Source: Planctomycetota bacterium (GTDB lineage Bacteria; Planctomycetota; Phycisphaerae; UBA1845; UTPLA1). Taken from it: a DNA stretch of 64,000 nucleotides. The notes below the pieces were generated by a model. The model was not told where the DNA came from, made no database searches, and was given only the letters and a program-made list of their open reading frames with translations. Positions within the stretch are counted from its first letter, which is position 1; the number at the start of each line of letters is the position of its first letter. The position numbers were made by a program, and so were the translations under genes. The stretch covers positions 113,772-177,771 of the forward strand of contig JADJRI010000009.1 in the NCBI GenBank assembly GCA_016712275.1, given 5' to 3'. This document shows, in pieces, positions 1-64,000 of this stretch.

Positions 1-873
1 GTCGACGTCGGCGAGATTTCGGCCGCTGACGACGACGAGGAAATCCACGGGTTGATAGGCCTTCGCGTTCGCATCCCAGTCGACCGGCAAGTTCGCGGGT
101 ATCACGCGTTCTGCCACCGGCGCCGCCTGGATCTTTGGACTAGCGTCTTTGTCCTTCGGACCCAGGAACGCTGATATTGGGATCGCCTGGAAGTGGAAGG
201 CTTCGACCACGTGTGAGCGCAGCACGGCGATTCGATTCCGGATGTAGTCTTCGTAAGCGACGTCGGCGGGCGTGCTGATACGAGAGGTGCATTTCTTATT
301 GAAAAGACCGTCATCAGGATGTGAAGCCTCCACGTCATTGGCGGCTTCGCGCAGTTCATCCGCTACGCGGAGTCGCTGCACTTCCGTCAGGCGCGGGCGG
401 CTTTCGAAAATCGGGTCGTTCCTGGATTTCTTGATTGGTATCCACCGGGTCGTCTGGCGAAATTGAAGCTTGGGTTCGACGATGGTCAACTTTTTGGACG
501 CAGGGTCCTTCAGTATCTGGGGAAGCAGATCCGATCGATCGAGGCCAACAAAAACGAGTACTGGAAAACTCTGTCGCTGAAGAACCATTTGAGGACCTGT
601 GGCAGAATGTCTCTTGTCACGGGCGACGTTGACGACCCCTGCGAGACTGGGGCCGATCTGGTAGCCAAATACGCCACCTGAATTGCTGTACCCTGCTACC
701 GTGTTTAGTGCGGTTCGCGTCAGGACATCCTGCTGAAAGCGCTCGATATCCTGGAGCACGCCGCCGGCGTCCGCTCTTGCGCCAAATCCGGAAACTACTA
801 ATGCGATTTTCAGCGCCAGGGCGTCCTGCGCGCGGATTCCGCTTGCGAGATCCAGAGTCTGAACATCAGTCAT
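1..873 (-). CDS. Hypothetical protein, C-terminally truncated by the window edge. It is not in the ORF track because no stop codon lies in the window.
   Basis: Manual translation of the minus strand gives an uninterrupted frame from a TGA at 973-975 down to position 1, with the first ATG at 873-871 (MTDVQTLDLASGIRAQDALALKIALVVSGFGARADAGG...VDFLVVVSGRNLADVD). The composition looks protein-like and not Arg/Pro-rich antisense junk. Confidence 0.4.
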   Translation of the reverse strand, partial: MTDVQTLDLASGIRAQDALALKIALVVSGFGARADAGGVLQDIERFQQDVLTRTALNTVAGYSNSGGVFGYQIGPSLAGVVNVARDKRHSATGPQMVLQRQSFPVLVFVGLDRSDLLPQILKDPASKKLTIVEPKLQFRQTTRWIPIKKSRNDPIFESRPRLTEVQRLRVADELREAANDVEASHPDDGLFNKKCTSRISTPADVAYEDYIRNRIAVLRSHVVEAFHFQAIPISAFLGPKDKDASPKIQAAPVAERVIPANLPVDWDANAKAYQPVDFLVVVSGRNLADVD

Positions 874-1111
874 CGGAGATACAGCTGCAACCAGCGGCGC
901 CGGTGGAACCTCGGACAGGAACTCAATTCTCCTGTCGGCGAGAGGGTCAAAATGGATCTTGACTGGCCTGCTTCATAAGAGAGTGGCTCGAGATCATTTG
1001 ACTTGAATTCGCTCGCGGAAATCGCGGATACATCTCTACTTCTTCGGCTTGCCTGCGCTTTGGCGTCGGGCGTCCCGTCGTCCTCCGCAGGTGCACTCGA
1101 AGCAGGCCTAC

Positions 1112-1609
1112 TCACGCAGTCAGATACGTCGACTCCAATTGACTTATCCAATCCTGCTCGGCTTTGTTTCCGTGATTCTTGAAGGCGTCCAGAAGTTCGT
1201 ATCGGATTGGCTGGTAGGTATAAGACACGGAGACGGAGACGTCTGCCATATAACCACTCGCCGTCTCTGTCCCGGGGGTGACTGACACCATCGAGACACC
1301 CACAAGAACAATCTTGTCTTTGAACTTTGTGGCCAATTCAGGCTTTCCAAGAAAGTTAAATATGTTCTGGATCGCCTTTACGCTGTTGGCGGTGTTCACG
1401 GCCGAACTGTCGCCGACGGTGGGCGCCGTTGATGGCTTGGAGATGCCGAGCAGCCCGAGGAAATCGTCGAACTGGCGCTTGCCAAGGACCTCTTTGACTT
1501 TTTCGGTGTCGGGAATGGTCGATTCGTCGAACTCGGGCGGTGCGTTTTTGAATTCAGGCGGTGCAGGGCGACTGGCGGGTCCGGACAATCCTGTGCCGGC
1601 CGCGCCCAT
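1112..1609 (-). CDS. Hypothetical protein
   Basis: A 165-aa ORF with a balanced, non-repetitive composition. It sits directly downstream of the lipoprotein ORF on the same strand and in the same phase, but is separated from it by two stop codons. Confidence 0.35.
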   Translation of the reverse strand: MGAAGTGLSGPASRPAPPEFKNAPPEFDESTIPDTEKVKEVLGKRQFDDFLGLLGISKPSTAPTVGDSSAVNTANSVKAIQNIFNFLGKPELATKFKDKIVLVGVSMVSVTPGTETASGYMADVSVSVSYTYQPIRYELLDAFKNHGNKAEQDWISQLESTYLTA

Positions 1610-1657
1610 CGCGGCAATGAGTGAGCCGCAGACGTTTCATTCCTTCGTCGGCGGGGC

Positions 1658-2179
1658 TCAATGTCCCGGGTTGGGTGGTGGCGGCGGCTTCGGCGATCGC
1701 GGCTGGATTGAGCGCAAGCCGGGATCCACAAGCGGCAAGAGCAGACCCAGCAATTGGCCTGCGTCTCCGAACATGGTCTTGCGATTGTATGCATCGAGGT
1801 CGGCCTTGTACCCATCGTAGAGCATTCGGTTGGTCAGAAAGTCCTGCAGATTTGCGCGGACCTTCAAGCCCGCATTGATTTCCCGCGCATGTTCCACGAA
1901 CGCTGAGACGGCGCCCTGGACTTCCGTCTTCGCGTTCTTGTAATAGTCATCTGCAGATTTATTCAAGCCAAACGAAAAGTCGCCGCGCTCCACCAGTGAT
2001 GAGTCTGCAAAGAGCGGACTGGAAACGGAAACGCTGCCGTAGTCGTCCAGGATCTTTCCAGCTGTTTCGAGATATCCGCCAATTCGATCGCGTTGAGAGC
2101 AGCCCAGGAAGAGCGTGAGCGTCAGAAGAACTCCGATGCGTCCTGACCTTGATCTTGAAGACCTGCGAGCGCGATTCAT
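1658..2179 (-). CDS. Putative lipoprotein
   Basis: The N-terminus carries a signal peptide with a lipobox (LTLTLFLGCSQ). The C-terminus has a Pro-rich tail. Confidence 0.45.
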   Translation of the reverse strand: MNRARRSSRSRSGRIGVLLTLTLFLGCSQRDRIGGYLETAGKILDDYGSVSVSSPLFADSSLVERGDFSFGLNKSADDYYKNAKTEVQGAVSAFVEHAREINAGLKVRANLQDFLTNRMLYDGYKADLDAYNRKTMFGDAGQLLGLLLPLVDPGLRSIQPRSPKPPPPPNPGH

Positions 2180-2734
2180 GGCGAATTCTCCGGTGACTGC
2201 CTTATCGGTTGACCTGTCTTTTCAATCGATGGACGTGCAAGTTCCCAATGCTCGAACACCGGCGAAGGCCGGATATTGCGCAAACCCTCACCTGTAGCGA
2301 GGGTATTGCAGGGAAAAGGGCTGCGGGCCATTGACAGGCTTGCGCCCGGAACAACGATCGCCCGCATCAGGATTTTTTGGAACTTGAATAACTACCGCGA
2401 ACGCAATCAATCTATTCGGATAAGGCGCGAATGTCAATAGCAGGGCACTACGCTGAACTATGATCGCTGCTCAAAAAGGCTTCATGCGTCCGGATCCCCG
2501 CGTGGCACATCCGGCGTGAACCCTCGATAGAATTGCCGTCAACAGTCGGTGCGCCTGCTCACGAGGGGGTAGTTTTTCTTGCCGGCGGAGGGTTGAGTGT
2601 CTTGTCGACTTTACGGAATTCGTCTGTATCCTATTGACTCTGAGAAACTAATGACGTTTCGGCTCCTGATCGGAGTGAAACCGTTGGATGATAAATGCCC
2701 CGGATGAATTCCGGGATTTGACGCGGGAGTTTTT

Positions 2735-4237
2735 ATGATCGCCACCATCAAGGACTTACACGCACACGTCGGCCAGACTGTCACCCTCCAGGGCTGGATT
2801 TACAACAGCCGTGACTCGGGAAAGATCGCCTTTCTCGTGGTTCGCGACGGCACGGGACTCTGCCAGTGTGTCGTCGCCAAGTCGCCTGAGACCGAGGCGT
2901 TTTTCGAGCAGGCCCGCAAGCTCACGCAGGAGGCGGCGGTCCGGGTGACGGGGCTGGTCAAGGCCAACGAGAAGCAGATCGGCGGCCACGAGCTGGAGGT
3001 CACCGGGCTGGAGTTGGTGGGGGAGTCGGTCGATTTTCCGATCACACCCAAGCCGCACGGCATCGAGTTCCTGTTCAAGAACCGCCACCTGCATTTCCGA
3101 TCGCGGCGGCAATGGCACATCCTCCGCGTTCGGCATGCCGTGATCGATGAGATTCGTTCATACTTCAATCGGAATGGCTTCACACTCATCGACACGCCCA
3201 TCTTCGCGCCGGCCGCCGGCGAAGGAGCGCAGACGCTCTTTCAGGTCGATTACTTCGGCGAGCCGGTCTACATGGCGCAGACGGGGCAGCTTTACGTTGA
3301 GGCCGCCTGCATGGCGTTCGGCAAGGTCTACTGCTTTGGGCCGACGTTCCGCGCGGAGAAGAGCAAAACGCGCCGACACCTGACCGAGTTCTGGATGGTC
3401 GAGCCGGAGATCGCCTACGCCGAGCTGGATGATGTCATCACGCTGGCAGAGGACTTCATTTGCGCCATCGTCGCCCGCGTGCTGCGCGATCATCGGGATG
3501 ATCTGGCGTTCCTGGGTCGCGATGTGACGTCGCTCGAGAAGATCACCAAGCCGTTCAACCGGCTGAAACACAAGGATGCGGCCGACATTCTGCGCGGTGA
3601 TCGGGCGCAGGAGCTTCTGCAAAACGATCTGAAAACGAAGTCCGCCCGCATCGAAGAGATCAAGAAGTTGATGGGCGAGAAGGAAGCGCGGTCGACGGCC
3701 CAGGGCGTCAAACAATGGGAGAAGGACAAGATCGTCGCGGAACTGGCCGAATTGAAGGATGAACTCGGCGATCTTGAAGTCGAGGTGCAGAACATCCCGC
3801 ATCACATGGAGCTGGCGAAGAACTTCGATCCGGGCGGCGACCTGGGCGGCAGCGATGAGACGATCATCAGCCGGCTCTCCGACAAGCCGACCTTCGTGAC
3901 GCACTATCCCAAGGCGTGCAAGGCGTTCTACATGAAAGAGAATGCCGACGATGCGTCACGCGTGAACAACGTTGACCTGCTCGCCCCGGAGGGCTTTGGG
4001 GAGATCATCGGCGGCAGCCAGCGCGAAGACCGGTACGACCGCCTGCTGGAGCGCGTGCATGAGGAAGGCCTGAACCCGGCGGACTACGCGTGGTATCTCG
4101 ATCTCCGCAAGTTCGGGAGCGTTCCCCACGGCGGCTTCGGCCTCGGCGTGGAGCGAACGGTGGCGTGGCTCTGCGGCCTCAAGCACATTCGCGAGACGAT
4201 TCCGTTCCCGCGGATGATGGGAAGGTTTTATCCGTAA
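2735..4237 (+). CDS. asnS: Asparagine--tRNA ligase (class II aaRS)
   Basis: A 500-aa ORF with an N-terminal OB-fold anticodon-binding region and class II motifs (FRAEKSKTRRHLTEFWMVEPEIAY, GGSQREDRYD, GFGLGVERTVAWL). It carries a charged, coiled-coil-like insertion (KDAADILRGDRAQELLQNDLKTKSARIEEIKKLMGEKEARSTAQGVKQWEKDKIVAELAELKDELGDLEVEVQ) not seen in E. coli AsnRS. Confidence 0.85.
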   Translation: MIATIKDLHAHVGQTVTLQGWIYNSRDSGKIAFLVVRDGTGLCQCVVAKSPETEAFFEQARKLTQEAAVRVTGLVKANEKQIGGHELEVTGLELVGESVDFPITPKPHGIEFLFKNRHLHFRSRRQWHILRVRHAVIDEIRSYFNRNGFTLIDTPIFAPAAGEGAQTLFQVDYFGEPVYMAQTGQLYVEAACMAFGKVYCFGPTFRAEKSKTRRHLTEFWMVEPEIAYAELDDVITLAEDFICAIVARVLRDHRDDLAFLGRDVTSLEKITKPFNRLKHKDAADILRGDRAQELLQNDLKTKSARIEEIKKLMGEKEARSTAQGVKQWEKDKIVAELAELKDELGDLEVEVQNIPHHMELAKNFDPGGDLGGSDETIISRLSDKPTFVTHYPKACKAFYMKENADDASRVNNVDLLAPEGFGEIIGGSQREDRYDRLLERVHEEGLNPADYAWYLDLRKFGSVPHGGFGLGVERTVAWLCGLKHIRETIPFPRMMGRFYP

Positions 4238-4758
4238 TGGAAATCGCGCGGATTGGTGCAGAAGCACCATGGTCGCGACCGATCCTATTGTGGGTGAGTG
4301 TCATGGATACGCCACCACGGCTCAGCTGCGCGGAATTGGCTGACTATCTGGCGGCTTGTCCCTCCGAAGTGTGTGATTTAGTCATCGCGGTGCGCGGCGT
4401 CGTGCTGAAAGCCGCTCCGGTCGCCGCGGAGGCGATCAAGTTTCATTCTCTCTGCTACTTCAAGGCCGGCAGCCCTTACGGCGCGATTGGCGGAAACATC
4501 TGCACGATCGATGGTCGTTCCGGCGTTGTGATGCTCGGCTTTATTCAGGGAGCGACGCTGCCCGACCCGAAGAAGTTGCTCAAAGGTGATCGCAAAGCGG
4601 CGCGGCACGTCGAGATTCGATCGGCCAGGCAGGCGCGCGACAAAGCAATACGGGCGCTCATCCGTGCGTCGGTCGCGCAGTGTCCAACGCCGCAGGCAGA
4701 GAAGGCATCGCGTGAGCCGTCGCGGAAGTCGATTCGCAAGTCGTCGCGCAAGCCCTGA
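4237..4758 (+). CDS. DUF1801/YdhG-like domain protein
   Basis: An ATG overlaps the asnS stop (TAATG at 4235-4239) and is in frame with the listed 4090 ORF. The sequence LSCAELADYLAACPSEVCDLVIAVRGVVLKAAPVAAEAIKFHSLCYF is typical of the DUF1801 family. The C-terminus is a basic tail. Confidence 0.5.
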   Translation: MEIARIGAEAPWSRPILLWVSVMDTPPRLSCAELADYLAACPSEVCDLVIAVRGVVLKAAPVAAEAIKFHSLCYFKAGSPYGAIGGNICTIDGRSGVVMLGFIQGATLPDPKKLLKGDRKAARHVEIRSARQARDKAIRALIRASVAQCPTPQAEKASREPSRKSIRKSSRKP

Positions 4759-5019
4759 ATCCGAAAGCAGCGTCGCTCTGGCCCGTTGGCAGGCGTCAGG
4801 CCCACTTCCTTAGCTATGCTCTGGGTCGAAATTGGATGGGGCGATAACGCCGCCAAATCTTCGCGGCCTGTACCGCGTGCCGCTCTGAAGGCGTCATTCG
4901 GTTCCCCCAATTTCTCCCCAAGCTGGGAAAGTTTCCCCCTTCGCGGGCTGCATGCTCATAATTACTGCCGCCTTCGTTAAGTTCCGAACTGGCATCGTCC
5001 CTGCATCGATGCCTCGCCG

Positions 5020-6579
5020 ATGACAGGAGGCCAGGCAACGAGATGGGGGAATCGGCGTATGGGACTTCGAGAGTGCTATCTGACGGGGGTCTTTTTCATC
5101 GGCACCATCAGCGGCGGGGCGCTGACCGGGTGCAACTTGCTCGGTACATGTGTTCCCGACGGCAACACCAACACGAACTCCAACGTCAACGACAATGTGA
5201 ACGGCAATTCGGCCATTGACTTGCCGGCGTTCCCGGGCGCCGAGGGATTTGGCGCGGTCGCGACGGGCGGACGCGGAGGTCGCGTGATTTATGTCACGAA
5301 TCTCAACGCCGATGGTCCGGGGTCGTTTCAGGCGGCCCTCGATGAGGTGGGGCCTCGTTACATTCTCTTCAAGGTCAGCGGGTTGATCGACGGCGAAGCG
5401 CACTTGACGCGCGGTGATGTGACGATTGCGGGGCAGACGTCGCCGGGCGGCGTGATCGTTCGCGGCTTTCACACGACTGAAGAGCCGTACTGCGACACAC
5501 CCTGCGAGCCGCAGCAGTTCGCGGAGAACTGGATTCTACGCCACCTTCGTACGCGACCGGGCGACGACGGAATGGACGACGGCCTTCGAATACTCCACAC
5601 GCGACGCGCTATCGTCGATCACTGCTCGATTGCAAATGCCACCGACGAGGCGGTTCAGCTTTCCTACAGCAATGACATCACGATTCAGAACTGCCTGCTT
5701 GCGGAGACGCTCGGCGATCACTCGCAGTACGGCGGCATGCTGCTGAACTATTCGGACCCGCCGCACGGCTTCGAATTGACTCACCTCTCGATTCATCACA
5801 ATTGCTGGAATCGCCTCGAAGGCCGCCTGCCGGAGTTGTCGCGCGAGAACGACGTGGCGGCGAACACGACGATGCGTCTCGAACTGTCGAACAACCTGAT
5901 GTTCGACGCCGGCTACTTCATCGACATCGGCACGAACACCGGCGTCGCGGGCGGCCTGCCGTTGCACTACGCCATGAACTTCGTCGGTAACTATTACTTC
6001 GTCCGCGCCGATTTTCCTTATGGCATGGCATCGTTTTCAACCGGCGCGCCGACGGCCGAAACGAGCATCTTCATGAACGGCAATCGCATGAATCTCTACA
6101 CGGATCGGGCGGATGCCGCACTGGTGTACTGCTGCAACGACTACCCGTCACAGACGCCGTCAACCGAAACGCCGTCATGGTCGCGGACGGCGCGACATGA
6201 TTTTCCCGAGGTTACCTACGTCGAGAGTACGACGCTTCGTCAGCACATGGTCGATCACGTCGGCGCGTTTCCGAGGGACCCCATGGACCGCCGTCTGATG
6301 GCGCCGGTGGAGAGCGGCTCAATCACCCTTTCCGCACGCAACGCCAATCCGGCCGGCGATGCGTTCTCGCTTGATTTCTCGTCAGCCAGTCCACCGGCCG
6401 CGCCGACTGATTCGGACGATGACGGCATGCCGGACGCGTGGGAGACCGCGCATGGCCTCAACCCCTCTGTGCAGGACCACAATGGAACCGGGCTTTCGGT
6501 TGGACTGACGGGCGTGGCAGGGTACACCAATCTGGAATGCTATTTGAACGAGCTGGCGGACTCGCTCGAAGGAACCTGA
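5020..6579 (+). CDS. Pectate lyase (polysaccharide lyase family 1), secreted or lipoprotein
   Basis: The PL1 hallmark motif is present (PGAEGFGAVATGGRGGRVIYVTNLNADGPGSFQAAL), together with parallel beta-helix repeats. The N-terminus has a signal region with a Cys (GGALTGCNLLGTC). The true start may be the internal Met at 5059. Confidence 0.8.
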   Translation: MTGGQATRWGNRRMGLRECYLTGVFFIGTISGGALTGCNLLGTCVPDGNTNTNSNVNDNVNGNSAIDLPAFPGAEGFGAVATGGRGGRVIYVTNLNADGPGSFQAALDEVGPRYILFKVSGLIDGEAHLTRGDVTIAGQTSPGGVIVRGFHTTEEPYCDTPCEPQQFAENWILRHLRTRPGDDGMDDGLRILHTRRAIVDHCSIANATDEAVQLSYSNDITIQNCLLAETLGDHSQYGGMLLNYSDPPHGFELTHLSIHHNCWNRLEGRLPELSRENDVAANTTMRLELSNNLMFDAGYFIDIGTNTGVAGGLPLHYAMNFVGNYYFVRADFPYGMASFSTGAPTAETSIFMNGNRMNLYTDRADAALVYCCNDYPSQTPSTETPSWSRTARHDFPEVTYVESTTLRQHMVDHVGAFPRDPMDRRLMAPVESGSITLSARNANPAGDAFSLDFSSASPPAAPTDSDDDGMPDAWETAHGLNPSVQDHNGTGLSVGLTGVAGYTNLECYLNELADSLEGT

Positions 6580-6629
6580 GCCGGCCGGACCGGATTTCTC
6601 GATCAGGTTTCAAAAGTCCGGGATTCTCA

Positions 6630-6672
6630 GCACGCCGTGGCGAACGCAAGTCGCCGCGGCGTGCTTTTTTTG
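6630..6672 (+). terminator. Rho-independent terminator after the pectate lyase gene
   Basis: A nested GC hairpin (gcacgccg tggcgaacgcaagtcgcc cggcgtgc) is followed by TTTTTTT. Confidence 0.6.
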
Positions 6673-6798
6673 GGGCTTCTAACGGCTTCATGACGCCGAC
6701 GGCATTTCGAGGTTTACTCAGGATGGCTACAATACCCGGCCTTTGATTTTTCAGGTCGCGCGAATCGGCGGCCCCTGAGGAGTTGTTCTCTAACACTG

Positions 6799-8196
6799 AT
6801 GTTTCGCCACCGTGACAGCATTCCCAAGCCGGTCAGACACAGCCTGCGTTCCAGCGTGATTGATGGTTCCGCCTACAGCGTCATGGTGGGTCTCGGCGAG
6901 ACCTACCTTCCGGCCTTCGTGCTCGCGATCGGCCTCGGCGAGGTGATTGCCGGACTGGTGACGACGGTGCCAATGTTGATGGGCGCCGTGCTCCAGTTGA
7001 TTTCGCCGCGCGTGATCCGGCACACCGGTTCGCATCGTCGATGGGTGGTGCTCTGTGCGGCGGTTCAGGGCGTCGCGTTCATCCCGCTCGCCATCGCGGC
7101 ATGGAAGGGTTACATGCCGGCCTGGAGTGTGCTGGCCGTCGCGACCGTTTACTGGGGAACAGCGATGGCCGCCGGCCCGGCGTGGAACACGTGGATGGGC
7201 CATCTGGTGCCGATGCGGCTGCGCACGCGTTTCTTCACGAACCGTACGCGCTTCGCGCAGGGATTTGTGATGGTGGGGCTCGTCATCGGCGGCGTGACGC
7301 TTCACATCACCAAGCTCAACAGCGAGCCACTTCTCGGGTTTGTCTTCGTCTTTGCGATCGCGTGTCTGTCGCGATTGATTTCATCGTGGTATTTGATGCG
7401 GCAGGCCGAACCCTACTGTGAGGATTTCGTCGAACGCACCGTGACGGCGGGGGAAATGGCGGGTCGCTTTCAGGGCAGCGCCGGCGCACTCATGCTTTAC
7501 ATGGCCGGCGTGCAGGTGACCTCGCAACTGGCGGCGCCCTACTTCACGCCGTTCATGCTTCAGAAGCTGGAGTTCTCCTACCTGCTTTACGTCGGCATGC
7601 TGGCGACGTCGTTCTTTTCGAAATCTATGTCGATGATCATCCTCGGACGCGTTGCAGAGAAGTGGGGCGCAAATACGCTGCTCTGGATCGGCGGTCTGGG
7701 CATCGTGCCGCTCGCGGTCATGTGGGTGGTCAGCGGTTCGCCCTGGTATCTGCTTCCGACGCAGGTGCTGGCCGGCGCATGCTGGGGGGCGTATGAACTT
7801 GCGACGTTTCTACTGCTCTTCGAAACGATTCCCAACCATGAACGCACGAGCGTGCTGACGACGTTTAATCTGGTGAATTCGGCGGCGATTGTGACCGGTT
7901 CGATTGTCGGCGGTTTGATCCTGCGGAGCTTCGACAAGAGCGTGAGCGCTTACTGGATGATCTTCGCGCTGTCGACGGTCGGCCGCGCGCTGAGCCTGCT
8001 GCTTCTTCGACGGGTGCAGATTGACCGTTCCGCGCCGGTGCCGATGCTCATTCGCAACCTGACGGTTCGAGCCTCCGGCGGCTCGGTGGACCGGCCGATT
8101 CTGACGAGCATTGACGACGAGACCCGATCGTACTCGCGGCGTGATTTGTTCGCGGACTCTGCGACATCACTCGAGGCGGGGGAGAACGGCAACTGA
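6799..8196 (+). CDS. MFS-type transporter (polytopic membrane protein)
   Basis: A 465-aa ORF with about 12 hydrophobic spans and charged loops, which matches an MFS-like topology. Assigned from composition and topology only. Confidence 0.55.
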   Translation: MFRHRDSIPKPVRHSLRSSVIDGSAYSVMVGLGETYLPAFVLAIGLGEVIAGLVTTVPMLMGAVLQLISPRVIRHTGSHRRWVVLCAAVQGVAFIPLAIAAWKGYMPAWSVLAVATVYWGTAMAAGPAWNTWMGHLVPMRLRTRFFTNRTRFAQGFVMVGLVIGGVTLHITKLNSEPLLGFVFVFAIACLSRLISSWYLMRQAEPYCEDFVERTVTAGEMAGRFQGSAGALMLYMAGVQVTSQLAAPYFTPFMLQKLEFSYLLYVGMLATSFFSKSMSMIILGRVAEKWGANTLLWIGGLGIVPLAVMWVVSGSPWYLLPTQVLAGACWGAYELATFLLLFETIPNHERTSVLTTFNLVNSAAIVTGSIVGGLILRSFDKSVSAYWMIFALSTVGRALSLLLLRRVQIDRSAPVPMLIRNLTVRASGGSVDRPILTSIDDETRSYSRRDLFADSATSLEAGENGN

Positions 8197-8545
8197 CGTC
8201 CGAATATGAACGCAGAACCCCGTATTCGACTGTGTAATTCGGGTCGCATCGATTCCAGCGACGACGGTCGATAACCGAAGCAACTCCTGTTGGACCGTTC
8301 CATTGAATGGGGGGAACGGGCGGCGTAGAATGGCAGGAGATCGAAATGGCAGCTGGACGATATGTCATTTCGGGGGGCGCCGCGGCTTAGAGTCGCGGAT
8401 GTGACGCGGGCGTCCGGCGCCGCGACTGTCGCTTCGGCGTCATTGCGGGCATGCCCGTGACACCGGCCGGTCGGTCAATGCGAGGTTTCATCGCAGCGTC
8501 AGTCCTCCACCTGATGGAATGCGAGTTTTTTGCGAGGGTGAATTC

Positions 8546-8701
8546 ATGGACACCGAAGGCGGCATTTTGCGACCGTTGTTTGAGATCTTCTTCACGTTCC
8601 TTCCGACGGGGTATTTCCTCCAGATCCTCAATGTGATCGGCGACCTGATCACCGGGGGCCTGCACCTCATCGGAATTGATGTGAACGTGGTGGGATTCTA
8701 A
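8546..8701 (+). CDS. Small hydrophobic peptide (about 51 aa)
   Basis: Begins at the internal Met (MDTEGGILRPLFEIFFTFLPTGYFLQILNVIGDLITGGLHLIGIDVNVVGF). It lies immediately upstream of a second small ORF and a strong terminator. Confidence 0.3.
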   Translation: MDTEGGILRPLFEIFFTFLPTGYFLQILNVIGDLITGGLHLIGIDVNVVGF

Positions 8702-8789
8702 ACCGCGAAGAATGACGCGCGTCGCGATTGCCCGGCTGTGTGGCCGGCGTCCCGTCGTTGCGTTTCAAGACAGTCAATTTTACCGTGCG

Positions 8790-9005
8790 AGGGTGACTTT
8801 CATGTTTCGATCAAACGGCAATTTGAATAATGGCAAGGCGAAGGTCTTGTCTCTCTGCGTGCTGGCTTGCCTTCCGCTCATGACGGGCTGCATCGTGGAA
8901 CTCAGCGCGATCACGTTCGGCAGTGTGCTCTGGCTTGACCTCGCGCTCACGCCGATCCGCTCGATCCTTGGCGGACTTGCCCTGAACGCGGTCAACACGC
9001 TTTAA
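8790..9005 (+). CDS. Small putative lipoprotein or secreted peptide (about 71 aa)
   Basis: The sequence MFRSNGNLNNGKAKVLSLCVLACLPLMTGCIVE carries a lipobox-like LMTGC. The gene is followed by a bidirectional terminator. Confidence 0.3.
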   Translation, partial: RVTFMFRSNGNLNNGKAKVLSLCVLACLPLMTGCIVELSAITFGSVLWLDLALTPIRSILGGLALNAVNTL

Positions 9006-9102
9006 GCCAGTCGTCGCTGCGGCGTTGTCGCCGCGCACGGTGGTTGCCACGCATGACCAGCGACTTATCGGCCACCCTCGCGGCTGATAACCGCTACGAA
9101 CG

Positions 9103-9150
9103 AAAAAAGCGGGCGCATCAGAACGTACTGATGCGCCCGCGTTGTTTTTT
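9103..9150. terminator. Bidirectional intrinsic terminator
   Basis: An A-run (AAAAAAG) is followed by the hairpin gcgggcgcatcag-aacgta-ctgatgcgcccgc and then TTGTTTTTT. It sits between convergent genes. Confidence 0.65.
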
Positions 9151-9175
9151 GATCAACCGCTGATCCTGCCGTCGG

Positions 9176-10278
9176 CTATTCCTTGTCTGAACTGGGAATC
9201 CGAACAGCCATGATGACCGATTCGCCGGGTTCCCAGCCGTTGGGCGCGCTGCCCAGAACCACGAACTCATCGCGCGGCGTCGTCAGGGTGGTCTTGATGC
9301 TGAATCGCGGGCCGGGTTTGCCCTCCGAACTGGCGAGTCGAAGATCGGCGCCGAGATTCAGGGTGTAGTTTCCGAAAGGCGATCCCACCTGCATCCGTCC
9401 CTGGATTTCGATATCGGCCTGGTTGCCGATACCACCGGCGAGCTGGAACGTCTGGTCCTGTGTGACGACGCTCGACAGACGGGCGAGATACTCGACGTCG
9501 CCGAACCGCTGAAGCTCCGCCGCGAGCGGCACCAGGTCCTTCGGCGTTTCAAGGCTCTCGTGCTGGGGGGCCGTGCGTCTTTAAGCTGGCGGCGAAAGAA
9601 GATGAATTCGACGTCGCAGGTCACCAGCGGCAGATCGAGTCCGTTGATCAGCTTCTTCAGCTGGTCGATTTCCTCCCTGCTTCCGTCGAGCAGGATCATC
9701 GACCGCGCCGAGTCGGCCGAGAAATTCACGGTCTGACGGAAGTTGGTCTGGCTCAACTGGACCACAATGTCGCGCGGATCGCGGTTCTGGACGAGTACAA
9801 GCTCCACGTTGTGTTCGTCGGCGATGCCCTGCGAAGGGACGTCCAGTGCGGCGATGAACTCCGCCACCTTCGGCACCAGTTTCTCCGGACCCACGAAAAT
9901 AATCCGATTGTTTTGAACATCCGGCCGCGCGATCTCTCCCCACCGCTGGCTCAATATGTCGACGACGGTTACGACCGGCGTGTGTTTCACCGGGAAAATG
10001 CGAATCGTCGCATCATCCGCCATAGGCTGTGTCGCGACCGCCGTCCCGCGCGCCGCCATCGGCTGCGCGGAACGCTGCGCGGCGCCGTCCGATGCGCCCG
10101 GGGGCACGCGTCCACCGCCGGCCGGCTGCTCCGCACGGGGATCGCGCTGTCCCTGACGATCGTCGAGAAGTGCGAACTGCGCGATGGCGGGCAATTCAGG
10201 CGCCGTCGAGGGATCGCCCGTCGGAGCCGAGAACATCGGCGCCGCGAGCGTTGCGAGACTGAAGATCAGCAGTGACAT
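9176..10278 (-). CDS. Secretin N-domain-like periplasmic protein, reading frame broken by a -1/+1 frameshift near 9556-9562
   Basis: The 306-aa ORF has a signal peptide and two secretin_N-like modules (TIRIFPVKHTPVVTVVDILSQ...NNRIIFVGPEKLVPKVAEFIAALD, and NVELVLVQNRDP...ILLDGSREEIDQLKKLINGLD). After ...FFRRQLKDARPP the sequence continues in another frame (PQHESLETPKDLVPLAAELQRFGDVEYLARLSS...), which is the listed 9176..9532 ORF. The switch happens at a G6/C6 homopolymer. Confidence 0.55.
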
Positions 10279-10889
10279 GGTATTGGCTCCTTAGCGGGGT
10301 TTGATCAGTTTCCTGATTCTCATTTAGATTAAGTGATTCATCCACTTCGCGCGGATCCTCCCTGGAATCTGTGACGTCGCCTTCGAGCGCCGGCGCTCCC
10401 GGGCGATCGTAGATCCAGATGATGTGGATCGACGGATTCCTGGTCTCCATTCTGACGGCCATCTGGTTGTTGCCAACCTCAACGGTCGGTTCAACAGGCT
10501 CCGGTCTGACCGGGGCGACGGGGCCCGGCAGGGATGTCGCGCCGCCGGGATGAGCGGACGGCGCTTTGACAACCTGAATCGTGTGTCTGGGGGACCGGCT
10601 GGAAAACGCCGCAATCCCCGCGCCGACGGCGAGCAGAATCGCCGCGGCCGTCCGCCAGGAGCGAGCAGGGTAAGTCTCCTCAATCGGCGCCCGCCGTTTT
10701 TACGGCGATGCGATTCGAAAGCTCCGCAAGTTCTGTGATACGACCGGCCAGCGCGCCATGCGATTGAAAGACGTCGCGACAGGCCGGGCAGGCTGCCAGA
10801 TGCTTTTCCAGCGCCGCGGCATCGGCGGAATCCAATTCATCGTCCAGCCAGGCATCGAGCTGGTTCCGATACTGCTCGCAAGGCGTCAT
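10196..10889 (-). CDS. Anti-sigma factor (zf-HC2 N-domain + TM + periplasmic domain), frame broken near 10678
   Basis: A 69-aa ORF carries the zinc-finger motif HLAACPACR and overlaps the sigma gene by ATGA. Just after its stop, a different frame stays open (EETYPARSW RTAAAILLAVGAGIAAFSS ... MAVRMETRNPSIHIIW...), supplying the expected TM helix and a C-terminal domain down to 10196. Confidence 0.55.
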
Positions 10890-11443
10890 TTTCGGCCTCC
10901 CATCGGGCGCCCGTCGCGCGGGCAGGCGGCGATCAGGGATCTTCGCGCCTGATGAACGTGGCCTCTCACGGCGGATTCGCTCAATTCCATGATGCCGGCG
11001 ATGTCAGCGTAGTCCATCTGTTGTTCCATCCGAAGCACGATCGCGATCCGCTGTTGATCCGGAAGTGACGAAATCGCGGTACGAACGCGCTCCAATTCCT
11101 CGATTCGCTCCATTCGGCCTTCGGGGGATTCCCCGGTCGTGGGCTCGATCCAGCCGCCGAGTGGTTCGGGCTTCGATCGGCGTCGGAGATTCAAGGAGAG
11201 GTTGCCGACCGTACGAAACGCCCATGGACCGAAACGCTTGTCGCGGGGGGGGATTTGTTTCGCGATGGCCAGTTGAAGCGCTTCCTGCACGAGTTCCTCC
11301 GCGTCGTCGCGGTTCCAGATCAGCTTCACGGCGTATCGGACCAGCCGTCGCCTCAGGTCTTCGATCGCGGCGCGTTCCGAGAGGCCGGGCAGAAGCACAG
11401 GCCGCTCTCGGGCGTCGGACGTCGGCTTGAGTGCGTAGGTCAT
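10886..11443 (-). CDS. ECF (sigma-70 family) RNA polymerase sigma factor
   Basis: Sigma-70 region 2 (ELVQEALQLAIAK..FGPWAFRTVGN) and region 4 (LPDQQRIAIVLRMEQQMDYADIAGIMELSESAVRGHVHQARRSL) are both present. Confidence 0.8.
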   Translation of the reverse strand: MTYALKPTSDARERPVLLPGLSERAAIEDLRRRLVRYAVKLIWNRDDAEELVQEALQLAIAKQIPPRDKRFGPWAFRTVGNLSLNLRRRSKPEPLGGWIEPTTGESPEGRMERIEELERVRTAISSLPDQQRIAIVLRMEQQMDYADIAGIMELSESAVRGHVHQARRSLIAACPRDGRPMGGRK

Positions 11444-11817
11444 TTCGCTCGGGTTTCCGGGTTACGTTCGCCCTTCACACACAATCTGTCTCAGAGCGAC
11501 ATTCTGTTTGATTCTACAACCACAATTTTTTCGGTCGCGTTTTCTTTGACCGGCCGGGGCCGTCGGCGCGCCGGCGAAGGCAATCGTCCTCCGCCCCCGC
11601 AACCCTCCGTCATTCGCTTCCAAGCCAAGCACGCTTCACGGAGAGCCGATAGCGGAGCAGTGCCGGCCGTGCGCTCGCCCATGGCCGGCTCGAACTGGAA
11701 TTGCTTCGCCCGGCGTCGGATCGAACGCCGGTGCGGAGCATTCAGGCAGGGGGGACATCATGTCGGACGAGCCGATCCCACTTTATGACGGCGAACCCAC
11801 TGGGGCGGTGATCCGTC

Positions 11818-12288
11818 ATGTATCTTCGACGCTCAAGGGAAATGCTCCCGCCGCGGGGCGCGGTTCAGATCCGCCGCAAAGCCGCGCGGCATGATTGCGA
11901 TCGGATCATGGTCTGCTTCACGCCACAGGACCCGACGCGCTGTGCCGAAAACGTCAATTGTCCGGTGGTGAATCTCTCCAATGGCGGCATCGCGGCTGAG
12001 TACGATCGAAAAATGCTCTCTGGCGTTTCCTGCTTCATCACCTATCGCACGGTAAGCCAGCAGGCAGTACACATCAGCGGCGTGGTGCGACATTGCCGCG
12101 ACATCGGCGGCAGTCACTATCAGCTTGGCATCAAGTTTACGCGGAATCTCAGGTTCGAAGAGTTCAGGCCCGCGAAGTTCCGACCGGGTCGGGATGTCGC
12201 GCCGGGCCTGCATGCGCGCAATCTGAAGCCTCGCACCGACCAGGTCGAGCAGCCGGAACCCTCCGATGAGGACGCGGCGGGTAAATGA
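11818..12288 (+). CDS. PilZ domain protein (putative c-di-GMP receptor)
   Basis: The RxxxR motif (QIRRKAARH) and D/NxSxGG motif (VVNLSNGGIAAEYDRK) are spaced as in PilZ domains. Confidence 0.6.
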   Translation: MYLRRSREMLPPRGAVQIRRKAARHDCDRIMVCFTPQDPTRCAENVNCPVVNLSNGGIAAEYDRKMLSGVSCFITYRTVSQQAVHISGVVRHCRDIGGSHYQLGIKFTRNLRFEEFRPAKFRPGRDVAPGLHARNLKPRTDQVEQPEPSDEDAAGK

Positions 12289-12442
12289 TCCGATTCGGTT
12301 TGCGGCGGCTCGAATTCGTTGCGGTTACGTATTAGAACAGTTGTGGTTCTGATGACCGGATTGCCGGCGTTCCGATTGACGATCCTGAGGGTTTCGAGGA
12401 CATTGTCCGCTCGTCGCGCGTCCCTGTGAGGATAAGGGCTGA

Positions 12443-13417
12443 GTGAGAAAAATCGTCGCCGCCGTCAAACTGATGCGTCCCGCGCAATGGGTGAAGAACG
12501 TCTTCGTTCTGGCGGCCCTGGTTTTCGGCGTGCGGATCGACAAGCCCGAATCCCTTGAGGCCATTCTCGTCGCGCTTGCAGCGTTCGGCATTTTCTGCCT
12601 TCTTTCGGCTGCCGTGTACGCTCTCAACGATCTGCTCGACTACCGCGAGGATGCGGAACACCCGACCAAGAAATTCCGGCCCGTCGCCAGCGGCGAACTC
12701 TCACCCCAGTTTGCCGGCGTGCAGTCGGTGGTGCTGGCGGCCGTCGGTGTGACGGCGTCCCTCTATCTTCCGCAGGGATTCGCGCTGACGGCGATCGGCT
12801 ACCTGCTGCTCAATTTGTTCTACTCCCTGTGGGGCAAACATCAGGTTCTGCTGGATGTCATTCTGATTGCGATCGGCTTCGTCCTCCGGGCACTCGCCGG
12901 GGCGCAGGCGATTCAGGTGCAGGTTTCGGCGTGGCTGGTCGTCTGTACGTTTACGCTCTGCCTGTTTCTCGGATTCGGAAAGCGCCGCTGCGAGCTTGCG
13001 GTGCTGGAGAACGGCGAACGCGCCGCCAAGCATCGATCCACGTTGTCCTTCTATTCCCTCGAACTCCTCGCCCATTTGCTCGCGGTCACCGGCGCGATGG
13101 CGGTCATGACGTTTCTGCTCTATACGCTCGATCCAAACACGCCGGCCCCCCATACCCTTGTCTTCACGACGCCGTTCGTGTTCTTCGCCATCTTCCGATA
13201 TGCCATGGTCATCAGCAGTGGGAAGATGACCGGCCCCAGCGACGTCCTCATACATGACCGTCCGTTCCTCGTTACGGCGATTCTCTGGACCCTCATGACG
13301 GTCAGCCTGATCGTTTTTCAGGGCCGCGGGATCGAGAATTATCTGCCCAAGCTCCGGTACCCCGGTACGCCTCCCGCCGAAAAACCGGCCGCTCCGGAAA
13401 TCAACTTCCCTTCCTAA
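12443..13417 (+). CDS. UbiA-family prenyltransferase, decaprenyl-phosphate phosphoribosyltransferase-like
   Basis: A membrane protein with about 8-9 TM segments. The motif YALNDLLDYREDAEHPTKKFRPVASGELS closely matches the DPPR-synthase-type UbiA signature. Confidence 0.75.
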   Translation: MRKIVAAVKLMRPAQWVKNVFVLAALVFGVRIDKPESLEAILVALAAFGIFCLLSAAVYALNDLLDYREDAEHPTKKFRPVASGELSPQFAGVQSVVLAAVGVTASLYLPQGFALTAIGYLLLNLFYSLWGKHQVLLDVILIAIGFVLRALAGAQAIQVQVSAWLVVCTFTLCLFLGFGKRRCELAVLENGERAAKHRSTLSFYSLELLAHLLAVTGAMAVMTFLLYTLDPNTPAPHTLVFTTPFVFFAIFRYAMVISSGKMTGPSDVLIHDRPFLVTAILWTLMTVSLIVFQGRGIENYLPKLRYPGTPPAEKPAAPEINFPS

Positions 13418-13529
13418 CTCCTCTCGCCACCACGCTTAACGCCCGTTCGCCCTTGTTCTTGGGGATTCCTCGAACTCGCGGAGCCATTCTCGCGATAAGT
13501 TTGACAGGAGCCCGGCCAGTCGGGCGTCT

Positions 13530-14120
13530 ATGAGAGGTGTGAACGCAGTCATGGTCGTCAGTCAGGAGACAAGCGATTGCGATTTGATCGCGGCCGCCCA
13601 GCGCGGTGACCGAAATGCCTTGGATGCCTTCGTTCGCCGGCATGAAGGCTGGGTGCGCCACGTCGTTTACGCAACGCTGGGCCGGCCGATGATGGTGGAC
13701 GACGTCGCGCAGCACGTCTGGTCCACGTTGTGTCAGCAACTCGGCACACTGGTTGAGATCGATCGCTGGCGCCCCTGGCTGTTCCGGATGGCGCGCAACG
13801 CCGCGATTGACGCGGGGCTCAAGGGCGCCCGCGAGCGCAAGCGGCGATCGGGAATGGTGGAGGACGATCCGCCGTCCAGCCGACCGGATGACCCCGTGCG
13901 TTCCCTGATTGGAAATGAGGAATACCGGCGGGTTTTGGATGCGATTCACGGCCTGCCGGAGATATACAGGGAGCCGTTTGTGCTCCGCCATCTGGAGGAC
14001 TGGAGCTACGCACAGATTGCCGAAGCGATGGGCCTCCCGGTGGATACGGTTGAGACGAGGCTGGTCCGGGCGCGGAGGCTCCTGAGGTCCGCGCTGTCGG
14101 ACGCACAGAACACAGTTTGA
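13530..14120 (+). CDS. ECF sigma factor
   Basis: Sigma-70 region 2 (WRPWLFRMARNAAID) and region 4 (LPEIYREPFVLRHLEDWSYAQIAEAMGLPVDTVETRLVRARRLL) are present. The start may be the Met at 13551. Confidence 0.8.
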   Translation: MRGVNAVMVVSQETSDCDLIAAAQRGDRNALDAFVRRHEGWVRHVVYATLGRPMMVDDVAQHVWSTLCQQLGTLVEIDRWRPWLFRMARNAAIDAGLKGARERKRRSGMVEDDPPSSRPDDPVRSLIGNEEYRRVLDAIHGLPEIYREPFVLRHLEDWSYAQIAEAMGLPVDTVETRLVRARRLLRSALSDAQNTV

Positions 14121-14132
14121 TCGGTGACGACG

Positions 14133-14724
14133 ATGTACGAAGCTGAAGACAACATCCCATACGACGTGAGCGAAGAGGCTGAGCGGCTGATCTGCCGCAG
14201 CCTCGATGGTGAGATCACCGTCGCACAGCGAGCGCGTCTGGACCAGATCCTCGCTGAAAGTCCCGAGGCGATGGCGCTTGCTCAGCGAATATGAAAAGAC
14301 CGATGCCCTCGCGGTGTCTGCCATGCGGCGCGAGCTGGCGGCACAATCGATCCATCGTCAGCAGTTGGCGTTGCAGGCGGCCGTCATCCCGTTCAGCCGG
14401 AAGATCAGGCCGTGGCTGGTGGGGACTGCCGGAGCGATTCTGACGGCTGCCGCGGTCGTTGCAATCTCGTTCATCAACACGCCGTCGCCCAAGGAGCGGC
14501 CCATTGCGGCTGAAAACGAATCGCCGGGGCGGCAGACGGTTGAAATTCCGAAGGTGGCGACGGATCTGGTGGATTACCGCGATGTGGATCATCAGCCGCG
14601 GGAAAAGTGGGGAAATGTCTATCGAGACTTGATCGGGATTCGAGGTACGAACCCGAACGTGATTTACGTGATCGAGCGACAGACCGAGTCAACGAAGCGT
14701 GTTCCGGTGTCGAGCGATTTCTAG
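14133..14724 (+). CDS. Anti-sigma factor, frame broken near 14270
   Basis: A frame starting at the ATG at 14133 gives MYEAEDNIPYDVSEEAERLICRSLDGEITVAQRARLDQILAESPEAMAL.., which is a typical anti-sigma N-terminus. It hits a stop at QRI* while the listed 14206 frame continues with LSEYEKTDALAVSAMRRELAA...PWLVGTAGAILTAAAVVAISF (TM helix) and a periplasmic domain. Confidence 0.55.
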
Positions 14725-14799
14725 GAAGAAAGTATGAGGAGCGATCGTCGGCCGGTCCCATCCCGCGATCGCGGTGAATCTCAAAAAAGGAGTTATGAC

Positions 14800-16140
14800 A
14801 TGAACCCCAGGCATTTTGTTGCAACGTTTTTGACTTCGGTGGCGGTGGGATTGGCCGGTGTGACTGCTGCACCGGTGGGGGATGATACCGGCGGGCAGAA
14901 CGGCGCAGACAGCCCCGGTTCCAATCGGACGATCGTGAAACTTGCGCCGGGGCAGGCCGTCAACGGGCAGCCCCGCGTGGTGGTGCTCAACAAGGGTGGC
15001 GCGAATGGCGCTCCCACCGCGAAGAATATTGAAGCCGGAGGACCGTGGCTTGGCGTGCAGTTTGGCCCGGTTCCCAAGCCGCTCGCGTCGCATCTGAAAC
15101 TGGAGAACGGCGCCGGCCAGATGGTTCTCAATGTTGCGACAGGCTCGCCCGCGGATGTGGCGGGGCTTCAGCAATACGACGTCATCACCAACATCGACGG
15201 TAACGCGGTGTCGGGTGAAATGGGCGAATTTCTCGACATGGTCCGCAGCTTTGCGCCGAACGAGACGCATCAATTCGGCCTTATTCGCGGCGGCTCGCCG
15301 ATGAACAATCGCGTGGTGGTCGGAACGCGGCCGGAGGATGCGGCGTCGATCAAGTACAAATATGAAGTTGAGGAGGAGCCGCTCGCCGGCGGTCAGATGT
15401 TCCAGCGCGGCGGCATGTTCGAGAAGGACCCGCAGGGCAACTGGCAGTTCAAGGACCTGGGTCAGATTGATGATATGAAGGACCTCTTCAGCCAGATGCC
15501 GAACATGGGCCCCGGCAATCTCCAGTATTTCTGGCAAAACGCGGCGCCGGATCACATGAACCAGATGCAGATCCATGTCGATCAGGGCAATGAGGTGCGG
15601 ATTGAAAAGGATGACAACGGCAAGATCACGGTGACGCGCGTCGAAAAGAACGGCGCGGACAACAGCACCAAGGTTGAGACTTTCGATGATGAGGCCGCCT
15701 TTGAGGCCGGCGACCCTGACGCCTTCAAGATGTACAAGGAAGGCATGGGCGGCGACGGCTTCTTCAATTTCCGAATGAACCGTGCATTCCCGGGAATGGG
15801 AAACATGGGACCTGACATGTCGACCTTCAAGTTCGATTTCAACGACAAGGACATGCAGGCGACCATCGAGAAGTTTCAGAAGCAGGTCGAAGAAATGCAG
15901 AAGAACGCCCAGGACCTTCGGATTCAGCTTCGAGCGGCTCCGGGCGCGGCCGGCGCACCGGCGGCCTCCGCGACGGTCGTGCGTAAGGCGACCACGAGCT
16001 TCGAAGTTCAGGACGACGGCTCGGTTCGCGTGACGACCCGCGTCGATGGCACGGAACTCGTCGAGAAGTTCAGCAGCGTCGATCAGATGAAGAACGATCG
16101 CCCCGACCTGTTTGAGCGATACCAGGCGGTGCGCAACTGA
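14800..16140 (+). CDS. Secreted PDZ-domain protein with M/Q/N-rich low-complexity C-terminal half
   Basis: Begins at the internal Met (MNPRHFVATFLTSVAVGLAGVTAAP), which is a signal peptide. The PDZ core is GPWLGVQFGPVPKPLASHLKLENGAGQMVLNVATGSPADVAGLQQYDVITNIDGNAV. The gene is co-directional with the sigma/anti-sigma pair upstream. Confidence 0.65.
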   Translation: MNPRHFVATFLTSVAVGLAGVTAAPVGDDTGGQNGADSPGSNRTIVKLAPGQAVNGQPRVVVLNKGGANGAPTAKNIEAGGPWLGVQFGPVPKPLASHLKLENGAGQMVLNVATGSPADVAGLQQYDVITNIDGNAVSGEMGEFLDMVRSFAPNETHQFGLIRGGSPMNNRVVVGTRPEDAASIKYKYEVEEEPLAGGQMFQRGGMFEKDPQGNWQFKDLGQIDDMKDLFSQMPNMGPGNLQYFWQNAAPDHMNQMQIHVDQGNEVRIEKDDNGKITVTRVEKNGADNSTKVETFDDEAAFEAGDPDAFKMYKEGMGGDGFFNFRMNRAFPGMGNMGPDMSTFKFDFNDKDMQATIEKFQKQVEEMQKNAQDLRIQLRAAPGAAGAPAASATVVRKATTSFEVQDDGSVRVTTRVDGTELVEKFSSVDQMKNDRPDLFERYQAVRN

Positions 16141-16270
16141 CTCGCGGCGCCATTAAGGCGGGCGAACAATATGCAACGCGGCCCGCGATGAGGTGAACCG
16201 GCCGCGAGCGACAAACCCCACTCCACCTAACCCACGTTCGATTGAACGCTCCATGCAATCGATCGAGCCG

Positions 16271-16311
16271 AAAACGCCCCGCACGCCGCCCGGCATGCGG
16301 GGCGTTTTTCG
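16271..16311. terminator. Bidirectional intrinsic terminator
   Basis: AAAA is followed by the hairpin acgccccgca..ccgcccgg..tgcggggcgt and then TTTTT. It sits between convergent genes (the PDZ gene and pncA). Confidence 0.6.
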
Positions 16312-16339
16312 TTTGCGGGGCGCTGATTCCGCCCACTTG

Positions 16340-17038
16340 TCATTGATTAACGATGGATTTCATGATCTGCTCGCTGGTTTCCACCTGTGCGCCGTTTGAC
16401 TGCATCGTTGAGATCGCGCGATCGACATCGCCTTCCCGCAAATCGACGCCCCGGCATCCATCGATGACGAGCCTGACGTTGTATCCCAGCGAGAGTGCGT
16501 CCAGCACAGTAAACTTGACGCAGTAGTCCGTCGCCAGTCCGAGGACTGTCAAAACCTTGACACCTCGCGATTTCAATTCCCTGTCGAGACCCGTTTCCTG
16601 CGCCCGGGCGTTGTCGAAGAACCCGCTGTAGCTGTCGATTCGAGGGTTCATTCCTTTGTGAATGACCTTCGTGATTGGGGTCGCATCCAGTGCTTGATGG
16701 AGTTCAGCGCCGCGCGTATTTTGAACGCAGTGAAGGGGCCAGAGAATTTGCTCTCGCCCGTCGAGAGTGATCATTTCTCCGATCTCATGGCCTGGGTGAT
16801 TCGCGGCAAAGCTCGCATGATCCGCCGGGTGCCAGTCCTGCGTCGCGACAATCACATCGAATGCGCTCATTAACCTGTTGGCGACCGATACAACTGAATC
16901 ACCATCCCGCACCGCCAGTGCGCCGCCCGGCATGAAATCGTATTGAAGATCGACGAGAATCAGGGCATCCATATCAATTTGCTCACACCTCGAAATTGAA
17001 ACCGGCCTTGACCAGCTGCCGGTATCGCTGGCGATCAA
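16340..17038 (-). CDS. pncA: Nicotinamidase/pyrazinamidase (isochorismatase family)
   Basis: The motifs [31 protein letters not shown] and [24 protein letters not shown] are present, including the catalytic Cys. The probable start is the Met at 16975. Confidence 0.8.
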
Positions 17039-17681
17039 ATCGATACAGTCGCGCGGCGCGGTGCGCGACCTGCTGCTGTGTTTCCGGCAACTCCGTCAGC
17101 AGGCTCATCGCCAGGATTTTTCGGCGAAAATTCCGCTTGTCGATGGGCTGCCCTAAGATTGTCTCATAGAGCGACTGAAGCTGGGTCAGCGTGAACTTCG
17201 CCGGCAGAAGTTCGAAACCGATCGGTTGATACCGTACCTTGGCCCGCAATCGGTCCAGTGCAGTCTTTAAGACTGTGTCGTGATCGAAGGCCAGCTTCGT
17301 GGCCTGTTTGACGTCGACCCATTCGGCATCCCGTGCGTCGTCCGCCGCAACGGGCTTGTGGTCGGACAGCTTGACCAGTGCGTAATAGGCCACTGAAATG
17401 ACACGGCCGCGCGGGTCGCGGTGCGGATCACCAAAGGTATAGAGCTGTTCTAGAAAGAGATCGCCGACGCCGGTCTCTTCCTTCAACTCGCGGAGCGCTG
17501 CGGATTCGAGCGGTTCATCCATGTCGACGAAACCGCCGGGCAACGCCCAGCGGCCTGCGAATGGATCGCGGTCGCGACGGATCAGCAGCACTTTCAACAG
17601 ATCGTCGTCCAGGCCGAAGACGACGCAGTCCACCACCACGCTCGGCCGGGGATATTCATAGCAATACTTGTTTTTTTTCAT
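16983..17681 (-). CDS. nrtR: Nudix-related transcriptional regulator NrtR (Nudix hydrolase + C-terminal winged-helix domain)
   Basis: The Nudix box is [24 protein letters not shown]. The C-terminal domain ([52 protein letters not shown]) is the NrtR DNA-binding domain. The gene lies between pncA and pncB. Confidence 0.7.
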
Positions 17682-19193
17682 GTCGCCGTCTTCTGATTTC
17701 GGGCCTCAAGGATGAGGCGGGTTTGAGTTCGTGAAGGCTCATTTCCAGACCGACGGGGTATTCATGCGGATAGGTGAAACGGCGGATGCCGGGATGAAGG
17801 GCGGCCAGTTGCTCATGCGTCCGACTGCGTGAGCTCTCCAAACTGGGTGTGACATGAATTTTCTTGCCGCCGCGGAAGATCGGCTCCAGGAGGTCGGTGC
17901 TCTCGGTCCTTGGCGACATGTGTTTTCGTCGCGTCGGATCGAGCGGGTCGACGATTGTGCAGCCTGTGGAGAGGTCCGCATTGATGTCATAGACCGCGTC
18001 GCCGGTGAAATGTCCGTCGGATCGGTAGCGCCGCACCTGGAGAATTCCGGGCGTCGAAATCTTCAGCGTCTGCTCGCTGAGCTTGAGCGTATAGCGCCAC
18101 TTTTCGCCCGGTTTACGAATCGCGGTCATTTTATAGACGCCGCCCAGTGCGGATTGATCGTGGCCGGTCACCAGCTTCGTGCCGACGCCCCAGACGGCGA
18201 TCGTGGCGCCCTGGTCCTTTAAGCTTTCGATGATGCGCTCGTCGAGATCGTTGCTGGCGACGATGGCGGTTTTCTCAAAGCCCGCGGCGTCGAGAATCTT
18301 CCGGGCTTCGATGCTGAGATACGCCAGGTCACCGGAATCGAGGCGAATTCCCGCCATCTCGTGGCCGCGCTCGCGAAGGTGTCTGCCGATCTGGACGGCA
18401 TGGCGAACGCCCTCGAGCGTGTCGTAGGTGTCGACGAGGAAGACGCAGTTGTTGGGCATGGCGTCGGCGTAGGCTTCGAAGGCTTCCAATTCGGTATCAA
18501 AGCTCATGACCCAGCTGTGGGCATGGGTTCCGCGGACGGGAATGCCGAAGAGTTTGCCTGCGAGGACGTTCGACGTTCCCGCACAGCCGCCGATATAGGC
18601 TGCGCGGCTCGCGGCCAGCGCGCCGTCGATGCCATGGGCGCGACGCAGGCCGAATTCGAGGACGGGTTCGCCCTTTGCAGCCATGCAGACGCGCCCGCCT
18701 TGGTGGCGATCAGCGTCTGGAAGTTAATGATGTTGAGAATCGGCGTCTCAAGTATTTGCCCCTCGATGACCGGGCCGCGGACGCGCACGAGCGGTTCGTG
18801 GGGAAAGACGACCGTCCCTTCGGGAATGGCGTCGATGTCGCATGTCATGCGAAGTTCGCTGAGGCAGTTCAAGAATCCCTCTTCGAAGAGCGGTTTGTCG
18901 TCGTTTCCGCGAAGGGTGGCGAGGTAGTCGAGGTCCTGGGTGCTGAACCGGAATTGCTCCAGGAAACCGACGAGATAGCCGAGCCCGCCGGCGACGGTGA
19001 AGCCGCCGCCGAACGGGTTTTTACGGAAGGTATGCGTGAAGACCGCCTCGCGATCGCTGACGCCGGATTTCCAGTAGCCGTAGGCCATCGTGAGTTGGTA
19101 CAGGTCCGTCAGCAATGCGAGCGGTTGCCTGTAGATGTCAGCGGGGGTTGTCATGCCAGCGTCTCCGGTTCGATCATAGTGTAGAAAATACAC
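17656..19193 (-). CDS. pncB: Nicotinate phosphoribosyltransferase, split by at least two frameshifts
   Basis: The N-terminal part is [31 protein letters not shown]... (18504..19193). The catalytic and C-terminal parts are in the 17656..18684 ORF (..[22 protein letters not shown]...[25 protein letters not shown]). The frame changes near 18690, and the tail reads through a T8/A8 homopolymer at 17677-17684. Confidence 0.8.
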
Positions 19194-19341
19194 TAAGTCG
19201 GGCAGCGCGGCAAGCTGGGTGGGGTGGGCATCGCATTCGCCGATTACGGCGTCGCAACGATTCGGCGATCGGCGGGTGCGTCCGCTTCCAATTGCCGGAT
19301 CACTTTGTCCGACCGCTTGACAATGCTATCATTCCTCGACC

Positions 19342-20381
19342 ATGCGTTACGAGAACGTTGTAATCGAATCCTTCGGCTACGAATTGCCGCCCAACGTCGT
19401 GACCTCGCGCGCGCTGGAGGATCGGCTCGCACCGGTTTACCAGCAGCTTCGCATTCAGCCGGGGCAGCTCGAAGCGTGGACGGGCGTACGCGAGCGGCGC
19501 TACTGGAACCGCGGGATGTCGATGGCGGAGGGGGCGTCGCGGGCGGGGCGGAAGGCATTGGAGGCCTCCCAGCTTAAGGCGGACGACATCGGAATGGTGA
19601 TTTACGCCGGCGTCTGCCGCGACATTCTTGAGCCGGCCATCGCCTGTGCCGTGGCCGACGCACTGGGGCTCGGGGGGCACGCCCAGATTTTCGACGTGTC
19701 GAACGCATGCCTCGGCGTGATGAACGGAATCATGCAGGTGGCGAATGCGATTGAGCTCGGCCAGATTCGTGCGGGGCTCGTGGTCTCATGCGAGAGTGCT
19801 CGCGAGATCGTCGATCTCACGATTGACGAAATGCTTCGGCTTCGCGACATGGAAACGCTTCGCCTCAAACTGGCGACGCTCACCGGCGGCAGCGGAGCGA
19901 TCGGCGTGATGGTCTGTCACCAGTCGCTTGCGCCGCAGGGCCATCGCCTGGTTGGCGGGGCACTTCGAAGTCGCGCGAAGCATCACGAGCTTTGCCGATG
20001 GTGGCCCGCCACGAGCGGACCTGATCCCTTGCCGACGCGCATGTTGACGGACGCCGCGAAAGTTCTGGAGCATGGCGTTGATCTGGGCCGCGAAACCTGG
20101 TTCCAGTTTTCTCGAAGGGACGGGATGGAACAGCGAATCGATTGATCGCACGATCTGCCATCAGGTGGGCGCCGCATCGCGAGACGGTGATGAAATTGAT
20201 CGGCGTGCCGCTTGAGCGGGATTTCGTGACGTATGAATTCCTCGGGAACATCGGCACCGTGAGCCTGCCGATCACCGCTGCGATTGCGGAAGAACGGGGG
20301 TTTCTTGAAAAGGGGCAGCGCGTCGCGTTCTGCGGCATCGGCAGCGGACTGAACTGCCTCATGATGGGCGTTGAATGGTGA
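19342..20381 (+). CDS. 3-oxoacyl-ACP synthase III (FabH/KAS III)-like enzyme, C-terminal part frameshifted
   Basis: The N-terminal and middle parts show KAS-III-like sequence (AGVCRDILEPAIACAVADALGL; FDVSNACLGVMNGIMQVANAIELGQI). The C-terminal signature ICHQVGAA/HRETVMKLIGVPLERDFVTYEFLGNIGTVSLPITAA...AFCGIGSGLNCLMMGVEW is spread over three frames around 20120-20190. Confidence 0.65.
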
Positions 20382-20561
20382 CGCCTTCCGAGTCACGGCG
20401 TGACTGCGTCATCGGCTGAACTGCGGTTTGTCGGGGATGTGGGGTTCTTCCTTCGAGTCGCGCCGGCAATTCCAGAACGGCATGTACCAAATAAATCGCC
20501 GCACGGGAGGAAGAGATTCCTGCCGTGCGGCGTTTATCGTTTCACCGCAATTTCCGGGTGA

Positions 20562-21812
20562 TCAGTTCCCGCGCGTCAACCGGCCGCTGGCGCCCCGGTC
20601 CGGCTGGCTCGGCTTTGCCTTCGCTTCGTTCGATTCATCCATACGACGGTCGAAGAGCTCCACAATCTGGATTTGCTCCTTCTCGCGCGCGAGATCGATC
20701 GGCGTCAGGCCACGGATTGATTTTCGATCGGTCCTTGCGCCGTGCGTCAGCAGTGTTTCGGCCACGCCGACGCGACCGAACTCGGCGGCGTAATGCAGCG
20801 CCGTCATGCCGCGCCGATCGAATTCATTGACCCGGGCGCCCTTGTTGCAGAGCAACTGGACGACGTTGGTGGCGCCGGTGATCGATGCGATCATGATCGG
20901 CGTACGCATCTGGGTGTCCTTTACTTCGATATCAGCGCCCTGATCTATCAGCAACCGCGCGACGCTGGTCTGGCCGTTCATCGCCGCCCAGAAAAGCGGT
21001 GCTTTGAGTGCGCTGCCATTTCCGTTCAGCAGCGTCGGGTCTTTGTGCAGGAACGTCGTTGTTTCAGTGATCAATCCCAGGCCGGCGGCGGAGAGCACGG
21101 TTAATTCACCGCCATTCGCCTGGAGCATGGTTCCCGTCTCGATGTAGCCCGCGAAGACGGCCGCCTCCATCGGGTTCCATCCGGACTTCGATGACTTCGC
21201 GTTGACATCCGCACCATGGGCGAGCAGCGCGCGGACGATGGAGAGGTGACCCTCCTGTGCGGCGAGGTAGAGCGGCGTCTCGCCGAGGTCGTTTCTCGGA
21301 TCTACCTTTGCGCTTGCCGATCAGCGCTTCACCATTTCCAGCCGGTTGGCGTAGGCGGCGAGGTGAAGCGGCGCCCACTGGCCACGTTCCTCGCGGAAGG
21401 CGACGGTGCCGTCATCGCGGTCGATCTTCATGCGCGAGGGCCCGGTGACGAGATTCACGTTCGCGCCGCTGGCGAGCAGGAAGCTGAACGGCCCGAGCCG
21501 GTTCTTGCAGATGGAGATGTGAAGCGGCGTCATGCCGTCGGCATCGCGCGCGTTCAGCAGCGCCATGTCCTTCGCCAGCCACTTTCGAAGGTTATCGTTG
21601 TCGTCGTCGCGCACGGCTCGATGAATCGAGCGCGGCGCGGGCTCGGCGTGCACGCGTACGGACGAAACCGAAACTAACGCGATCATCAAGCACAGCGCGC
21701 GACTTGCGCGCGAATAGACTGTTTTTCGAGTGGCAGCGGACATGGACCACACCTCCTGTTGGCGGAAGGGCCGGCGATCGATCCTTCGACCGCATTCGCG
21801 GTGCCCCTTCAT
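20562..21812 (-). CDS. Secreted ankyrin-repeat protein interrupted by an in-frame TGA at 21318-21320
   Basis: The 21321..21812 ORF (signal peptide plus ankyrin repeats) and the 20562..21170 ORF (ankyrin repeats) are in the same phase. The intervening 48 codons also read as ankyrin repeats (SASAKVDPRNDLGETPLYLAAQEGHLSIVRALLAHGADVNAKS..). Only a single TGA separates them, at a position that is normally Leu in the repeat consensus. Confidence 0.6.
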
Positions 21813-22339
21813 TGTATGACTTTTCAGCGGCCGTCTCCATCCCTGCGGTCCGCTGCGCCGGAGGTAAACGCGAATTCAGCCTGCGCTTGAGTTGTGTTCA
21901 TTCGCGCCTGTGAATCGTTGGGTTCGGTATTTCGATGATTCAATACTGCGCAAGACATGCGCTCGTCCCCCGTGCATGAATCTCTTTCGGCCAATTAGCA
22001 TGCGAAACGTGAGCGAGCCGCCCGGCGATCAACGACCGGCGTGATTATGACTCGGTGATGGATTGATCGTCGAACATTCGGCATTGCCGGCCCCTTAGAA
22101 TGGCTGGGGTCCAGGAAGGGCATGCCTCGGTCCCATGGGGTTCACGTTTCGGCGGTTCCGCTGCCAGAAGTTGCTGCCAATGTGACACCGTGTCGAATTC
22201 AGCATACCGTAACCCGTTATTTTCAAACAAGTAACGATTCCGGTTCTAAAATGGAACAGGATGTGCAAGAGGGGTTTCCGCGCGACGGGTTTCGCCAGGC
22301 GATGACACCCTGCGCCAGAAAGGAAGCCGAACGAACGAC

Positions 22340-24992
22340 ATGAATGCCGAACGATTGACTGTCCGTTCCCTCGAAGCACTTCAAAACGCGGAGCGTCTGG
22401 CTCAGCAACTGAACCATGCCGAAATCTCCCCGGTTCATCTCCTGTCCGCGCTCGTCAACCCGACGCGGGCGCTGAACTCGCAGGGTGGCGAGAGTGACGA
22501 TTCGCTGGCGGTCCCGCTGCTTCAGAAGGCCGGTGCGTCGGTGCCGCAAATTCGAAGTCTGCTCGAAGCGGACCTGAGCCGACTTCCCAAGGTCAGCGGT
22601 TCGTCCGCGTCGATGTCCCGGGCATTTCAGCAGGTCCTGCAGGACGCGGAAGCCCTGGCGGGCAAGATGAAAGACCAGTACATCTCCGTCGAGCATCTGA
22701 TCCTCGCGCTCGCGGACGTGGCGAGCGACGCGAAGGAAATTCTCTCCGTCAGCGGCGGCCGCAAGGAGGCGCTTCAAGAGGCGCTCAAGCAGCTTCGCGG
22801 CGGCGCGACGGTCACCTCGCAGAATCCGGAGGACACGTTTCAGTCGCTCGAACGATACGGCAAGGATCTTCGTCGCGCTGGCGAGGCAGGGCAAGCTGGA
22901 TCCCGTCATCGGCCGTGACGACGAGGTGCGCCGTGTCATGCAGGTGCTCGCCCGGCGAACAAAAAATAATCCCGTGCTCATCGGCGAGCCGGGCGTCGGC
23001 AAGACCGCCATCGTTGAGGGGCTTGCCCAGCCGCATTCTTGATGGGGATGTTCCCGAGGCGCTGAAGAACAAGCGCGTGGTGGCGCTCGACATGGGCGCG
23101 CTGATCGCCGGGGCGAAGTATCGCGGCGAATTCGAGGAACGGCTCAAGGCGGTGGTGCGCGAGGTCGTCGAGTCGGCCGGGCAGGTAATTCTCTTCATCG
23201 ATGAACTTCACACCGTCGTGGGGGCAGGACGCGCCGAAGGGGCCGTTGACGCAGGCAATCTGCTGAAGCCCGCACTGGCGCGCGGCGAACTGCGCTGCAT
23301 CGGCGCGACCACGCTGGAGGAGTACCGCCAGCACATCGAAAGGACAAGCGCGCTCGAACGGCGCTTTCAGACGGTGTATGTCGGCGAGCCGACTGTGGAG
23401 GACACCATCGCAATTCTTCGCGGCCTCAAGCCGCGCTACGACGCGCACCACGGCGTGCGCATTCAGGACAGTGCGCTCGTCGCGGCCGCCACGCTGTCGC
23501 ATCGCTACATCAGCGGGCGACAGCTTCCTGACAAGGCGATCGACCTGATCGATGAGGCGGCCTCACGACTACGGATTGAAAACGACCCATGCCGGCGGAA
23601 CTGGATGTGCTGCGCCGTCGCCTGGCACAACTGGAAATCGAGCGGGAAGCGCTGAAGAAGGAGCGCGACGACGCAAGTCGCAAACAGCTCAAGCAGACTG
23701 AGAAGGACCTGGCCGACCTTAAGTCGGAGGATGCGGCGCTCACCGCGAAGTGGGAAAACGAAAAGAACGCCATCCTCGCGATCAAGCAGATCCGGGAGCA
23801 GATCGAGGCGAAGCACCTCGCGCTGGAGGAGGCGCGGCGCAAGTACGACTGGGGAACCGCTGCGCAGATTGAGAAGGGTGAAATCCCCGACCTTCAGCGG
23901 CAACTCGTCGACCGCGAGCACAAACTTGCTGAGCTTCACGAAAAGGGGGGCGGACTTCTGCGCGAAGAAGTTACGGCCGAGGAGATCGCTGAAATCGTCA
24001 GCAAATGGACCGGCGTGCCTGTCGCCCGAATGCTGGAAGGGGAGAAGGAAAAGCTTCTCAAGATGGAAGACCGGCTGCACGAGCGCGTCATCGGCCAGGC
24101 CGAAGCGGTCCGGGCTGTGTCGGACGCGGTGCGCCGATCACGCGCGGGACTCGGCGACCCCAACCGGCCGATCGGATCGTTTCTCTTTCTCGGTCCGACC
24201 GGCGTCGGCAAGACCGAACTCTGCAAGGCGCTGGCGCAGTTTCTGTTCGACGACGAGGCGGCGTTTGTGCGCATCGACATGAGCGAATTCATGGAGCAGC
24301 ATAGCGTCGCGCGGCTGATCGGCGCGCCGCCGGGATATGTCGGCTACGAGGAGGGCGGGCGCCTGACCGAGGCGGTTCATCGACGGCCGTACTGCGTGAT
24401 CCTGCTCGACGAGGTTGAGAAGGCGCATCGCGATGTGTTCAACGTGCTCCTGCAGGTGCTCGACGATGGCCGACTGACGGACGGTCACGGGCGGACCGTG
24501 GACTTTCGCAACACGATCATCGCGATGACGAGCAACATCGGCAGCGAGCACATCGCGCGACTGTCGGGTTCGAGTGATGATTCCGCGGGAGCCGGCCGCA
24601 GTGAGCCGGCGGATATCGAGATCGAAATGGCGGTTCGCGAAGAACTGAAGAGGCACTTCCGGCCCGAGTTTTTGAATCGCATCGATGAGACGATCATTTT
24701 CCATCGCCTGTCGCGCGAGGACCTTGTTCGCATCGTGGATGTTCAGACGGATTACCTGCGGCGAAGACTCGCGTCCCGCGATATGACGCTGACGATTACC
24801 CAGCCCGCGAAGGACAAACTCGCCCGCGACGGGTATGACCCGGCGTACGGCGCGCGGCCTTTGAAGCGGCTGATCCAGCAGGAGATCGAGAATCCGCTGG
24901 CGCGGCGCATCCTGGCGGGTGAGTTCGCGGCGGGAGATGGGATCACTGTGTCAACGAACGGCGGCGATGCGTTTCATTTTGAGAAGGGGTGA
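22340..24992 (+). CDS. clpB: Chaperone ClpB (AAA+ disaggregase), split into three ORFs by frameshifts near 22870, 23025 and 23585
   Basis: The Clp N domain is present ([35 protein letters not shown]), followed by NBD1 with the Walker A motif ([16 protein letters not shown]), then [24 protein letters not shown], the M-domain coiled coil, and NBD2 ([28 protein letters not shown], sensor 2). Each break can be repaired by a 1-nt indel, for example CCC vs CCCC at 23585. Confidence 0.85.
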
Positions 24993-25197
24993 CATTAACG
25001 GACATGAGCCTGATCGTGATGCTCCATGTCACGTGAGGATATGCGCATAAGCATGGCGACATCCTGATTCTGCGCGACTGGCATCGGAAGTCAGCATCGC
25101 ATCCTCGCGGAGCCGATGCCTCACGACTGGCATAAGGCCCAATTTCAGAATTGGTAGGTCGGTAGAAAAACAGACCCCGACTACGACTATTCCACAG

Positions 25198-25955
25198 TCA
25201 CGCTCCTGCAGGACGCTCCGAGATTGGTGGCTCGAACAGGTCGATCCACCCTTCACCGCTATTTATGCAAACATCGAGCGCAGCGATGTAGTCTACAATC
25301 CAGGGAAAGCTCGGCTTGATTTCATCAACGTTGTTCGCGAGCCCTTGACGCATGTAAGCCAGCACCGATGGTCCGGGGAGCGGATCGTTCGTCCAGTCCC
25401 GCGGCTCGGGGAGCGAAACCCCAGCCAGGGATGAGATCTCAGTCCTGGCAGTCTGCCAATCGAAACGATCGTGACTCAGATCCAGCGTGTAGGCCAGCGC
25501 CACATGTCGCCTCGCGCAGGATTGTCAAGTTCGAGGAATGCTCTCGCCGCGAATCTGCTCAGGCCGGGCTTGCCCAATTCGGCTTCACAGAGATTCCGTA
25601 CCAAAGCTTGTGCCGCGATCAGACCCTCGTTTTCGATGACTGCGTCTACTCGAAAAGGGAGCGGGTCATGACAAGAAGTTCGATTGGAAAAAATAATGTA
25701 TTCGACCTGCCCAAGCCGGGTCTTGAATTCATCGTCGTACTCACGGCCCGTCATTCGGACAAGAACTCCGTTCAGCACTCCACCCAGTGTGATCGTAACC
25801 TCATTGAAACCAATCACATATTCGGGCCCATCGTACCACCGCAGGAACCATCTCTGTGACCGCTCCAGCGTCCACCCCAGCAGTTCCGCCAGTCGCCTTG
25901 AATACCACGAGCAATAGGACAAGTCCTCGGCCACCGCTATGAAGTTGCGAGTCAT
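25198..25955 (-). CDS. Hypothetical protein (two overlapping ORFs in different frames, likely one frameshifted gene). The first gene of lower-GC island 1.
   Basis: The ORFs 25476..25955 and 25198..25503 overlap by 28 nt, and both look protein-like. I recognise no family. Local GC is visibly lower than the flanks. Confidence 0.35.
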
Positions 25956-26047
25956 AGTTTATTCAACTTCCGCAGTAATCGGGACATTCTGAGTTTTTGA
26001 GATTTTAGAATTTCCTCTTCTTGTCCTCTTGCACTTCATGCCAACGC

Positions 26048-26852
26048 TCAGCCCATTTCTCCATGGCCCGTAACGATAATGCGCTTCTGATTGGCAACTT
26101 TGACCGTTTTCACATACTTGCCATGCCTGACGAGTTCAAATCTCGTTTCGAAATTGAACTCATAGTTCCCAGGATTCAGCGCGACGTCGACAAGATAAGT
26201 CCCTTTCCCTGCCCCGGAACCCGATTTGAACTGATAGTTCAGACCCCTCACATTTAAGGGTTGATTGAGTGACTCGACGGATGCCGAGGCGCCGACGTTG
26301 CAGACTTCGAGGCCGCGATCAGCGCGCGGTTTCTCAAATTCGACCGAGACCCGCAAGGCGTCATTTGTTCTGATTTCCGAGTCGCACCGGAACGCTCCCG
26401 GTGTGATGATCTGGTCGTAATATCGAGCCTGCAGGTCCTGGCGGAAGCTGATTGCTGACGTCCGCTGATTCAAGGAGCGCAATCCAGCCCCTCGTTACAG
26501 GGGCGTCAGTGGGTTGATCCACTTGTTTTTCGAGAGCGAGCAAGAGCAGCGCCTGTGACTCATCGAATGAAAGCTGGCTGGTTGTCAGAAGATCTTCCAG
26601 CTGGCGAATGGCTCTTCGGTCACCGGCTTTTGCATCGTCATACAGAGACGAGACTGGAGCGTCGCCCGTCGCGACCGGAGGATGAGCTTTCTGCTCGCTC
26701 AAGCATCCGGCGGAAGCAAGTGGAATCAAGAGGACTGCACAGAGCGGTAAGGTGAGTGATCGGCCCATGGCTCGTGTGCCTCCTGTCGCTGACTCGCGGG
26801 GACGAACTGTCCTGCCTTTGTAGATCATACAACAACGAAACGCGAATTTCAC
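26048..26852 (-). CDS. Putative lipoprotein, beta-rich, frameshifted near 26380-26480
   Basis: The N-terminus has a signal peptide and lipobox (LLIPLASAGC). The C-terminal half continues in another frame (RTSAISFRQDLQARYYDQIITPGAFRCDSEIR...NYEFNFETRFELVRHGKYVKTVKVANQKRIIV). Confidence 0.4.
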
Positions 26853-27124
26853 ATGCTGCCGCGACCCGGGTCGTTGGCGACCAGCGCTTTCTTGAACGGA
26901 GGGGGAACTTCGCGGGCGGCGGGTAGACTTCCGAAGGCGCTACGGGAGAATGGCGACGTTCTCAATATATCAAGAGTCGAATCTCGGGCTCTTTCCCTAG
27001 TCGTCTGACCACTATTCGTGCCGCGAATTCGTGTGCGAAATTCGAGAGCCTTCATCGCGCGGAATCCCGCGTCGATTTCGAACACGACGCCCGCCGACCC
27101 CGGCGGCACGCCGGGCCCCGCCTG

Positions 27125-28036
27125 CTAAATCCGCTCTCCGCACTCCGGACATCGTGGCTCGACGAGGGATTTGAGGACGTACTGACACCGGCGGCAACGG
27201 GTTTCGTAATCCAGCAGGCTGACTTTTGAAGCGACCCACAACGCAATCGCGACGCCGATCGCAGCGGGAGCGATCGGGGCGAAAAATGGGTATGCTTCCG
27301 AGTCCACAATTCTTGGCATGAGCATTTGCGCGAAGCCGTGCAATCCCGGCGATGCAAGGAACGCGGCTGCCAGTCCCCCTGCGAAGGCCCGCACGATTCT
27401 GCCCCGTCGGACCTTCGCCCGATTCTGATCCGCACGAAAACGCGCATTCTCGAATGTGCCGCCCACTTCAACTGTCTGGAGGCGGTGGTGGGTCTTGATC
27501 ATATCAAGGCACGAATCAAACGATCCCTCCACGATAGCCGCCTGAGGAAGAATGATCGCTCCGGTGTTTGCGGTGAACACAAAAAGGCAATTGCCTTTCT
27601 CAACGATCTCCTTGATTTCATCCCAGGGATAGCGCAACGTCTCGTTGGCGGTCATTGTTGTCACGCCGACGGCATCGACGACCATTTCCGTCGGCCGCCC
27701 GAGGTTGGGAATCGCCCCCTGTTCAATTGCCGATTTAAGTCGTTTTACGTAGTCCTTGCGAATCGAGCCGGACAGTGTGAGAAGAAAGTACACAAAGATA
27801 AGACCGCAGATGAGAATCGCGAACCAACCCTCCTTGTACGCGAGACCGAGCCCGACGAGCGGCACTAGAATCAGGTACTTTCGTGCCCGGCCGATCTGTT
27901 CCCGGATGCGCGGATCGATCTCCGACAGGACTTGCGCTCCTGCGAGTAGCGAGTCGGCATCGAGCTGATAGACGATTCGAACGCCTGTCGTTCCAGATGC
28001 GCCCGTTGATGCGGTGAGATTCGACGCAGGCTCCAT
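27125..28036 (-). CDS. Membrane protein with a YcxB-like (bacterial PH-like) domain, four predicted TM helices and a C-terminal CxxC...CPECG zinc ribbon. Candidate retron effector.
   Basis: TM hairpin 1 is KYLILVPLVGLGLAYKEGWFAILICGLIFVYFLLTL. The YcxB-like core is LRYPWDEIKEIVEKGNCLFVFTANTGAIILPQAAIVEGSFDSCLDMI. TM hairpin 2 is IVRAFAGGLAAAFLA...FFAPIAPAAIGVAIALWVA. The C-terminus is ETRCRRCQYVLKSLVEPRCPECGERI. The gene starts 32 nt downstream of the RT stop on the same strand. Confidence 0.6.
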   Translation of the reverse strand: MEPASNLTASTGASGTTGVRIVYQLDADSLLAGAQVLSEIDPRIREQIGRARKYLILVPLVGLGLAYKEGWFAILICGLIFVYFLLTLSGSIRKDYVKRLKSAIEQGAIPNLGRPTEMVVDAVGVTTMTANETLRYPWDEIKEIVEKGNCLFVFTANTGAIILPQAAIVEGSFDSCLDMIKTHHRLQTVEVGGTFENARFRADQNRAKVRRGRIVRAFAGGLAAAFLASPGLHGFAQMLMPRIVDSEAYPFFAPIAPAAIGVAIALWVASKVSLLDYETRCRRCQYVLKSLVEPRCPECGERI

Positions 28037-28068
28037 GAGTTGATCGCTTTCTAATCCCGAGAGCCTGT

Positions 28069-29385
28069 CTAAGAGACGGCCCGAATTGCCTCAACTAATT
28101 TTCGCCCCCGCTCCGGATTCAGCTGCGCCACATGCGCCGCCCGGCCCAGCAGGTAGGCCCGGAAGTCCGGCCGGTGGTCGCGGTTCTGTGCGTCGAGCCC
28201 GGTCTTTCGCGCGTTGTGGATGATCGCCTTGAGCCGGTCATATTCGTCGCGCGCCACGTTCACTCGTTGGTTCACCACGACGCCCGTCACCTGCTGCCGC
28301 TGGCCGGATCGCATGAATCGGCGCTTCACATAGTTTTCAGAGAAGCCTTCAAGCCGAATGATCATGTGAAGGTGGTCCAGGAATCGCTTCATGCCGCGTT
28401 TGAAACGTTCATCGCCTGAGAATGTCAGATCGTCGGCATATCGGGTGTATTCGGCGTCGAACTTCTTCGCGAGGCCAGTCAGCCGACGGTCGAGTCGAAG
28501 GCAGGCGAGATTCGCGAGTGCGGGACTCGTCGGCGCGCCCTGCACCGCATGTCTGCGAATCCGCTGCATTTCCCATTGACCGTCAAGCCCGCGACTCGCC
28601 TCGCCCAGCTGCGGCGCGTGCGTACAGAGCCGTGCGAGCCAGCGAGAGACTTCGCTGCCGTATCCAAGGTGGCGAAAGACGCCATAGACCTGCTGAATGC
28701 GAATGTGCTCGAAGAAGTTCCTTAGATCAAGATTCACGACGAGCTTCCGCCCGACATGGCCGGCCGCGTTGGTGGCGATCGACCGCGTACGAACGAAGCC
28801 ATGGGCGGCCATGTGAACCGGCGCGCGATCGAGTATCTCCGCTTTGATCTTGCGCTGAATCGCCTTCAGGCGAGGCTTCGGACTGCAAATCACGCGAAGG
28901 CCTGCGCGGCGCTTCTTCACCGTCCATTCGACGTAGTTAGATTTGCCGGGGCGGACACGGCGTTCCGGATTCGCCAACGGGAGTAGCGATTTCAAATCTA
29001 CGCCCAGCCAGCGCAGGATGTCGGCCGTGTCCTTGAGCACCGGTATTCCGAGATCGCCGAGCTTCTGAGCGTTTGACGGCTTCTGAGGAAGCCGCTTCGA
29101 GCCCGGCAGCCAGACGCGCTCGCGGGTGACCCGCTCTCGGAGTTCTCCAACACCGTCGCCTTTGCGTTCGCACCGCCATCGCCGGCCGCCAAGGCTGTCC
29201 CATTTTTCGCTTTCGCTCCCAGCGCGTCGATATGCATAGCGCAGAAAAATCGCGACGCTCAGAAAGACGCCGAGTGGTATGCCGTAGCAAGCCCATGTTG
29301 TTGGTGCGAGTGCCAGCATGATTGGCGGCCCGAAACTCGATCGCGCGCTTTCGAAGCGGTGCGCGGTGTGTGGAGAGAAAAACAA
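28069..29385 (-). CDS. Retron-type reverse transcriptase (Ec86-like)
   Basis: It aligns by eye with Ec86 RT along its whole length: LGDLGIPVLKDTADILRWLGV vs NLGLPVMNNLHDMSKATRI; the retron-specific NAxxH motif (SIATNAAGHVG); motifs 1-2 (LVVNLDLRNFFEHIRIQQVYGVFRHLGY); motif 4 (QGAPTSPALANLACLRLDRRL); the YADDLTFSGD catalytic motif; and the retron VTG motif (GQRQQVTGVVVNQ). The first 22 codons start from TTG, and the first ATG is at 29319. Residues about 25-50 are hydrophobic (ALAPTTWACYGIPLGVFLSVAIFL), so the N-terminal extension may not be translated or may overlap the ncRNA. Confidence 0.8.
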   Translation of the reverse strand: MFFSPHTAHRFESARSSFGPPIMLALAPTTWACYGIPLGVFLSVAIFLRYAYRRAGSESEKWDSLGGRRWRCERKGDGVGELRERVTRERVWLPGSKRLPQKPSNAQKLGDLGIPVLKDTADILRWLGVDLKSLLPLANPERRVRPGKSNYVEWTVKKRRAGLRVICSPKPRLKAIQRKIKAEILDRAPVHMAAHGFVRTRSIATNAAGHVGRKLVVNLDLRNFFEHIRIQQVYGVFRHLGYGSEVSRWLARLCTHAPQLGEASRGLDGQWEMQRIRRHAVQGAPTSPALANLACLRLDRRLTGLAKKFDAEYTRYADDLTFSGDERFKRGMKRFLDHLHMIIRLEGFSENYVKRRFMRSGQRQQVTGVVVNQRVNVARDEYDRLKAIIHNARKTGLDAQNRDHRPDFRAYLLGRAAHVAQLNPERGRKLVEAIRAVS

Positions 29386-29720
29386 GCGCGGGGCGGAGTT
29401 TTACAACGCTCGGTCGTCGCGGCTGACGACGGTCCTCGCGACCGTCGCGGACCGCGACACTTCAGGAACGGCAGCGAAGCGGCTCGCTCGGGGTAACCCC
29501 GAACATCCTCGTAAGAGGACCCTAAAACGCCCGGTCCCGCGCTGAATTGCAGCCTATGAAATCAGGTCGCGCCAGTCAAGCTGAAGGGCGGGTCGCGGCG
29601 TTCGTCGGCGCGGATCGTGCTTCCCGGTCGTTTCCCAGCGTCGCGTCCATCTATCGTCGGCTTCCCCATGCACGGCGCGCGTTCAGCTGGATTGGCGGGG
29701 CAATTGGCCGATATTAGCAT
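29386..29720 (-). ncRNA. Candidate retron msr/msd non-coding RNA region (location inferred; a1/a2 repeats not resolved)
   Basis: This is a non-coding, hairpin-dense stretch upstream of the RT on the same strand. In minus-strand orientation it contains nested perfect stems: gtcgcgg-tc-cgcgac, cgacggtc-gcgag-gaccgtcg, gtcgtc-agccgc-gacgac, tcgggg-tta-ccccga and agggtcctc...gaggaccgt. There is a TAATAT -10-like box near 29705 on the minus strand. Retron ncRNAs normally sit in exactly this position. Confidence 0.3.
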
Positions 29721-29776
29721 GGTGCGATGGCGTCCAGCGCCGAGTCGCCGCAGTCCGCCGCTTTTCGGAGTTCCGC

Positions 29777-30861
29777 ATGTTTCGCAAACGTCACCCGCAG
29801 ATGGGCGCGAGCCCCGGCACGCTGTCGATTCACAGTGATTCTCCGATGCCGTTCGTGCACGTGATCGACTACTCGCCCGAAGAACTTCACGAACATGATG
29901 TTCAGCGGATCGCCGACCTCAAGCCGTTCGTCGAAAGCCCGAGCATGTGCTGGATCGATGTGCAGGGATTCGGCGATGAGAAAATCCTGCGCGAGATCGG
30001 CAATCTCATCGATCTTCACCCGCTCGCTCTGGCGGACGCCATCAACGTGCCGCAGCGGCCCAAGGTGGAGACGTACGGCAAACACCTGCTCTGGATCACA
30101 CAGATGGTGATGCCGCAGGCAGGGCACCGCATCCGCACTGAACAGGTGAGCCTCGTTCTTGGACCGAATTATCTCATTACTTTCCAGGAGCGCTATGGCG
30201 ATGTGCTTGACCCCGTCCGCGAACGCATTCGTGCCGGCAAGGGACTCATGCGAAAGTCCGGCCGGACTATCTCGCCTACGCCGTCATCGACGCTGTCATC
30301 GACGGGTACTACCCGATCATGGAGGACTTCGGCGAGCACCTGGAGGAACTGGAGGACGAGATCGTTGCAAGGCCTTATCCGGAATTGCTCCAGCAGATCC
30401 ACCGCGTGAAGCGGGAGATGCTGGCGCTTCGGCGAGCGGTCTGGCCGCAGCGCGAGGCGATCAATCAGCTCATCCGCGATGATTCGGACTTCGTATGCGA
30501 CTCCGTGAAGACTTATCTCCGCGACGCTTACGACCACTGCATCCAGATCATCGATGTGATCGAGACCTACCGCGAGCTCGTCAGCGGCCTCATGGACGTG
30601 TACCTGTCCAGCGTGGCGAACCGCCAGAATGAGGTAATGAAGGTCCTGACCATCACCGCCACCATTTTCATTCCCCTGACTTTCCTGGCGGGCATCTATG
30701 GCATGAACTTCGACGATATGCCGGAGCTGCATGAGTGGTGGGCCTATCCCGTCGTTCTTGTTTTGATGGGACTCATCTCACTCGGGATGCTGTATTACTT
30801 CCGGCGGAAAGGCTGGCTGGGTCGCGCCGATGCCGGGGATAAAAGCGCCGACGCTGATTGA
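29777..30861 (+). CDS. corA: Magnesium/cobalt transporter CorA, frameshifted near 30250
   Basis: The N-terminal cytoplasmic domain is in the 29777 ORF. The C-terminal part is in the 30319 ORF, with YGMNFDDMPELHEWWAYPVVLVLMGLISLGMLYYFRRKGW (GMN motif plus two TM helices). The correct joining frame gives GLMRKSGPDYLAYAVIDAVIDGYYPIMEDFG. Confidence 0.8.
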
Positions 30862-31639
30862 GTGTCGCAATCGTGGCACTGACGGGATTCTTGCGAACCG
30901 CCCCTCGCCGTGATGGACGCTTAAGTCTTTCGGGGGGAATCGCACACCGTCGATGGAAGGCGAACTGTTGAAATCAGGGTGGCCGGTCTCCTTGTTCGTT
31001 GCCCGCCGATCGGTACGCGAAGCAATTCGGGGCGGCCCGCGGATTTGATGCAACTGGTGTCCAGAATTCATCCCAGTCGATGCCGATTCAATGGTGGCAG
31101 GCACCTGCTGCCTAATTCGCACGGCTCGTCCTGCGTTTGTGATTTCTTAGCTTGGGCAGTCTGCCAATCGGGCTACTTGCCGAGCGGCGGATATGTAAGT
31201 ATTTTAATATTAACGGGTTATCGCTATTTTCTGATCGACATTGGGTGGATTGAGGCCAGCGGCGCATAAGCGGGTTTGGGGAGATGTGCCGCATTGCACG
31301 GGCCTGGCGGCTGATGACTTGCGTGCGACGGCGAGTCATCGAGCGGATCGTTTTACGTCGGACTACTCGACCGCGCGATGACGGACAAGCCAAATGTGAT
31401 TCAATTCCTTGTGTGCAGTGGCACACTGGCGGGCGATCTTAATAAATTCCACATCTTCTATTTTCGCTGAAAAAACAGCGGTTTTTGGGCCGTTCGCTTG
31501 CAATCGGACCTTCCGCTCGGATACATTTAGCATCAGTTGGACAGGAAGGCGGCCCGAGTGCCGCAGTGTCAGGCAAATGACCCTCAGCGAAAAGCGCTGT
31601 CGGGGGGAAGAGAAGAAATTCGGAGAGGAAAAGGTAACT

Positions 31640-32378
31640 ATGGTTCGAAAGATTGCAGGCGCAGTACTCGCACTTGCACTCGTCATCAGCGCGAATGTCG
31701 GCACGGCACTCGCGGATGAGACGAATGTGTTCACGTCGGCGTCCATGTCCCTGACATGGAGTGACAACAATGGGACTTCCGGCGACCACGCTTGGAATTG
31801 GACGGGGACCAGCGGAGGTCCCACCTACGACCCGGCTGACGGACAATGGACGATCCCGTCCACAGGTCTGTTCCAGTGGGATTCGGTCCACTTTGATGCC
31901 GATCCGGTGATTTCGGGTAACTTCGCCGTCACCAATAATACGGCGGTCACTCAGACCTTCACGCTGAACATCTCCCATGCCGACGGTATTTGCCGCCGGT
32001 GCGACGACAATCTTCGGCGGTTCTGCGATCAGCATTAACGATGCGGACATCAGCGGACTGGCGACCTTGGGCACCGCCCCGGGCACGTCAATCTACCGAG
32101 CGAAGGTCGATGGCGCGGTCGTTCATTCGCTCTATGGCCCGGGCTATTCCCTCGCCGCGTCCTTCCCGTTTCCGGTGACGAACAGCGATTCGTTGAGCTA
32201 CGCGTTTCTGCCCGGTCCTGCGGGCGTCGCGATTGACATCGGTATCGACCACACGTTCACGCTGTCGCCCGGCGACCGCGCGACGATCAACAGCACCTTT
32301 GTGATCATCCCCGAACCGGCGACGCTTTCACTGCTCGCCTTCGGCGTTGTGGCGATCATTCGCCGCAAGAGTCGATAA
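31640..32378 (+). CDS. PEP-CTERM sorting-domain secreted protein, frameshifted near 31985
   Basis: There is an RBS (GGAGAGGAAAAGG) and an ATG at 31640, followed by a signal peptide (MVRKIAGAVLALALVISANVGTALA). The C-terminus is the PEP-CTERM motif IIPEPATLSLLAFGVVAIIRRKSR. Confidence 0.7.
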
Positions 32379-32411
32379 TCGCTGAAGATCGCAGAATCCA
32401 CGAATAATCTA

Positions 32412-32455
32412 AAGAGGTCGCTTTGCTGAACGGTGAAGCGACCTCTTTTCTTTGA
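32412..32455 (+). terminator. Intrinsic terminator after the PEP-CTERM gene
   Basis: An 11-bp stem (agaggtcgctt / aagcgacctct) is followed by TTTTCTTTG. Confidence 0.6.
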
Positions 32456-32538
32456 GTGCCTGTTCATTCCGTTCGGAGCGCGTCGGATGCTGCACGACCG
32501 GGCTCGTTGGGGGGGGCTGCTAGATGGGCTTTTGAGTG

Positions 32539-33447
32539 TTAGTGCGCGTTCGCCTTGAGGCGTTTCCACTGCTTGCTTGGCAGCGCGCGCCCGAGTGTCG
32601 CCGCGACCACATTGGATGCCGCCGCCACGCCGATCAGATCGACGCCCGTCTCGATTCCCATGCGATCCATGAAGTAGACGAGATCCTCTGTCGCAAGATT
32701 GCCCGCCGCGCCTTTTGCGTACGGACAGCCGCCCAGTCCTCCGGCCGACGCGTCAAAAGTGGCGACACCCAGTCGCAGTCCGGCGTACACATTGGCCAGC
32801 GCCGTCGCGTAGGTGTCATGTAGGTGAAGGGCGATTTTCTCAACCGGTATCTTTTCCGCGATAAAGCCGACAGTCTGATCGATATCGCACGGCGCTGCGG
32901 CGCCGATCGTATCGCTGATGGCGATCTCATCGCACCCCATCGAAAGGAGTCTTAGAGAAACATCCAATACGCGCTCGCGTGAGATTTCGCCTGCGTAAGG
33001 GCAGACGAACGCCGTCGAAACATATCCGCGCACGCTGATGCCCTGGGAAATAGCGGCACGAACGACGGGCTCGAAAACGCCGATCGATTCGTCAACGCTC
33101 ATGTTGATGTTCTTGCGGGTGAATTCATCCGAGGCGGCCGTGAAAACCGCGACTCGCCGGATGCCCGCCTCGATCGCCCGATCCAGCCCTTTCTGATTGG
33201 GAACCAGCGCCGAATAGAACAAGCTGGGCGCATTTGGAAGCGATTTGGCCACGTCGATCGCATCAGCCAGCTGCGGGATGGCCTTTGGGTGGACGAATGA
33301 AGTCGCCTCGATTTGCGTCAGTCCCGCCTCGGCGAGCTTCTGAATGAATGCCAGCTTGGTGGCAGTCGGGATTGGCTCCGGTTCATTTTGAAGTCCGTCG
33401 CGCGGCCCGACTTCAACGATCTTTACGCGCTGCGGAAGCGTCGCCAT
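32539..33447 (-). CDS. Hydroxymethylglutaryl-CoA lyase
   Basis: The DRE-TIM HMGL-like motifs are present: VKIVEVGPRDGLQNE, HLHDTYATALANVYAGLRLGVATFDASAGGLGGCPYAKGAAGNLATEDLVY. Confidence 0.85.
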   Translation of the reverse strand: MATLPQRVKIVEVGPRDGLQNEPEPIPTATKLAFIQKLAEAGLTQIEATSFVHPKAIPQLADAIDVAKSLPNAPSLFYSALVPNQKGLDRAIEAGIRRVAVFTAASDEFTRKNINMSVDESIGVFEPVVRAAISQGISVRGYVSTAFVCPYAGEISRERVLDVSLRLLSMGCDEIAISDTIGAAAPCDIDQTVGFIAEKIPVEKIALHLHDTYATALANVYAGLRLGVATFDASAGGLGGCPYAKGAAGNLATEDLVYFMDRMGIETGVDLIGVAAASNVVAATLGRALPSKQWKRLKANAH

Positions 33448-33448
33448 C

Positions 33449-33973
33449 TTAAATCGGCTCCATCTTCAGCAGAACTTTTCCCATCTCGACGAGTTCCCCG
33501 GCGCCGCAGGAGATTTCCTTTACGCGGCCGTCTCTTGGCGCGGAGAGCGTCATCTCCATCTTCATTGATTCCATGACAACCAGTGCCTGGTGCGCCTGAA
33601 ATGAATCCCCCGGCTTCACGAGCAGCTTGAGAATGGTGCCCGGCATCGGCGCTGTGATGGCGTTGCCCGCTGGGCCCGCCGCCGCGGCATCCACCGCCGC
33701 CCGCCGCGCCCCGGACTCAACCGCTTCAAAGGCGTGTACGGTTCCGTCGAGCCAGACCTGCGCCTTGCCGTCGGAGGCGGCCGTGCAGAATCGGTGAATC
33801 ACTCCGTGAATGCGAATCCAGCCCGAGCCGTCGCCCTCATCGTGAATTTCGATTTCAGTTTTGACGTCGCCGATCTGAAGGACGTATGCCCCGTCGCGGC
33901 CGTCGGAGCGGCGTTCGAGCTGCACCGATGTCGGCTCCGCCTGGCCGGCTGCTTTGAGTAGCGATTTGAACAT
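33449..33973 (-). CDS. Biotinyl/lipoyl-domain protein (BCCP-like)
   Basis: The C-terminal biotinylation motif is ALVVMESMKMEMTLSAPRDGRV. The stop is 1 nt from the HMG-CoA lyase start. Confidence 0.6.
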   Translation of the reverse strand: MFKSLLKAAGQAEPTSVQLERRSDGRDGAYVLQIGDVKTEIEIHDEGDGSGWIRIHGVIHRFCTAASDGKAQVWLDGTVHAFEAVESGARRAAVDAAAAGPAGNAITAPMPGTILKLLVKPGDSFQAHQALVVMESMKMEMTLSAPRDGRVKEISCGAGELVEMGKVLLKMEPI

Positions 33974-34051
33974 GCCGTCAGATTAGGGCGGCCCGAAGTG
34001 GAATGCAATGAAGCGGGGCAGTTGCGGTCGCCTGAGCGGAGGGCAGGCCCG

Positions 34052-34957
34052 TCAGTTCTGCGGGCCGCCCGTCTGATTCTGAATCTTCTTCAGGGCTTCG
34101 CTCAATTCCTCGCTGTAGTTTCCGCTCTGAATCTGCTTCAGCAGCTCCGCGGCCTTTTCCCGGTTCGCGGGGTCCAGAAGGCTGCCGTTCAAAGCGCCGA
34201 ACTGATCGCTGCCATCGAGCGCCGCCTTAACGGTTGGCAGCTTCGCCAGGACATTGTGATTTCGAACGAGATCGCGGATCGGGCTTGAGTCGATCTCCTC
34301 ATTGAGCCGAACGATCGTCGTCGCGAGCACGTGTCTGGGCGAACCGGCCACGGTATCGGGATGGTGTGCAACCTCCCTCGCCTGCGGACCGAGCAGCGCT
34401 GCGCTCCAGCAGAGCGCGAGCACAACCAGACCGCCTTCCAGCGCTCCGATCGATGTCCCAGTGAAGCGATCCGTTCCACGAAGGATCGGCCGCTTCAGGA
34501 TGACCTTTTCGCGAACCTTTCGAACGACCGTCGTTGTCACGATCATCGTGAGCAGTACGGCGAGGCCGCAGGCAATCAAGTTGCCAATCGTGCTGGGCTG
34601 TCCGCCGTTCATTAACTTGATGGCGGGTTCAGCGAAGTTCGGTCTGGCCGACACGAGCACCATGAGCGCAATCGTCACGGGCAGCATGACAATCTTCCGG
34701 AAGCCGCCGCGCCACAGGCCGTGAAGACCGGCCATGCCGATGATGGCCGTCGCGCCCTGACCAAGAAGGGAGTTGGATTCGTGGCCGAAGTAGAGTCCGG
34801 TCCCGACGGCGCCGAATATCAGTCCGACGCCGAGCCAGGGGAAACTGCTCTTTGACGCGGACTTGTCGAACACAAAATCCGTCTCCCGACGGCCGCTGCG
34901 CGGGGCAGCCTGGGCGGCGTTTCGATTGATCACCGGGGGTTTTCGAACGGCATCCAT
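34052..34957 (-). CDS. CvpA-family membrane protein
   Basis: There are four hydrophobic segments plus a soluble C-terminal domain. This is a composition and topology call. Confidence 0.5.
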   Translation of the reverse strand: MDAVRKPPVINRNAAQAAPRSGRRETDFVFDKSASKSSFPWLGVGLIFGAVGTGLYFGHESNSLLGQGATAIIGMAGLHGLWRGGFRKIVMLPVTIALMVLVSARPNFAEPAIKLMNGGQPSTIGNLIACGLAVLLTMIVTTTVVRKVREKVILKRPILRGTDRFTGTSIGALEGGLVVLALCWSAALLGPQAREVAHHPDTVAGSPRHVLATTIVRLNEEIDSSPIRDLVRNHNVLAKLPTVKAALDGSDQFGALNGSLLDPANREKAAELLKQIQSGNYSEELSEALKKIQNQTGGPQN

Positions 34958-35182
34958 ATTATCGCCCCTTCATCCTGCGATCGTGGTCTATGGAATCTGT
35001 ATCCTCTATCGGTTGAGATTGTACGTTGGAATATTCTGTAAAAGGGGCCGATTCGAGAAAAACCGATGATTTGGAATCGGGAAGGGGCTGGGGGCCCGCC
35101 GCCATTCGATTCGATGGCGGCTTGGCATCGGCATTGCGGACCGGCCGATGTGTGATAGGACGGCGGGGAAGTACCTTTCATC

Positions 35183-35657
35183 TCAATTCGAGGGCGGTTC
35201 GTTGTCTGCAACAAGAGCGATCAGCTTCTTAATCACCTCACCCACCGTGGGGGATGATTTTCTGCCCAGTGGCTCAAAGGCCGCATAGAGATCCTCAGAG
35301 TCTAATTTCAATCCGAGTTCTTGTTCCATATCGAGGACAATTGTGAGAATGTCGAGACTGTCATAAAGGGGGAGCTCCGCCAAATCCGGGTAAAAGCGAT
35401 CGGTTGCCCGCAGCGATGCAGCGTCGATTTTCCCAACTTTGGCGAACGTACGCCGCGCGCCGAGTGCCAACCGCCTCCTCGGTTCCCGTGGCAATTTCCA
35501 ACTCCGACAGAAATTCCGCATCTTCAGTGGGCGTGCGTGAATTGAATCGGTCGATGGCCCGTCGTTCCCGGCGACGAAGCCATAGCACACTCAGGACGAA
35601 GAATAGAATCCCCGCACCGACGACCGCCATCAGAATTGTGTGTTTTTCAATGGCCAT
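35183..35657 (-). CDS. Possible carrier-protein-like small protein (two overlapping ORFs, possibly frameshifted)
   Basis: The sequence PLYDSLDILTIVLDMEQELGLKLD resembles a phosphopantetheine-attachment site (DSL). The overlapping ORF encodes an N-terminal TM helix. Confidence 0.3.
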
Positions 35658-35766
35658 GTCGGCTTGATGCCGAATCTAAATCAATCTTCGTTTGCGAATG
35701 AACCGGCATGCGGAGCTATGCGGTACACAGGACTACCAATCTTGTTCTTGCCCATATGAAGGGTGA

Positions 35767-36752
<986 letters not shown>

Positions 36753-37088
36753 GCTGTATTCTCCGAGTCCGGGCTTGCCTGCGTCAGAGGACGATCCCTC
36801 ACCCGGACGATGGTATTTGAGGCGTGCCGGGCGACGATGTCGACACGTCGATGGGGTCTAATCCTCGCTGTTTTCGTCGGAGTTCGGGCGACAGGCAGGC
36901 AATTACTTTAGAACCGGGGCGTTTCGCCTCGAATCGCGGGATTCCATCACTGAAAGGGCGCTTAATGATGGAAATCGTCGATTGTTAAGTCCAGAATAGG
37001 TCCTTCGTGCCTTCGGGATCGTTGCGTTGGTGACTTCGCACCGAAAGGCGCAACCTCATCTGGACCGACAGCCACGGAGCTCCCAATC

Positions 37089-37457
37089 ATGGCGAACAAT
37101 CGCGTCGTGCACTTCGAGATTCCCGCAAACGATCCGGCCGCGCTGACAAAGTTCTACGCCGCGGTCTTCGGCTGGAACTTCTCGAAGGTCGACCTGCCCG
37201 GCCCGGAATACTGGCTTTGCGATACCGGATCCGAAGGCCCCGGCATCAACGGTGCGATCATGCAGCGCCAGGATCCGCGACAACCCTGGATGAACTACAT
37301 CGATGTCGCCAGCATTGCGGACGCGCTCGCGACCGCAACGAAACTCGGCGCGACCGTTGCGATTCCGCGCACGCCCGTCGGCGACATCGGCGCGATCGGT
37401 GCGTTCATCGATCCCCAGGGGAACATCTGCGGACTCTGGGAGCAGAACGCGCGATAG
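37089..37457 (+). CDS. VOC/glyoxalase-family protein
   Basis: A 122-aa protein with HFEIPANDPAALTKFYAAVFGW and GAFIDPQGNICGLWE. Confidence 0.6.
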   Translation: MANNRVVHFEIPANDPAALTKFYAAVFGWNFSKVDLPGPEYWLCDTGSEGPGINGAIMQRQDPRQPWMNYIDVASIADALATATKLGATVAIPRTPVGDIGAIGAFIDPQGNICGLWEQNAR

Positions 37458-37662
37458 TTCGACGACGCCGCAGGTCAATGGCCGGCACAGGTGATGACTT
37501 GCGTCCCGAGTACCGCCTGCTATTGTAATTCGCGGTTGGCGACGGCCTGCGAGGGAATAATTCCGCGCGCCGTTGCAATACGAAATCCGATGATAGTCGG
37601 TCGAATTGTCCGGTCTGTTTTGCTCGGAAGGTGCAGGCCCGGCGAATGGAGGAGCGCAGCGA

Positions 37663-38648
37663 TGGCGACTGAGAACGGTTGGTTCTACGCAAACAACACC
37701 GAACCCGTCGGGCCGATGACGCTCGCCGAACTCATCGCCAAGCTGCCGACGCTTCAGGGTCTTGAGACGCTGGTCTATGGGCCCAACGTCGCCAACTGGA
37801 CCAAGGCGCGCCATGTGGCCTCCATCGCGGAGACGTTTCGCGGCCATGCCGGGCCGCCGCCCGCGCCGAAGAACCGTGTCGCGGACGAGATTGATTACGA
37901 GATATTCGGCGACGACATGCAGTTCGTCGAAATCACACTGGACCCGAACGAGGTCGTGATCGCGGAGGCCGGCGCGATGATGTACATGACGCAGGGCATC
38001 CAGATGCAGACGGTCTTCGGCGATCCCTCAAAGCAGCAGGGGTTTATGGGCAAGCTGTTTGACGCCGGCAAGCGGATGATCACCGGCGAATCGCTCTTCC
38101 TTACGACGTTTGGGGCGATGAGCAACCAGCGCGAAAAGGTCGCGTTCGCCTCGCCTTATCCCGGTAAAATCGTGCCGATGCCGCTCGATCAGATGGGCGG
38201 CGAGATTCTCTGCCAGAAGAATGCGTTCCTCTGCGCGGCTCGCGGCGTGCAGATTGACATCGCATTCCAGAAGAAAATCGGCGTCGCGCTCTTCGGCGGC
38301 GAAGGGTTCATCCTTCAGCGCCTCCGCGGCGACGGTTACGCCTTTGTCCATGCCGGCGGCACGATTGTCCGCCGCGATCTCGCGCCGGGCGAGGATCTGC
38401 GCGTCGATACGGGTTGCCTCGTCGCATTCCAGCCGTCGGTCAGCTACGACATCGCGAGCGCCGGCGGCATCAAGACATCGCTCTTCGGCGGCGAAGGCAT
38501 CTTCCTTGCGAGCCTGCGAGGCCCCGGGGCGGTCTGGCTTCAGTCGCTGCCGTTCTCGCGACTCGCGGGACGGATCGTCGGCACCTACTCGATGGGCAAG
38601 GGCGAAGGCTCGGTGCTGGGCGGCTTGGCCAATATCTTTGAGAAATAA
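37663..38648 (+). CDS. GYF-like (DUF4339) + AIM24/TIGR00266-family protein
   Basis: An RBS (GGAGGAG) is followed by an ATG at 37663. The N-terminal GYF-like region is [22 protein letters not shown]. The rest has AIM24-type beta repeats ([23 protein letters not shown]...[21 protein letters not shown]). Confidence 0.6.
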
Positions 38649-38697
38649 GCGACATGCTGTTGCGCTCATTGAGACGACCTTTTGCCCTTCGCCTGCC

Positions 38698-39501
38698 TCA
38701 TTTTTTGGCGGCGATTCTCGACTTGGTTTCTTCGACCATTTTGTTGAGTTCATCCAGGTCCGTGATGAACGTCACGTGTCCATCGAGAAAGAGAACATTT
38801 GCACCTTCGTATTGATGGTTTTCCGGTCGCTCATACAGTAGTACACTGTTTGGCGGGTCGTTGATCGTTTGCCCCGAAATGTAGATGAAGCACGAAGCAA
38901 GTTCCTCATCGCTCGGGCTCTGGCCTAGTTCGACAGCAGTGCTTGGACAAATGAACTGTCTGCTCGTCGCGTTGTTTTCCTTGATCACGGTCGAAATCGA
39001 GTCTGGAAAACGCTGCGTATCCATCGCGCTAATGTAGAGGGCCTGCCCGATTCCGCGAAGATTTGCCGAGCAGACCGTTCGCTTCGACAGCTCTCGCGCC
39101 CGCGAAAGCGCCGGCATCAGAATCGATGCCCCCATACCGATCGACGCCGCATTGAGCGAAAAACCCGGGCTCGACGCCATCGGCCATGGCCCGAACGCCA
39201 TCGCAAGCGAGCCGCCTTCCACCTGTCGCGTGCTTCGAACTTCGCCGAACGTATGCGCCGTGAGCGTCCGCAGCGATGGGATCGCGGTTACGTCGACGTC
39301 AATTCCCTGCCCTTGTGCCATCGATGTGCCCATCTGAAGCAGGATCAGTCCGATGGGATAAAACGTCTCGATGCCGTATCGCGTATCGACGTAGCTCCAT
39401 GCCGACTCGGGCTGGCCTATGATTTTTTTCGCCCTTACTACGTCGGGATGTCCCAGAATGGAATCCTCATCGCTCTTGATCGCCGCCAGCCGATCCAGCA
39501 C
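38698..39501 (-). CDS. DUF1559 (H-X9-DG) domain protein with a degenerate prepilin-like segment
   Basis: The C-terminal part has the DUF1559 hallmark GANVLFLDGHVTFI. An internal segment resembles the N-terminal part of planctomycete pilin-like proteins (GFSLNAASIGMGASILMPALSRARELSKRTVCSANLRGIGQALY). The ORF begins with GTG and overlaps the upstream ORF by 35 nt. Confidence 0.55.
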   Translation of the reverse strand: MLDRLAAIKSDEDSILGHPDVVRAKKIIGQPESAWSYVDTRYGIETFYPIGLILLQMGTSMAQGQGIDVDVTAIPSLRTLTAHTFGEVRSTRQVEGGSLAMAFGPWPMASSPGFSLNAASIGMGASILMPALSRARELSKRTVCSANLRGIGQALYISAMDTQRFPDSISTVIKENNATSRQFICPSTAVELGQSPSDEELASCFIYISGQTINDPPNSVLLYERPENHQYEGANVLFLDGHVTFITDLDELNKMVEETKSRIAAKK

Positions 39502-40968
39502 TGGTAACCATCTGCGGATAAAGCCCGAATATCAGATGATCCCCGTCAAGCGTCCATGCGGGCGAAATCGCCATCGGCAGCCCGCCGACATTGATGAAAG
39601 TTATCTTGTGTTCGCGATGATCAATCGTCCGCGTTTCGATCCGGAGTTCACCCATCGGCGTCTGACGCGGGGCCTGTGCAGCTGCCATGCGGATCAGAGT
39701 TTCAACGCGCGACGCGAACTGTTCGCCGTCCTTGACCTTGATCGAGAGTGTTACGCCGGTGAAGAAGAGGCCTCCGGCGTCGCGGGAATCATAGACCACC
39801 CACGTATCGTCCAGCAGCGCGAGGAACTCTTCGTCGAGCTTAAAGCCGATCATCCCCTCCACCATCGCGACGCCCTGATCAACGTTGTCTTTCGCGCCCG
39901 GAAACTCCTTTACAGCAGCGAGAATCGACCGATACGCGCCAGCAAGATCAAACTTGAACGCGCTTGCCCAGATCACGTTGCGGGGAATGCGGCGCAGGTC
40001 ATCATCCGTTAGCTTTGATTCACTCGCGGCGAACAGTCCCTTCCCGCCGTCGGGCGTAAACTGAAAAAGCCCCGAGACACAGCCGCCGTCGCGATAGTGG
40101 TTCTCCCAGAGCATTCCGTCGAGCGTATCCAGGCCAAGGCCAGTGATCACCTTTTCGGCCGTCGCCAGCGCCTCCGGATCACCGCCGTTCGTCATCGGCA
40201 TCATGCTGCGCGTAATTTCAAGGGCGCCGGCGACGTTGACATAGGCCATCGTCGCGCGCGTCTCATTTCCGCCGCCGATGTGCTTCCGCCCGAGAGTCAC
40301 ACACTTGGCAGCCGCCAGCGACCCCTCGGTCTTTCCGCCCAGCCGCGCCGCGAGGTCCTTCGCCGCCTTTTCGCCGACCGTCAGAACAAAGCTGTCTTCA
40401 AGTTTCCCGTAATAGAGTCCGTCGCCGACAGGCATCGGCAGCTTCGTCAGTGAACTCGCCCCGACGAGAGCAATCTCCGGCGGCGGCGCATCGAGCCGCT
40501 GGAAAATCTGGTCGACCGTCTTCACCATCCGGTCCGCCTCTTCCGCGCCGCATCGGCAGAAGACCGCAACGCTGACCACCGGCGCCGGCCCCGCCTTTCC
40601 CATCTCAAACGAATAGACCGCCAGCGCCGTCGGAAATGTGTAAAATGCCTTCGCGAGTCGCTTTGCATCCCGATAGACCGGCCCGAGCTTTTCTTCTTCG
40701 GCGCCTTTCTGGATTGCCTGATCAATCACCGTGAAGATGGCCTCTTCAAAGCGCTTCACCTCAGGCTCGTCGCGAAGGTCGCCCCAGGCCGTGCCCTTCG
40801 ACATTTTGTCGCAGGCCTTCTGCCCGGCGTGGCCGAAAAAGAGCAGCACATCGTCTGGAACAAGCGTGGCGAGGTCGTCGCCGGCGAAAACCGGCGGGGT
40901 CAGGGTGAACGCCAGGGCGATAGCGGCGGCGATGGCCGACCAGCGGGTCGCATTCGTGCCTAACATGG
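39467..40968 (-). CDS. Secreted hypothetical protein (about 500 aa)
   Basis: An RBS (GGAGAT) is followed by an ATG at 40968. The signal peptide is MLGTNATRWSAIAAAIALAFTLTPPVFAGDD. I do not recognise the family. Confidence 0.45.
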
Positions 40969-41244
40969 GTATCTCCTTCAAGGGTGCCCGATTAGCGGAA
41001 GGGGGATTCATTAATCCCCAGTTTCCCTCCGTCTGACGAATCATGTTACCCGCTCGCGACACGCCGGGCCAACTCGGATCGATCTTGCGAGGGCGAATCA
41101 ATCGCCGAATCACGGGTTGGGTGATATCACAAGAGTTGCTCATCGATCCGGCACGTTTCGATGACCGGCCCGCGCGGTAGTCCTTGCACGTGAAGCAGTT
41201 AAACTCACGCCTGAAAATTCACCACGCGGAGGGTACACGCGCCG

Positions 41245-42855
41245 ATGGACGTCCTGCATAGCAAGCTGAGCAGTTCCGATCCGGTCTTCAAGGAAAACAC
41301 TGACCACATGGCGGGGCTCGTCAAAGACCTGCGTCGTCGCGTCGCCGTCGTGAAGCAGGGGGGCGGCGAGGCGGCGGTCGCCAAGCATCGCGGTCGCGGC
41401 AAGCTCGTCGCGCGCGATCGCATCGACCGGCTGATCGATCAGGACAGCCCCTTTCTTGAATTGAGTCCGCTCGCCGCCAACGACCTGTACGACAACGGCG
41501 CGCCGTCGGCCGGCATGGTCAGCGGTATCGGCCGCGTGCAGGGTCGCGAGTGTGTCATCGTCGCGAACGATGCGACTGTGAAGGGCGGCACCTATTACCC
41601 GATGACGGTGAAGAAGCACCTGCGGGCGCAGGAGATCGCTCGCGAGAATCACCTGCCGTGCATTTACCTGGTCGATTCGGGCGGCGCGTTTCTGCCGATG
41701 CAGGACGAGGTCTTCCCCGATCGCGACCATTTCGGGCGCATCTTCTACAACCAGGCGCAAATGTCGGCGCTCGGTATTCCGCAGATCGCCGTCGTCATGG
41801 GGTCGTGCACCGCGGGTGGGGCGTATGTTCCCGCGATGAGCGACGAGACGGTGATCGTCCGAAACCAGGGGACGATCTTTCTCGGCGGCCCGCCGCTTGT
41901 GAAGGCTGCGACGGGAGAGGAAGTCAGCGCCGAGGATCTGGGCGGCGCGGATGTTCACTGTCGCACCAGCGGCGTGGCGGATCACTATGCGTTGAACGAT
42001 GAAGATGCGCTTGCCATCACACGGAGCATCGTCGCGAATTTCAATACGAAGCCGCGATCACACATCGGCATGACCGCGGCCGAGGAGCCGTTGTACGATC
42101 CGCGCGAAATCTATGGCGTGATCAACAAGGATATTCGCAAGCCATACGATGTACGCGAGGTCATCGCGCGAATCGTGGATGGCAGCCGGCTGCACGAGTT
42201 CAAAGCGCTGTACGGCAACACGCTCGTCACGGGCTTCGCGCACATCTGGGGATATCCCGTCGGCATTGTCGCGAACAACGGTGTGCTCTTCAGTGAGAGT
42301 GCCCAGAAGGCGGCACACTTCATTGAGATGTGCAGCGTGCGGCGGATACCGCTTGTCTTTCTACAGAACATCACCGGGTTCATGGTCGGCCGGAAATATG
42401 AGTCGGGCGGCATCGCGAAGGACGGCGCGAAGATGGTAGCGGCTGTGTCCAACGCGAGCGTGCCCAAGTTCACCGTCATCATCGGCGGCTCCTACGGGGC
42501 GGGGAATTACGGCATGTGCGGCCGGGCGTATCAGCCGCGGTTTCTGTGGATGTGGCCCAACGCGCGGATCAGCGTGATGGGCGGCGAGCAGGCGGCCAAC
42601 GTGCTTCTCACGGTCAAGAAGGACCAGCTCGCGGCGAAGGGTGGCAAGGCGATGACATCCGGCGAGGAGGAGGAGTTCAAGCGGCCCACGCTGGAGAAGT
42701 ATGATGTCGAAGGCAGTGCGTATTACAGCACGGCGCGGCTGTGGGACGACGGCGTCATTGATCCGGCGGACACGCGGATGGTGCTGGGGCTCGGCATCTC
42801 GGCGAGTCTGAATGCGCCGTGGCCTGAGCGGAAAGTCGGCGTGTTCCGCATGTAA
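41245..42855 (+). CDS. Methylcrotonyl-CoA/propionyl-CoA carboxylase beta subunit (carboxyltransferase)
   Basis: A 536-aa intact ORF with carboxyltransferase N and C domains ([28 protein letters not shown]; [19 protein letters not shown]; [18 protein letters not shown]). Confidence 0.85.
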
Positions 42856-43001
42856 GTCCGCCAAATGCCGGAGGGAGCCACTTGGCGAGACGGAGGCTTC
42901 GTGGCGCCGAGTTGCGGGCGTCTGGTGAAGTAGATGCCTACACTCTGGCACTGCGCCACTTCGCGCTAGCTGATCGCTTCTCCTGCTCCTTCGTCGACAG
43001 C

Positions 43002-44810
43002 TTACCCTGCCCTTTCCATATACATTTGATGCAATAATACGAGCGTCCAGAGGTTCTCGAATTCCAGACGGCTCATGTGCGGGAGGCGGCGTTCGAGAGC
43101 TGCTCGATCGACCAGTTCGCCGAAGCCGTCGTCGCTCGCGAATTTCGCGTCGATGACTGCCTTGCAATCGGTCGGCATGGCGAATGGCGGGCGGCGTCCC
43201 TTGATCATTCGGCGAATAGTTTCGGTCATCGGGACTGGAAGGCTCATCGCCAGGCGCTTCAGCCGGTACTTGAGCGAGCGGATCGGGCTCGACATCGGCA
43301 CGCCAAGTCCGGCCTCCACGACGGCGGCAGCCTGGGGCGACACCTTCCTTAGAAAGGCGACGTACAGCGCGTCGCGCGATTTGACGGCGTCGGGAACGCG
43401 CATCGTCCGCTCGAAGATGGAGAAGTAATTGAAGGGCGAAGTCTGCCAGAGGAAGAATCGCGCGCGGTCTTCGCCGGGGAAAAGCCAGTTCATGCCGCGA
43501 TCGTAGCGGCGGAAGTGGACGGCCTTTTGTGCGACGGATTTTTCGGGATAAGAGTTGAGGCGATCGCGAAGCGATGATTCGAGCGCGCCCGGCGGGAGTC
43601 GCATGATGGATTCGGCTTCGCGGACGGGCGTCGCTTTGTTGTGGGGACGCAGAAGGCCTGCAACATATTGATCGATCGTGAGCGATTCCGCAGGGCGAAG
43701 GTCTGGGAAGATGAAGTCGCCGCCGTCGCCGGTGATGTAGATCGCGTCGTCGCCCCAGTCGGAGACGAGCTGTTCGAGAAAGAGGAGCAGCGACCCGTGG
43801 GCGATGGAGTTCGTGCCGGAGAGCGCCCGCAGCAGGAATTGCTCCGCGTCCGGCGACGGCTGGCCGAGGCGGTAGAGCCGCCACGGGATGTTGAGCGCGG
43901 CCGCCAGGGATTCGGCTGCCACGGCATCGGCACTGGCGACGCCGTGGGCATCGAGGTATGTGGCGGCGACGCATGGGATTTTTTCCCGCGCGAAGAGGCC
44001 GGCGACGACGCGCGAATCCTTGCCGCCGCTGAGGCTGAGGATGCGCTTGCCGGGCAGCGCCGGAAGAAGCGAGCGGGCGGCAGTGTTCGGCCCAGAGGCC
44101 CGCGGAGTTCGTCGGCATAGGCGTCGGCGGATGTGCCGGGGGCGTCTTTCTCGTCGAAGTTGGATGGAGTACGTGGTGTGGAGGGCGGCTTTGACCCGGC
44201 TTCCATCGAGCCGGACATCGAACACCGCGCCGCCCGGGGCGTGGTCGATGCCTTCCCAGAAGGTTCGTGCGCCGATGAGATGGCGGAAGACGAGCGCCTG
44301 CGCCCAGGCGAGGCGGTCGAACTGCCTTGCGGCCGAGAGGCGGACGACGACATCGCATTCGCGCGAGATGATGACGCCGGCGTCGCTGCGGTGCCAATAG
44401 AGTGGCAGTCTGGTGAAGGGGTCGGCGAAGACGATGGCGCGCCTCGCCGTGGGGTCGAGCATGGCGACGACATACTCGCCTTCGTTCGCGCGCGTCCAGG
44501 CGGCCAGCCGATCGCGGGGGAGCGTATCGCCCGCGAAGAGGGCATCGGCCAACGCGCGGAGGTCGTCGAGGACGGCGGCGACATCGTCGCGATAGATGCG
44601 GCCTTCGAGGGTGATGGTTCGCGCGCCGGCGGTGATGGTCTGCACGGGGTAGGTTGGCCGACCGGTGTGGCCGACGAAGAGGCCTTCGGCGGTATGGACG
44701 ATCGAGGTTTGATCGCGCGGTGAGAATTTCCGGGCATCGAGGGCGGCGCGGAAGCGGACGGCCGCTTGGGGTGCGTCTGACGGCGTGATCCAGAGCGAAA
44801 GTCCGGGCAT
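43002..44810 (-). CDS. Asparagine synthetase (AsnB)-family amidotransferase
   Basis: A 602-aa ORF with the PP-loop (ILSLSGGKDSRVVAGL) and AsnB C-terminal domain features. The N-terminal glutaminase domain lacks an obvious Cys-1. An Arg-rich linker (RRERRPRHIRRRLCRRTPRAS) may hide a compensated double frameshift. Confidence 0.65.
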   Translation of the reverse strand: MPGLSLWITPSDAPQAAVRFRAALDARKFSPRDQTSIVHTAEGLFVGHTGRPTYPVQTITAGARTITLEGRIYRDDVAAVLDDLRALADALFAGDTLPRDRLAAWTRANEGEYVVAMLDPTARRAIVFADPFTRLPLYWHRSDAGVIISRECDVVVRLSAARQFDRLAWAQALVFRHLIGARTFWEGIDHAPGGAVFDVRLDGSRVKAALHTTYSIQLRRERRPRHIRRRLCRRTPRASGPNTAARSLLPALPGKRILSLSGGKDSRVVAGLFAREKIPCVAATYLDAHGVASADAVAAESLAAALNIPWRLYRLGQPSPDAEQFLLRALSGTNSIAHGSLLLFLEQLVSDWGDDAIYITGDGGDFIFPDLRPAESLTIDQYVAGLLRPHNKATPVREAESIMRLPPGALESSLRDRLNSYPEKSVAQKAVHFRRYDRGMNWLFPGEDRARFFLWQTSPFNYFSIFERTMRVPDAVKSRDALYVAFLRKVSPQAAAVVEAGLGVPMSSPIRSLKYRLKRLAMSLPVPMTETIRRMIKGRRPPFAMPTDCKAVIDAKFASDDGFGELVDRAALERRLPHMSRLEFENLWTLVLLHQMYMERAG

Positions 44811-44849
44811 GCGGGTTCGGTTCCTCCGGGTCGATCATCGGCCAGCGCG

Positions 44850-45500
44850 GGGGAAATCAACGGAGGGGAGAAATGAAAAATTGAAAATGAAAAAGGAAAA
44901 AGTGGGGGAGGGTACGAGGGGCCGAGGGGGCAAGGGGCCGAGTGGGGAGCGGGTTGGGGCGGGGAGTTCAGGGGGTTCGGGGGTTTTCGGGACCGTTGAA
45001 ATTAGTTGATTTTTCAGGAGGGGCGGGATGGGGAAGGGGATTTCGGAGGCGGGGTCGGCGCTCCGGGGATGGGGAAAATTCAGGCGGGGGGTGAATGGTG
45101 ACAAGTTCAAGTTTGCATCAAGCTGTTTGTTCCGTGCGCGTTCAAGCATACGAGTGCCTCCGGCATGACAGTGAGGTCATGCGGCGGGCGCGGGCGAATG
45201 TAATGTCGTGCCGGGGATAGAGTTGCTCAGCGATCCGGTGTGCGCGCGAACGCGTTGAAAAGGGGAGGGGGAATGGGGGTTTTCGGGGGCATTCGTGCGG
45301 GGTTAGGGCGAGTTTTTGACGAGGTCAGGGAGTGGTTTTGAGGGCGAACGCGGTTATTGATAGCGAGAAAGCGGGTGCGCTCGATTTGCAGAATGTGCGA
45401 CGAAAGTGGGTTCCGGCGCGCAGATTTCGTTCGGTGGCGAAATAGCATCGCCGGGGTTGAAACCGTTGGGGTGGGAATAATCGAGCCCCCAAATGGTTAC
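44850..45500 (+). other. Polypurine / G-run-rich non-coding tract (plus strand), with potential to form G-quadruplex or H-DNA
   Basis: About 650 nt with almost no C in its first ~170 nt and many G4-G6 runs (ggggagaaatgaaaaattgaaaatgaaaaaggaaaaagtgggggagggtacgaggggccgagggggcaaggggccgagtggggagcgggttggggcggggag...). The tract lies between two minus-strand genes. Confidence 0.5.
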
Positions 45501-45522
45501 GCTCTGGGCACCCGCCTCTGAG

Positions 45523-47511
45523 TCAGATCGTGACAAAGCCGATTGCACTTAGATACTCAAACGTGGGATCGTAGAAAGCGTGCTTTCTCGTAGGATCGAC
45601 TGCTTCCCCTTCCGGAATCACGATCACCATCCCTTGGCGGGCTCGGGTCAGCAAGACACGATAGGCATTCTTAAGGTACATTTGGCGCTCTGGCTTCCGA
45701 ATTCGATTCCATCGATCGCCACAGAAGGACCAGTGCTGCCAGCCAGCGTCAGTGTAGCGAAAGTCACCATCCCAAGTGACACACGCCCAGTCAAGTTCGA
45801 GGCCCTGCACCTGAAACTCCGTCGCAACATCTTCCAGATAGTAGGACGACCGCACATCTTCTTTGGCGTTCAGGAACCAGTTGCACGGGTCGATCTTTGT
45901 GCGAACGTCAATCGCGTGAGGCTTCAGCCGTTGGGCCTCAGATGAAACGACGATGCCATATCGCTCGGTGCCACGGGCATGTGTTCTGATCCAGTCCTTA
46001 GCAGCCCGAAGGTCACGCGTTAAGACAATTGGATAATTCGGAGAGACTTGGCTGAGCGTCTGACGTGCGGAATCCGGCTCCAGGTCGAGCAGTTCTTTCA
46101 CCAGCCGTGAGACATTTTCCGCCCCGAAAGCTCCGCATCGAGACCGACAAATGAAGTTCGTCTCTTTTGAAGACGTGCGGTCGCGATTCAATTTTTCGTA
46201 GAACTTCTCCAGCTCCAAATTCGCTGTCTGTGAGGTTTGAGGATAGATAGACCCGCCACTTAGGGAACCGATCGTGGACGGCATTAATCCACTCGCTGAT
46301 CCCTGCCTCACCCCGATTTATCTCCTGGCCGCCACCAACGAGACATACAATAACGGCCCAGTCCAAGTGTCGATCCATACAAGAAACTAGAAACTCGGGC
46401 TCCGAGTATTTGAAGTCGCTACGACCCTTCTTCTGTTGCATGAAGCTCCGGGTCCTTTCGAGCGTCCAAGCCCGTTGCGCTTCGTCAAAGATAGCAACGT
46501 GCTCGATTGGCGCTGACCATCCCTAAGGCATTCATCTCTGAATCTGTGGATGATCTGTATGAACGCTTGAACTTCGCTGTGGACAGTGCCTTTGGTGACC
46601 TTGTTCCCACGCTCCTTTTCGTAGCGAACTTTGTCGCGGGCGAGTGCCTCCCGCAGCACCTTCACCAGGGGATCGTTTCCAGAGAGGAATACGCTGTAGA
46701 GTTCGCTGTCTTTGTTAATGTGCTTCGTCGCGATATTGAGTCCGACGAGGGTCTTTCCAGCGCCTGGAACGCCCGTCACAAAGCAGATAGATTTCTCGCG
46801 GCGGTCTCGCGAGGTGTTGATGATTTCATCAATCGTGCTTGTCGTGAGCTGGAGATTGATCGCGCTGGCGTCGCTGCGGGAAATCTCGGCGACCGAGTGG
46901 CCGTTGTAGAGTGCCATGGCGGCTTCGACGATGGTCGGCGTGGGATGATAGCGTCCATCTTCCCAGACGCGAGTATCGATGGCGCCGCCTTGGGTGAAGT
47001 CGAGCACCTTGCGAATGACATCCGCGAGTGTTTCAGGCGTGCCATGAATTGGCGTAAGTATGTCGTCGTGTGCGCGGATGAGTTCGCCCTGCGCGGGTGC
47101 TCTTCGTGCGCCCGTTGGAATCAAGATCGGGGCGATGGGACGCGTGTGGCTGGTTTCATGAAAGTTCTTCAGGTCTAGTGCGTAGTCCCAGACTTGATCT
47201 GTTGCGTGACTTGTGAACCGTTCTTCGCCGACTTTGAATTCGAGGATGAAGATCACCGGGCCGATGAGTGCGAGTACGTCAATTCGTTTTCCGAGTCGGG
47301 GTATGGAGTACTCGAAATAAACAGAGCCTTGCGCGCGATATGGTTCGAGAATGGGCTTGAGGATTCTGATCTGTTCGAGCCAAGCGGTTGATTGAGTGGA
47401 TTCGAGACTGCTTCCACTGGTTGCGGCGCTGCGGGAGAGTCTCCCGAGGATTTCGTCCTGCGATTGATCCAGGAAGTTGGCGATCGAATCTGAGTAGTAA
47501 GCCCGGTCCAT
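45523..47511 (-). CDS. PD-(D/E)xK nuclease-like N-domain + DUF2075 P-loop NTPase/helicase-like protein, split by two frameshifts
   Basis: The N-terminus has a D...EFK motif ([22 protein letters not shown]). The Walker A is [20 protein letters not shown]. The middle part is in the 46013..46441 ORF ([19 protein letters not shown]), and the C-terminal part in 45523..46311 ends with [21 protein letters not shown] is lower than the genome background. Confidence 0.7.
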
Positions 47512-47828
47512 TCCTGAAATCGCGCTCCGGCAAACGGTTATGTCCTACTTCATTTGAAATAAGTCTGGTATGGTCGATGGAGATTTCTCCGGCCGGCATC
47601 TCGGACGAATCCCAGGATAGGCGAGTGCCCACATCGGTTCGAGCGGCTCACCATCGGCCAGCTGATGATGGCAACCAGGGAACCTTTTCTCCCGGGGAGC
47701 GTAGAGTCGTCGGCGGGGTCGGGCTCGTCGGACGGGGGACCGCCCAAGGTTGCGCCGAGGGATCCGGGCCGGATGGTGTAATGTATTGTTGGGACTGAAG
47801 GGTGGTCTTGCTCTACATGGCACTCGAT

Positions 47829-48240
47829 GGTGACGATTGTTCACCGGCGTGACGCCGGTGCCACAGCGCCGTGGCGGACGCTGCGATTTGGTATATCACA
47901 CGATGTTGGGAGTGCGTGTCGGGCTGGAATCGGGCGTTGGCCTTGCTGGGGAGCATGCCGACGCGAAAGGCCGTCGGCATGGCACACGAGGGTGACGATT
48001 GTTCACCGGCGTGACGCCGGTGCCACAGCGCCGTGGCGGACGCTGCGATTTGGTATGTCACACGATGTTGGGAGTGCGTGTCGGGCTGGAATCGGGCGTT
48101 GGCCTTGCTGGGGAGCATGCCGACGCGGAAGGCCATCGGCATGGCACACGAGGGTGACGATTGTTCACCGGCGGGACGCCGGTGCCACAGCGCCGTGGCG
48201 GACGCTGCTGGACGCCGATGCCCCAGCGCCATGACGGACG
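47829..48240. repeat. Tandem repeat array: 162-bp unit x 2.3 copies (about 98% identical) plus an adjacent diverged partial unit
   Basis: Units start at 47829, 47991 and 48153. Each unit contains four perfect hairpins: catgccgacg-cgaaaggc-cgtcggcatg, ggtga-cgattgt-tcacc, ccggcg-tga-cgccgg and gccac-agcgcc-gtggc. A diverged copy of the 50-nt sub-unit follows at 48200-48250. Confidence 0.85.
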
Positions 48241-48299
48241 GTGTGCTTTGGCATGTCACCCGACAGGTACGACTGTTTGGCGCGGAGGATCGGCTGCGG

Positions 48300-48803
48300 A
48301 TGGACAGGCTGAAGCGACGGCGGACGGTGCTGTGGATTCTCGGGGTGGTGTTGTTGCTGCCGCTCGTGCCGTTGATGTTCATCGGATTGCAAATCGGTCA
48401 GCCGCGTCTTTTTCTCATCATTGCAGGCTGGCTGCTTCTGAATGGGCTGATCGGTTATGTCGGCGGCCGTCGGGGGAGGCTTGCGATTGCCGTGCTCGGT
48501 CCGATGGCGCTGGTCGCAGCGGGACTGATCTACACCAGCCTTACAAATCCCTATGGCGGGCTTCGCAGCGCGCCGCCGGGAACCTATCCAGAGTGGTGGG
48601 GCCTCGCGATCATCATACCCATGGCAACTGTCGCTTTCGGCATTTCATTCGTGATGGCGGCGATGGGCATTCGGATTGTGGAGGAGCGCGGCCGATGCAG
48701 GTCGTGTGATTACCTGTTGAAAGGCCTGGCGGAGCCGAGGTGCCCTGAATGTGGCACTGATTTTGATCCGACGGAGGTTGAAGCGGGCGGGGCCGAGGCG
48801 TGA
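48300..48803 (+). CDS. Four-TM membrane protein with a C-terminal CxxC...CPECG zinc ribbon (paralogous C-terminus to the 27125..28036 gene)
   Basis: Begins at the internal Met (MDRLKRRRTVLWILGVVLLLPLVPLMFIGL...). The C-terminus is RGRCRSCDYLLKGLAEPRCPECGTDF. The upstream part of the listed ORF lies inside the tandem repeat, so it is unlikely to be coding. Confidence 0.55.
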   Translation: MDRLKRRRTVLWILGVVLLLPLVPLMFIGLQIGQPRLFLIIAGWLLLNGLIGYVGGRRGRLAIAVLGPMALVAAGLIYTSLTNPYGGLRSAPPGTYPEWWGLAIIIPMATVAFGISFVMAAMGIRIVEERGRCRSCDYLLKGLAEPRCPECGTDFDPTEVEAGGAEA

Positions 48804-49067
48804 TTTCGGGGCGGCGTGTGGAGGGGTGGGCCTGAGGTGGCGATCAGGGTTGATTGAGGGGTTTGGATTCCGGGTGGTTGGGCGGCCGGGCTCGGCGCAA
48901 GAGTCAGGCGCCCGATCCACGCGTGGACCGGGCGCCCCGTTCACCCCAGCCCGAGATGATCATTTCTCTGGTGGGGCCGCGCCACGGACGATGCCGGGCC
49001 TCTCTCCTTGTTAGTCTGTCTGGGGCCGGTCGCGGTTTTCAGCCGGGGGTTTGCGCGGCGCCCATTC

Positions 49068-49135
49068 GTTCTTTCGCCCCTCCGGGGCTTAGGGTTCTTT
49101 GCTCCTTTACCCACGGCCTACGCCTGAGGTATCCA
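49068..49135. repeat. Degenerate copy of the triple-hairpin dispersed repeat
   Basis: The sequence is gttctttcgcccctccggggcttagggttctttgctcctttacccacggcctacgcctgagg. Hairpin 1 is intact and hairpin 2 is degenerate. Confidence 0.4.
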
Positions 49136-49534
49136 TACATCTTGGCGCTCTGATTCGCGTCGTTACGCGATCATTGACGCGTCGCTTTGCGGCCGCCTTC
49201 CTCCGCCCCATCCGGGGCGGAAAAGCCTGCGGCGATTTCCCACGGGTTCCGCTTCGCTCCACCCGTGGCCACATTCCAATGTCCCTGCCGGGACTGATGA
49301 CGAGCGACATTGCGGGATGAGGGGCTTCTCGACGCCGATAAAGTTGAACTGCCGCTTCAATGGACTCGGACGAGTTCGCCTTCCATCCGCGACAGGAAGC
49401 GACGCGACTTGTGCAGCTACGTCAGACTTACTCCGCGGGTCAATGTCTTTCGACGCTGCCGCGGCTGTGGCACTTCTCCGGCATCGTCGGCCCGGGCGCG
49501 GCGACGTTTCCGCCGCCGCGCCGTGGGCCTTCGA

Positions 49535-50674
49535 CTACACAGCACTGTTTGACGCCGCGTTCTGGCCGATCAGGCTGCGCACCTGATTTGACAGATCGCC
49601 CTGTCCGAAGACGAACGTCGCCTTCGCGCCTGACAGGATCTCCTGCAACAGTTCAAGCTCCCTGAGCCGTGCGAGGGTCGGGTTTTCGGCGAGCAGTTTG
49701 GCGGTGTTCGCCTGGCTGCGCGCCGCGGCCGTCTCCTCGCGCCGGCGGATCAGGTTCGCCTCGGCCTGCTTCTCCGCGGCGATGACCTGGTTCAGGATCG
49801 TCTTCATGTCGCCCGGCAGGATGATGTCGCGCAGACCCACCGACACGACGTTGACACCAAACTCCGACGCCCGCTTCGCGAGGGCCTCTCGGACTTCGCC
49901 GCCGATCGACTCCTTGTCGCGGAGCAGTTCGTCGAGCGGCCGCACGCCGACCGCCGCGCGCAGGGCGAGCTGCGCCTCGCGGTAGAGCGTCTGGCTATAG
50001 TTGTCGACATTCATGACAGCGGCCACGGGATCGATGACCCGGTAGGTGACGACGAGATTCACGCGGAGCGTGACCTTGTCGCGCGTCATGATTTCCTGTC
50101 CCGCGACGTCCGCCACGAGTTCGCGCCGGTCCACGGACTTCCAGGTCACCTTGCCGGCGCCCTTCCAGTAAACGTGGCTTCCCTCGCCGACGGTTTCGAT
50201 GAGCTTGCCGTCGCGGAAGATCATGGCGGTCTCGTGTGCCGCGACTTCGACACCGGTCAGGTGCAGGCTCGTGCCGGCCAGCGCACAGATGGCCTCGATG
50301 CGCGGGTGGTTGAGCTTGAACTCGCCGATGTCGTGCGTCTCGACCTTCAAGTCGGCCGGCGCACGCCAGAAGGCGTGACGGCCCGGGCCGAGCAGCGCGA
50401 AGAGCTTGTCGTTGCGCCAGACGATGGCGCGCTCCTGGTCGCCGAGTTCGATCAGCATGAGCTGGTCGCGGATCGAATCGTGCTGCACGATGAGATCAAG
50501 CAGCTGGTGTTCGAAGCGCACGCCCAGCGTATTGACAATCTGCACCTCGTCGCGCCGGGCGCTGATGAGGCGGCTCGGGAACCAGTAGGTTCCGGGCATC
50601 AAGAGGCGTGCGAAGTTGCCATGGCGGAAATGCAGGCCGCGCTCATGTTGACGGATACGGACAATCGGGTTCAT
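49535..50674 (-). CDS. SPFH/band-7 (stomatin/HflC-like) domain protein
   Basis: SPFH-like segments are present (VTLRVNLVVTYRVIDPVAAVMNVDNYSQTLYREAQLALRAAVG), followed by a coiled-coil tail. The start was taken at the internal Met (MNPIVRIRQ). Confidence 0.65.
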   Translation of the reverse strand: MNPIVRIRQHERGLHFRHGNFARLLMPGTYWFPSRLISARRDEVQIVNTLGVRFEHQLLDLIVQHDSIRDQLMLIELGDQERAIVWRNDKLFALLGPGRHAFWRAPADLKVETHDIGEFKLNHPRIEAICALAGTSLHLTGVEVAAHETAMIFRDGKLIETVGEGSHVYWKGAGKVTWKSVDRRELVADVAGQEIMTRDKVTLRVNLVVTYRVIDPVAAVMNVDNYSQTLYREAQLALRAAVGVRPLDELLRDKESIGGEVREALAKRASEFGVNVVSVGLRDIILPGDMKTILNQVIAAEKQAEANLIRRREETAAARSQANTAKLLAENPTLARLRELELLQEILSGAKATFVFGQGDLSNQVRSLIGQNAASNSAV

Positions 50675-50738
50675 AACGCACCTCCTTTCAGGGTGCCGGT
50701 GGCTCGACACGAATTTCGCATCGTCGCCCGTGGAAACA

Positions 50739-50832
50739 CTCTTTCGCCCCTGCCGGGGCTGACGACTCTAGTTTGCCATTACCCACGGCTTGCGCCCGTG
50801 GGCTAATCTCTTTCGCCGCTGCCGCGGCTTTT
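50739..50832. repeat. Triple-hairpin dispersed repeat, copy B
   Basis: The sequence is ctctttcGCCCCtgccGGGGCtgacgactctagtttgccattaCCCACGGcttgcgCCGTGGGctaatctctttcGCCGCtgccGCGGCtttt. Confidence 0.7.
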
Positions 50833-51284
50833 CGTATGCCGCTTGCGAGGCTTCTCGTATGCCGCGACTGTGGCATCTGTTCGGAGCTTCCGCTGCCGTC
50901 CGTCGGCCGTACTGACGGCCTTATGTTCATGCCGCGTGGTCGCGGCGGTTGGTTTCAAACTTCCCGCGGAATCGGATTCGAGGAACGATCGAGCCTTTGC
51001 GGCCGGCGGAATCCCGCGCTATGCCCGACGCCTGTCGCACGGATTTGACCGGCGTCTCCGCCTCCCCGCGGCGAGCACCGGTCGAATGCTGTTTGGCGGC
51101 GTCGGGCCGACACTTCGGGATTTCTGAGCCGGCTGTCAGAGTGCCGGCACGCCTCGCCTGTATGAGCGCGGTGCGTGGCGGCTGCTCGATTGTGCGTCAT
51201 CCTCCGATCCCACGGGCCGTGCGATTTCTCGCTCTCTTCGGTGACAGCGAAGTGGGGATTTTTTTGCCCTTCCCCTGAGGGCTC

Positions 51285-51358
51285 TGGTTGTCTGGACGGG
51301 ATTTGAACCCGTATCCCACAGCTTAAGAGGCTGTTGCTCTCCATTGAGCTACCGGACG
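51285..51358 (-). tRNA. tRNA-Lys(CTT) with an encoded CCA end. The acceptor stem has two C-A mismatches.
   Basis: On the minus strand the cloverleaf reads: CGTCCGG (acceptor 5' strand), TA, GCTC-AATGGA-GAGC (D arm), A, ACAGC-CTCTTAA-GCTGT (anticodon arm, with anticodon CTT), GGGAT (variable loop), ACGGG-TTCAAAT-CCCGT (T arm), CCAGACA (acceptor 3' strand), A (discriminator), CCA. The acceptor pairs 1-72 and 5-68 are both C-A. Confidence 0.6.
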
Positions 51359-51621
51359 GGCGAACTGCTACTTTCGACGCCGTTGCCAGAACACGCATCG
51401 GAGAATCGCACACGGACTCATGCGCGCTGGCGGCTGGAGCGTTTCGCCATTCTGTCAGTTCCGGGCGCGGAATCTCCGCATGCACTTGGTCGCCGCCAGC
51501 TTTGATGAGCGAGCGAGGATCAGGCGCGGAGTGTCCGTGCGGCGCGAAGGGGTTAACCACCCCGCGATCGGAACAGGTATTCAGTTTTGCGGAAGACGGC
51601 CCGAGTCACCGAGGGGAAACA

Positions 51622-51660
51622 AAAAAGCCCCGGAGACTCGCATCTCCGGGGCTTTTGAAG
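51622..51660. terminator. Bidirectional intrinsic terminator with no obvious CDS upstream
   Basis: AAAAAA is followed by the hairpin gccccggagactcgcatctccggggc and then TTTT. Confidence 0.55.
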
Positions 51661-52087
51661 CGCACAATCATGGCACTCAATATCCCGGAGAATGGCCGAT
51701 CAGGCCGCTGAAGTCTTTAGATTCTGCTAATATCTGATTCACTTCATTCTCCGAGAAAAACAGGCTTTTCAGAGACAATTCCCCACACAGGGTTCGAGAA
51801 ATATACAGTCGCATTTTCGAAAGTCAATTGAAAAGTTGAGAATGTTCGGCGAAACAAAGCGAAGAGTGTCAATGCGTCGTCTGCCGTGTCGGCGAGCGAT
51901 GGGCGACTGTCGAATTACGCGGCGAATGGTTGCTCAGGCGGACACAGTCGCGTGAAGGGCAGCCTCAATTCTTTATCGAGCGTTTTCCTGGGCTGCGAGC
52001 GGTCGATGGCTTTCGAGGGCGTTCGCTTTTCGGTAACCTGTTACGAAGGATCATCACTGAAGTCTGCAACTGATTGAGGGGTTTGAC

Positions 52088-52876
52088 ATGCCTGAGTTCG
52101 TTCAAATCACGGTCGCCGATCGGATCGCGTCGGTCACCATCAACCGGCCGGAGCTGCACAATGCGTTCAACGAGGTTGTGATCTCGGAGTTGACCGAAGC
52201 GATGGAGGCGGCCGGCGGCGATCCGGAGGTTCGCGTCGTCGTGCTGCGGACGGAGGGGAAGAGCTTCTGCGCCGGGGCGGACGTGAACTGGATGAAGCGG
52301 ATGGTGGATTACTCATTTGAGGAGAACGTTTCGGACGCGATCGACATGGCGAACATGCTCCGCGCGATTCGGGAGTGTTCGAAGCCGGTGATCGGACGGA
52401 TTCACGGGGCGGCGATCGGCGGCGGCGTTGGGCTGGCGGCGGCGTGTGACATGGCGGTGGCAGTAAAGTCGGCGATCTTCTGCCTGAGCGAGGTGAAGCT
52501 CGGGATCCTGCCGGCGGTGATTTCGCCTTACGTGATGGAGAAGATGGGGCCGGGGCCAATGCGGCGTTACGCGCTGACGGCGGAGAAGTTCGACGCGAAT
52601 GAGGCGCATCGGCTGGGGCTGGTGTCGCATGTGGTGGATGACGACGCGGGGCTCGATGCGTGGATTACCGAAACGGCGAAGACGCTGATGGCGAATGGTC
52701 CGGAGGCGCTGGCGGCCTGCAAGGAAGTTCTCGCGGACGTTCAGGAGCGGAAGCGGTGGGGTGCGAAGCAGCGATTGACGGTGAAGCGCATCTCGCGGCG
52801 GCGCGTGTCGGAAGAAGGGCAGGACGGATTGAAGGCGTTTCTGGAGAAGCGGAAGGCGAAGTGGGTGAGGGAGTAG
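52088..52876 (+). CDS. Enoyl-CoA hydratase/isomerase family (methylglutaconyl-CoA hydratase-like)
   Basis: Crotonase-fold motifs are present: ITINRPELHNAFNEVVISEL, VVVLRTEGKSFCAGADVNWM, IGRIHGAAIGGGVGLAAACDMAVA. Confidence 0.8.
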   Translation: MPEFVQITVADRIASVTINRPELHNAFNEVVISELTEAMEAAGGDPEVRVVVLRTEGKSFCAGADVNWMKRMVDYSFEENVSDAIDMANMLRAIRECSKPVIGRIHGAAIGGGVGLAAACDMAVAVKSAIFCLSEVKLGILPAVISPYVMEKMGPGPMRRYALTAEKFDANEAHRLGLVSHVVDDDAGLDAWITETAKTLMANGPEALAACKEVLADVQERKRWGAKQRLTVKRISRRRVSEEGQDGLKAFLEKRKAKWVRE

Positions 52877-52943
52877 CGTGATGGCTCACACGTCACTTGT
52901 ACTTCAATGACCTCATGACTGGCTTGGCTCCGGATTCCATTTA

Positions 52944-53462
52944 ATGGATATCGAAATGAGCAGTGATGAACTGAGATCAAAGCTTGACGCCGCGCGTCGG
53001 GAGCGGTGGCTGGGAGAGTGGAAACTGCGGCAGTGGCCGACGGTGGCGGGTGAATTCGCAGGAAATCTCTCTCACGCGAATCTGCTGACGGCTCGGCAGA
53101 TTGAAGCGATTGCTGATCGAATTCAGCCCACTCTCCTGCAATTCTACAACTTCACTCCAACTCGATTCTATTCCACGGATCGCACGGCGATTGTGGCCGC
53201 GCTGGAGGCCATTCGCGACGGAGAACGTGAGCTCGAATGCACGCTTCTTCTTCGGGATGGCCAGGGAATAGCGGGCATCCGGGCGCAGACGAGCGAATTG
53301 ATCCCGATGTGCGAAAAGTTGTGCGTGGTGGATCTACAGGATGTCGTCGTCATCTGGGAAGAGGGGCGACGGGGGATTCTGCTGGAGCGACAGTCTCATG
53401 ACGAAGAGGGACGGGCTTTGCCGACTTGCTACCTTCGCACTTGGGGCTGCAAATGGACCTAA
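52944..53462 (+). CDS. Hypothetical protein
   Basis: A 172-aa ORF with protein-like composition. I recognise no family. Confidence 0.35.
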   Translation: MDIEMSSDELRSKLDAARRERWLGEWKLRQWPTVAGEFAGNLSHANLLTARQIEAIADRIQPTLLQFYNFTPTRFYSTDRTAIVAALEAIRDGERELECTLLLRDGQGIAGIRAQTSELIPMCEKLCVVDLQDVVVIWEEGRRGILLERQSHDEEGRALPTCYLRTWGCKWT

Positions 53463-53613
53463 CCAGCGATCGCCGGAACAATTCCGAAGGCCCATCACGC
53501 GGCTGATGCTGCGCGGAGAACGCGAGGTGAACAGAATTGGCGGTGAACGAGGTCAATGCATGCTACAGTCACCTGACGTCGGTATCCCAGGTGACTAACC
53601 CGCGACAACTTTC

Positions 53614-53706
53614 CTCTTTCGCCCCTGCCGGGGCTGAGGATGTCATGCGTTGGGCACCCACGGCTGACGCCGTGGGCTAATCTCTTTCGCCGCTGCCGCG
53701 GCTGGG
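53614..53706. repeat. Triple-hairpin dispersed repeat, copy C
   Basis: The sequence is tctttcGCCCCtgccGGGGCtgaggatgtcatgcgttgggcaCCCACGGCtgacGCCGTGGGctaatctctttcGCCGCtgccGCGGCtgggg. Confidence 0.75.
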
Positions 53707-53837
53707 GAGGACGATTATTGCTGCGGTAGCTGGGGAAGGTGATTGTTGCTGCCTCGGTTAGAGAGGGCCATCGCCGCTGTCGCGGGTGGGGCGCTTCCGA
53801 ATTGATAAGAATGTCGCGTCGATCTCGGCAAAGAGCT

Positions 53838-53930
53838 TCTTTCGCCCCTGCCGGGGCTGAGGATGTCACACTAATGGCACCCACGGCTGACGCCGTGGGC
53901 TAATCTCTTTCGCCGCTGCCGCGGCTGGGG
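53838..53930. repeat. Triple-hairpin dispersed repeat, copy D (near-identical to copy C), followed by a fourth partial hairpin at 53955-53985
   Basis: The sequence is tctttcGCCCCtgccGGGGCtgaggatgtcacactaatggcaCCCACGGCtgacGCCGTGGGctaatctctttcGCCGCtgccGCGGCtgggg. The partial hairpin downstream reads tctttcGTCGCtgccGCGGCgggg. Confidence 0.75.
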
Positions 53931-54102
53931 TGCAACATCGTGGCACTCGCGGTTTGCGCGTGGATAGTTGTCTTTCGTCGCTGCCGCGGCGGGGATCGGT
54001 GCGGTCATAGCGACGATGACTTGTATTCATTCCTCGCGGTTCCGCGCGGGCGCCGACTCTGGGTTTGTGATGTGTACTTGTCGTTAAGTCGGTCGATCGC
54101 GA

Positions 54103-55068
54103 TCAGTTGGATGATGTGTCTGTGTTCGATTTCTGATCGGCCTTGGACTTTTTCACATAGATCCCATCGAAATAGGGCTTCCACGTCTTTCCGTTGTCGT
54201 CGGAGTGTTCGATGAAGTGGCGGACTTTGCCGTCTTTCTGGGGGGTTAGGGTGCCGCGGGCGAGGGCGGGTTTGCCGCGCTGCGGGGTATGGGTGCCGGT
54301 GAAGTGCATGGCGCCGTCTTTGATTTCGCCGTCGTAGCGGACGACGGAGCCGCTGCCGTCGACCCAGACTTGCTTCCACTTGCGGTCGTCCGGGTCGATG
54401 AAGTTGCTGCTCTGGCCTGTGTTACCCTGCATGTTGGACCAGTGTTCGAGGATGAGGCAGCCGTTCTCGACCTTTTCGATGCGGTTTGTTCCGAGCTGGT
54501 TGCCCTGGGGGTCGAAGACGTCCCAGTCGCCGACCCAGAAATCGAATTCGGTGACGAGGCTGGCGATGGGGTTGGCGCGGCGCTTGAGCGGTTCGAATCG
54601 ATCATCGGAGCGAAGGGACTTGAGATCGGCGTCGCTTTCGAGCTGGCTGGCGTCGCTGAATCCGGCTTCGACGGCCTCGCCGAGTGCCTTGAAGGCGGCA
54701 TCCTTGTCGCCTTTCAGCGCGAGGGCGCATCCGAGGTTGTAGAGGCCGACGGGGCGGAAGCGGGGGAATTCCGCGGTCTTTTTGTGGACTGGAATCGCCT
54801 TATCGTATTCGCCGAGATTGTGGTAGGCGAAGCCGAGCCGGTACCAGGCCATGCCGTTCTTCGGTTCCGACTTCGTGATCAATTCGTAACCCTCGGCGGC
54901 CCCCTTCCAGTCCTGTTTGCGGAAAGCCTCGTCGGCGGCCTTGGCGCTTTGCCCGGCCGATTTAGAGTCGCCGGGCTCAAGGGCCTGGGCCGGCCTTGAG
55001 ATGCCGGGGGCGACGACTGTAAATGCGATGAGGGTTCGAAGGACTCCGGTCCTGATGGAAGAAAACAT
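54103..55068 (-). CDS. Secreted TPR-repeat protein with a C-terminal beta-rich domain
   Basis: The signal peptide is MFSSIRTGVLRTLIAFTVVAPGISRPAQA. TPR-like helices follow (AAEGYELITKSEPKNGMAWYRLGFAYHNLGEYDKAIPVHKKTAEF...). Confidence 0.55.
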   Translation of the reverse strand: MFSSIRTGVLRTLIAFTVVAPGISRPAQALEPGDSKSAGQSAKAADEAFRKQDWKGAAEGYELITKSEPKNGMAWYRLGFAYHNLGEYDKAIPVHKKTAEFPRFRPVGLYNLGCALALKGDKDAAFKALGEAVEAGFSDASQLESDADLKSLRSDDRFEPLKRRANPIASLVTEFDFWVGDWDVFDPQGNQLGTNRIEKVENGCLILEHWSNMQGNTGQSSNFIDPDDRKWKQVWVDGSGSVVRYDGEIKDGAMHFTGTHTPQRGKPALARGTLTPQKDGKVRHFIEHSDDNGKTWKPYFDGIYVKKSKADQKSNTDTSSN

Positions 55069-55196
55069 GAGATGTCTCCTGCGTGATTGGGAATTCGCGG
55101 ATAACAGTTGTTTTCAGGTTGGCGTCAGCCGGGGTTCAGAGGGCGACGTCATGATTAACGAAGGAGATGGACACTTGTCACGCAGGGACGACGTTC

Positions 55197-56427
55197 ATGG
55201 CGGGTTTAATTCGCAAAGGTGGTTCACTGGACTTGCATGGGGGCGAGCCGTTCTGGCTGGCGCGGGACGGCCTCGGGCTGGTGGTGCCGGCGCTGGAGAC
55301 GGACCTCTCTTGTGATGTCGTGATCCTGGGCGGCGGCGTGGACGGGAGCGCTCGTGGCGGATTCGCTCTCGCAGGCAGGGCTGAATGTCGTGCTGCTGGA
55401 TCGTCGGCATCTCGGGCGGGGATCGACGGCCGCGAGCACGGCATTGCTTCAATACGACATTGATACGCCGCTTCATCAGCTGCGCGAGACATTCGGAAAG
55501 GCGAAGGCTGACCGGGCTTATCAACTGGGAATCGAAGCGATCGAGGCTATTGAGCAGATCAGCCGGGGGACGAGCAATGGATTTCACAGGCGGCCTTCGC
55601 TGTACGTTGCCCGGGATGAAGCGGCGGCGGTGTCACTCAAGGAGGAGTTTGACGCGCGGCGCGATGCGGGACTGGCGGTGGAGTGGCTGGCGGCCGAAGC
55701 GGTGCGGGAAGAGTACGGATTTGACGTCTGTGCGGCGATTCGATCGGCCGTCGCGGGTGAAGTGGATCCGTTCCGGCTGACTCAGACGCTGCTCTCCCGA
55801 TCGATGGAGCGGGGTGTACAGATCTTCGACCGGACGGAGGTCGCGGAGATCGATGAATCGGACGGGGTTGTCACCGTTCGCTGCGAGAGCGGACATTTTG
55901 TGCGGGCCCGGTGGATTGTTCATGCGACGGGTTATGAGGCGGTTGAGACGCTGCCGCGGCGGATCGTGTCGCTGCATTCGACGTTTGCGATGATCAGCGA
56001 GCCGATTCGGTCGAGCGTGCTGACGTGGTGGGACCAGGCGCTGGTGTGGGAGTATGCGGATCCCTACCACTACGCGCGGTGGGTGGACGATCGCATTGTT
56101 TATGGCGGCGGGGATGTTTCGTTTCGCAACGCGGCGGCGCGGGACCGGCTGATCGAGAAAAAGACAGCGGAGCTTCAGGCGGCGTTTGGAATCATTTCTG
56201 TCCCGAAGGTTCATTTCTAGCCGGCGTTCAGCTGGCTGGGACGTTTGGTGGTGTTGACGAACACGGCCTGGCATATCGCCGCGTCGCCGGAGCGGCCGCG
56301 ATCGCTGTATGCGCTGGGTTTCGGCGGGAACGGGATTACGTACAGCGCGATCGCGCGGCGGATTTTGACGAATCAGATTCTGGGGCGGCGCGATCTGGAT
56401 GCGGAGTTGTTTGCGTTTGGAAGGTAG
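55197..56427 (+). CDS. FAD-dependent oxidoreductase (DAO family), fragmented by at least three frameshifts
   Basis: The GxGxxG region is CDVVILGGGV|TGALVADSLSQAGLNVVLLD, with a frame break at about 55327. The central part is in the 55354..56220 ORF. The C-terminal signatures AGTFGGVDEHGLAY and LYALGFGGNGITYSAIARRI lie in two further frames. Confidence 0.6.
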
Positions 56428-56457
56428 GGGCGATTGCGGCTGGAATGCAGGAATGGA

Positions 56458-57862
56458 CTATAAACGGATGATATGGGGCATCAGTTTTACCGGTAATTCC
56501 AGATCACCCATCCCGCGACGTTTCGCAAGATGCCATAGCACGGTCATATCCAGTGACAGCCACAAGTCGAGTCGATGATGGTTTCGAACAGACTCACCGT
56601 GAGTTTGCAGGAAGGCCTGCATGCCTTTTGTCGTCGCGGCGACATCGCCGGAGAAAACCGCGTCGGCGATGGACAAAAGCTTTCGAGGACGGGCCTTTCG
56701 GCTCTTCTCGATGATGCCGCGCTGCTGTTGTATCTGATGATCAGCGGCAGCGCGGAGCTTCATCGCAAGCCAGATTTGGCAGGCATTTTCGCCAAGGGAG
56801 CTGTTGTCGACGCCCTCGTCGAAGCAAAGGTCGGCATCGGGCCAGGTGGCCAGTTGGTCGAATGATTCCCATCGGTTGAGGGCCGCACACATATGGCGAG
56901 CGTGGCGCAGGTTGTCCATCCAGGGGGAGGGCATGGCGAACCGGCTCGCCTTTGAAGAGTTGCGAGATGCAAGCGGGGTTCAGGCGCCAATCGCCGAAAA
57001 AGTATGCCATACCGGCGGCAGCGATGCGCTCGGCGGCGATTCGATTGTCGTCGAGCGGCGGCGCGAGCCCCGGGTATCCCGCTTGATTGATCGCCATGGC
57101 GGCCAGACTATTGCTCATTGTCGAAGAGACCCACAACTCCATCTCATCGGACTGTTCCGGCGGGACGTGGCTTTGCGAGGCCGCGTAATCATTCAGATTT
57201 TTGCAGGCATCGGCGAGATCATCATCATTGAGGCCGACTCGCTTCCAGGGCGGCGCGTCGGCATCGGAATCGGGGCGATTTATCGACTGGGAAGCGAGGA
57301 GGCTCTTGAGCAGCGCATTATTTGATTCGATTCTGCTTTGCTTTTCTCTTGTTGGATCGACAAGTTCGGCGAGGCGTTTTTCCCAGTTCGGCGTTCGCTT
57401 TTCGGCGGGTGGTGGAGTCTCATCACCGAAATTACCGCTTCCCAGCTGAATCGGTGATCCCATCGGCCTCATTCCCGAGCGGAATTCGGGCGGATTTGAA
57501 GCTGCGTACAGCTTGAATTCCGATGCATCGTAGCAGGGCAAATTGAAGCGGCTCATGATGGAAACGATGCGGTTCATTTCGCGTTCGGCGTCGCCGGAGA
57601 ATTCGAAGCGGAAATGGTGGGTTCCATTGGATGGTGAAATGGCCGTCGTCGTCGGCTTCAGATTGGACGGAGGAATGGTCTTCTGAATGAGGTTGAGGTC
57701 GGGGTATTCGGAAACAAGCGTTTCGAGGATGGCGTCGACCGGCAGAGGTTCTATCTCTTCAGGAGTCATGCCAGATTGAATGCCTTCGTAGATTATCCTT
57801 GCACTTCTCCTGGAGTCGGGGCGGATGTTGAAGAAACAGAGGTGGCCTGTAGGAATGTTCAT
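56458..57862 (-). CDS. Hypothetical protein (about 470 aa), frameshifted near 56880
   Basis: The 56741..57862 ORF goes out of frame near its 3' end, and the sequence continues in the 56458..56934 ORF. I do not recognise the family. Confidence 0.4.
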
Positions 57863-58188
57863 TTGGCAAACAGAAACTCAGATGGAATCGGCAACGATTG
57901 TTCGCCGCCCCGTTCGGAGGCCGACTGGATCGATTTCGCTTCAATGGTTATGGCCGCATCTTGAGATTCGGCCGATCGCTCCGGGCTATGGGTCATGATA
58001 TCAGGAATGGCGATTGGAGGCGATATTGGCAGCGAAGTCCCGGTAAAAAAACTTCTGGTGTGAGGGAATGCGGACGGGATTTGATTCGAATTCGAATGCG
58101 TCCGAATAGTATGATTAGGTTGCTCCTGCATCGGTATGAACTTTGAGAAGGTTTCCGGGAATGGACCTCGAACAGCGGCTCGTTTCAC
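57859..58188 (-). CDS. Small hypothetical protein
   Basis: Its stop overlaps the downstream gene's start (translational coupling geometry). The composition is of low complexity. Confidence 0.25.
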   Translation of the reverse strand: MKRAAVRGPFPETFSKFIPMQEQPNHTIRTHSNSNQIPSAFPHTRSFFTGTSLPISPPIAIPDIMTHSPERSAESQDAAITIEAKSIQSASERGGEQSLPIPSEFLFAK

Positions 58189-58215
58189 TCTGCGGGCGAA
58201 TCACTTCGCGGGCGG

Positions 58216-58787
58216 ATGGTTTTGCGCCCGGCCGTGTTTGCATCGATCGAGTCGCTTTATCATCATCCCCCCCGTGCGTATCACAATCTTTCCCATGTTG
58301 AAAACCTGCTTTCGGTTTTTGATGAGGCGAGGCATGTGGCGGAGCATGCGGAGGCTGTCGAGTTTGCGATCTGGTTTCACGACTGTGTTTATGTACCTGG
58401 CCGACAGGATAATGAGGAACTGAGCGCCGGATGTGGCGGCGGTGATCGTGGGCGGGGATTGGGACTTGAAGAGGCGGTGGTGGAGTCAGTGCGGGGATGG
58501 TGCTGGCGACCAAGCACATCATACCGGCTGGTACGAATGACGCGCGACTGACGGCGGACATTGATCTGTCGGTGCTTGCGATTCCGCGGGCGGCCTATCG
58601 CGAAAACAGCGCGAAGATCCGAACGGAGTTCAGCTTCGCGGATGACGCCGCGTTCAATGCGGGGCGATTGCAGTTCATTGAGGCCTTTCTGGCCAAGCCT
58701 TCGATTTATCAAACGGATTACTTTCGCGAGCGGTGTGAAGCGGGGGCGCGGGAGAATCTGGAGGCGGAGCGCGAGCGGCTGGGGTGA
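58216..58787 (+). CDS. HD-superfamily-like phosphohydrolase-related protein, frameshifted near 58500
   Basis: The motifs YHNLSHVENLL ... IWFHDCVY are present in the N-terminal ORF. The C-terminal ORF continues with ..DIDLSVLAIPRAAYRENSAKIRTEF... Confidence 0.45.
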
Positions 58788-59108
58788 GTTGTGACGATCT
58801 AATCTGAGGAGCGACATTTCATCGCGCGTATCATGCGCGGTTTCCACCTGAAAAACGCTCGCCATGAGACGCGCAGAATCTGCCGGGTGTCGTCACTGAC
58901 GGCGGGATAATGCTGAGGTACGCGGATTGGAGGCGACTGTCTGGGGGACAGGTGCGGCTTATTCCAAGGTTCAAAGTGAGTTTCCCCTTCGGTGTCGATG
59001 TTTTCCATGTGGTAATCAAGGGGATTTCTTGCGGATGGCCTCCGTCTTCGTGGAACGCGCGATGGCGAAGGCGGCCGGTGGTGATTCCCTGTCGACCGGG
59101 AACGCGAC

Positions 59109-60782
59109 ATGAGACGACTCAGGCAGGACGCTTCATCAGTGGAATTGGCGAATCATGCGCCGATCCTCCTTCTCGAAACTCCGTTCATGTCGCAGACGGG
59201 CGGTGATGAGGTTCGGGCGTATGTCCAGTCGAAGTACAACCTCGCGCTGCTCGCGCTCGGTTCTTATTTGCGGGCGAAGAGTGAATTCGGCGTTCGGCTC
59301 ATCAACATGGTGAAGGATCGGATCGGCGAAGAGGAGCTGATCGATCGACTCCGGGCCGCGCCGCCGCGGGTGGTGGGCGTTCCGCTGTATTCGTACAACC
59401 TGAGTGAATCGTGCCGGGTAATCGCGCGGATCAAGTCGGAGTTTCCGGAAGTGCATGTTTGCGTCGGCGGGCCGCATGTGGGCATGTTTCCGAATGAAAC
59501 GATTCGGCTGCCTTATGTCGACTCGATGGTGCAGGGAGATGGGGAGGAGCCCTTCTTACAGATTTGCCGGCATGTGATGGAAGCGGGCCGGGCGGATGCG
59601 CTGGACGGGCTGGGTCTGGATGAGCTGCCGCCCGGGACGACGACGAAGCGATCGCTGGCGGCGGGCCATGTCGCGAAGCCCTGGGCGGCGGAAGATCTCG
59701 ACGCATTGCCGATGCCGGAACTTTCGCTCCTGGGCGACTTCACGCGCTATCGCGATTTTCTTTCGAACAGGGTGATGGCGATTCTGACGACGTCCCGGGG
59801 ATGCCCTTACAAGTGTCATTACTGCTCGTCAGAATCCTCGAAATACCGCAGTTTTTCGATTTCGCGCGTGATCGAGATCATGCAGAGGTACGTCGAACAG
59901 GGCGTGGAGTATATTGAGTTCTGGGATGAGACGTTTAATCCGAACAAGCGGCGGCTAGAGGAGTTCGCTGACGCGCTGCTGGCATCCGGGCTTCGCGTTC
60001 CCTGGGGCATTCGCGGGAGCGTGGTGCTGCATGTGACGGAGGCGACGCTGAGGAAATTGAAAAGGACGGGGCTGCGCATCATGCAGTTCGGTGTGGAGAC
60101 GTTTCAGCCGCGGCTCATCAAGTACCTCAACAAGGCGACCGATCCCGCAACCATTCAGGCGGCGTTTGGGACATGCCGGCGCGTCGGCATTCGCAGCGTT
60201 GCAAACCTGATGGTCAACATTCCCAGTTCAACGCGCGACGAGATGATGGCGGATCTGGCATTTCTGGAACGAATCAAGCCGACCTACGTGAGCATCAGCG
60301 TCTATAACTGGGCGCCGGGGACTTCGCACTATCGTGACGCACTTCGAACGGGGCTGATCGATCATGACTACTGGCGATCGTATGCGGCCGATCCGAGGGG
60401 GGTGGAGCCGGTGCTGCATGCGCTGACTGAGATGCCGATCGAAGAGGTTTATCGCATCCGGGACGCGTGGGTCTGGCGGTACTACTTCAATCCGGCGAAG
60501 GTGATTGAGCACCTTCGATGCATGGACTTTCGGGAGCTCATTCGGGCGGGCGGCATCGCAGGGATCATGGTGCGGTCGCGCATTCGGGATTTCGTTGCTC
60601 AAAGGTGGAGGCGGCGTTCGGCGGCGGGCACAGACTCGACGCCGCAGGTCATCGGTCGATCGACGGAGGCGGCGGAATCCGTTGGAGGGGGAGAGATTCG
60701 GCGGCGGCTGGTGAACGGCATGCCGGATGTCTCGCTGGTGGTGCTTCCGAGCCAGACGAAGGCGGCAGGCGGGGCGTGCTGA
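59109..60782 (+). CDS. B12-binding radical SAM protein
   Basis: The N-terminus has a cobalamin-binding-like Rossmann region (VVGVPLYSYNLSESCRVIARIKSEFPEVHVCVGGPH). The radical-SAM CxxxCxxC motif is ILTTSRGCPYKCHYCSS. The 1.67-kb frame is intact. Confidence 0.8.
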   Translation: MRRLRQDASSVELANHAPILLLETPFMSQTGGDEVRAYVQSKYNLALLALGSYLRAKSEFGVRLINMVKDRIGEEELIDRLRAAPPRVVGVPLYSYNLSESCRVIARIKSEFPEVHVCVGGPHVGMFPNETIRLPYVDSMVQGDGEEPFLQICRHVMEAGRADALDGLGLDELPPGTTTKRSLAAGHVAKPWAAEDLDALPMPELSLLGDFTRYRDFLSNRVMAILTTSRGCPYKCHYCSSESSKYRSFSISRVIEIMQRYVEQGVEYIEFWDETFNPNKRRLEEFADALLASGLRVPWGIRGSVVLHVTEATLRKLKRTGLRIMQFGVETFQPRLIKYLNKATDPATIQAAFGTCRRVGIRSVANLMVNIPSSTRDEMMADLAFLERIKPTYVSISVYNWAPGTSHYRDALRTGLIDHDYWRSYAADPRGVEPVLHALTEMPIEEVYRIRDAWVWRYYFNPAKVIEHLRCMDFRELIRAGGIAGIMVRSRIRDFVAQRWRRRSAAGTDSTPQVIGRSTEAAESVGGGEIRRRLVNGMPDVSLVVLPSQTKAAGGAC

Positions 60783-60817
60783 CGACGGCGGGTGCCGCGC
60801 AGCCGATTCCTTCGGAC

Positions 60818-61345
60818 TCATATAACATCGACCGTGATCTCCGTCGGTGGATCGATCGGCGGCAGTGCGGGCGGTTTCATTCGATTCAGCAATTTTTCCT
60901 TGTTCCAACTGATCAAGCCTCCAGCGGTGAGGACACCGAATCCAGCAAGGACGAGGAGCGTGGCGTCGGGTCTCTCGCTCATGGATGTCCATTGGATCGT
61001 CGCGAAGCCTGCGAGCACGGTGCTGAGGACCAGCGAGACCGTTCGGTAGCGCGTCCATCTCCAGATCTGACCGACGATAAAGAGCAGGGTCAGCGTGGCG
61101 ATCGTGTGGCCGATGATCTCCGGCTTGTATGGTGCGAAGTCCCGGCTCGCCCAGGGCGCGAGGATGAGAAAGAGGATGGGGAACAGGCGCCACGCGAGCG
61201 GCGGGCGACGGTCGAGGAGGTGGACGATTCCGAAGAAGGTCCAGCCGCCGAGCATCATCAGCACGAGCGCGTGTGACGGAAGTCTGGCATTCAAAAGGTA
61301 GAGTGCCGCCACGAACTGCGTCATCAATGCGGCGACGGCTTCCAT
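60818..61345 (-). CDS. Polytopic membrane protein (possibly the C-terminal part of the upstream ORF)
   Basis: There are five or six hydrophobic helices. The ORF overlaps the upstream ORF by 22 nt in another frame. Confidence 0.4.
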   Translation of the reverse strand: MEAVAALMTQFVAALYLLNARLPSHALVLMMLGGWTFFGIVHLLDRRPPLAWRLFPILFLILAPWASRDFAPYKPEIIGHTIATLTLLFIVGQIWRWTRYRTVSLVLSTVLAGFATIQWTSMSERPDATLLVLAGFGVLTAGGLISWNKEKLLNRMKPPALPPIDPPTEITVDVI

Positions 61346-62550
61346 CGGCTTCGATACATGATCGCCATCAGCGCGAGGTAGGTGGCAACGCCGAAGAATA
61401 TGATCGGCTTCGCGAGTGGGCCGAAGTCGGCGAGGGAGAGGACTTCACCCTGCGTGACTCTGAGGATGGCGACGACGAATGCGCCGCCCAGATGGAGCAG
61501 GAGCCGGGAACGGTGTCGCCACATGGCGAACCACCAGGCGGCAGCTGCGAAGAGGGCGGGGGAAATGAGCGGGTCGCGCAGCACATTTGGGATGGCCTGC
61601 AAGGGAAATTCGGTTTCGAAATGGCCCAGACTCAGGAACATGGCGAAGGCCGGGAGCAGGGCGATCGATGCGAGTATGAGCGGGTGCGGTTTTGCGACCC
61701 ATCGCAACGCATCGAAGGCGACGATGGCGAGGGCGATGATCAGCGGGGAGGCGTAGAAGGGCGCAGCGTGGCAGAAATAGCCGTAGTTGAGGCCTATGAG
61801 CTGGGTGGTTGTCGCGGCGAGCGTGACGAGTACGAAGAGGGCTTCTGCCATGGCTGAATGGGGGAACTGGGCGTCATCTGGCGCGGATGATTTGTCGCGG
61901 TTCTTGTGGGCATGAAGCGCGCCGAGGCAGCCCATCGCGAGAATCGCGAAGATCCACCATGCCGCATACAGGAAAATCTCGCTTTCACCCGTATTGCCCT
62001 CGGGTGTTCTCAGGAACGGAGCGACAGCTGCGATCAGTGTGACGCAGCCGACGCAGGTGAGCCGGCTCGCACGACTGATATTTACCTTGAGTGTGCGCAA
62101 GACGGCGTGCATCTCGCCGATGGCGATGATGAGTGCGCCGGCGGCCATGTAAATTCCGGCGGACGGCCTGTAGGCGATCATCTCGTTGACTGCGGCGATG
62201 GGGCCGGTCCAGAAGATAGCGAGGACCAGCAGCAGGGCGGGCCGATCTTCCGGCGAGCGGCGGGCGAGGTGGATGGTGATGAGAATTGCGCCGACCGCCC
62301 ATTCGTAGAGTTGAAGAAGGGCGAGTGTCGCGAGGATGAGGGTGATGTCGCCGGCGGGATCCTCGGGGTGGACCAGGAGCAGCCTTGCGCCGACGGCGAT
62401 GAGCGCGGCGCTGACGAGGTAGGCGGGATTGTGGCGAATGATCCAGGTGAGCATCCGGGGGAGAGGTGATTGGGTTGACATGGCGTGTTCCTCTGTGGCG
62501 GGCCTGTGTTTCCGGTGAGGGCACGAGCCAGGGCGGGGTTGTTCAGCCAT
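61324..62550 (-). CDS. Polytopic membrane protein (about 10-12 TM helices)
   Basis: A 408-aa ORF with repeated hydrophobic helices and short loops. Confidence 0.5.
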   Translation of the reverse strand: MAEQPRPGSCPHRKHRPATEEHAMSTQSPLPRMLTWIIRHNPAYLVSAALIAVGARLLLVHPEDPAGDITLILATLALLQLYEWAVGAILITIHLARRSPEDRPALLLVLAIFWTGPIAAVNEMIAYRPSAGIYMAAGALIIAIGEMHAVLRTLKVNISRASRLTCVGCVTLIAAVAPFLRTPEGNTGESEIFLYAAWWIFAILAMGCLGALHAHKNRDKSSAPDDAQFPHSAMAEALFVLVTLAATTTQLIGLNYGYFCHAAPFYASPLIIALAIVAFDALRWVAKPHPLILASIALLPAFAMFLSLGHFETEFPLQAIPNVLRDPLISPALFAAAAWWFAMWRHRSRLLLHLGGAFVVAILRVTQGEVLSLADFGPLAKPIIFFGVATYLALMAIMYRSRWKPSPH

Positions 62551-62928
62551 TTGGGAACGAGCTGGTAATCAAAGCGCAACGCGCTTGGCACTCGTATTTT
62601 TCCTCGTGCGATGCTGCGGCGGGGCGGGCGCGTTGCGCACGGATTAATCGGGCGCGGATTGCGCGGTGTGGACCTTCCGCATGACTGTGATGTTGATTGG
62701 GATGCTGACCCGGCGGCGGGATGATGAAGCGGTATGAGGGCGATGGAATGAAGGCGTCGGGCCGGACCCCGTCACTGCATTGCACGCTATCAGGTATACG
62801 GATGCTGTGTCTGCAAAGTCAATCCGTGTTGATCTAAACGGTCCTCGGGACGGTCAATTCTTCAGGCTGAAAAACAGGGCCGGGAGGGGTAGTTGAATTC
62901 CGGCGGCCGCTCCGCCAAACTGTTCCAC

Positions 62929-64000
62929 ATGTTCAAGAAAATACTCATTGCGAATCGCGGCGAAATCGCCGTGCGGATCGCTCAGACGGTGCAGGAACTC
63001 GGGATCACCGCGGTCGGCGTTTTTTCGGAGCCGGATCGGCGGGCCGTGCATGTTTCATCCATGGATGAGGCGTACGCGCTGGAGGGTTCGACGTCGGCCG
63101 AATCGTACCTGCGGATCGAGAAGATCATCGACATCGCGCGGAAGCATGGCGTCGATGCGATCCATCCCGGGTTCGGCTTCCTTTCCGAGAACGAGGATTT
63201 CGCACAGGCATGCGCCGATGCGAGGATCACTTTCATCGGGCCGCGGCCGGACGTCATTCGCGACATGGGCGACAAGATCATCGCGAAGGAGAAGTTCAAA
63301 GCGGCCGGCGTGCCGGTGGTGCCGGGTTGGTCCGGTGAGGGGAACGTTTCGCTCGATGAATTGAAGAAGATCGCCGCGGGGGTGGGTTACCCTGTGCTGA
63401 TCAAGGCGGCGGCAGGCGGCGGCGGCAAGGGCATGCGCGTCGTCAAGGCGGAGTCGGATTTGCAGGGGGCGCTGGAGGCGGCGCAGCGCGAGGCGAATGC
63501 GGCGTTCGGCGATGCGCGGGTCTTCATTGAAAAGTACATCACGCGGCCGCGACACATTGAGTTTCAGATCTTCGGCGATTCGCATGGGAATGTCGTGCAT
63601 CTGTTTGAGCGCGAATGCTCGATTCAGCGGCGGCATCAGAAAATTGTGGAGGAGTCGCCTTCGACGGCACTGTCGGACGAGCTGCGCGCGAAAATGGGCG
63701 AGGCGGCCGTTCGTGCGGCGAAGGCGATCGGCTACACCAACGCGGGGACGGTGGAGTTTATCGTTGATGAGAGCGGGAGTTTTTACTTTCTTGAGGTGAA
63801 CACGCGGCTTCAGGTCGAGCATCCTGTCACGGAGATGGTGGTGGGGCGCGATCTGGTCCGTGCGCAGATTGCGGTGGCGGCGGGGGAGAAGCTGCCGTTC
63901 GAGCAGGAACAACTTCGGCAGACGGGGCACGCACTGGAGGTTCGCATTTACGCGGAGGACGCCTCGCGGAACTTCATGCCGTCCACGGGGCGAATTGAGC
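62929..64000 (+). CDS. Biotin carboxylase (acyl-CoA carboxylase alpha subunit), 3'-truncated by the window edge
   Basis: Manual translation from the ATG at 62929 gives MFKKILIANRGEIAVRIAQTVQELGI...GYPVLIKAAAGGGGKGMRVV...EFIVDESGSFYFLEVNTRLQVEHPVTE. This is an ATP-grasp biotin carboxylase. It is not in the ORF track because there is no stop in the window. Confidence 0.8.
   Translation, partial: MFKKILIANRGEIAVRIAQTVQELGITAVGVFSEPDRRAVHVSSMDEAYALEGSTSAESYLRIEKIIDIARKHGVDAIHPGFGFLSENEDFAQACADARITFIGPRPDVIRDMGDKIIAKEKFKAAGVPVVPGWSGEGNVSLDELKKIAAGVGYPVLIKAAAGGGGKGMRVVKAESDLQGALEAAQREANAAFGDARVFIEKYITRPRHIEFQIFGDSHGNVVHLFERECSIQRRHQKIVEESPSTALSDELRAKMGEAAVRAAKAIGYTNAGTVEFIVDESGSFYFLEVNTRLQVEHPVTEMVVGRDLVRAQIAVAAGEKLPFEQEQLRQTGHALEVRIYAEDASRNFMPSTGRIE

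Follow-up and report, generated by a model that had tools for sequence, protein, structure and literature searches.

A probable retron with a predicted membrane helix on its reverse transcriptase in a Planctomycetota genome

The window is a 64,000-nucleotide stretch of a Planctomycetota genome (contig JADJRI010000009.1). On its minus strand, between corA and clpB, lie a putative msr-msd noncoding RNA (ncRNA) of ~163 nt (29383..29545), the gene of a 416-aa retron reverse transcriptase (RT; 28069..29319), and the gene of a 303-aa YcxB-type membrane protein with a C-terminal zinc ribbon (27125..28036). The ncRNA is delimited by conservation, folding, and covariation; the RT by PADLOC, PDB sequence and Foldseek matches, and motifs; and the membrane protein by Pfam, an AlphaFold2 (AF2) model, and homologues. 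A first-pass annotation, made by a model from the letters alone, had described a retron module with a YcxB effector. Its retron RT and upstream ncRNA stand; the effector role is not established.

The RT is a retron-type enzyme by HMM, sequence, and predicted fold. It was initially placed at 28069..29385, and a minus-strand open reading frame does exist there, but its TTG at 29385 was ruled out as a start: it lies inside repeat a2 of the ncRNA and has no homologue support. NCBI's call and all homologues agree on the ATG at 29319. The motifs NAxxH (N206/A207/H210), YADD, and VTG (V366-G368), recognized in the first reading, are present and invariant in 19 homologues. Regions X (NAxxH) and Y (VTG) define retron RTs (Mestre 2020), and the window RT has both. 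Pfam assigns RVT_1 (3e-19). The top PADLOC model is the unclassified "other" retron RT, RT_other (3.5e-118, 393.8 bits), followed by RT_outgroup (8.5e-113, 375.6 bits) and, narrowly behind RT_other, RT_XIII (1.3e-110, 368.6 bits). The NCBIfam retron models match with scores under their curated cut-offs, and those of group II intron RT (2.8e-9) and Drt2 (6e-8) fall far under theirs. PDB sequence matches are retron RTs without exception, with Ec86 the best (3.7e-35). In a Foldseek search with the AF2 model (pLDDT 82), retron RTs take the first 18 places; RTs of group II introns, DRT2, and AbiK rank lower. The closest solved structure is Ec86 (Retron-Eco1), with a Foldseek E value of 2.7e-21, a target-normalised TM-score of 0.76-0.78, and 28% identity. 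Ec86 differs from the window RT in belonging to another clade (clade 9) and in lacking both an N-terminal transmembrane (TM) helix and the ~85-residue extension. Its effector, a nucleoside deoxyribosyltransferase-like protein (type II-A3), also sets it apart from the window locus.

The N-terminus of the RT carries a hydrophobic, TM-like helix at residues ~8-26 (29242..29298), followed by basic residues. The best 19-residue stretch has a mean Kyte-Doolittle hydropathy of 1.81, and the AF2 model contains a confident helix at residues 6-39 and then a low-confidence linker at 32-45. The hydrophobic extension pointed out in the first-pass annotation is real, and 27 of the 29 full-length RTs of the close clade share such a segment. 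RTs of the sister group have a conserved amphipathic N-terminus, MGLxxFLxRLFG, in place of the TM-like helix. Hydropathy and the model suggest that the RT is inserted in the membrane via this helix. Text searches of the literature found no description of a TM helix on retron RTs. A conserved RT membrane anchor offers a testable hypothesis on where and how such retrons act.

The ncRNA takes up ~163 nt of the 457-nt intergenic region upstream of the RT and recurs there in each of the 10 close-clade loci examined. The modelled stretch (29380-29546) has a minimum free energy of -87.1 kcal/mol (z = -4.4). RNAalifold finds 52 pairs, 22 with compensatory changes, and 92.1% of cells pair, compared to 37-47% in slid controls; the pairing and covariation values were reached by 0 of 500 shuffles. 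The structured noncoding DNA that had been noticed upstream of the RT is thus borne out. Of 80 distant loci, ~48 have a same-strand match to a covariance model (R1) immediately 5' of the RT. In an Rfam scan of 25000-31500 with E values up to 10, the ncRNA matched no family; the sole match, Chloroflexi-1, lies inside the RT gene and was dismissed as chance. A 52-aa open reading frame at 29562-29720 is likewise unsupported.

The a1/a2 repeats, a candidate msr branching G, and the msd stem for which a search had been proposed can all be located within 29383-29545. Repeat a1 (AGCGCGGG-a-CCGG-gc-GUUUUA, 29523..29543, consensus helices 1 and 2) forms the 5' side of the closing stem and faces repeat a2 (UAAAAC-uc-CGCC-CCGCGCU, 29385..29403, inverted repeat I19), its 3' side, with covariation; a U-rich tract follows a2. 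Helix 1 has double changes in 6 of 10 pairs, and 98-100% of cells pair. The window has, directly upstream of the RT and on the same strand, an RNA closed by a1 and a2. The candidate branching G is G25 of the modelled RNA (29522), which is invariant, unpaired, at the inner end of the a1/a2 stem, and directly after the GUUUUA arm (alignment A4). The Ec86 RNA shares this stem...UUAG context of the branching G. G25 faces G143 (29404), and both are invariant in 10 of 10 loci. Two opposing G residues are a hallmark of retron ncRNAs (Mestre 2020), and at the sequence level the G25/G143 pair corresponds to it.

The msr is composed of two hairpins with compensatory changes, P1 (GUCCUC-UUAC-GAGGAU, 29505..29520) and P2 (GUUCGGGG-UUA-CCCCGAGC, 29486..29504); P2 serves as the lineage's signature hairpin. 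Of 175 loci fetched, 125 have a single copy of GGGGNTACCCC, upstream of the RT, and only three of these do not have it on the RT strand. The msd is a 43-nt stem-loop (29416..29458), variable in sequence with its structure kept; double changes affect every one of the 8 pairs in helix 7 and 3 of the 5 in helix 8, and the DNA copy folds into a hairpin at -20.2 kcal/mol (z = -2.2). Two msr hairpins followed by an msd stem-loop match the retron order of one to three msr hairpins plus msd. If the template runs from G143 (29404) back to ~29465, the msDNA would be ~60-65 nt. Together, these features support reading the upstream RNA as a genuine msr-msd-like ncRNA. Its definition is sharp and its covariation strong, and the signature hairpin recurs in loci from several phyla. 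With a compact, conserved msr and a short msd that varies freely, the RNA could interest builders of retron tools.

A promoter-like site (29551..29579) is composed of TTGACT (29579-29574), a 17-nt spacer, and TAGGCT (29556-29551), and ends 7 nt before the first base of a1. It scores under the threshold of a consensus scan, and a -35/-10-like pair is kept at this position in the 10-locus alignment; the site may be the promoter of the locus.

The gene downstream of the RT starts 32 nt past the RT stop on the same strand, and its product has four hydrophobic segments, a YcxB match, and a C-terminal ribbon, all as first annotated. Segments 1-2 lie at residues ~54-92 and segments 3-4 at ~217-272; between them is a PH-like domain at ~115-190 (27467-27694). 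The CxxC-x11-CPEC ribbon, residues 281-300 (27137-27196), is invariant in homologues. The Pfam YcxB match (PF14317, residues 124-171, 9.1e-9) scores 35.4 bits against a gathering threshold of 23.3 and follows the two N-terminal TM segments. Stand-alone YcxB proteins, 170-185 aa long, align over their full length with residues 20-185. In the AF2 model, residues 115-190 form a beta-sandwich (pLDDT 74-86), whose fold matches are all PH-like but weak (E >= 0.01). A Kyte-Doolittle "TM" at residue 151 was discarded as part of the PH-like beta-sheet. No PADLOC model matches the protein.

The full YcxB/four-TM/ribbon architecture is rare: an exhaustive search of 1.84 billion representatives found 7, although each half is common alone. 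Homologues came from a word-indexed search (4 clusters) and the exhaustive search (3 full-length members), and of the four whose context is known, two (P0122, P0124) are not near an RT. No terminator-like site was found between the RT and YcxB genes, and in the near-sister locus L001 the two overlap by 23 nt. Given this overlap, the 32-nt gap, and the lack of a terminator, the YcxB gene is probably co-transcribed with the RT.

Relatives of the RT are widespread, and most have no partner gene. Scans of genome and metagenome collections with RT alignments gave, among the matches listed, mostly relatives of 39-49% identity, including Acidobacteria, Actinobacteria, and Proteobacteria, with L070 the only close-clade member; close-clade loci were reached via exact-protein look-ups. 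Among 11 distinct close-clade RT loci, the YcxB gene is present only in the window and the near-sisters L001/L002, and a partner gene is absent in 9 of the 11. No co-directional gene follows the RT in eight loci (L086, L088, L089, L090, L171, L172, L173, and L174), and L070 has just one unmatched 136-aa open reading frame. The closest RTs, L174 (73% identity) and L086 (70%), share the corA-RT-clpB frame without a YcxB gene, and clpB follows the RT directly and convergently in both. Where 900 nt or more of downstream sequence was available (148 RT loci), YcxB adjoins the RT in no locus but the window and L001/L002. A second membrane-protein family adjoins the RT in 13 of the 148 loci; the conserved membrane protein of a sister clade, directly after the RT in 12 loci, has no Pfam match. 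It was ruled out as a remote YcxB homologue (hhalign probability 0.5%), and the sister clade recruited it independently.

The corA...clpB frame around the RT recurs in three other genomes (L001, L086, and L174), which points to vertical inheritance of the RT and ncRNA. The GC content is 0.614 for the RT and 0.653 for the ncRNA, compared to a window mean of 0.602; only the YcxB gene (0.575) and the genes beyond (0.55) are lower. PADLOC found no defence genes adjoining the RT/ncRNA. The proposal of a lower-GC insertion, expected of a defence island, does not fit an RT and ncRNA of normal GC in a shared frame, and both appear to be vertically inherited residents.

Several known retron types resemble the locus in part. 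[quoted passage not shown] As in these, the ncRNA lies directly upstream, the lineage is mostly partner-less, and no recurrent partner adjoins the cassette. The phyla of the window's relatives match the reported distribution of clade 11-A, and the signature msr hairpin is common to the window and strong RT_other members, e.g., L077 (547 bits). Judging by taxonomic distribution and lack of partners, PADLOC RT_other (/RT_outgroup) is probably Mestre clade 11. Unlike clade 11 cassettes, the window is from Planctomycetota, matches RT_XIII nearly as well (369 versus 394 bits), and has a TM helix on the RT and a YcxB-ribbon gene downstream. With RT_other so little ahead of RT_XIII (394 versus 369 bits), any assignment of the RT to a clade is tentative.

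Type XIII retrons (clade 10; Mx162, Mx65, Ne144, Sa163) have a closely related RT (RT_XIII, 1.3e-110) that, like the window RT, has an N-terminal extension before its core. The type is reported in Planctomycetota and as vertically inherited in a fixed chromosomal frame, as is the window RT. A WH-SWIM zinc-finger protein (cluster 114) adjoins such retrons, in most cases along with a HEAT/ARM protein (cluster 216). Neither PADLOC nor the Pfam SWIM and HEAT families gave a match for the open reading frames between RT and clpB or for the other window frames scanned. The neighbours of L080, tried as a type XIII positive control, have no PADLOC match, which makes this control uninformative. L080, the sole fetched locus with an RT that fits RT_XIII best, lacks the signature hairpin.

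Type IV retrons (Retron-Eco6/Ec48, 2TM effector) have the same layout of ncRNA, RT, and membrane protein. They combine a clade 3 RT with a cluster 826 two-TM protein bearing a signal peptide, and the window has neither. The type IV RT model is outside the best 25 PADLOC matches of the window RT. The type IV partner has two TM segments, whereas the window protein is a four-TM YcxB/PH-like/zinc-ribbon fusion associated with an RT in a single lineage. A retron census paper says nothing about the retron clades concerned.

The locus is probably a genuine retron of a widespread, mostly partner-less lineage, with an RT predicted to be membrane-anchored and a YcxB gene that is a lineage-specific add-on. 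In the proposed explanation, a promoter upstream of a1 would give one transcript that spans the ncRNA (29383-29545) and the RT gene (28069-29319) and probably extends through the YcxB gene. In the folded ncRNA, a1 would pair with a2, and the RT would recognise the msr, most likely via the near-invariant CGGGGUUACCCCG hairpin. The RT would use the 2'-OH of the invariant G (29522) for priming and copy the msd hairpin from 29404, opposite that G, into a branched msDNA of ~60-65 nt. The N-terminal helix would tether the RT to the inner membrane, with the catalytic domain in the cytoplasm given the basic residues after the helix, and the RT-msDNA complex would sit at the membrane. Under this explanation the YcxB gene is dispensable for basic retron function. 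The data show the RT family, the structure and covariation of the ncRNA, the synteny, and how partners are distributed; the branching G, msDNA length, membrane anchoring, co-transcription, and any defence role are inferred. The YcxB protein may be a true accessory or effector, though the balance leans against it.

It is very improbable that the locus is no retron at all and pairs an RT of the group II intron, DGR, or Abi/UG/DRT class with an unrelated leader or riboswitch. Such a reading could draw on the missing Rfam match and on NCBIfam retron models that stay under their cut-offs. It is countered by the profile search that the first-pass annotation proposed, in which retron HMMs reach 1e-110 to 1e-118 and group II and Drt2 models are far weaker (3e-9 and 6e-8). 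The 18 top fold matches, NAxxH and VTG, and an RNA with covarying a1/a2, opposed invariant Gs, and msr and msd hairpins in canonical order and position also oppose it. A stronger contender, still doubtful, is a tripartite retron. Here the YcxB/four-TM/zinc-ribbon protein would be a dedicated effector held in check by RT-msDNA at the membrane, and phage interference with the msDNA would free it for membrane damage and abortive infection, as in type IV. Its gene is on the RT strand after a 32-nt gap with no terminator (overlapping by 23 nt in L001), type IV partners likewise lie directly downstream of or overlapping the RT (Mestre 2020), and both proteins are predicted to be membrane-associated. 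The sister clade independently has another conserved membrane protein after its RT. Between the window and L001, ClpB is 98% and CorA 93% identical; the RT is 65%, its N-terminal extension 34%, and YcxB 34% identical, and the msd hairpin differs. The low RT and YcxB identity despite similar flanks suggests that msd, RT, and YcxB act as one fast-evolving or exchanged cassette. However, the RT-to-clpB stretch is variable throughout, so the co-divergence may reflect only a variable spot. The association is also a single evolutionary co-occurrence, as the window and L001/L002 are close relatives. YcxB is missing from 9 of 11 close-clade loci, among them the two closest RTs in the same frame, and two of its four homologues of known context (P0122, P0124) have no nearby RT. 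It has no PADLOC match and is not homologous to the sister-clade partner (0.5%).

The RT TM segment could instead be a built-in effector or localisation module of an orphan retron, with YcxB an unrelated neighbour in a variable spot, which is unlikely. The helix is present in 27 of 29 close-clade RTs and replaced by amphipathic MGLxxFLxRLFG in the sister group, the majority of loci are partner-less, and RT-fused effector domains are known in types I-C, VII-A1, XI, and XII (Mestre 2020). A single helix would be a minimal effector, though; the known RT-effector fusions are all C-terminal, and the helix could equally be a mere membrane tether. A further unlikely reading is a membrane-anchored retron type in which this helix would be the effector of an otherwise orphan lineage, alone or with the co-diverging YcxB protein. 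If so, loss or modification of msDNA would translate directly into damage to the membrane, which would account for how the many partner-less retrons of Planctomycetota, Acidobacteria, and relatives work.

Retrons of the stand-alone, or orphan, kind are abundant, and their mode of action in the absence of an effector was left unresolved (Mestre 2020). Very close genomes that share the chromosomal frame and either have YcxB (window, L001) or lack it (L174, L086) form a natural comparison set, which makes the question of the effector directly testable. Between very close genomes, the joint divergence of YcxB, RT, and msd is more in keeping with a functional link than with a passenger gene.

The window carries two minus-strand ORFs, the upstream one matching Pfam RVT_1 at 3e-19. 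This gene had been described as an Ec86-like retron reverse transcriptase (RT), and the assignment holds. The NAxxH (N206/A207/H210), YADD, and VTG motifs are invariant across an alignment of 19 homologues; these are the retron-defining motifs, defined by Mestre et al. 2020 as region X and region Y. In PADLOC, retron RT models recognize the protein at 1e-110 to 1e-118 (RT_other 3.5e-118, RT_outgroup 8.5e-113, RT_XIII 1.3e-110), and the remaining retron types score 1e-76 or weaker. In NCBIfam, the group II intron RT model scores 2.8e-9 and the Drt2 model 6e-8. Sequence matches in the PDB are retron RTs without exception, with Ec86 at the top (3.7e-35). For the AlphaFold model (pLDDT 82, pTM 0.72), the 18 best Foldseek matches are all retron RTs, Ec86 first (E 2.7e-21, TM 0.76-0.78), followed by a group II intron RT (2e-9), then DRT2 and AbiK. 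Because PADLOC, the PDB, and Foldseek all favor retron RTs, the protein does not cluster with group II, DGR, Abi, or UG RTs. The locus is very likely a genuine retron.

The RT gene occupies 28069-29319 (-). Its start is the ATG at 29319 (MLALAPTTW..., 416 aa), the one used by the public annotation and shared by every homologue. The first-pass annotation had given 28069..29385; the TTG at 29385 was rejected as a start since it lies inside the non-coding RNA (ncRNA).

Hairpin-dense DNA upstream of the RT, proposed earlier as the site of msr/msd, contains a real, covarying structured ncRNA at 29383-29545 (-). It was delimited as a conserved block in an alignment of the upstream regions of 10 loci from the close clade, whose RTs are 50-73% identical. 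Mean column identity over this ~165-nt block is 72%, and conservation exceeds that of the protein. From the 5' end, the ncRNA is composed of a1 (AGCGCGGG-a-CCGG-gc-GUUUUA), an unpaired invariant G (29522), hairpin P1, hairpin P2 (CGGGGUUACCCCG), a linker, a hairpin at 29416-29458 that varies in sequence and keeps its structure, GAGCGUUG, a2 (UAAAAC-uc-CGCC-CCGCGCU), and a U-rich tract. The single-sequence fold has z = -4.4. RNAalifold predicts 52 pairs, with compensatory changes in 22. In the alignment, 92.1% of cells pair versus 37-47% when partners are slid; double changes affect 22 pairs versus 6-12 in the slid controls, and none of 500 shuffled alignments reaches any of five measures.

A folding search for a1/a2 repeats, a branching G, and an msd stem had been suggested; a1/a2, opposed invariant Gs, and an msd hairpin are found, along with a candidate branching G. 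G25 and G143 of the modelled RNA (window 29522 and 29404) are invariant and opposed at the inner end of the a1/a2 stem, an arrangement that matches the "two opposing G residues" of canonical msr-msd transcripts. Folded computationally, a DNA copy of the msd forms a hairpin, and the length of the msDNA is predicted at roughly 60-65 nt. A TTGACT-17-TAGGCT site ending 7 nt before a1 may serve as a promoter.

The ncRNA has no match in Rfam. A covariance model built from the 10 ncRNAs was run on 80 distant loci; in ~48 it finds a same-strand match immediately upstream of the RT that retains covarying a1/a2, the P2 and msd hairpins, and an AG where the stem ends. The 11-mer GGGGNTACCCC of msr hairpin P2 is present as a single copy at a fixed distance upstream of the RT in 125 of 175 fetched loci; with three exceptions, this copy is on the RT strand. 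The 125 loci span Planctomycetota, Acidobacteriota, Actinomycetota, Proteobacteria, and Myxococcota, making the motif a simple marker of this retron superclade.

The window locus probably belongs to a known, mostly stand-alone kind of retron. Its RT scores 394 bits with RT_other versus 369 bits with RT_XIII, a small margin. Relatives from Acidobacteria, Paracoccaceae, and Pyxidicoccus are clear RT_other members (490-547 versus 311-332 bits), and Planctomycetaceae RTs are intermediate between the two models. The defining partners of type XIII (clade 10; Mx162, Mx65) are a WH-SWIM zinc-finger protein and HEAT/ARM proteins; by Pfam and PADLOC, neither lies beside the window RT. Among the fetched loci, only one from Vitiosangium (L080) has RT_XIII as its best model; its neighbors, taken as a type XIII positive control, gave no PADLOC hits. 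Stand-alone (msr-msd)-RT cassettes, with two ncRNA families, are described from clade 11 (Mestre et al. 2020). We infer that RT_other corresponds to this group from how it is distributed, from its lack of partners, and from the signature hairpin common to strong RT_other members. That hairpin is shared by the window lineage and is absent from L080.

A hydrophobic N-terminal extension on the RT, noted earlier as unfamiliar from described retrons, proved to be conserved in the close clade. Of 29 full-length close-clade RTs, 27 open with a hydrophobic run of ~19-23 residues and then arginines. In the model, residues 6-39 form a confident helix; a floppy linker follows, leading into an extension that packs against the RT core. 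The positive-inside rule would put the catalytic domain on the cytoplasmic side, tethered to the membrane. Sister-group RTs (P0042-P0120) have a conserved amphipathic MGLxxFLxRLFG in place of the predicted TM helix, which may be an alternative membrane-targeting N-terminus. Text searches of the literature found no description of a membrane anchor on a retron RT, no retron-YcxB link, and no "type XIV" retron.

The second ORF, at 27125-28036 (-), had been read as a YcxB-like PH domain with a zinc ribbon, and both parts are borne out. Pfam YcxB matches residues 124-171 at 35.4 bits (gathering score 23.3). Alignment to ordinary stand-alone YcxB proteins of 170-185 aa runs end to end over residues 20-185, and residues 213-304 align with small proteins of 57-110 aa, an abundant type made of TM segments plus a zinc ribbon. 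Three homologues that are ~33% identical overall share an invariant ribbon, DYETRCRxCQYxLKSLVEPRCPECGERI, and a fourth has it nearly unchanged. The model (pLDDT 68) has a confident beta-sandwich at residues 115-190, whose fold matches, all at E of 0.01 or above, are weak but consistently PH-like. The full YcxB, TM, and ribbon architecture occurs in only 7 of 1.84 billion representatives; the protein is a rare fusion. Elsewhere in the window, a 256-aa ORF at 48033-48803 (+) has in common with it only a C-terminal two-TM and RCxxC...RCPECG tail (35% identity over 101 aa). The 5' part of that ORF overlaps a 162-nt tandem repeat at 47816-48208 (2.4 copies, 97% identical).

We regard the YcxB/zinc-ribbon protein as a possible but somewhat doubtful retron effector. 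The spacing reported earlier is correct: 32 nt separate the RT stop (28069) from the YcxB ATG (28036) on the same strand, with no terminator-like site in the gap. The arrangement is operon-like, and in the near-sister locus L001 the two genes overlap by 23 nt. Window and L001 are also incongruent, with ClpB 98% and CorA 93% identical and flanking DNA at 85-92%, versus 65% for the RT (34% in its N-terminal extension), a different msd hairpin, and 34% for YcxB. The L001 YcxB copy is nearer to P0122, a homologue without an RT nearby. RTs are more alike in more distant genomes than between window and L001, so msd, RT, and YcxB behave as a cassette that is evolving fast or being exchanged within a conserved frame. 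In the sister Planctomycetaceae clade, an unrelated conserved membrane protein adjoins the RT in 13 loci: it follows the RT on the same strand in 12 (L007, L008, L009, L012, L014, L016, L024, L025, L031, L047, L094, and L095) and lies upstream in one (L019). Membrane partners thus appear to be repeatedly recruited in this superclade.

Against an effector role, YcxB lies beside the RT only in the window and L001/L002, out of 11 distinct close-clade RT loci. In L174 (RT 73% identical), clpB is convergent 16 nt after the RT; L086 (70%) reads corA-RT-clpB with nothing between; and L088, L089, L090, L171, L172, and L173 have solo RTs in other contexts. No RT lies near the homologues P0122 and P0124, and the YcxB protein has no PADLOC match. 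As a whole, the locus is probably best explained as a retron of the stand-alone kind, with two new features: a conserved, predicted membrane anchor on the RT and a lineage-restricted YcxB/zinc-ribbon protein downstream.

The sister-clade membrane proteins form an uncharacterized family of 225-290 aa with the motifs ELEKDLEQWFRG, MPDQELF, and QYLIIGLVTSRD and no Pfam or PADLOC match. This family is itself a candidate retron partner.

The module had been placed in a low-GC defense-island insertion, which fails for its core: GC is 0.614 in the RT and 0.653 in the ncRNA versus a window mean of 0.602. YcxB is at 0.575 and the next genes at 0.55. The corA-RT-clpB frame is conserved across related genomes. 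Between YcxB and clpB lies a frameshift-split lipoprotein gene, 83-86% identical to that of L001. Beyond it, ~1 kb at GC 0.55 (24993-25982) has no similarity to L001, which is otherwise 85-92% identical and carries a different 179-aa gene there; ORFs in this stretch have no family match. It is a small variable spot, and so the variable part is downstream of the RT.

The nearest defense-type gene, a candidate 16-18 kb from the retron, is a split PDC-S41 (Schlafen group 3 / DUF2075-type helicase) at 45523-47511 (-), with PADLOC values of 5.7e-122 and 7.7e-93 for its halves. An adjoining 825-aa low-GC3 ORF at 42361-44838 has no Pfam or PADLOC match. Frameshifts split clpB (22340-24992, three ORFs), corA (29777-30861, two), the 239-aa lipoprotein gene (26048-26852, two), and the PDC-S41 gene (two). 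Relatives hold each of these as a single ORF, which points to assembly indel errors more than pseudogenes. Both the RT and the YcxB ORF are intact. A small protein encoded at 31977-32378 (+), with corA on one side and an HMGL-like gene on the other, has a PEP-CTERM-like sorting signal at its end (IIPEPATLSLLAFGVVAIIRRKSR), recognized by eye only.

What the first reader, a model, noticed from the sequence alone, without database searches (positions are those of the whole stretch)
29386..29720. Hairpin-dense non-coding region upstream of the RT: putative msr/msd
In minus-strand orientation the stretch 29400-29520 contains a cascade of perfect, partly mutually exclusive GC stems: gtcgcgg/cgcgac, cgacggtc/gaccgtcg, gtcgtc/gacgac, tcgggg/ccccga and agggtcctc/gaggaccgt. 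It is preceded by a TAATAT -10-like box near 29705. I could not identify the terminal a1/a2 inverted repeats by eye, so the boundaries and even the exact location are inferred. The ncRNA could instead overlap the first about 270 nt of the annotated RT frame, which has no ATG between 29319 and the start of the Ec86-alignable region.
Basis: inference. Interest (0 to 1): 0.6.

Follow-up and report, generated by a model that had tools for sequence, protein, structure and literature searches.

The report
Retron msr-msd RNA gene upstream of RT
The flagged stretch does contain a conserved, structured non-coding RNA gene (about 159 nt) of the retron type just upstream of a reverse transcriptase gene, so it is a new member of a known kind of bacterial element, in an uncharacterised Planctomycetota lineage whose enzyme carries a predicted membrane anchor.

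Summary
I place it at 29543-29385, ending 65 nt before the RT ATG (29319).

- **Stability:** the 159-nt core folds far better than shuffles (z -4.5). The whole 335-nt interval does not (z -0.08).
- **Conservation:** the same element sits upstream of the RT in 10 other distinct loci (RT 49-73% identical).
- **Architecture:** covarying terminal repeats a2/a1, a conserved A-G (candidate branching G, 29522), three short msr hairpins and a long variable msd hairpin.
- **Covariation:** 94% of cells pair (40-48% when slid), and 23 of 49 pairs show compensatory changes.
- **Hallmark hairpin:** GGGG-NUA-CCCC also occurs once, upstream and on the same strand, in 45 of 80 distant RT loci.
- **Promoter:** a position-conserved TTGAC-17-nt-hexamer promoter puts the start at a2.
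three of them are window-specific. The alternative that the ncRNA overlaps the RT N-terminus is rejected.
- **Classification:** the RT is retron-type but scores between PADLOC RT_other and RT_XIII. It is usually a solo gene and has an N-terminal hydrophobic helix.
- **Not shown:** msDNA synthesis and biological function are inferred.

The parts
29574..29579 (-). -35-like hexamer TTGACT of the ncRNA promoter
   Evidence: TTGAC or TTGC is found at the same distance from the element in 10 of 11 homologs, although the spacers differ. The generic consensus scan did not call it.
29551..29556 (-). -10-like hexamer TAGGCT, 17 nt after the -35 and ending 7 nt before the first a2 base
   Evidence: A hexamer (TAGGCT, TATCCT, CAGAAT, CACAAT or CATAAT) ends 6-8 nt upstream of the first modelled base of the element (one base 5' of a2) in 11 of 11 homologs. 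Its role as a promoter is inferred.
29385..29543 (-). Whole msr-msd ncRNA, from a2 to a1 (159 nt)
   Evidence: nhmmer gives E 3e-43 and covariance model R1 gives 172.7 bits; it is the only hit in the 64-kb window. MFE is -86.5 kcal/mol, z -4.51. 94.2% of cells pair across 11 homologs.
29523..29543 (-). a2: 5' arm of the terminal helix (AGCGCGGG, AC bulge, CGGG, C, GUUUUA)
   Evidence: It pairs with 29385-29403. 7 of the 18 pairs show compensatory changes among 11 sequences, and 18 of 18 among 31. Examples are AGAUGCGGAGUCG/CGACUCCGCAUCU in L089 and GUCCUA/UAGG in L097.
29522..29522 (-). Candidate branching (priming) guanosine, in the context UUUUA-G-GG
   Evidence: An A-G immediately 3' of the a2 arm is invariant in 11 of 11 close homologs. 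It corresponds to CAAG(C/A) in distant loci. The context resembles the TAGC/CAGC/GAGC motifs listed in PMC6868368. This is inferred; G29530 in GGGCG is an alternative.
29505..29520 (-). msr hairpin 1 (GUCCUC-UUAC-GAGGAU)
   Evidence: 100% of cells pair. 2 of the 6 pairs covary, for example U-A to G-C in L095 and L097. A G-U pair present in 11 of 11 sequences fixes the strand.
29488..29502 (-). msr hairpin 2 (UCGGGG-UUA-CCCCGA), the family hallmark
   Evidence: The GGGG/CCCC pairs are invariant in 31 of 31 sequences, and the closing pair covaries between U-A and C-G. GGGGNTACCCC occurs exactly once, upstream and on the same strand, in 45 of 80 distant RT loci.
29474..29487 (-). msr hairpin 3 (GCGAG-CCGC-UUCGC)
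   Evidence: 92.7% of cells pair, but only one-sided (G-C to G-U) changes are seen. This is the weakest helix.
29416..29458 (-). Long msd hairpin (GUCGCGG..CGACGGUC-GCGAG-GACCGUCG..CCGCGAC)
   Evidence: The sequence differs in every homolog but the pairing is kept. 13 of the 14 pairs show compensatory changes. The same hairpin appears in independent MFE folds of all 11 homologs. As DNA it folds at -20.2 kcal/mol.
29404..29415 (-). Conserved tract GACCGAGCGUUG between the msd hairpin and a1; inferred start of the reverse-transcribed template
   Evidence: GAGCGUUG is nearly invariant in the 11 homologs. The template start at about U29405 is inferred by analogy with Ec86, from my own knowledge.
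29385..29403 (-). a1: 3' arm of the terminal helix (UAAAAC, UCCG, C, CCCGCGCU)
   Evidence: It is the partner of a2. A T- or pyrimidine-rich tract follows it in most homologs.
28069..29319 (-). Retron-type reverse transcriptase gene (416 aa) with an N-terminal hydrophobic helix
   Evidence: Pfam RVT_1 gives E 3e-19. PADLOC gives RT_other 394, RT_outgroup 376 and RT_XIII 369 bits. YADD, NAxxH and VTG are invariant in the family alignment. The ATG at 29319 agrees with a public 416-aa protein that is 100% identical. The hydrophobic segment scores 1.81 on the Kyte-Doolittle scale.
27125..28036 (-). YcxB-like membrane protein gene 32 nt downstream of the RT; a possible lineage-specific accessory or effector gene
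   Evidence: Pfam YcxB gives E 9e-9. It is present only in the window and in L084/L085 among 98 loci, at 34% identity. The link to the retron is weak.

Best explanation
Window 29543-29385 (minus strand) is the msr-msd non-coding RNA gene of a retron. Its reverse transcriptase is the next gene downstream (29319-28069).

Proposed mechanism:
1. A sigma-70-like promoter (TTGACT, 17 nt, TAGGCT) starts transcription at or next to the first base of a2.
2. The RNA folds so that its 5' end (a2) pairs with its 3' end (a1). This helix encloses three short msr hairpins and one long msd hairpin.
3. The RT, translated from the same transcript, binds the conserved msr hairpins, most likely the invariant GGGG-NUA-CCCC hairpin.
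4. The RT uses the 2'-OH of the conserved G at the inner end of a2 (most likely G29522) to prime reverse transcription. Copying would start at about U29405 and run through the msd hairpin.
5. The product would be a branched msDNA of roughly 55-75 nt carrying the variable hairpin.

Shown here: the location, strand, boundaries, conserved secondary structure, linkage to the RT gene, and the retron-type motifs of the RT.

Inferred: the transcription start, the identity of the branching G, the extent of the msDNA, and msDNA production itself.

Speculative: the biological role, presumably phage defence. The RT's predicted N-terminal membrane anchor, and in this genome the YcxB-like membrane protein, might act as the output.
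For: - **Same element in all close homologs.** It is present 30-81 nt upstream of the RT start, on the same strand, in all 10 other distinct loci with RT identity of 49-73%. nhmmer gives E 1e-14 to 1e-44 and covariance model R1 gives 107-173 bits.
- **Same fold found independently.** Separate MFE folds of the 11 sequences all give the same architecture.
- **Covariation in 11 sequences.** 94.2% of cells pair, against 40-48% when partners are slid. 23 of 49 pairs have compensatory changes, against 3-7 when slid. 0 of 500 shuffles reach the observed values on four of the five measures; for 'further pair types' 5 of 500 do.
- **Covariation in 31 sequences.** 92.3% of cells pair, and 44 of 49 pairs have compensatory changes.
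- **Thermodynamic signal.** The core has z -4.51.
- **Strand.** G-U pairs are conserved in 11 of 11 sequences, and the promoter is conserved in position.
- **Hallmark hairpin in distant loci.** GGGGNTACCCC occurs once, 290-670 nt upstream of the RT match and on the same strand, in 45 of 80 distant RT loci.
- **RT-independent retrieval.** A DNA pattern scan returned 4 metagenome contigs. Both contigs with enough downstream sequence encode the RT (L099, L101). None contradicts the linkage.
- **Retron-type RT.** YADD, NAxxH and VTG are invariant, and the top PADLOC hits are all retron RT models.
- **Priming-G context.** It is consistent with the motifs listed in PMC6868368.
Against: - There are no transcript or msDNA data.
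- Rfam has no matching family, so there is no independent curated model.
- The generic promoter scan does not call the proposed promoter.
- The branching G is ambiguous: G29522 or G29530.
- A short alternative helix, UUAGG/CCUGA, overlaps the inner part of the a2/a1 helix and pairs in 94.5% of cells. It is almost invariant, and in sequence comparisons it fails to pair fully in the three most divergent homologs, L095 and L097 and L098.
- The covariance-model alignments lean towards the model structure, and the weak hits in A5 (E 0.01-1) may include misalignments.
- No conserved effector gene accompanies the RT, so the system is incomplete by the tripartite retron definition.
- According to its abstract (10.1101/2025.10.22.683967, seen), type VI retrons do not follow the canonical high-msDNA mechanism, so msDNA production cannot be assumed.
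Confidence: 0.88

Rival explanations
1. The element is a structured 5' leader of the RT mRNA, for example an attenuator or an RT-binding autoregulatory site. It would control RT expression and would not be reverse transcribed into msDNA.
For: - The a2/a1-closed structure is followed by a T- or pyrimidine-rich tract in most homologs.
- It lies 30-81 nt before the RT start.
- No msDNA has been shown.
Against: - The architecture matches the canonical retron ncRNA point for point: terminal repeats, a conserved G at the helix end, short conserved hairpins, and one long hairpin that changes sequence freely but keeps its pairing.
- A pure leader would not be expected to keep a hypervariable long hairpin.
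- The tool found no intrinsic terminator.
Confidence: 0.07
2. The stems are chance GC-rich palindromes in an intergenic region, or regulatory sequence of the divergent corA gene, for example its promoter, operator or leader.
For: - The whole 335-nt interval folds no better than shuffles.
- The plus strand of the core is almost as stable as the minus strand (z -4.16).
- corA starts at 29777 on the other strand, and this synteny is kept in L081, L084 and L086.
Against: - The element accompanies the RT in loci that have no corA nearby (L089, L090, L091, L092, L094, L095, L097).
- Compensatory substitutions and strand-specific G-U pairs rule out chance.
- It lies beyond corA's 5' end, on the opposite strand.
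Confidence: 0.02
3. The ncRNA lies elsewhere: within the first ~270 nt of the RT frame, or downstream of the YcxB-like gene. On this view the 29400-29520 hairpins would be incidental.
Against: - The N-terminal extension encodes a hydrophobic helix conserved as a feature, and conserved residues (invariant P94, Q101, P115; the LPGS..RQ block) across 30 homologs.
- The PADLOC RT profiles already align from residue 83-106.
- The model hits only 29384-29544 in the whole window.
Confidence: 0.02

Closest known systems
Canonical retron msr-msd ncRNA (e.g. Retron-Eco1/Ec86), as described in PMC7736814 and PMC6868368
   Same: - It lies upstream of the RT on the same strand.
- It has terminal inverted repeats a1/a2.
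- It has a conserved G at the inner end of the a2 arm.
- It has 1-3 short msr hairpins.
- It has a single long, variable msd hairpin.
- The RT carries YADD, NAxxH and VTG.
   Different: - There is no sequence similarity.
- The priming context is UAGG rather than TAGC.
- The terminal helix is longer (about 18 bp, with bulges).
- No conserved effector gene is present.
- The RT has an N-terminal extension of about 100 aa with a hydrophobic helix.
Stand-alone (msr-msd)-RT cassettes of Mestre et al. RT clade 11 (ncRNA families A and B). The equation of this clade with the PADLOC RT_other/RT_outgroup models is my inference.
   Same: - RT_other is the best-scoring model (394 bits).
- The RT is usually a solo gene with its ncRNA.
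- The GGGG-NUA-CCCC hairpin and the position of the A-G are shared with loci whose RTs are clear RT_other members: Arthrobacter L074, Burkholderia L066 and Acidobacteria L027.
   Different: - The RT scores well below clear members (394 against 490-560 bits) and almost ties with RT_XIII.
- The N-terminal part of the profile is not matched. A transmembrane-like helix takes its place.
- nhmmer does not link the ncRNA sequences. Only the covariance model does, and weakly (17-42 bits).
- The published clade 11 models could not be run.
Type XIII retrons (Retron-Mxa1/Mx162, Mxa2/Mx65; RT clade 10)
   Same: - The RT has an extended N-terminus (PMC6868368).
- RT_XIII scores 369 bits.
- Inheritance appears vertical at a fixed chromosomal site next to corA in four related genomes. 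Vertical inheritance is reported for type XIII in PMC7736814.
   Different: - There is no SWIM/DEDE or HEAT/ARM partner gene.
- A clear type XIII locus (L012, RT_XIII 523 bits) has no match to the ncRNA model or to the hallmark motif.
Type IV retrons (RT plus a 2-TM membrane effector)
   Same: There may be a membrane-located output: the predicted TM helix on the RT itself and, in this genome, a multi-TM YcxB-like protein downstream.
   Different: - The RT clade is different.
- The YcxB-like gene is present in only 2 of the distinct loci, so it is not a defining partner.
- No experimental link exists.

Membership tests
Retron (msr-msd ncRNA + RT) | Retron-type RT with a YADD catalytic core, the NAxxH motif (region X) and the VTG triplet | tested here: met
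   Y316 A317 D318 D319, N206..H210 and V366 T367 G368 are invariant in 30 homologs. The best PADLOC hits are all retron RT models.
Retron (msr-msd ncRNA + RT) | A structured ncRNA gene contiguous with the RT and on the same strand | tested here: met
   The element at 29543-29385 ends 65 nt before the ATG at 29319. The same arrangement is seen in all 10 other distinct homologous loci.
Retron (msr-msd ncRNA + RT) | Complementary terminal repeats a1/a2 that close the structure | tested here: met
   Helix 1 has 18 pairs and 93% of cells pair. Compensatory changes occur in 7 pairs among 11 sequences and in 18 pairs among 31 sequences.
Retron (msr-msd ncRNA + RT) | One to three short msr hairpins plus one long, variable msd hairpin | tested here: met
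   There are three msr hairpins (29520-29474) and a long hairpin (29458-29416). 13 of the long hairpin's 14 pairs covary.
Retron (msr-msd ncRNA + RT) | A conserved branching G at the inner end of the a2 arm that forms a 2'-5' link to the msDNA | tested here: inconclusive
   A-G is conserved in 11 of 11 sequences at 29523-29522, and as CAAG in distant loci. A second candidate is G29530. The 2'-5' linkage itself cannot be tested in silico.
Retron (msr-msd ncRNA + RT) | Production of msDNA | not testable with these tools
   This needs nucleic-acid extraction or RT-DNA sequencing.
Retron (msr-msd ncRNA + RT) | An associated effector protein or domain (tripartite system) | tested here: inconclusive
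   There is no conserved neighbour across loci. The YcxB-like gene occurs only in the window and L084. The N-terminal hydrophobic helix on the RT is conserved in the subfamily, but its role is unknown.
Type XIII retron (Mx162/Mx65-like) | RT belongs to clade 10 | tested here: inconclusive
   RT_XIII scores 369 bits against 394 for RT_other. A clear type XIII RT (L012) scores 523 against 361.
Type XIII retron (Mx162/Mx65-like) | Linked SWIM Zn-finger/DEDE protein, with or without a HEAT/ARM repeat protein | tested here: not met
   Neighbours were scanned with Pfam and PADLOC. Only a YcxB-like protein (downstream) and CorA (upstream) were found. No such gene family recurs in the close loci.
Type XIII retron (Mx162/Mx65-like) | Type XIII ncRNA structure | not testable with these tools
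   The published models were not available. Model R1 and the hallmark motif do not match the clear type XIII locus L012.
[quoted passage not shown] | RT best matched by the group's model | tested here: inconclusive
   RT_other is the top hit at 394 bits, but clear members score 490-560 with a wide margin over RT_XIII.
[quoted passage not shown] | No associated effector gene | tested here: met
   The RT is flanked by unrelated housekeeping genes in L081, L086, L089-L092, L094, L095 and L097.
[quoted passage not shown] | ncRNA matches the clade11-A or clade11-B covariance model | not testable with these tools
   The models were not available. The element shares the GGGG-NUA-CCCC hairpin and the A-G position with the ncRNAs of loci that have strong RT_other RTs.

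The most novel reading that the evidence does not exclude
The window's subfamily may be a distinct retron lineage in Planctomycetota that is inherited vertically. In four related genomes it sits at the same chromosomal site, next to corA. The RT is tethered to the membrane by its own N-terminal transmembrane helix, and no separate effector gene is needed. On this reading the RT-msDNA complex would itself be the membrane-located sensor and effector, or would serve a housekeeping role rather than classic abortive infection. Its ncRNA family, with the GGGG-NUA-CCCC hairpin, would link it to a very broad, uncharacterised group of solo retrons in Acidobacteriota, Actinomycetota and Pseudomonadota.
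Probability: 0.25. Interest if true: 0.65.

Novelty: new member of a known kind. Interest (0 to 1): 0.45.

Why it matters
- It gives exact boundaries, a covariation-supported structure and a candidate priming G for the ncRNA of a retron lineage with no characterised member. The lineage has no Rfam family, and no paper in the searched library describes a Planctomycetota retron RT with a transmembrane helix or links retrons to YcxB.
- That makes the system directly testable: synthesise 29579-28069, express it, and look for msDNA.
- It supplies a model (R1) that recovers related ncRNAs in distant phyla.
- A compact, effector-free msr-msd-RT cassette producing a short msDNA could also interest retron-based genome editing.
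- The conserved N-terminal membrane helix raises a concrete question about where and how solo retrons act.

Tried and rejected
- **Rfam.** A gathering-threshold scan of the window and a permissive scan of 26500-30500 found no retron or other relevant family.
The promoter call rests on positional conservation only.
The close relatives had to be fetched one by one through the look-up of encoding contigs.
- **nhmmer from the close ncRNAs** does not reach the distant loci.
- **Model R1 with filters off on myxobacterial loci** gave only noise hairpins. A weak 11-bit hit at L079 3507-3681 coincides with an a1/a2-like repeat and a CCGGGG-UAC-CCCCGG hairpin, but it is not significant.
- **RNAalifold's alternative helix UUAGG/CCUGA** was considered. 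It was set aside as the main fold because it is nearly invariant and fails to pair fully in L095, L097 and L098, whereas GUUUUA/UAAAAC is kept by compensatory changes.
- **YcxB-like protein as the retron effector** is not supported as a family feature, since it occurs in only 2 distinct loci.
- **Mestre et al. supplements** are not held, so the clade assignment could not be checked.
- **Viral contigs** gave no match to the ncRNA core.

Full report
**What is in the window.** Read on the minus strand, the interval lies between two genes. Downstream is an RT gene. The ORF runs 29385-28069, but the real start is the ATG at 29319. That start agrees with a public 416-aa protein that is 100% identical (P0001) and with homologs that begin MLA.... 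Upstream is a divergent corA gene that starts at 29777 on the plus strand.

The RT matches Pfam RVT_1. Its best PADLOC hits are retron RT models: RT_other 394 bits, RT_outgroup 376 and RT_XIII 369. NCBIfam retron families match only below their cut-offs. YADD, NAxxH and VTG are invariant in an alignment of 30 homologs. A YcxB-like membrane protein gene follows 32 nt downstream (27125-28036).

**Checking the observation.** However, the 335-nt interval as a whole folds no better than dinucleotide shuffles (z -0.08). The signal is concentrated in a 159-nt core, 29543-29385, which has MFE -86.5 kcal/mol and z -4.51, with 0 of 200 shuffles as stable. Rfam has nothing here.

**Comparative evidence.** I fetched the loci of the closest RT homologs (49-73% identity) one by one. 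Every one with enough upstream sequence carries the same element 30-81 nt before the RT start, on the RT strand. nhmmer gives E-values of 1e-14 to 1e-44.

Independent MFE folds of the 11 distinct sequences give the same architecture. A hand-specified structure was turned into covariance model R1. R1 scores the 11 elements at 107-173 bits and hits nothing else in the 64-kb window.

On the alignment of these 11 sequences:
- 94.2% of cells pair, against 40-48% when the 3' partners are slid.
- 23 of 49 pairs show compensatory double changes, against 3-7 when slid.
- 0 of 500 shuffles reach the observed values on four of the five measures; for 'further pair types' 5 of 500 do.

G-U pairs conserved in 11 of 11 sequences fix the transcribed strand as the RT strand.

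**Anatomy (minus strand).**
- **a2:** 29543-29523 (AGCGCGGG, AC, CGGG, C, GUUUUA). It pairs with a1.
- **a1:** 29403-29385 (UAAAAC, UCCG, C, CCCGCGCU).
- **Covariation of the outer helix:** it changes freely, for example AGAUGCGGAGUCG/CGACUCCGCAUCU in L089.
- **Covariation of the inner helix:** GUUUUA/UAAAAC becomes GUCCUA/UAGG in L097 and GCACAA/UUGUGC in distant loci.
- **Candidate priming G:** an invariant A-G follows at 29523-29522. In distant relatives the equivalent is CAAG(C/A). This is the position and kind of context (TAGC, CAGC, GAGC) reported for the priming guanosine (PMC6868368). G29530 is a weaker alternative.
- **Hairpin 1:** 29520-29505.
- **Hairpin 2:** 29502-29488, UCGGGG-UUA-CCCCGA.
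- **Hairpin 3:** 29487-29474. This is the weakest helix.
- **Single-stranded tract:** a conserved UUCCUGA.
- **Long hairpin:** 29458-29416. Its sequence differs in every homolog while 13 of its 14 pairs covary, which is the behaviour expected of an msd stem.
- **Conserved tract before a1:** GACCGAGCGUUG.

By analogy with Ec86 (my own knowledge), reverse transcription would start at about U29405. The msDNA would then read as the plus strand from 29405 to about 29470. That DNA folds into the same hairpin.

**Promoter.** The tool's consensus scan calls nothing. Yet in 11 of 11 homologs a -35-like TTGAC/TTGC, a spacer of about 17 nt with unrelated sequence, and a -10-like hexamer end 6-8 nt before the first modelled base of the element, which is one base 5' of a2. 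In the window these are TTGACT 29579-29574 and TAGGCT 29556-29551. It has no -35 partner and is conserved only in the near-identical L084. It may belong to the corA side of the intergenic region.

**Wider family.** R1 also finds full-length, same-strand matches upstream of the RT in 20 of the 80 distant loci (RT 38-49% identical) from the genome scan. The alignment of all 31 matches keeps 92.3% pairing.

The exact motif GGGGNTACCCC occurs once, 290-670 nt upstream of the RT match, in 45 of 80 such loci. These include Acidobacteriota, Burkholderia and Arthrobacter.

An RT-independent scan with the ncRNA core found four metagenome contigs and no viral contig. The two contigs with enough downstream sequence encode the RT.

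**Classification.** Clear RT_other members (L074, L079, L066, L027) score 490-560 bits against 283-338 for RT_XIII. A clear type XIII RT (L012) scores 523 against 361. The window's subfamily is intermediate, at 355-428 against 348-369.

Type XIII partner genes (SWIM/DEDE, HEAT/ARM; PMC7736814) are absent. The RT is a solo gene among unrelated housekeeping genes in most close loci. This recalls the stand-alone msr-msd-RT cassettes that Mestre et al. report for clades 2 and 11, for which two ncRNA families, A and B, exist. I could not run those models.

The close subfamily alone has an N-terminal hydrophobic, transmembrane-like helix followed by basic residues. The YcxB-like gene is present only in the window and in L084/L085. 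No paper in the library links retrons with YcxB or describes a Planctomycetota retron RT with a transmembrane helix.

**Verdict.** This is a new member of a known kind, a retron ncRNA in an uncharacterised lineage. msDNA synthesis, the priming G and the biological output remain to be shown experimentally.

Noticed in passing
window 53657-53703 and 53880-53926 (+): Two identical-scoring Rfam Acido-Lenti-1 sRNA matches (47.8 bits, gathering score 37) lie 223 nt apart.
   Followed up: no
window 51288-51358 (-): A tRNA gene (Rfam RF00005, 65.3 bits).
   Followed up: no
window 29777-30861 (+): corA is split into two overlapping ORFs (29777-30409 and 30319-30861; Pfam CorA N- and C-terminal halves). 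L081, L084 and L086 have an intact CorA of 358-361 aa at the same position. This is a frameshift or an assembly error.
   Followed up: partly
window 26048-26852 (-): Two overlapping ORFs (26361-26852 and 26048-26482) together match a single 239-aa gene of L084 at 80-86% identity. This is a second apparent frameshift close to the first, which suggests indel errors in the assembly.
   Followed up: partly
window 27125-28036 (-) and 48657-48755 (+): The YcxB-like protein is only 34% identical to its L084 counterpart, while the flanking RT is 64% identical and the downstream gene 80-86%. Its C-terminal CxxC...CPxCG zinc-ribbon-like tail also matches a translated stretch at 48657-48755.
   Followed up: partly
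L100 1437-1774 (contig WBZL01091620.1): This metagenome contig is identical to the window from the ncRNA promoter through the msd hairpin (window about 29557 to 29420). It then continues into unrelated sequence that is not found in the window. It could be a chimeric assembly, or a rearrangement or insertion in the msd.
   Followed up: partly
P0059-P0119 (distant RT homologs, 44-53% identical): Instead of the hydrophobic helix, these RTs begin with a conserved amphipathic-looking motif (MGLWDWLLRLFG / MSFFDSILRWLG) followed by a long arginine-rich tract.
   Followed up: no
L001, L002, L005, L006, L010, L011, L024; and L012, L026, L033, L042, L052, L053, L056, L067, L069, L071, L078: Seven distant loci share a gene of about 259 aa directly downstream of the RT on the same strand. 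Eleven loci that lack the GGGGNTACCCC motif share an upstream same-strand gene of about 568 aa, possibly the type XIII partner.
   Followed up: no
window 29384-29370 (-) and equivalents in L081-L097: A T- or pyrimidine-rich tract follows a1 directly in most homologs. In the window it is UGUUUUUCUCU. It might act as a partial terminator that sets the ncRNA-to-RT ratio. The terminator scan did not call it.
   Followed up: partly

Follow-up and report, generated by a model that had tools for sequence, protein, structure and literature searches.

A sequence of 162 nt is repeated head to tail just upstream of a membrane-protein gene in an uncultured planctomycete, beside a candidate defence gene, and the locus raises the question of whether this array encodes protein, yields structured RNAs, regulates its neighbours, belongs to a mobile or satellite-like element, or results from faulty assembly. 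"The window" below is the whole stretch of DNA that was analysed, 64 kb in length.

The tandem array and its surroundings

The tandem repeat is real. Tandem Repeats Finder (TRF) reports a single array at 47816-48208 with a period of 162, 2.4 copies, 97% matches, 0% indels and a score of 744; a separate repeat search of the region agrees with it, and a 30-mer taken from the unit has 3 occurrences in the window versus 0 in shuffled sequence, so that the repetition exceeds chance. The first-pass annotation, made from the letters of the sequence, had described a 162-bp repeat in 2.3 copies, which is borne out, and its phase (47829, 47991 and 48153) denotes the same array in a different register. 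Its figure of about 98% identity between units was right as to near-identity but slightly high as a number, since copy alignment gives about 97% (substitutions at 5 of 162 positions between copies 1 and 2, and at 1 of 69 positions between copy 2 and the 69-nt copy 3). The array lies in a 788-nt gap, with a frameshifted DUF2075/PDC-S41 gene (minus strand) on one side and, as had been stated, a zinc-ribbon membrane gene directly downstream (an orphan gene with 4 predicted membrane helices, ending at 48803). The features are as follows.

46387..47511, minus strand: N-terminal part of a divergent DUF2075 / Schlafen-type helicase gene, PADLOC candidate PDC-S41 (Pfam, PADLOC)
47816..47977, no strand: repeat unit 1, 162 nt, with 5 differences from unit 2, two of them at the 5' edge of unit 1 (TRF, repeat search, copy alignment)
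47978..48139, no strand: repeat unit 2, 162 nt (TRF, repeat search, copy alignment)
48140..48208, no strand: truncated repeat unit 3, the first 69 nt of the unit (repeat search, copy alignment)
48211-48263, no strand: older copy of a 53-nt sub-unit, 81-83% identical (repeat search, blastn, local alignment)
48300..48803, plus strand: orphan membrane-protein gene with a C-terminal zinc ribbon, given from its probable start (ORF list, Pfam, homologue alignment, start-site inspection)

The DUF2075 gene is split by the frameshift, its C-terminal part lying at 45523-46311. In the downstream protein, four membrane helices are predicted by reading the sequence, and Pfam gives a weak DZR_2 match only.

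The array also preserves traces of an earlier event. The 53-nt sub-unit occurs once per unit, at 47851, 48013 and 48175 (the last truncated to 36 nt), and the only diverged copy stands alone at the 3' end of the array, which refutes the proposal that each unit contains an internal, diverged duplication of about 50 nt. This older copy has a local alignment score of 61, compared with a shuffle mean of 18 (sd 2.9). Together, 48175-48210 and 48211-48263 form a duplication with a 36-nt period, two copies at about 80% identity, that is seen only once; the rest of the unit has no homology above shuffles to either flank. Because this older duplication lies at the 3' end of the younger array, the site has evidently been duplicated more than once.

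Searches for further copies were negative throughout. Neither blastn nor motif scans found another copy of the unit in the 64-kb window, a degenerate 30-mer of the sub-unit was absent from genome_contigs, metagenome_contigs and viral_contigs, and BLASTN of the repeat against plasmids and phages returned nothing. Exact-protein look-ups of the window's genes gave no match. Relatives were reached through the SPFH protein, which in them is no more than 57% identical over its full length (75% across a fragment of 127 residues), and their loci hold neither the membrane gene nor the repeat; DUF2075 homologues reach no more than 69% identity and lie in other contexts; a metagenome scan with the membrane protein recovered zinc ribbons only; and the loci of neighbour-gene homologues elsewhere contain no such repeat. 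Around the array there are no convincing flanking inverted repeats (the best pair, 16 nt at 81%, reaches into coding sequence) and no tRNA-derived direct repeat, on which grounds a MITE or genomic island was dismissed. A REP/BIME or MITE was also rejected in view of the lack of dispersed copies in the 64-kb window and of the 30-mer in the three public collections.

The reading that we favour, with moderate confidence, is a tandem duplication that is recent, non-coding and confined to one lineage, a minisatellite of the promoter/leader tandem repeat kind. Among the options that the first-pass annotation had left side by side, a satellite-like element is the one preferred here, the array being young, confined to this locus within the window, non-coding and unmatched in the searches run. 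Unequal recombination between direct repeats, or replication slippage between them, would have produced the copies, two hairpin-forming palindromes may have helped the duplication, and the array probably has no dedicated function; its copy number would be expected to differ among strains.

Palindromes, folding and possible functions

The units also carry two palindromes and a short upstream open reading frame (ORF), where frame 0 is the frame shared with the membrane gene.

47817..47852, plus strand: 11-codon upstream ORF in frame 0, MALDGDDCSPA followed by a stop (six-frame translation)
47842..47860, no strand: palindrome P1, CACCGGCGTGACGCCGGTG, perfect 9-1-9 (repeat search, hairpin scan, motif scan, folding)
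47954..47981, no strand: palindrome P2, CATGCCGACG-N8-CGTCGGCATG, with a 10-bp perfect stem predicted at -17.7 kcal/mol (repeat search, hairpin scan, motif scan, folding)

The palindromes exceed chance. With a perfect hairpin defined as a stem of at least 8 bp and a loop of 3-12, 5 of the 21 in the window fall in the array, while shuffles give about 10.6 per 64 kb, and two perfect palindromes are present per unit versus about 0.03 expected per 162 nt. Purely neutral sequence is not expected to hold them, so the excess hints at either function or a special mutational origin, and a regulatory role is possible. P1 recurs perfectly at 48004-48022 and, altered at a single position, at 48166-48184; as RNA it is predicted to fold into a stem of 8 bp closed by a UGA loop (-13.7 kcal/mol), and the TGA of that loop is the frame-0 stop, i.e., the stop codon of the upstream ORF. 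P2 straddles the junction of units 1 and 2, with the ATG of the upstream ORF in its 3' arm and AAGG in its loop. Its second instance (48116-48143) has one mismatch, is predicted at -13.9 kcal/mol and contains the start ATG annotated in GenBank at 48141, and the truncated third unit lacks P2 altogether; the claim that a 10-bp perfect stem (CATGCCGACG/CGTCGGCATG) is present in every unit consequently fails. Three shorter perfect stems per unit had also been listed, the strongest of which corresponds to P1 and stands, while the others are merely 4-5 bp and unremarkable. In addition, a 5-bp hairpin (GCCAC/GTGGC) and a weak terminator-like hairpin (CGTGGC/GCTGCG) share bases and are predicted to be mutually exclusive.

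These elements could belong to a functional cis-regulatory leader or operator array, in which P1 would bind a dimeric regulator, P2 would act in the RNA as a hairpin hiding the AAGG and AUG of the short upstream ORF, and the number of units would tune or phase-vary the membrane gene and perhaps the divergent DUF2075 gene. The palindrome excess argues for this, as do the spacing of the AAGG in the P2 loop at Shine-Dalgarno distance from the ATG in the arm, the upstream-ORF stop codon in the P1 loop, the two mutually exclusive hairpins, and a position that fits a divergent promoter region; promoter tandem repeats that modulate expression provide a precedent (PMC12817950). However, a scan restricted to sigma-70-type sites found no such promoter in 47300-48900, within or near the units, and neither the ORF list nor Pfam places a regulator gene next to the locus. 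Motif scans confine both palindromes to this array within the 64 kb (P2 together with a further segment of the unit was also absent from viral_contigs), the P2 stem of unit 2 is disrupted by one of the few substitutions, the 5-bp hairpin is no longer present in the gene-proximal older sub-unit, which also contains no partner for P1, and nothing of the arrangement is conserved in any other genome. We consider a regulatory array possible, though unlikely. If the array is instead a minisatellite, as we prefer, it may still act passively, in that any upstream promoter would be pushed 324 nt farther from the gene and the two palindromes and the 11-codon upstream ORF would be multiplied in the leader.

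An array of structured small RNAs, another option of the first-pass annotation, is not supported. Such RNAs would be cut from a multimer into units and target the membrane protein or the mRNA encoding it, on the model of type III toxin-antitoxin RNA repeats or tandem sRNA genes. A tandem repeat immediately upstream of a gene of about 170 codons and beside a candidate defence gene is consistent with this, as are the 36-nt sub-period at the gene-proximal end, the stable hairpins predicted for P1 and P2 (-13.7 and -17.7 kcal/mol), and the fold of the whole array on the minus strand (z = -3.29). On the plus strand, however, the whole array reaches only z = -1.35, and the GC-corrected folding energy of the unit is ordinary when compared with all 162-nt windows of the 64 kb (plus-strand z from -0.3 to -1.4, minus-strand z approximately 0). 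The folds predicted for the old and the young copies of the sub-unit differ. Rfam 15 gave no match in the region at gathering thresholds and only chance-level matches at E up to 10. HDV-like ribozymes have a nested double-pseudoknot core (helices P1, P1.1, P2 and P3 in the ribozyme's own numbering) with a catalytic C; the HDV ribozyme was the best Rfam match, at 19.8 and 15.7 bits versus a gathering score of 50, and was rejected, as 31 core-covering model positions are deleted and the match is limited to a P4-like hairpin and its flanks. Individual units contain no sigma-70-like promoter and no canonical terminator, and no terminator-like site lies between 48209 and 48299, although the source genome does use canonical terminators (e.g., 51623-51656). 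The downstream four-helix zinc-ribbon protein has no ToxN/AbiQ match, PADLOC matched neither it nor the repeat ORFs, and there are only 2.4 units. Taken together, these results make small RNAs very unlikely.

Reading frames across the array and the start of the membrane gene

Two long ORFs, 47827..48234 on the plus strand and 47813..48382 on the minus strand, are present in the ORF list. A third relevant ORF, 48033..48803 in frame 0, had been missed by the first-pass annotation; frame 0 has one TGA per unit, and a T-to-G change in unit 3 turns this TGA into GGA (48174-48176), so that the ORF continues into the membrane gene. The upstream ORF has a twin at 47979-48014 (MAHEGDDCSPA followed by a stop), while in its third copy, which begins at 48141, the stop is missing and the frame continues into the gene.

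No frame of the array is coding-like. GC content at the second codon position lies between 0.62 and 0.72 in all array frames versus 0.38-0.50 in genes, and codon log-odds range from -0.06 to -0.53 bits per codon versus +0.1 to +0.5 for genes in frame (-0.21 and -0.33 for the two fully open frames, and -0.06, the least negative, for frame 0). A word-indexed protein search with the two open frames other than frame 0, joined into one query, found no homologues; in the same kind of search with frame 0 plus the gene, the array part matched only the GenBank protein itself; and an exhaustive HMMER search with the frame-0 unit gave four non-self matches, all of them short motifs multiplied in unrelated repeat proteins. 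The suggestion that the long ORFs are artefacts is thus supported, since no frame resembles a gene in codon-position GC or codon usage and the three open frames have no credible homologues. A repeat protein was dismissed on account of the negative codon scores, the missing homologues and the TGA in each frame-0 unit. Of 19 genes in the window, 12 end in TGA, more than in any other stop codon, for which reason the in-frame TGAs are read as stops. An alternative genetic code or selenocysteine, the latter calling for a SECIS hairpin beside the in-frame UGA and for Sec machinery in the genome, appears unlikely as well, TGA being the main stop codon and the window containing no tRNA-Sec (its tRNAs are a tRNA-Lys and a doubtful tRNA-Ser only).

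The start of the downstream gene is affected by the same sequence. GenBank annotates the protein (MBK8268298.1, IPK83_08335, 220 aa) from the ATG at 48141, inside unit 3. We consider that the true start is probably the ATG at 48300, giving 167 aa, because the sole real homologue, P0002 (157 aa), has no N-terminal extension and begins directly with the first membrane helix, and because a GGAGGA at 48284-48289 lies 10 nt upstream of this ATG. The alignment of P0002 to the 256-aa ORF begins only at residue 137, and the P0002 locus has an 80-nt upstream gap with no repeat in it. By opening the reading frame towards the gene, the T-to-G change in copy 3 may have caused the annotation pipeline to place the start codon within the repeat. 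Repeats of this type create long false ORFs and may drag an annotated start codon into non-coding DNA, of which MBK8268298.1 is an example.

It could still be argued that the repeat is, or recently was, coding in frame 0, where it would supply the membrane protein with a Cys-containing repeat domain at the N-terminus, with the TGAs of units 1 and 2 representing inactivating mutations or recoded positions (e.g., selenocysteine in a U-x-x-C motif). The periods of 162 and 36 are both multiples of three and, with the least negative codon score in the very frame of the gene, form weak hints of a coding past; the GGA of copy 3 opens the frame to the gene, the 220-aa form is the one in GenBank, and the differences between old and young sub-units are mostly conservative. 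Against this, the frame-0 score is still not positive, GC at position 2 is 0.64, only 2 of the 9 old-versus-young changes are synonymous (the neutral proportion), the peptide has no homologues apart from itself, P0002 does without the extension, and TGA is a normal stop here with no tRNA-Sec in the window. Replacement of selenocysteine by Gly rather than Cys would also be atypical. A coding origin in frame 0 accordingly appears highly improbable.

We attach just as little weight to an assembly artefact, in which a long-read assembler or the merging of strain variants would have produced extra copies that are present in no one cell. The source is a metagenome-assembled genome, and the frameshift in the neighbouring DUF2075 gene could be a sequencing error. 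The copies, however, differ by substitutions only, with no indels, unlike typical long-read noise; they keep a clean register next to a distinct, older and diverged end copy; and an array of 390 bp is far shorter than long reads, which should span it. Finally, there is scarcely any reason to believe that the array is co-transcribed with the membrane gene and acts at the RNA level to restrain a potentially toxic zinc-ribbon membrane protein beside a defence gene. In such a repeat module every unit would provide a hairpin that sequesters a start codon, the 11-codon upstream ORF with its end in a hairpin loop, and two further downstream hairpins that exclude one another, and the whole would amount to a type III-like toxin-antitoxin system or attenuator whose effector is a membrane protein and whose repeat unit is unusually long.

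Comparison with known systems

As it stands, the array is one more intergenic tandem duplication and matters little; if the palindromes were functional, it would be a rare Planctomycetota case of copy-number-tunable regulation, acting on an orphan membrane protein beside a candidate defence gene. Tandem sRNA genes such as PrrF1/PrrF2 and OmrA/OmrB resemble it in consisting of near-identical, adjacent, intergenic copies of 100-160 nt. There, however, every copy comes with a promoter and a Rho-independent terminator of its own, and neither was found in the units described here, which also lack an Rfam match. Type III toxin-antitoxin systems (ToxIN, CptIN, TenpIN) consist of several short RNA repeats (~34-45 nt) upstream of a toxin gene. 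Like them, the array immediately precedes a small gene read from the same strand and lies in a defence-gene neighbourhood, and it has a 36-nt sub-period at its gene-proximal end. They differ from it in that the main unit here is 162 nt with only 2.4 copies, the 36-nt period occurs once, no terminator separates the repeat from the gene, and the downstream product is a zinc-ribbon membrane protein rather than a ToxN/AbiQ-type endoribonuclease.

REP/BIME clusters and MITE-borne minisatellites such as BrickBuilt of P. gingivalis are, like the array, intergenic, palindrome-rich, tandem and devoid of coding capacity. BrickBuilt has 19 occurrences in one P. gingivalis strain and inverted-repeat ends (PMC4596501), in contrast to a unit and two palindromes found at one locus in 64 kb with no flanking terminal inverted repeats.

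The closest counterparts in our preferred reading are bacterial intergenic minisatellites and promoter tandem repeats, exemplified by the MIRU-VNTR loci of M. tuberculosis. In that species, the units of promoter tandem repeats measure tens of bp, their copy number is variable, and they can cause coding-sequence starts to be misannotated (PMC12817950). The array departs from them in its 162-nt unit (versus a 57-bp example; PMC12817950), in which no sigma-70-type promoter was detected, and in standing alone as an orphan locus of an uncultured planctomycete; it is a putative member of the class, copy-number variation being the defining behaviour. The units of both are arranged head to tail, measure tens to 100-plus bp (here within the range of approximately 10-200 bp that marks a minisatellite) and lie in non-coding DNA upstream of a gene, and in both the copies are highly identical, are thought to arise by slippage or recombination, and may fall within a mis-annotated coding-sequence start.

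Geometry of the repeat and the start of the membrane gene

The region between positions 47816 and 48208 contains the sole strong tandem array of the window (period 162, 2.4 copies, 97% matches, no indels, score 744 in Tandem Repeats Finder), and a second repeat search returned the same register, with two whole units and a partial third. Between units 1 and 2 there are 5 mismatches in 162 positions, and between unit 2 and the 69-nt unit 3 just one; a unit-derived 30-mer is found three times in the window but in none of the shuffles. The tandem repeat described by the first-pass annotation is real, and its copies are near-identical, at 97% matches rather than the approximately 98% identity first given.

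Features of the array and its neighbors
47816-47977: repeat unit 1 (162 nt)
47978-48139: repeat unit 2 (162 nt)
48140-48208: truncated repeat unit 3 (69 nt)
47827..48234, plus strand: open frame across the array
47813..48382, minus strand: open frame across the array
46387-47511 and 45523-46311, minus strand: DUF2075 / Schlafen-type helicase gene left of the array, split by a frameshift (PADLOC candidate PDC-S41)
Ending at 48803, plus strand: small membrane-protein gene right of the array, product with four hydrophobic helices and a C-terminal zinc ribbon

The array sits in a 788-nt divergent intergenic region. Each unit holds one 53-nt sub-unit (at 47851, 48013 and, shortened to 36 nt, 48175). 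A single diverged copy (81-83%) occupies 48211-48263, at the array's 3' end, and does not lie within each unit as had been supposed. To the left, the DUF2075 gene covers profile positions 1-325 and 429-651 of PDC-S41, a PADLOC candidate defense gene, and its split marks it as a pseudogene or else stems from an indel error in the long reads. To the right, the membrane gene was matched by protein search to GenBank MBK8268298.1 (locus tag IPK83_08335, 220 aa), a protein of a metagenome-assembled 'Planctomycetes bacterium' whose locus-tag series we take to be that of Danish activated-sludge long-read MAGs. A further zinc-ribbon gene in the window (27125-28036, minus strand) also encodes a YcxB-like domain (PF14317, E = 9e-9), has no repeat upstream, and has only a 47-residue stretch including the zinc ribbon (45% identity) in common with the gene at 48300-48803.

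GenBank places the start of MBK8268298.1 at ATG 48141, within repeat unit 3. The membrane protein has a single real homologue, P0002 (157 aa, 30% identity). It aligns solely with the membrane and zinc-ribbon part and opens straight with its first membrane helix; on the contigs that carry it, the P0002 gene has an 80-nt upstream gap from which the repeat is absent. The motif GGAGGA lies 10 nt 5' of ATG 48300, in a placement comparable to that at the asparagine-synthase-like gene, and the SPFH gene has a nearer AAGGAGG. Codon statistics, homologue length and the upstream GGAGGA all favor ATG 48300 over 48141, and point to a product of 167 rather than 220 aa. Given the alignment and start of P0002 and the GGAGGA before ATG 48300, the whole array would be 5' non-coding DNA, and the mis-placed GenBank start codon a by-product of the repeat.

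Smaller repeats also occur elsewhere in the window. The near 5' flank of the asparagine-synthase-like gene (43002-44810, minus strand) has a cluster of short low-complexity tandem repeats at 44867-44985 (AAATGAA x4.4, GAGGGGAC x4.4, GGGGGTTCA x2.8). That of the SPFH/Band 7 gene (49535-50674, minus strand) has a 23-nt tandem repeat at 50815-50865 (2.2 copies, 85% identity); the likely start of this gene, MNPIV..., has AAGGAGGTG before it.

Palindromes and folding

Perfect hairpins (stem of at least 8 bp, loop of 3-12) number 21 in the window, 5 of them within the array, compared with ~10.6 per 64 kb and ~0.03 per unit in shuffles, a clear excess over chance for the array. The palindrome P1, CACCGGCGTGACGCCGGTG (first copy at 47842-47860), has a perfect 9-1-9 geometry and recurs in every unit, the copy in unit 3 carrying one change. 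The 10-bp stem of the palindrome P2, previously described as perfect in each unit, is so only at 47954-47981; the copy at 48116-48143 has a mismatch, and unit 3 stops before it. Of the three further perfect stems reported, one is the strong P1 and the rest are unremarkable, at 4-5 bp. Folding energies are -13.7 kcal/mol for P1, -17.7 kcal/mol for P2 and -13.9 kcal/mol for its second copy. The array hairpins have no T run; most of the window's remaining hairpins with stems of at least 9 bp are terminator-like, three lying between A and T runs (e.g., 51623-51656).

Two perfect palindromes per unit would not be expected of neutral sequence, and their geometry is suggestive: P2 carries the ATG of an 11-codon upstream ORF in its 3' arm and AAGG in its loop, the P1 loop contains the stop codon of that ORF, and the two small hairpins after P1 are mutually exclusive. 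These features allow the possibility, which we consider unlikely, that duplication multiplied a functional leader/attenuator or a pair of operators. Neither conservation nor a promoter, a regulator or a transcript backs this explanation; P2 is broken by one of the six substitutions, and the palindrome and upstream-ORF features are absent from the old sub-unit copy adjacent to the gene. No sigma-70-like promoter was found in 47300-48900, and the units contain only weak terminator-like sites (6-bp stem, tail with just three Ts in a row, ATTTGG).

An array of structured small RNAs, as originally suggested, finds little agreement with the folding results. The whole array folds with z = -1.35 (plus strand) and -3.29 (minus strand) against dinucleotide shuffles; compared with every 162-nt window of the 64 kb after GC correction, the unit fold is ordinary in all phases (plus-strand z between -0.3 and -1.4, minus-strand z ~0). 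Young and old sub-units fold differently, the 5-bp GCCAC/GTGGC hairpin being missing from the old copy. The region matches no Rfam family at gathering thresholds and gives only chance-level matches at E up to 10; the best, HDV ribozyme (19.8 bits, where the gathering score is 50), was rejected, as its alignment omits 31 positions of the core and retains only a P4-like hairpin (P2) with its flanks.

A second repeat- and hairpin-rich intergenic region of the window (53615-53994, within intergenic 53463-54102) contains two copies, 223 nt apart and 94% identical, of a 93-nt segment, each copy holding a match to RF01687 (Acido-Lenti-1 RNA; 53657-53703 and 53880-53926, 47.8 bits each). A 24-nt hairpin module, TCTTTCGCCSCTGCCGSGGCTGRG, occurs there six times at spacings of 65-84 nt, and the hairpin CCCACGGC-TGAC-GCCGTGGG of this region loosely resembles P1.

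Coding content of the array

The period of 162 is divisible by 3, which leaves two frames open throughout the array, and the earlier view of these long ORFs as artefacts of the period holds. Position-2 GC is 0.62-0.72 in all array frames and 0.38-0.50 in sixteen window genes, and codon log-odds are -0.06 in frame 0 (in frame with the membrane gene), -0.21 to -0.53 in the other array frames, and +0.1 to +0.5 for genes in the correct frame. The two open frames have no homologues in a protein search. Frame 0 contains one TGA per unit, placed in the P1 loop; in unit 3 it is replaced by GGA, and therefore an ORF (48033..48803) continues into the membrane gene. A word-indexed search with the frame-0 peptide returned only the GenBank protein itself, and exhaustive HMMER against 1.84 billion representatives added four other matches, all short motifs multiplied in unrelated repeat proteins and hitting differing parts of the query. 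Between old and young sub-units, 2 of the 9 frame-0 differences are synonymous, a neutral proportion. TGA is the most frequent stop in the window (12 of 19 genes), which contains no tRNA-Sec. Judged on composition and homology, none of the ORFs appears gene-like, and the array does not constitute a repeat protein. A 93-nt tRNA-Ser(gct) called by ARAGORN at 34352-34444 (minus strand), inside the long ORF 34052..34957, goes unreported by the Rfam tRNA model at the gathering threshold and is probably a false positive.

Readings of the array as a set of RNAs, as coding sequence or as an artefact are each very improbable. That a type III-like RNA repeat controls a membrane effector is likewise very improbable. 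The locus does not belong with the type III toxin-antitoxin loci.

Relatives and origin of the array

No further copies of the unit, P1 or P2 were found elsewhere in the 64 kb, and BLASTN against plasmids and phages gave no match. Pattern scans found neither a degenerate 30-mer fitting both sub-unit versions in genome, metagenome and viral collections, nor two further unit segments in the viral collection. Exact look-ups of the window proteins matched no contig. Loci reached through the SPFH protein (at most 57% identity over full length, 75% over a 127-residue fragment; Phycisphaerales and Planctomycetota MAGs) or the DUF2075 protein (at most 69%, several phyla) contain neither the repeat nor a common gene order. 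Neither flanking inverted repeats nor tRNA-derived direct repeats point to a mobile element, which speaks against a MITE-type origin, and the array, a single locus in the 64 kb, was assigned to no REP/BIME or MITE family. The 74-nt part of the unit holding P2 has no homologue in the left or right flank.

These results fit a young, lineage-specific, non-coding tandem duplication, in keeping with the satellite-like element proposed at first. The site has been duplicated at least twice, once with a 36-nt period at the gene-proximal end, the older event, and later as the 162-nt array; the copies could have arisen by recombination or slippage between direct repeats, perhaps aided by the palindromes. 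Among described elements, the nearest are bacterial intergenic minisatellites or promoter tandem repeats, whose defining property is copy-number variation; on its sequence, the array is best filed as an orphan minisatellite of the ordinary sort in a 5' region. In M. tuberculosis, promoter tandem repeats vary in copy number, altered promoter output has been proposed, and one such repeat falls within a disputed CDS annotation (PMC12817950).

Follow-up and report, generated by a model that had tools for sequence, protein, structure and literature searches.

Composite three-hairpin repeats of the Acido-Lenti-1 type as probable REP-like partners of an IS200-type Y1 transposase

A cluster of three-hairpin repeats was analysed in the window, the whole 64-kb stretch of DNA under study. 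These units are probably REP-like extragenic palindromes, the DNA partner of an IS200-type Y1 transposase, and not an RNA gene. It also seems likely that repeats and transposase constitute a REPtron-type system, forming a further REPtron lineage across many phyla, in which the Y1 gene is vertically inherited. For the window copies, a putative pairing with such a transposase is drawn from related loci.

Taken alone, the window gives an ordinary result, a local cluster of genomic repeats. If the wider reading is correct, a family that Rfam has carried since 2010 as an sRNA with no known function would move to the DNA-level repeats, and the REP/RAYT idea, in which an ssDNA transposase is domesticated and has palindromes of its own, would reach a second Y1 branch, the IS200-like subclass 1.2. 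One recognisable repeat architecture would then persist in Acidobacteriota, Planctomycetota, Verrucomicrobiota, Lentisphaerota, Bacteroidota and others. The unit, with its three hairpins and invariant CT ends, would be a compact and testable substrate for cleavage-site choice.

Repeat units in the window

R1, a covariance model covering the complete unit (92 positions, three hairpins), recovered five full-length units from the window, three intact and two decayed, each of them on the + strand. Together with three fragments they lie within 4.9 kb, all intergenic between long ORFs, and no further similar repeat was detected in the rest of the 64-kb window by R1 and a repeat search. The original prediction of three-hairpin repeats of about 93 nt was borne out, as all claimed copies are present with coordinates correct to within 1–2 nt.

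In the composite unit of about 92 nt, a leader TCTKYC precedes a 5-bp hairpin. A T and a variable spacer of about 21 nt separate this hairpin from the next, of 8 bp (CCCAnnnC-TnAC-GnnnTGGG), after which the linker CTAnnnTCTnYC leads to another 5-bp hairpin and a T. In the intact unit C (53613–53705, + strand, R1 66.9 bits) these parts are represented by the leader TCTTTC (53615–53620), hairpin 1 (53621–53634), the spacer (53636–53656), hairpin 2 (53657–53676), the linker CTAATCTCTTTC (53677–53688), hairpin 3 (53689–53702) and the terminal T (53703). Unit D (53836–53928, + strand, R1 68.5 bits, E 1e-15), also intact and recovered as repeat family D2, is 94% identical to C and differs only in a 7-nt block of the spacer. 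The third intact unit, B (50738–50831, + strand, R1 60.1 bits, E 1.5e-13), is located 64 nt upstream of the start of the SPFH gene, on the opposite strand. B, C and D do possess the three hairpins earlier ascribed to them, with the correction that B shows a TTGC loop and, in hairpin 2, a 1-nt bulge. The motif tctttcg, previously placed before each hairpin, precedes hairpins 1 and 3, but hairpin 2 comes after the variable spacer; ctaatctctttc, taken for a trailing sequence, actually links hairpin 2 to hairpin 3 inside the unit.

Of the two decayed units, A1 (49068–49145, + strand, R1 28.7 bits, E 1e-5, and fold) retains an intact hairpin 1 (GCCCC-tcc-GGGGC), a degenerate hairpin 2 and has lost hairpin 3. 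The diverged A2 (49197–49297, + strand, R1 23.8 bits, E 2e-4, and fold) has kept all three hairpins, with an enlarged hairpin-2 loop (CCACGGGT...ACCCGTGG) and a compensatory change in hairpin 3 (GTCCC-tgcc-GGGAC); its DNA fold contains three local hairpins (z = -3.6). A 5'-truncated unit at 49427–49470 (TCTTTCGACGCTGCCGCGGCT; + strand, repeat family D1 and pattern match) retains hairpin 3 and the linker but, of hairpin 2, only the 3' arm, with 82% identity to the corresponding part of C and D. Two solo modules have the form 'TCTTTCG-hairpin-CT', a hairpin-3-like one (TCGCCGCTGTCGCGGGTGGGG) between C and D at 53771–53794 (+ strand, repeat family D4) and a leader-plus-hairpin one (TCTTTCGTCGCTGCCGCGGCG) at 53969–53992 (+ strand, repeat family D1, pattern match with 2 mismatches). 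A 21-nt module, TCTTTCGCCSCTGCCGSGGCT, occurs eight times in the window with at most two mismatches, always on the + strand, compared to 0.00 in window shuffles.

The same-strand units bracket the SPFH gene, and also the block of the tRNA-Lys, enoyl-CoA hydratase and hypothetical genes. With unit starts 129, 1541, 2875 and 223 nt apart and genes between them, the units do not form a CRISPR array, as had been concluded before. Integron attC sites carry the R''/R' consensus GTTRRRY, which was not visible in the units on informal inspection.

Units in related loci

About 200 related loci were assembled: 120 from genomes, fetched through the DNA motif with a pattern in which the outer part of hairpin 2 was fixed, and 80 from metagenomes, fetched by protein alone. 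In 100 related loci, 177 units were counted. Neighbouring units (50 pairs) were oriented '-+' in 42 cases, '+-' in three and '++' in five, and the usual form is thus a head-to-head inverted doublet, similar to REPINs and BIMEs. The dispersed and tandem arrangement of the window, in which all units are direct, is not the commonest form. At 31 doublets no target-site duplication above chance was found (24/5/2 observed against 22/6/2 in shuffles). A DDE-type MITE is rejected on this ground and because the unit ends in the window are direct and not inverted, confirming the earlier assessment.

Single units favour the G-rich strand (43:15, p = 3e-4), a GC-skew bias that is confounded with gene direction; at the window units, the + strand has a GC skew of +0.10 to +0.18. 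An all-against-all comparison of the loci yielded no 'empty sites' (presence/absence polymorphism), and no insertion or excision polymorphism was observed in any of the loci compared. The unit had no match in plasmid records, nor did the window-specific pattern match viral contigs.

A Y1 transposase gene beside the units

A gene for a Y1/HUH transposase of 143–150 aa (about 147) is often present between two inverted units. The ORFs between wider '-+' pairs were identified as Pfam Y1_Tnp (E 1e-21 to 1e-27), and the proteins score 56–70 bits with the NCBIfam IS200/IS605 model (cut-off 55) and 25.7 bits with REP_Tyr_transpos (cut-off 80). Their closest solved structures are the TnpA proteins of ISDra2 and ISHp608, and the Y---Q--HH motif was found in 77 of the 80 protein-fetched sequences. 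Among the motif-fetched loci, inverted units directly flank the gene in at least 7 of 120. In the reciprocal test, with loci fetched by protein only, units were present in 79 of 80, and in 59 of 80 the gene stood in the canonical (-)gene(+) order, separated from the units by median gaps of 1.5 and 4 nt. Counted over the protein-fetched loci, 78 units left of the gene are '-' and 19 '+', while to the right 80 are '+' and 23 '-', the hairpin-1 ends of the flanking units facing the gene. Together with the head-to-head doublets, this inverted flanking upholds the REP/BIME-like reading of the original prediction.

The association is not valid for every relative, since the gene of a homologue on a Bernardetia plasmid (38% identity) has no R1 unit and is flanked by different palindromes. 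The search for a cognate transposase, suggested at the outset, was successful in the related loci, where the protein is IS200-like and not a classical RAYT. No Y1 gene was found in the 64-kb window by tblastn (only noise up to E = 50, best E 0.13); to judge from the related loci, the gene serving the window units must lie elsewhere in the genome.

With such a protein, an active IS200-family insertion sequence could also be the source of the units, as its ends or as MITE/PATE-like deletion derivatives; a block of about 630 bp (unit, gene, unit) would then transpose, and the window copies would be debris. The family score and the closest structures agree with this, the doublets resemble the block minus its gene, and one locus (L092) holds a second, truncated copy of the Y1 gene. 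The explanation is nevertheless unlikely. The flanks are inverted, whereas the ends of IS200/IS605 elements are asymmetric with direct subterminal hairpins on one strand, an arrangement, shared with PATEs, that these flanks do not have. Synteny of the transposase locus extends to contigs that share only 66–75% identity in their flanks, and this indicates vertical, RAYT-like inheritance and speaks against several near-identical copies of a whole element per genome. Subclass 1.2, to which the Y---Q--HH signature points, is described as low in copy number and without IS properties (Quentin et al. 2018, PMC6006769). Units also far outnumber genes, about 8 of the 120 motif-fetched loci holding one, and decay of doublets alone cannot yield same-strand single and tandem units as in the window.

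Rfam identity and covariation

The 3' two-thirds of the unit correspond to an existing Rfam family, RF01687 (Acido-Lenti-1), which the original prediction had missed. C (53657–53703) and D (53880–53926) belong to it, each with 47.8 bits at a gathering score of 37, and the model covers hairpin 2, linker and hairpin 3 end to end in both. B remains under this threshold (32.1 bits, E 2e-4) because of its 1-nt bulge. The 5' hairpin and spacer fall outside the Rfam model. Of 170 units, drawn from many phyla, 155 have this hairpin at a fixed distance, and it is also visible in the Lentisphaera araneosa copies included in one supplementary extract. Loops and linkers are sequence-specific and conserved across phyla, and conservation stops exactly after the terminal CT (C in 148/150, T in 149/150).

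The family is typed 'Gene; sRNA' in Rfam, with function unknown, and the motif was rated a probable RNA from covariation by Weinberg et al. in 2010 (PMC2864571). Covariation was strong here in all three stems: in an alignment that had been fitted to the model, 98.3% of cells in related units are paired and 15 of 18 stem pairs show double-sided changes (302 cells), a number reached in none of 500 shuffles. The model was built from a uniform-loop subset (alignment A2), replacing an 83-unit MAFFT alignment (A1) that was dropped because differing loop lengths had misaligned hairpin 3.

A multicopy structured small RNA, transcribed from the unit and working through its hairpins (e.g. in protein binding or trans regulation), would account for this covariation and for the scores of C and D, but is considered very unlikely. 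The 2652 stem cells include 2590 Watson-Crick pairs, 16 G·U and 29 A·C, so that G·U is rarer than A·C; neither strand shows wobble tolerance, the pattern expected for DNA palindromes. Most copies are inverted doublets, alike on both strands, and a gene for an ssDNA transposase is abutted by units within 1–4 nt on both sides. Neither a promoter-like site nor a U-tail accompanies the intact window units, and window units are oriented independently of the direction of adjacent genes. Pair counts, doublets and the absent promoter and terminator signature thus suggest that the unit does not act as RNA, and the 'sRNA' label is probably a misreading of DNA-level palindromes.

Genomic context and host functions

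The intergenic position of every window unit, several of them between convergent genes (the A cluster; C and D), would suit host cis elements (terminators, mRNA 3'-end stabilisers or sites for nucleoid proteins) that are selected and not mobilised. Secondary host roles of such kinds are known for the REPs of E. coli, and here too a cis role can coexist with a REP-like repeat as a secondary use. As the explanation of the units themselves it is hardly probable: B is antisense to the gene next to it and sits upstream of it, and a generic hairpin function leaves the loops and linkers conserved across phyla and the tight transposase linkage unexplained. The option of stacked terminators, raised earlier, was abandoned. 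Terminator-like sites are no more frequent than in shuffles (7 against 5.5 ± 2.1), T-runs are lacking apart from a short one in the tail of B, and C and D are followed by GGGG.

Since same-strand units bracket host genes in the manner of the left and right ends of an IS200/IS605 element, a Y1 transposase acting in trans could conceivably excise and reinsert the bracketed segments as single-stranded circles, a gene-cassette mobilisation system on Acido-Lenti-1 units to which we give next to no credence.

Proposed mechanism

The units as REP-like partners of a Y1 transposase suggest the following scheme, in which mobility is proposed by analogy. The complete system would consist of the gene of about 147 aa with an inverted unit directly adjoining it on either side, hairpin-1 ends inward; REPIN-like head-to-head doublets that lack the gene, and units that are single or in tandem, are scattered between genes. 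The hairpins may fold in DNA that is transiently single-stranded at the replication fork, as for TnpA of IS608 and ISDra2 and TnpA-REP of E. coli. IS200/IS605 TnpA works on folded ssDNA, and TnpA-REP cleaves at a CT 5' or 3' of REP hairpins (PMC8266576). Likewise, the Y1 protein would bind the folded hairpins, most probably at hairpin 2, which has an invariant loop and a CTA beside it, and would cut and rejoin at the CT, also invariant, with which the unit ends. Units would in this way be copied or moved without target-site duplication.

Comparison with known systems

The published Acido-Lenti-1 copies are multicopy and often tandem, in Acidobacteria, Lentisphaerae and Planctomycetes (PMC2864571), and the window units are multicopy as well. 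Rfam calls the family an sRNA, whereas the present evidence favours a DNA-level repeat associated with a Y1 transposase; a link between the two was not found in the literature searched.

With IS200/IS605 elements such as IS608 and ISDra2, the protein shares its fold and motifs (HUH, catalytic Tyr), but the flanks here are reverse complements of each other. It resembles TnpA-Y1 subclass 1.2 in the Y---Q--HH signature and the low copy number, a subclass reported without associated structures (Quentin et al. 2018, PMC6006769).

TIRtrons are tyrosine-transposase (TIRYT) genes within long inverted repeats, some of them self-complementary (Di Nocera et al. 2013, PMC3733652). Their repeats also occur singly, as dimers and grouped in the genome, including in Acidobacteria. 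The proteins aligned there are RAYT-like (WQ...Y...NPV) and belong to another clade, which rules out that TIRYTs are the proteins described here, and neither the three-hairpin unit nor the Acido-Lenti-1 identity is described in that study (PMC3733652).

A further parallel is with the REPtrons of Escherichia, Pseudomonas and Stenotrophomonas, i.e. REP/REPIN/BIME with RAYT (PMC2817692, PMC3116915, PMC8266576). Both have short multicopy extragenic palindromes and head-to-head doublets, although the window units are all direct. In both, inverted repeats flank the transposase gene, which seems to be syntenic and low in copy number, the hairpins have an invariant CT beside them, as at TnpA-REP cleavage sites, and target-site duplication is absent. 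The protein here is IS200-like (Y---Q--HH) and falls outside the RAYT/TnpA-REP clade, whereas REPtrons have class 2 RAYTs (YI..NP). Read in the Rfam orientation, the unit alignment lacks the 5' REP foot GT[AG]G; in the reverse complement NTAG precedes hairpin 2, as GTAG in only some units. A REP is one palindrome of 20–40 nt and usually species-specific, whereas the unit described here is a 92-nt composite of three hairpins, with a sequence kept across several phyla.

Repeat units in the window

A covariance model (R1) spanning the entire unit was built from 31 units of other genomes and gave five full-length matches in the window, all on the + strand. Three were intact, unit B at 50738–50831 (60.1 bits), unit C at 53613–53705 (66.9 bits) and unit D at 53836–53928 (68.5 bits), and two were decayed or diverged, A1 at 49068–49145 (28.7 bits) and A2 at 49197–49297 (23.8 bits). 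Fragments lay at 49427–49470, 53771–53794 and 53969–53992. The 21-nt module of leader plus hairpin occurred eight times on the + strand, against 0.00 in shuffled sequence, and nothing comparable to the units was found in the remaining 59 kb of the window. The repeat family is real; sequence reading and a repeat finder bore out both the partial copies of the original prediction and its copies B, C and D. The TCTTTCG leader described ahead of every hairpin precedes hairpins 1 and 3, but not hairpin 2, and ctaatctctttc, said to follow the unit, is its internal linker.

All units and fragments fall between long ORFs. Their neighbours are an SPFH/Band-7 gene (49535–50674, − strand), tRNA-Lys (51285–51358, −), an enoyl-CoA hydratase gene (52088–52876, +), a hypothetical gene (52944–53462, +) and a TPR protein gene (54103–55068, −). 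A perfect 14-bp hairpin at 51623–51656 (AAAAGCCCCGGAGA...TCTCCGGGGCTTTT), bordered on either side by A/T runs, is unrelated to the family and looks like a bidirectional intrinsic terminator.

Just upstream of the units, at 48000–48244, a separate repeat family was observed, a 47-nt element in three direct copies (two 98% identical and 162 nt apart) which overlaps long ORFs on both strands. Each copy holds the palindromes CACCGGCG(T/G)GACGCCGGTG and GCCACAGCGCCGTGGC. Further upstream, two adjacent − strand ORFs share a single Schlafen-group-3 helicase domain, 45523–46311 matching its C-terminal part and 46387–47511 its N-terminal part, and may represent a split or frameshifted gene. Beside them lies an 825-aa ORF that has a low third-position GC (0.53) and no match in Pfam; these ORFs, within 42361–47511, may together be a defence or island segment.

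Identity and spread of the unit

Hairpin 2, linker and hairpin 3 of units C and D were identified by Rfam cmscan as RF01687, 'Acido-Lenti-1 RNA', with 47.8 bits (gathering score 37 bits), while unit B scored 32.1 bits. This motif was described from 89 sequences (Weinberg et al. 2010, PMC2864571), of which the supplementary alignment, when tabulated, holds 87. They came from Lentisphaera araneosa, with many copies, often in tandem and 69–200 nt apart, Koribacter versatilis, Rhodopirellula baltica, a Geobacter and metagenomes.

The RF01687 model lacks a 5' hairpin, whereas the window units and their relatives have hairpin 1. With a degenerate pattern for hairpin 2, at least 120 related loci were fetched, in 100 of which R1 matched 177 units. 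Among the matches listed, Acidobacteriota formed the majority, next to Planctomycetota, Verrucomicrobiota, Victivallales, Bacteroidota, Cloacimonadota, Sumerlaeia and others; the closest resemblance of the window units is to units from Verrucomicrobiota MAGs, no more than a hint at their organism of origin. Nearly all matches listed had the three-hairpin layout of the window, with a perfect upstream hairpin in 155 of 170 units, mostly 20–28 nt before hairpin 2 and with TCTKYC ahead of it. The upstream hairpin is also visible in the Lentisphaera copies contained in one supplementary extract. Since hairpin 1 is conserved upstream in a fixed layout across relatives, the predicted triple hairpin is a true conserved unit.

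Partner transposase gene

The window contains no Y1 gene. A REP-associated transposase gene, suggested as something to look for elsewhere, was found in related loci, where inverted units 500–800 nt apart enclose an ORF of 143–150 aa matching Pfam Y1_Tnp (E 1e-21 to 1e-27). It is not a classical RAYT, scoring 25.7 bits against the cut-off of 80 of the REP-associated tyrosine transposase model, but matched the NCBIfam IS200/IS605 transposase model instead, barely over cut-off. Among solved structures, TnpA of ISDra2 and of ISHp608 come closest to it. Y---Q--HH, its tyrosine motif, characterises 'subclass 1.2', for which no repeat family was reported (Quentin et al. 2018, PMC6006769).

Reciprocally, 80 metagenome loci were fetched by protein alone and scanned with R1. 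Units were present in 79 of them (211 in total), 59 with the exact (−)gene(+) layout, and the median gene–unit gaps were 1.5 nt and 4 nt. Within 700 nt, 78 '−' and 19 '+' units lay left of the gene, and 80 '+' and 23 '−' units right of it. The Y---Q--HH motif was retained in 77 of the 80 proteins. In many of these loci the reversed hairpin 1 supplies, with its loop and 3' arm, the Shine-Dalgarno sequence GGAGG 7–8 nt ahead of the start codon, and the downstream unit's leader overlaps with the stop codon; a TATAAT-like motif often lies within the reversed spacer upstream of the gene. On a Persicobacter (Bacteroidota) plasmid, the homologue has the left unit. A more distant homologue (38% identity) on a Bernardetia plasmid (NZ_CP147018.1) is accompanied by no Acido-Lenti-1 unit; repeated AT-rich palindromes (GTTGCAGAGCAACGTAAT / ATTACGTTGCTCTGCAAC) precede it at 1330–1500 of that locus, possibly a different cognate repeat.

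The units could be explained as debris of an active IS200-type insertion sequence, given such a transposase. This is contradicted by the inverted flanks, by the excess of units over genes and by synteny. The transposase locus is syntenic across contigs with flanks just 66–75% identical (L140, L158 and L170/L182, all protein-fetched), a pattern that suggests RAYT-like vertical inheritance rather than IS-like hopping.

Doublets and boundaries

Neighbouring units in related loci were arranged '−' then '+' in 42 pairs, '+−' in three and '++' in five, with the 5' ends of hairpin 2 typically 81–132 nt apart. The '−+' pairs are head-to-head doublets with abutting hairpin-1 ends, like those of REPINs and BIMEs. 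Conservation begins at the leader and ends exactly after the CT 3' of hairpin 3 (C in 148 and T in 149 of 150 units). No target-site duplication above chance was found in 31 doublets.

In five Acidobacteriota/Terriglobia MAG loci (L010, L017, L018, L048 and L076), the doublets consistently combine two subtypes differing by spacer and hairpin 3 (GCCGC versus GGCCC), recalling E. coli BIMEs with their Y/Z heterodimers. In the doublets of L014, L091 and L003, the inverted symmetry extends 5–12 nt past the CT boundary, e.g. AAGTCCGGTTTT|AG...CT|AAAACCGGACTT, which suggests insertion into, or co-option of, a pre-existing palindrome.

Of the single units, 43 lay on the G-rich strand and 15 on the other (p = 3e-4), and the + strand, which carries all window units, has a positive GC skew. 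This skew rises from about 0 at 28–40 kb to an unusually strong +0.10 to +0.18 at 40–64 kb. The bias of units is compatible with strand-specific targeting, with gene direction as a confounder.

Stem covariation and folding

Stem statistics were derived from 150 units, the retrieval pattern having put no constraint on hairpins 1 and 3. Standard pairs made up 98.3% of stem cells, and both-sided changes occurred in 15 of 18 stem pairs (302 cells); no shuffled or slid control came near this covariation. Watson-Crick pairs numbered 2590, G·U 16 and A·C 29. A functional RNA would accept G·U on its own strand; here neither strand does. The structure is real but not RNA-like, in keeping with palindromes maintained without flaw as DNA. 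An sRNA, as the Rfam annotation has it, is contradicted by these wobble counts, by the doublets and by the linkage to a transposase.

When unit C was folded as ssDNA, each strand gave either three local hairpins or another fold of equal stability (z about −3.5). The minimum-energy ssDNA fold of C and D (53613–53707 and 53836–53930) pairs the hairpin-1 with the hairpin-3 region because both modules are near-identical palindromes; family covariation supports the local hairpins.

Proposed system and comparison with known systems

The analysis showed the unit–gene association, structure, doublets, boundary and absence of duplication, which are best read as a REPtron-type system that has an IS200-like Y1 transposase at its core and the Acido-Lenti-1 unit for a REP. 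By analogy with IS608/ISDra2 and with TnpA-REP, for which cleavage at CT beside REP hairpins is described (PMC8266576), the hairpins would fold in ssDNA at the fork, and the Y1 protein would bind them, then cleave and rejoin at the invariant CT. The stacked terminators that the original prediction raised as a possibility were rejected, as T-runs are absent and terminator-like sites not in excess, and its exclusion of a CRISPR array and a MITE held, the units having the defining features of neither a CRISPR array nor a DDE-type MITE.

The significance is moderate at the family level and ordinary for the window itself. In the literature searched, Acido-Lenti-1 was not identified with a REPtron-type repeat, and neither the three-hairpin unit nor its cross-phylum spread was described. 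Systems of this kind are already known, both as REP/REPIN-RAYT and as the TIRtrons described by Di Nocera et al. 2013 (PMC3733652), the TIRYT proteins of the latter being RAYT-like, unlike the Y1 proteins here. A 'RAYT-like IS200 Group 3' flanked by abundant 16-mers, noted by Bertels et al. 2017, may be the same clade as these Y1 proteins.
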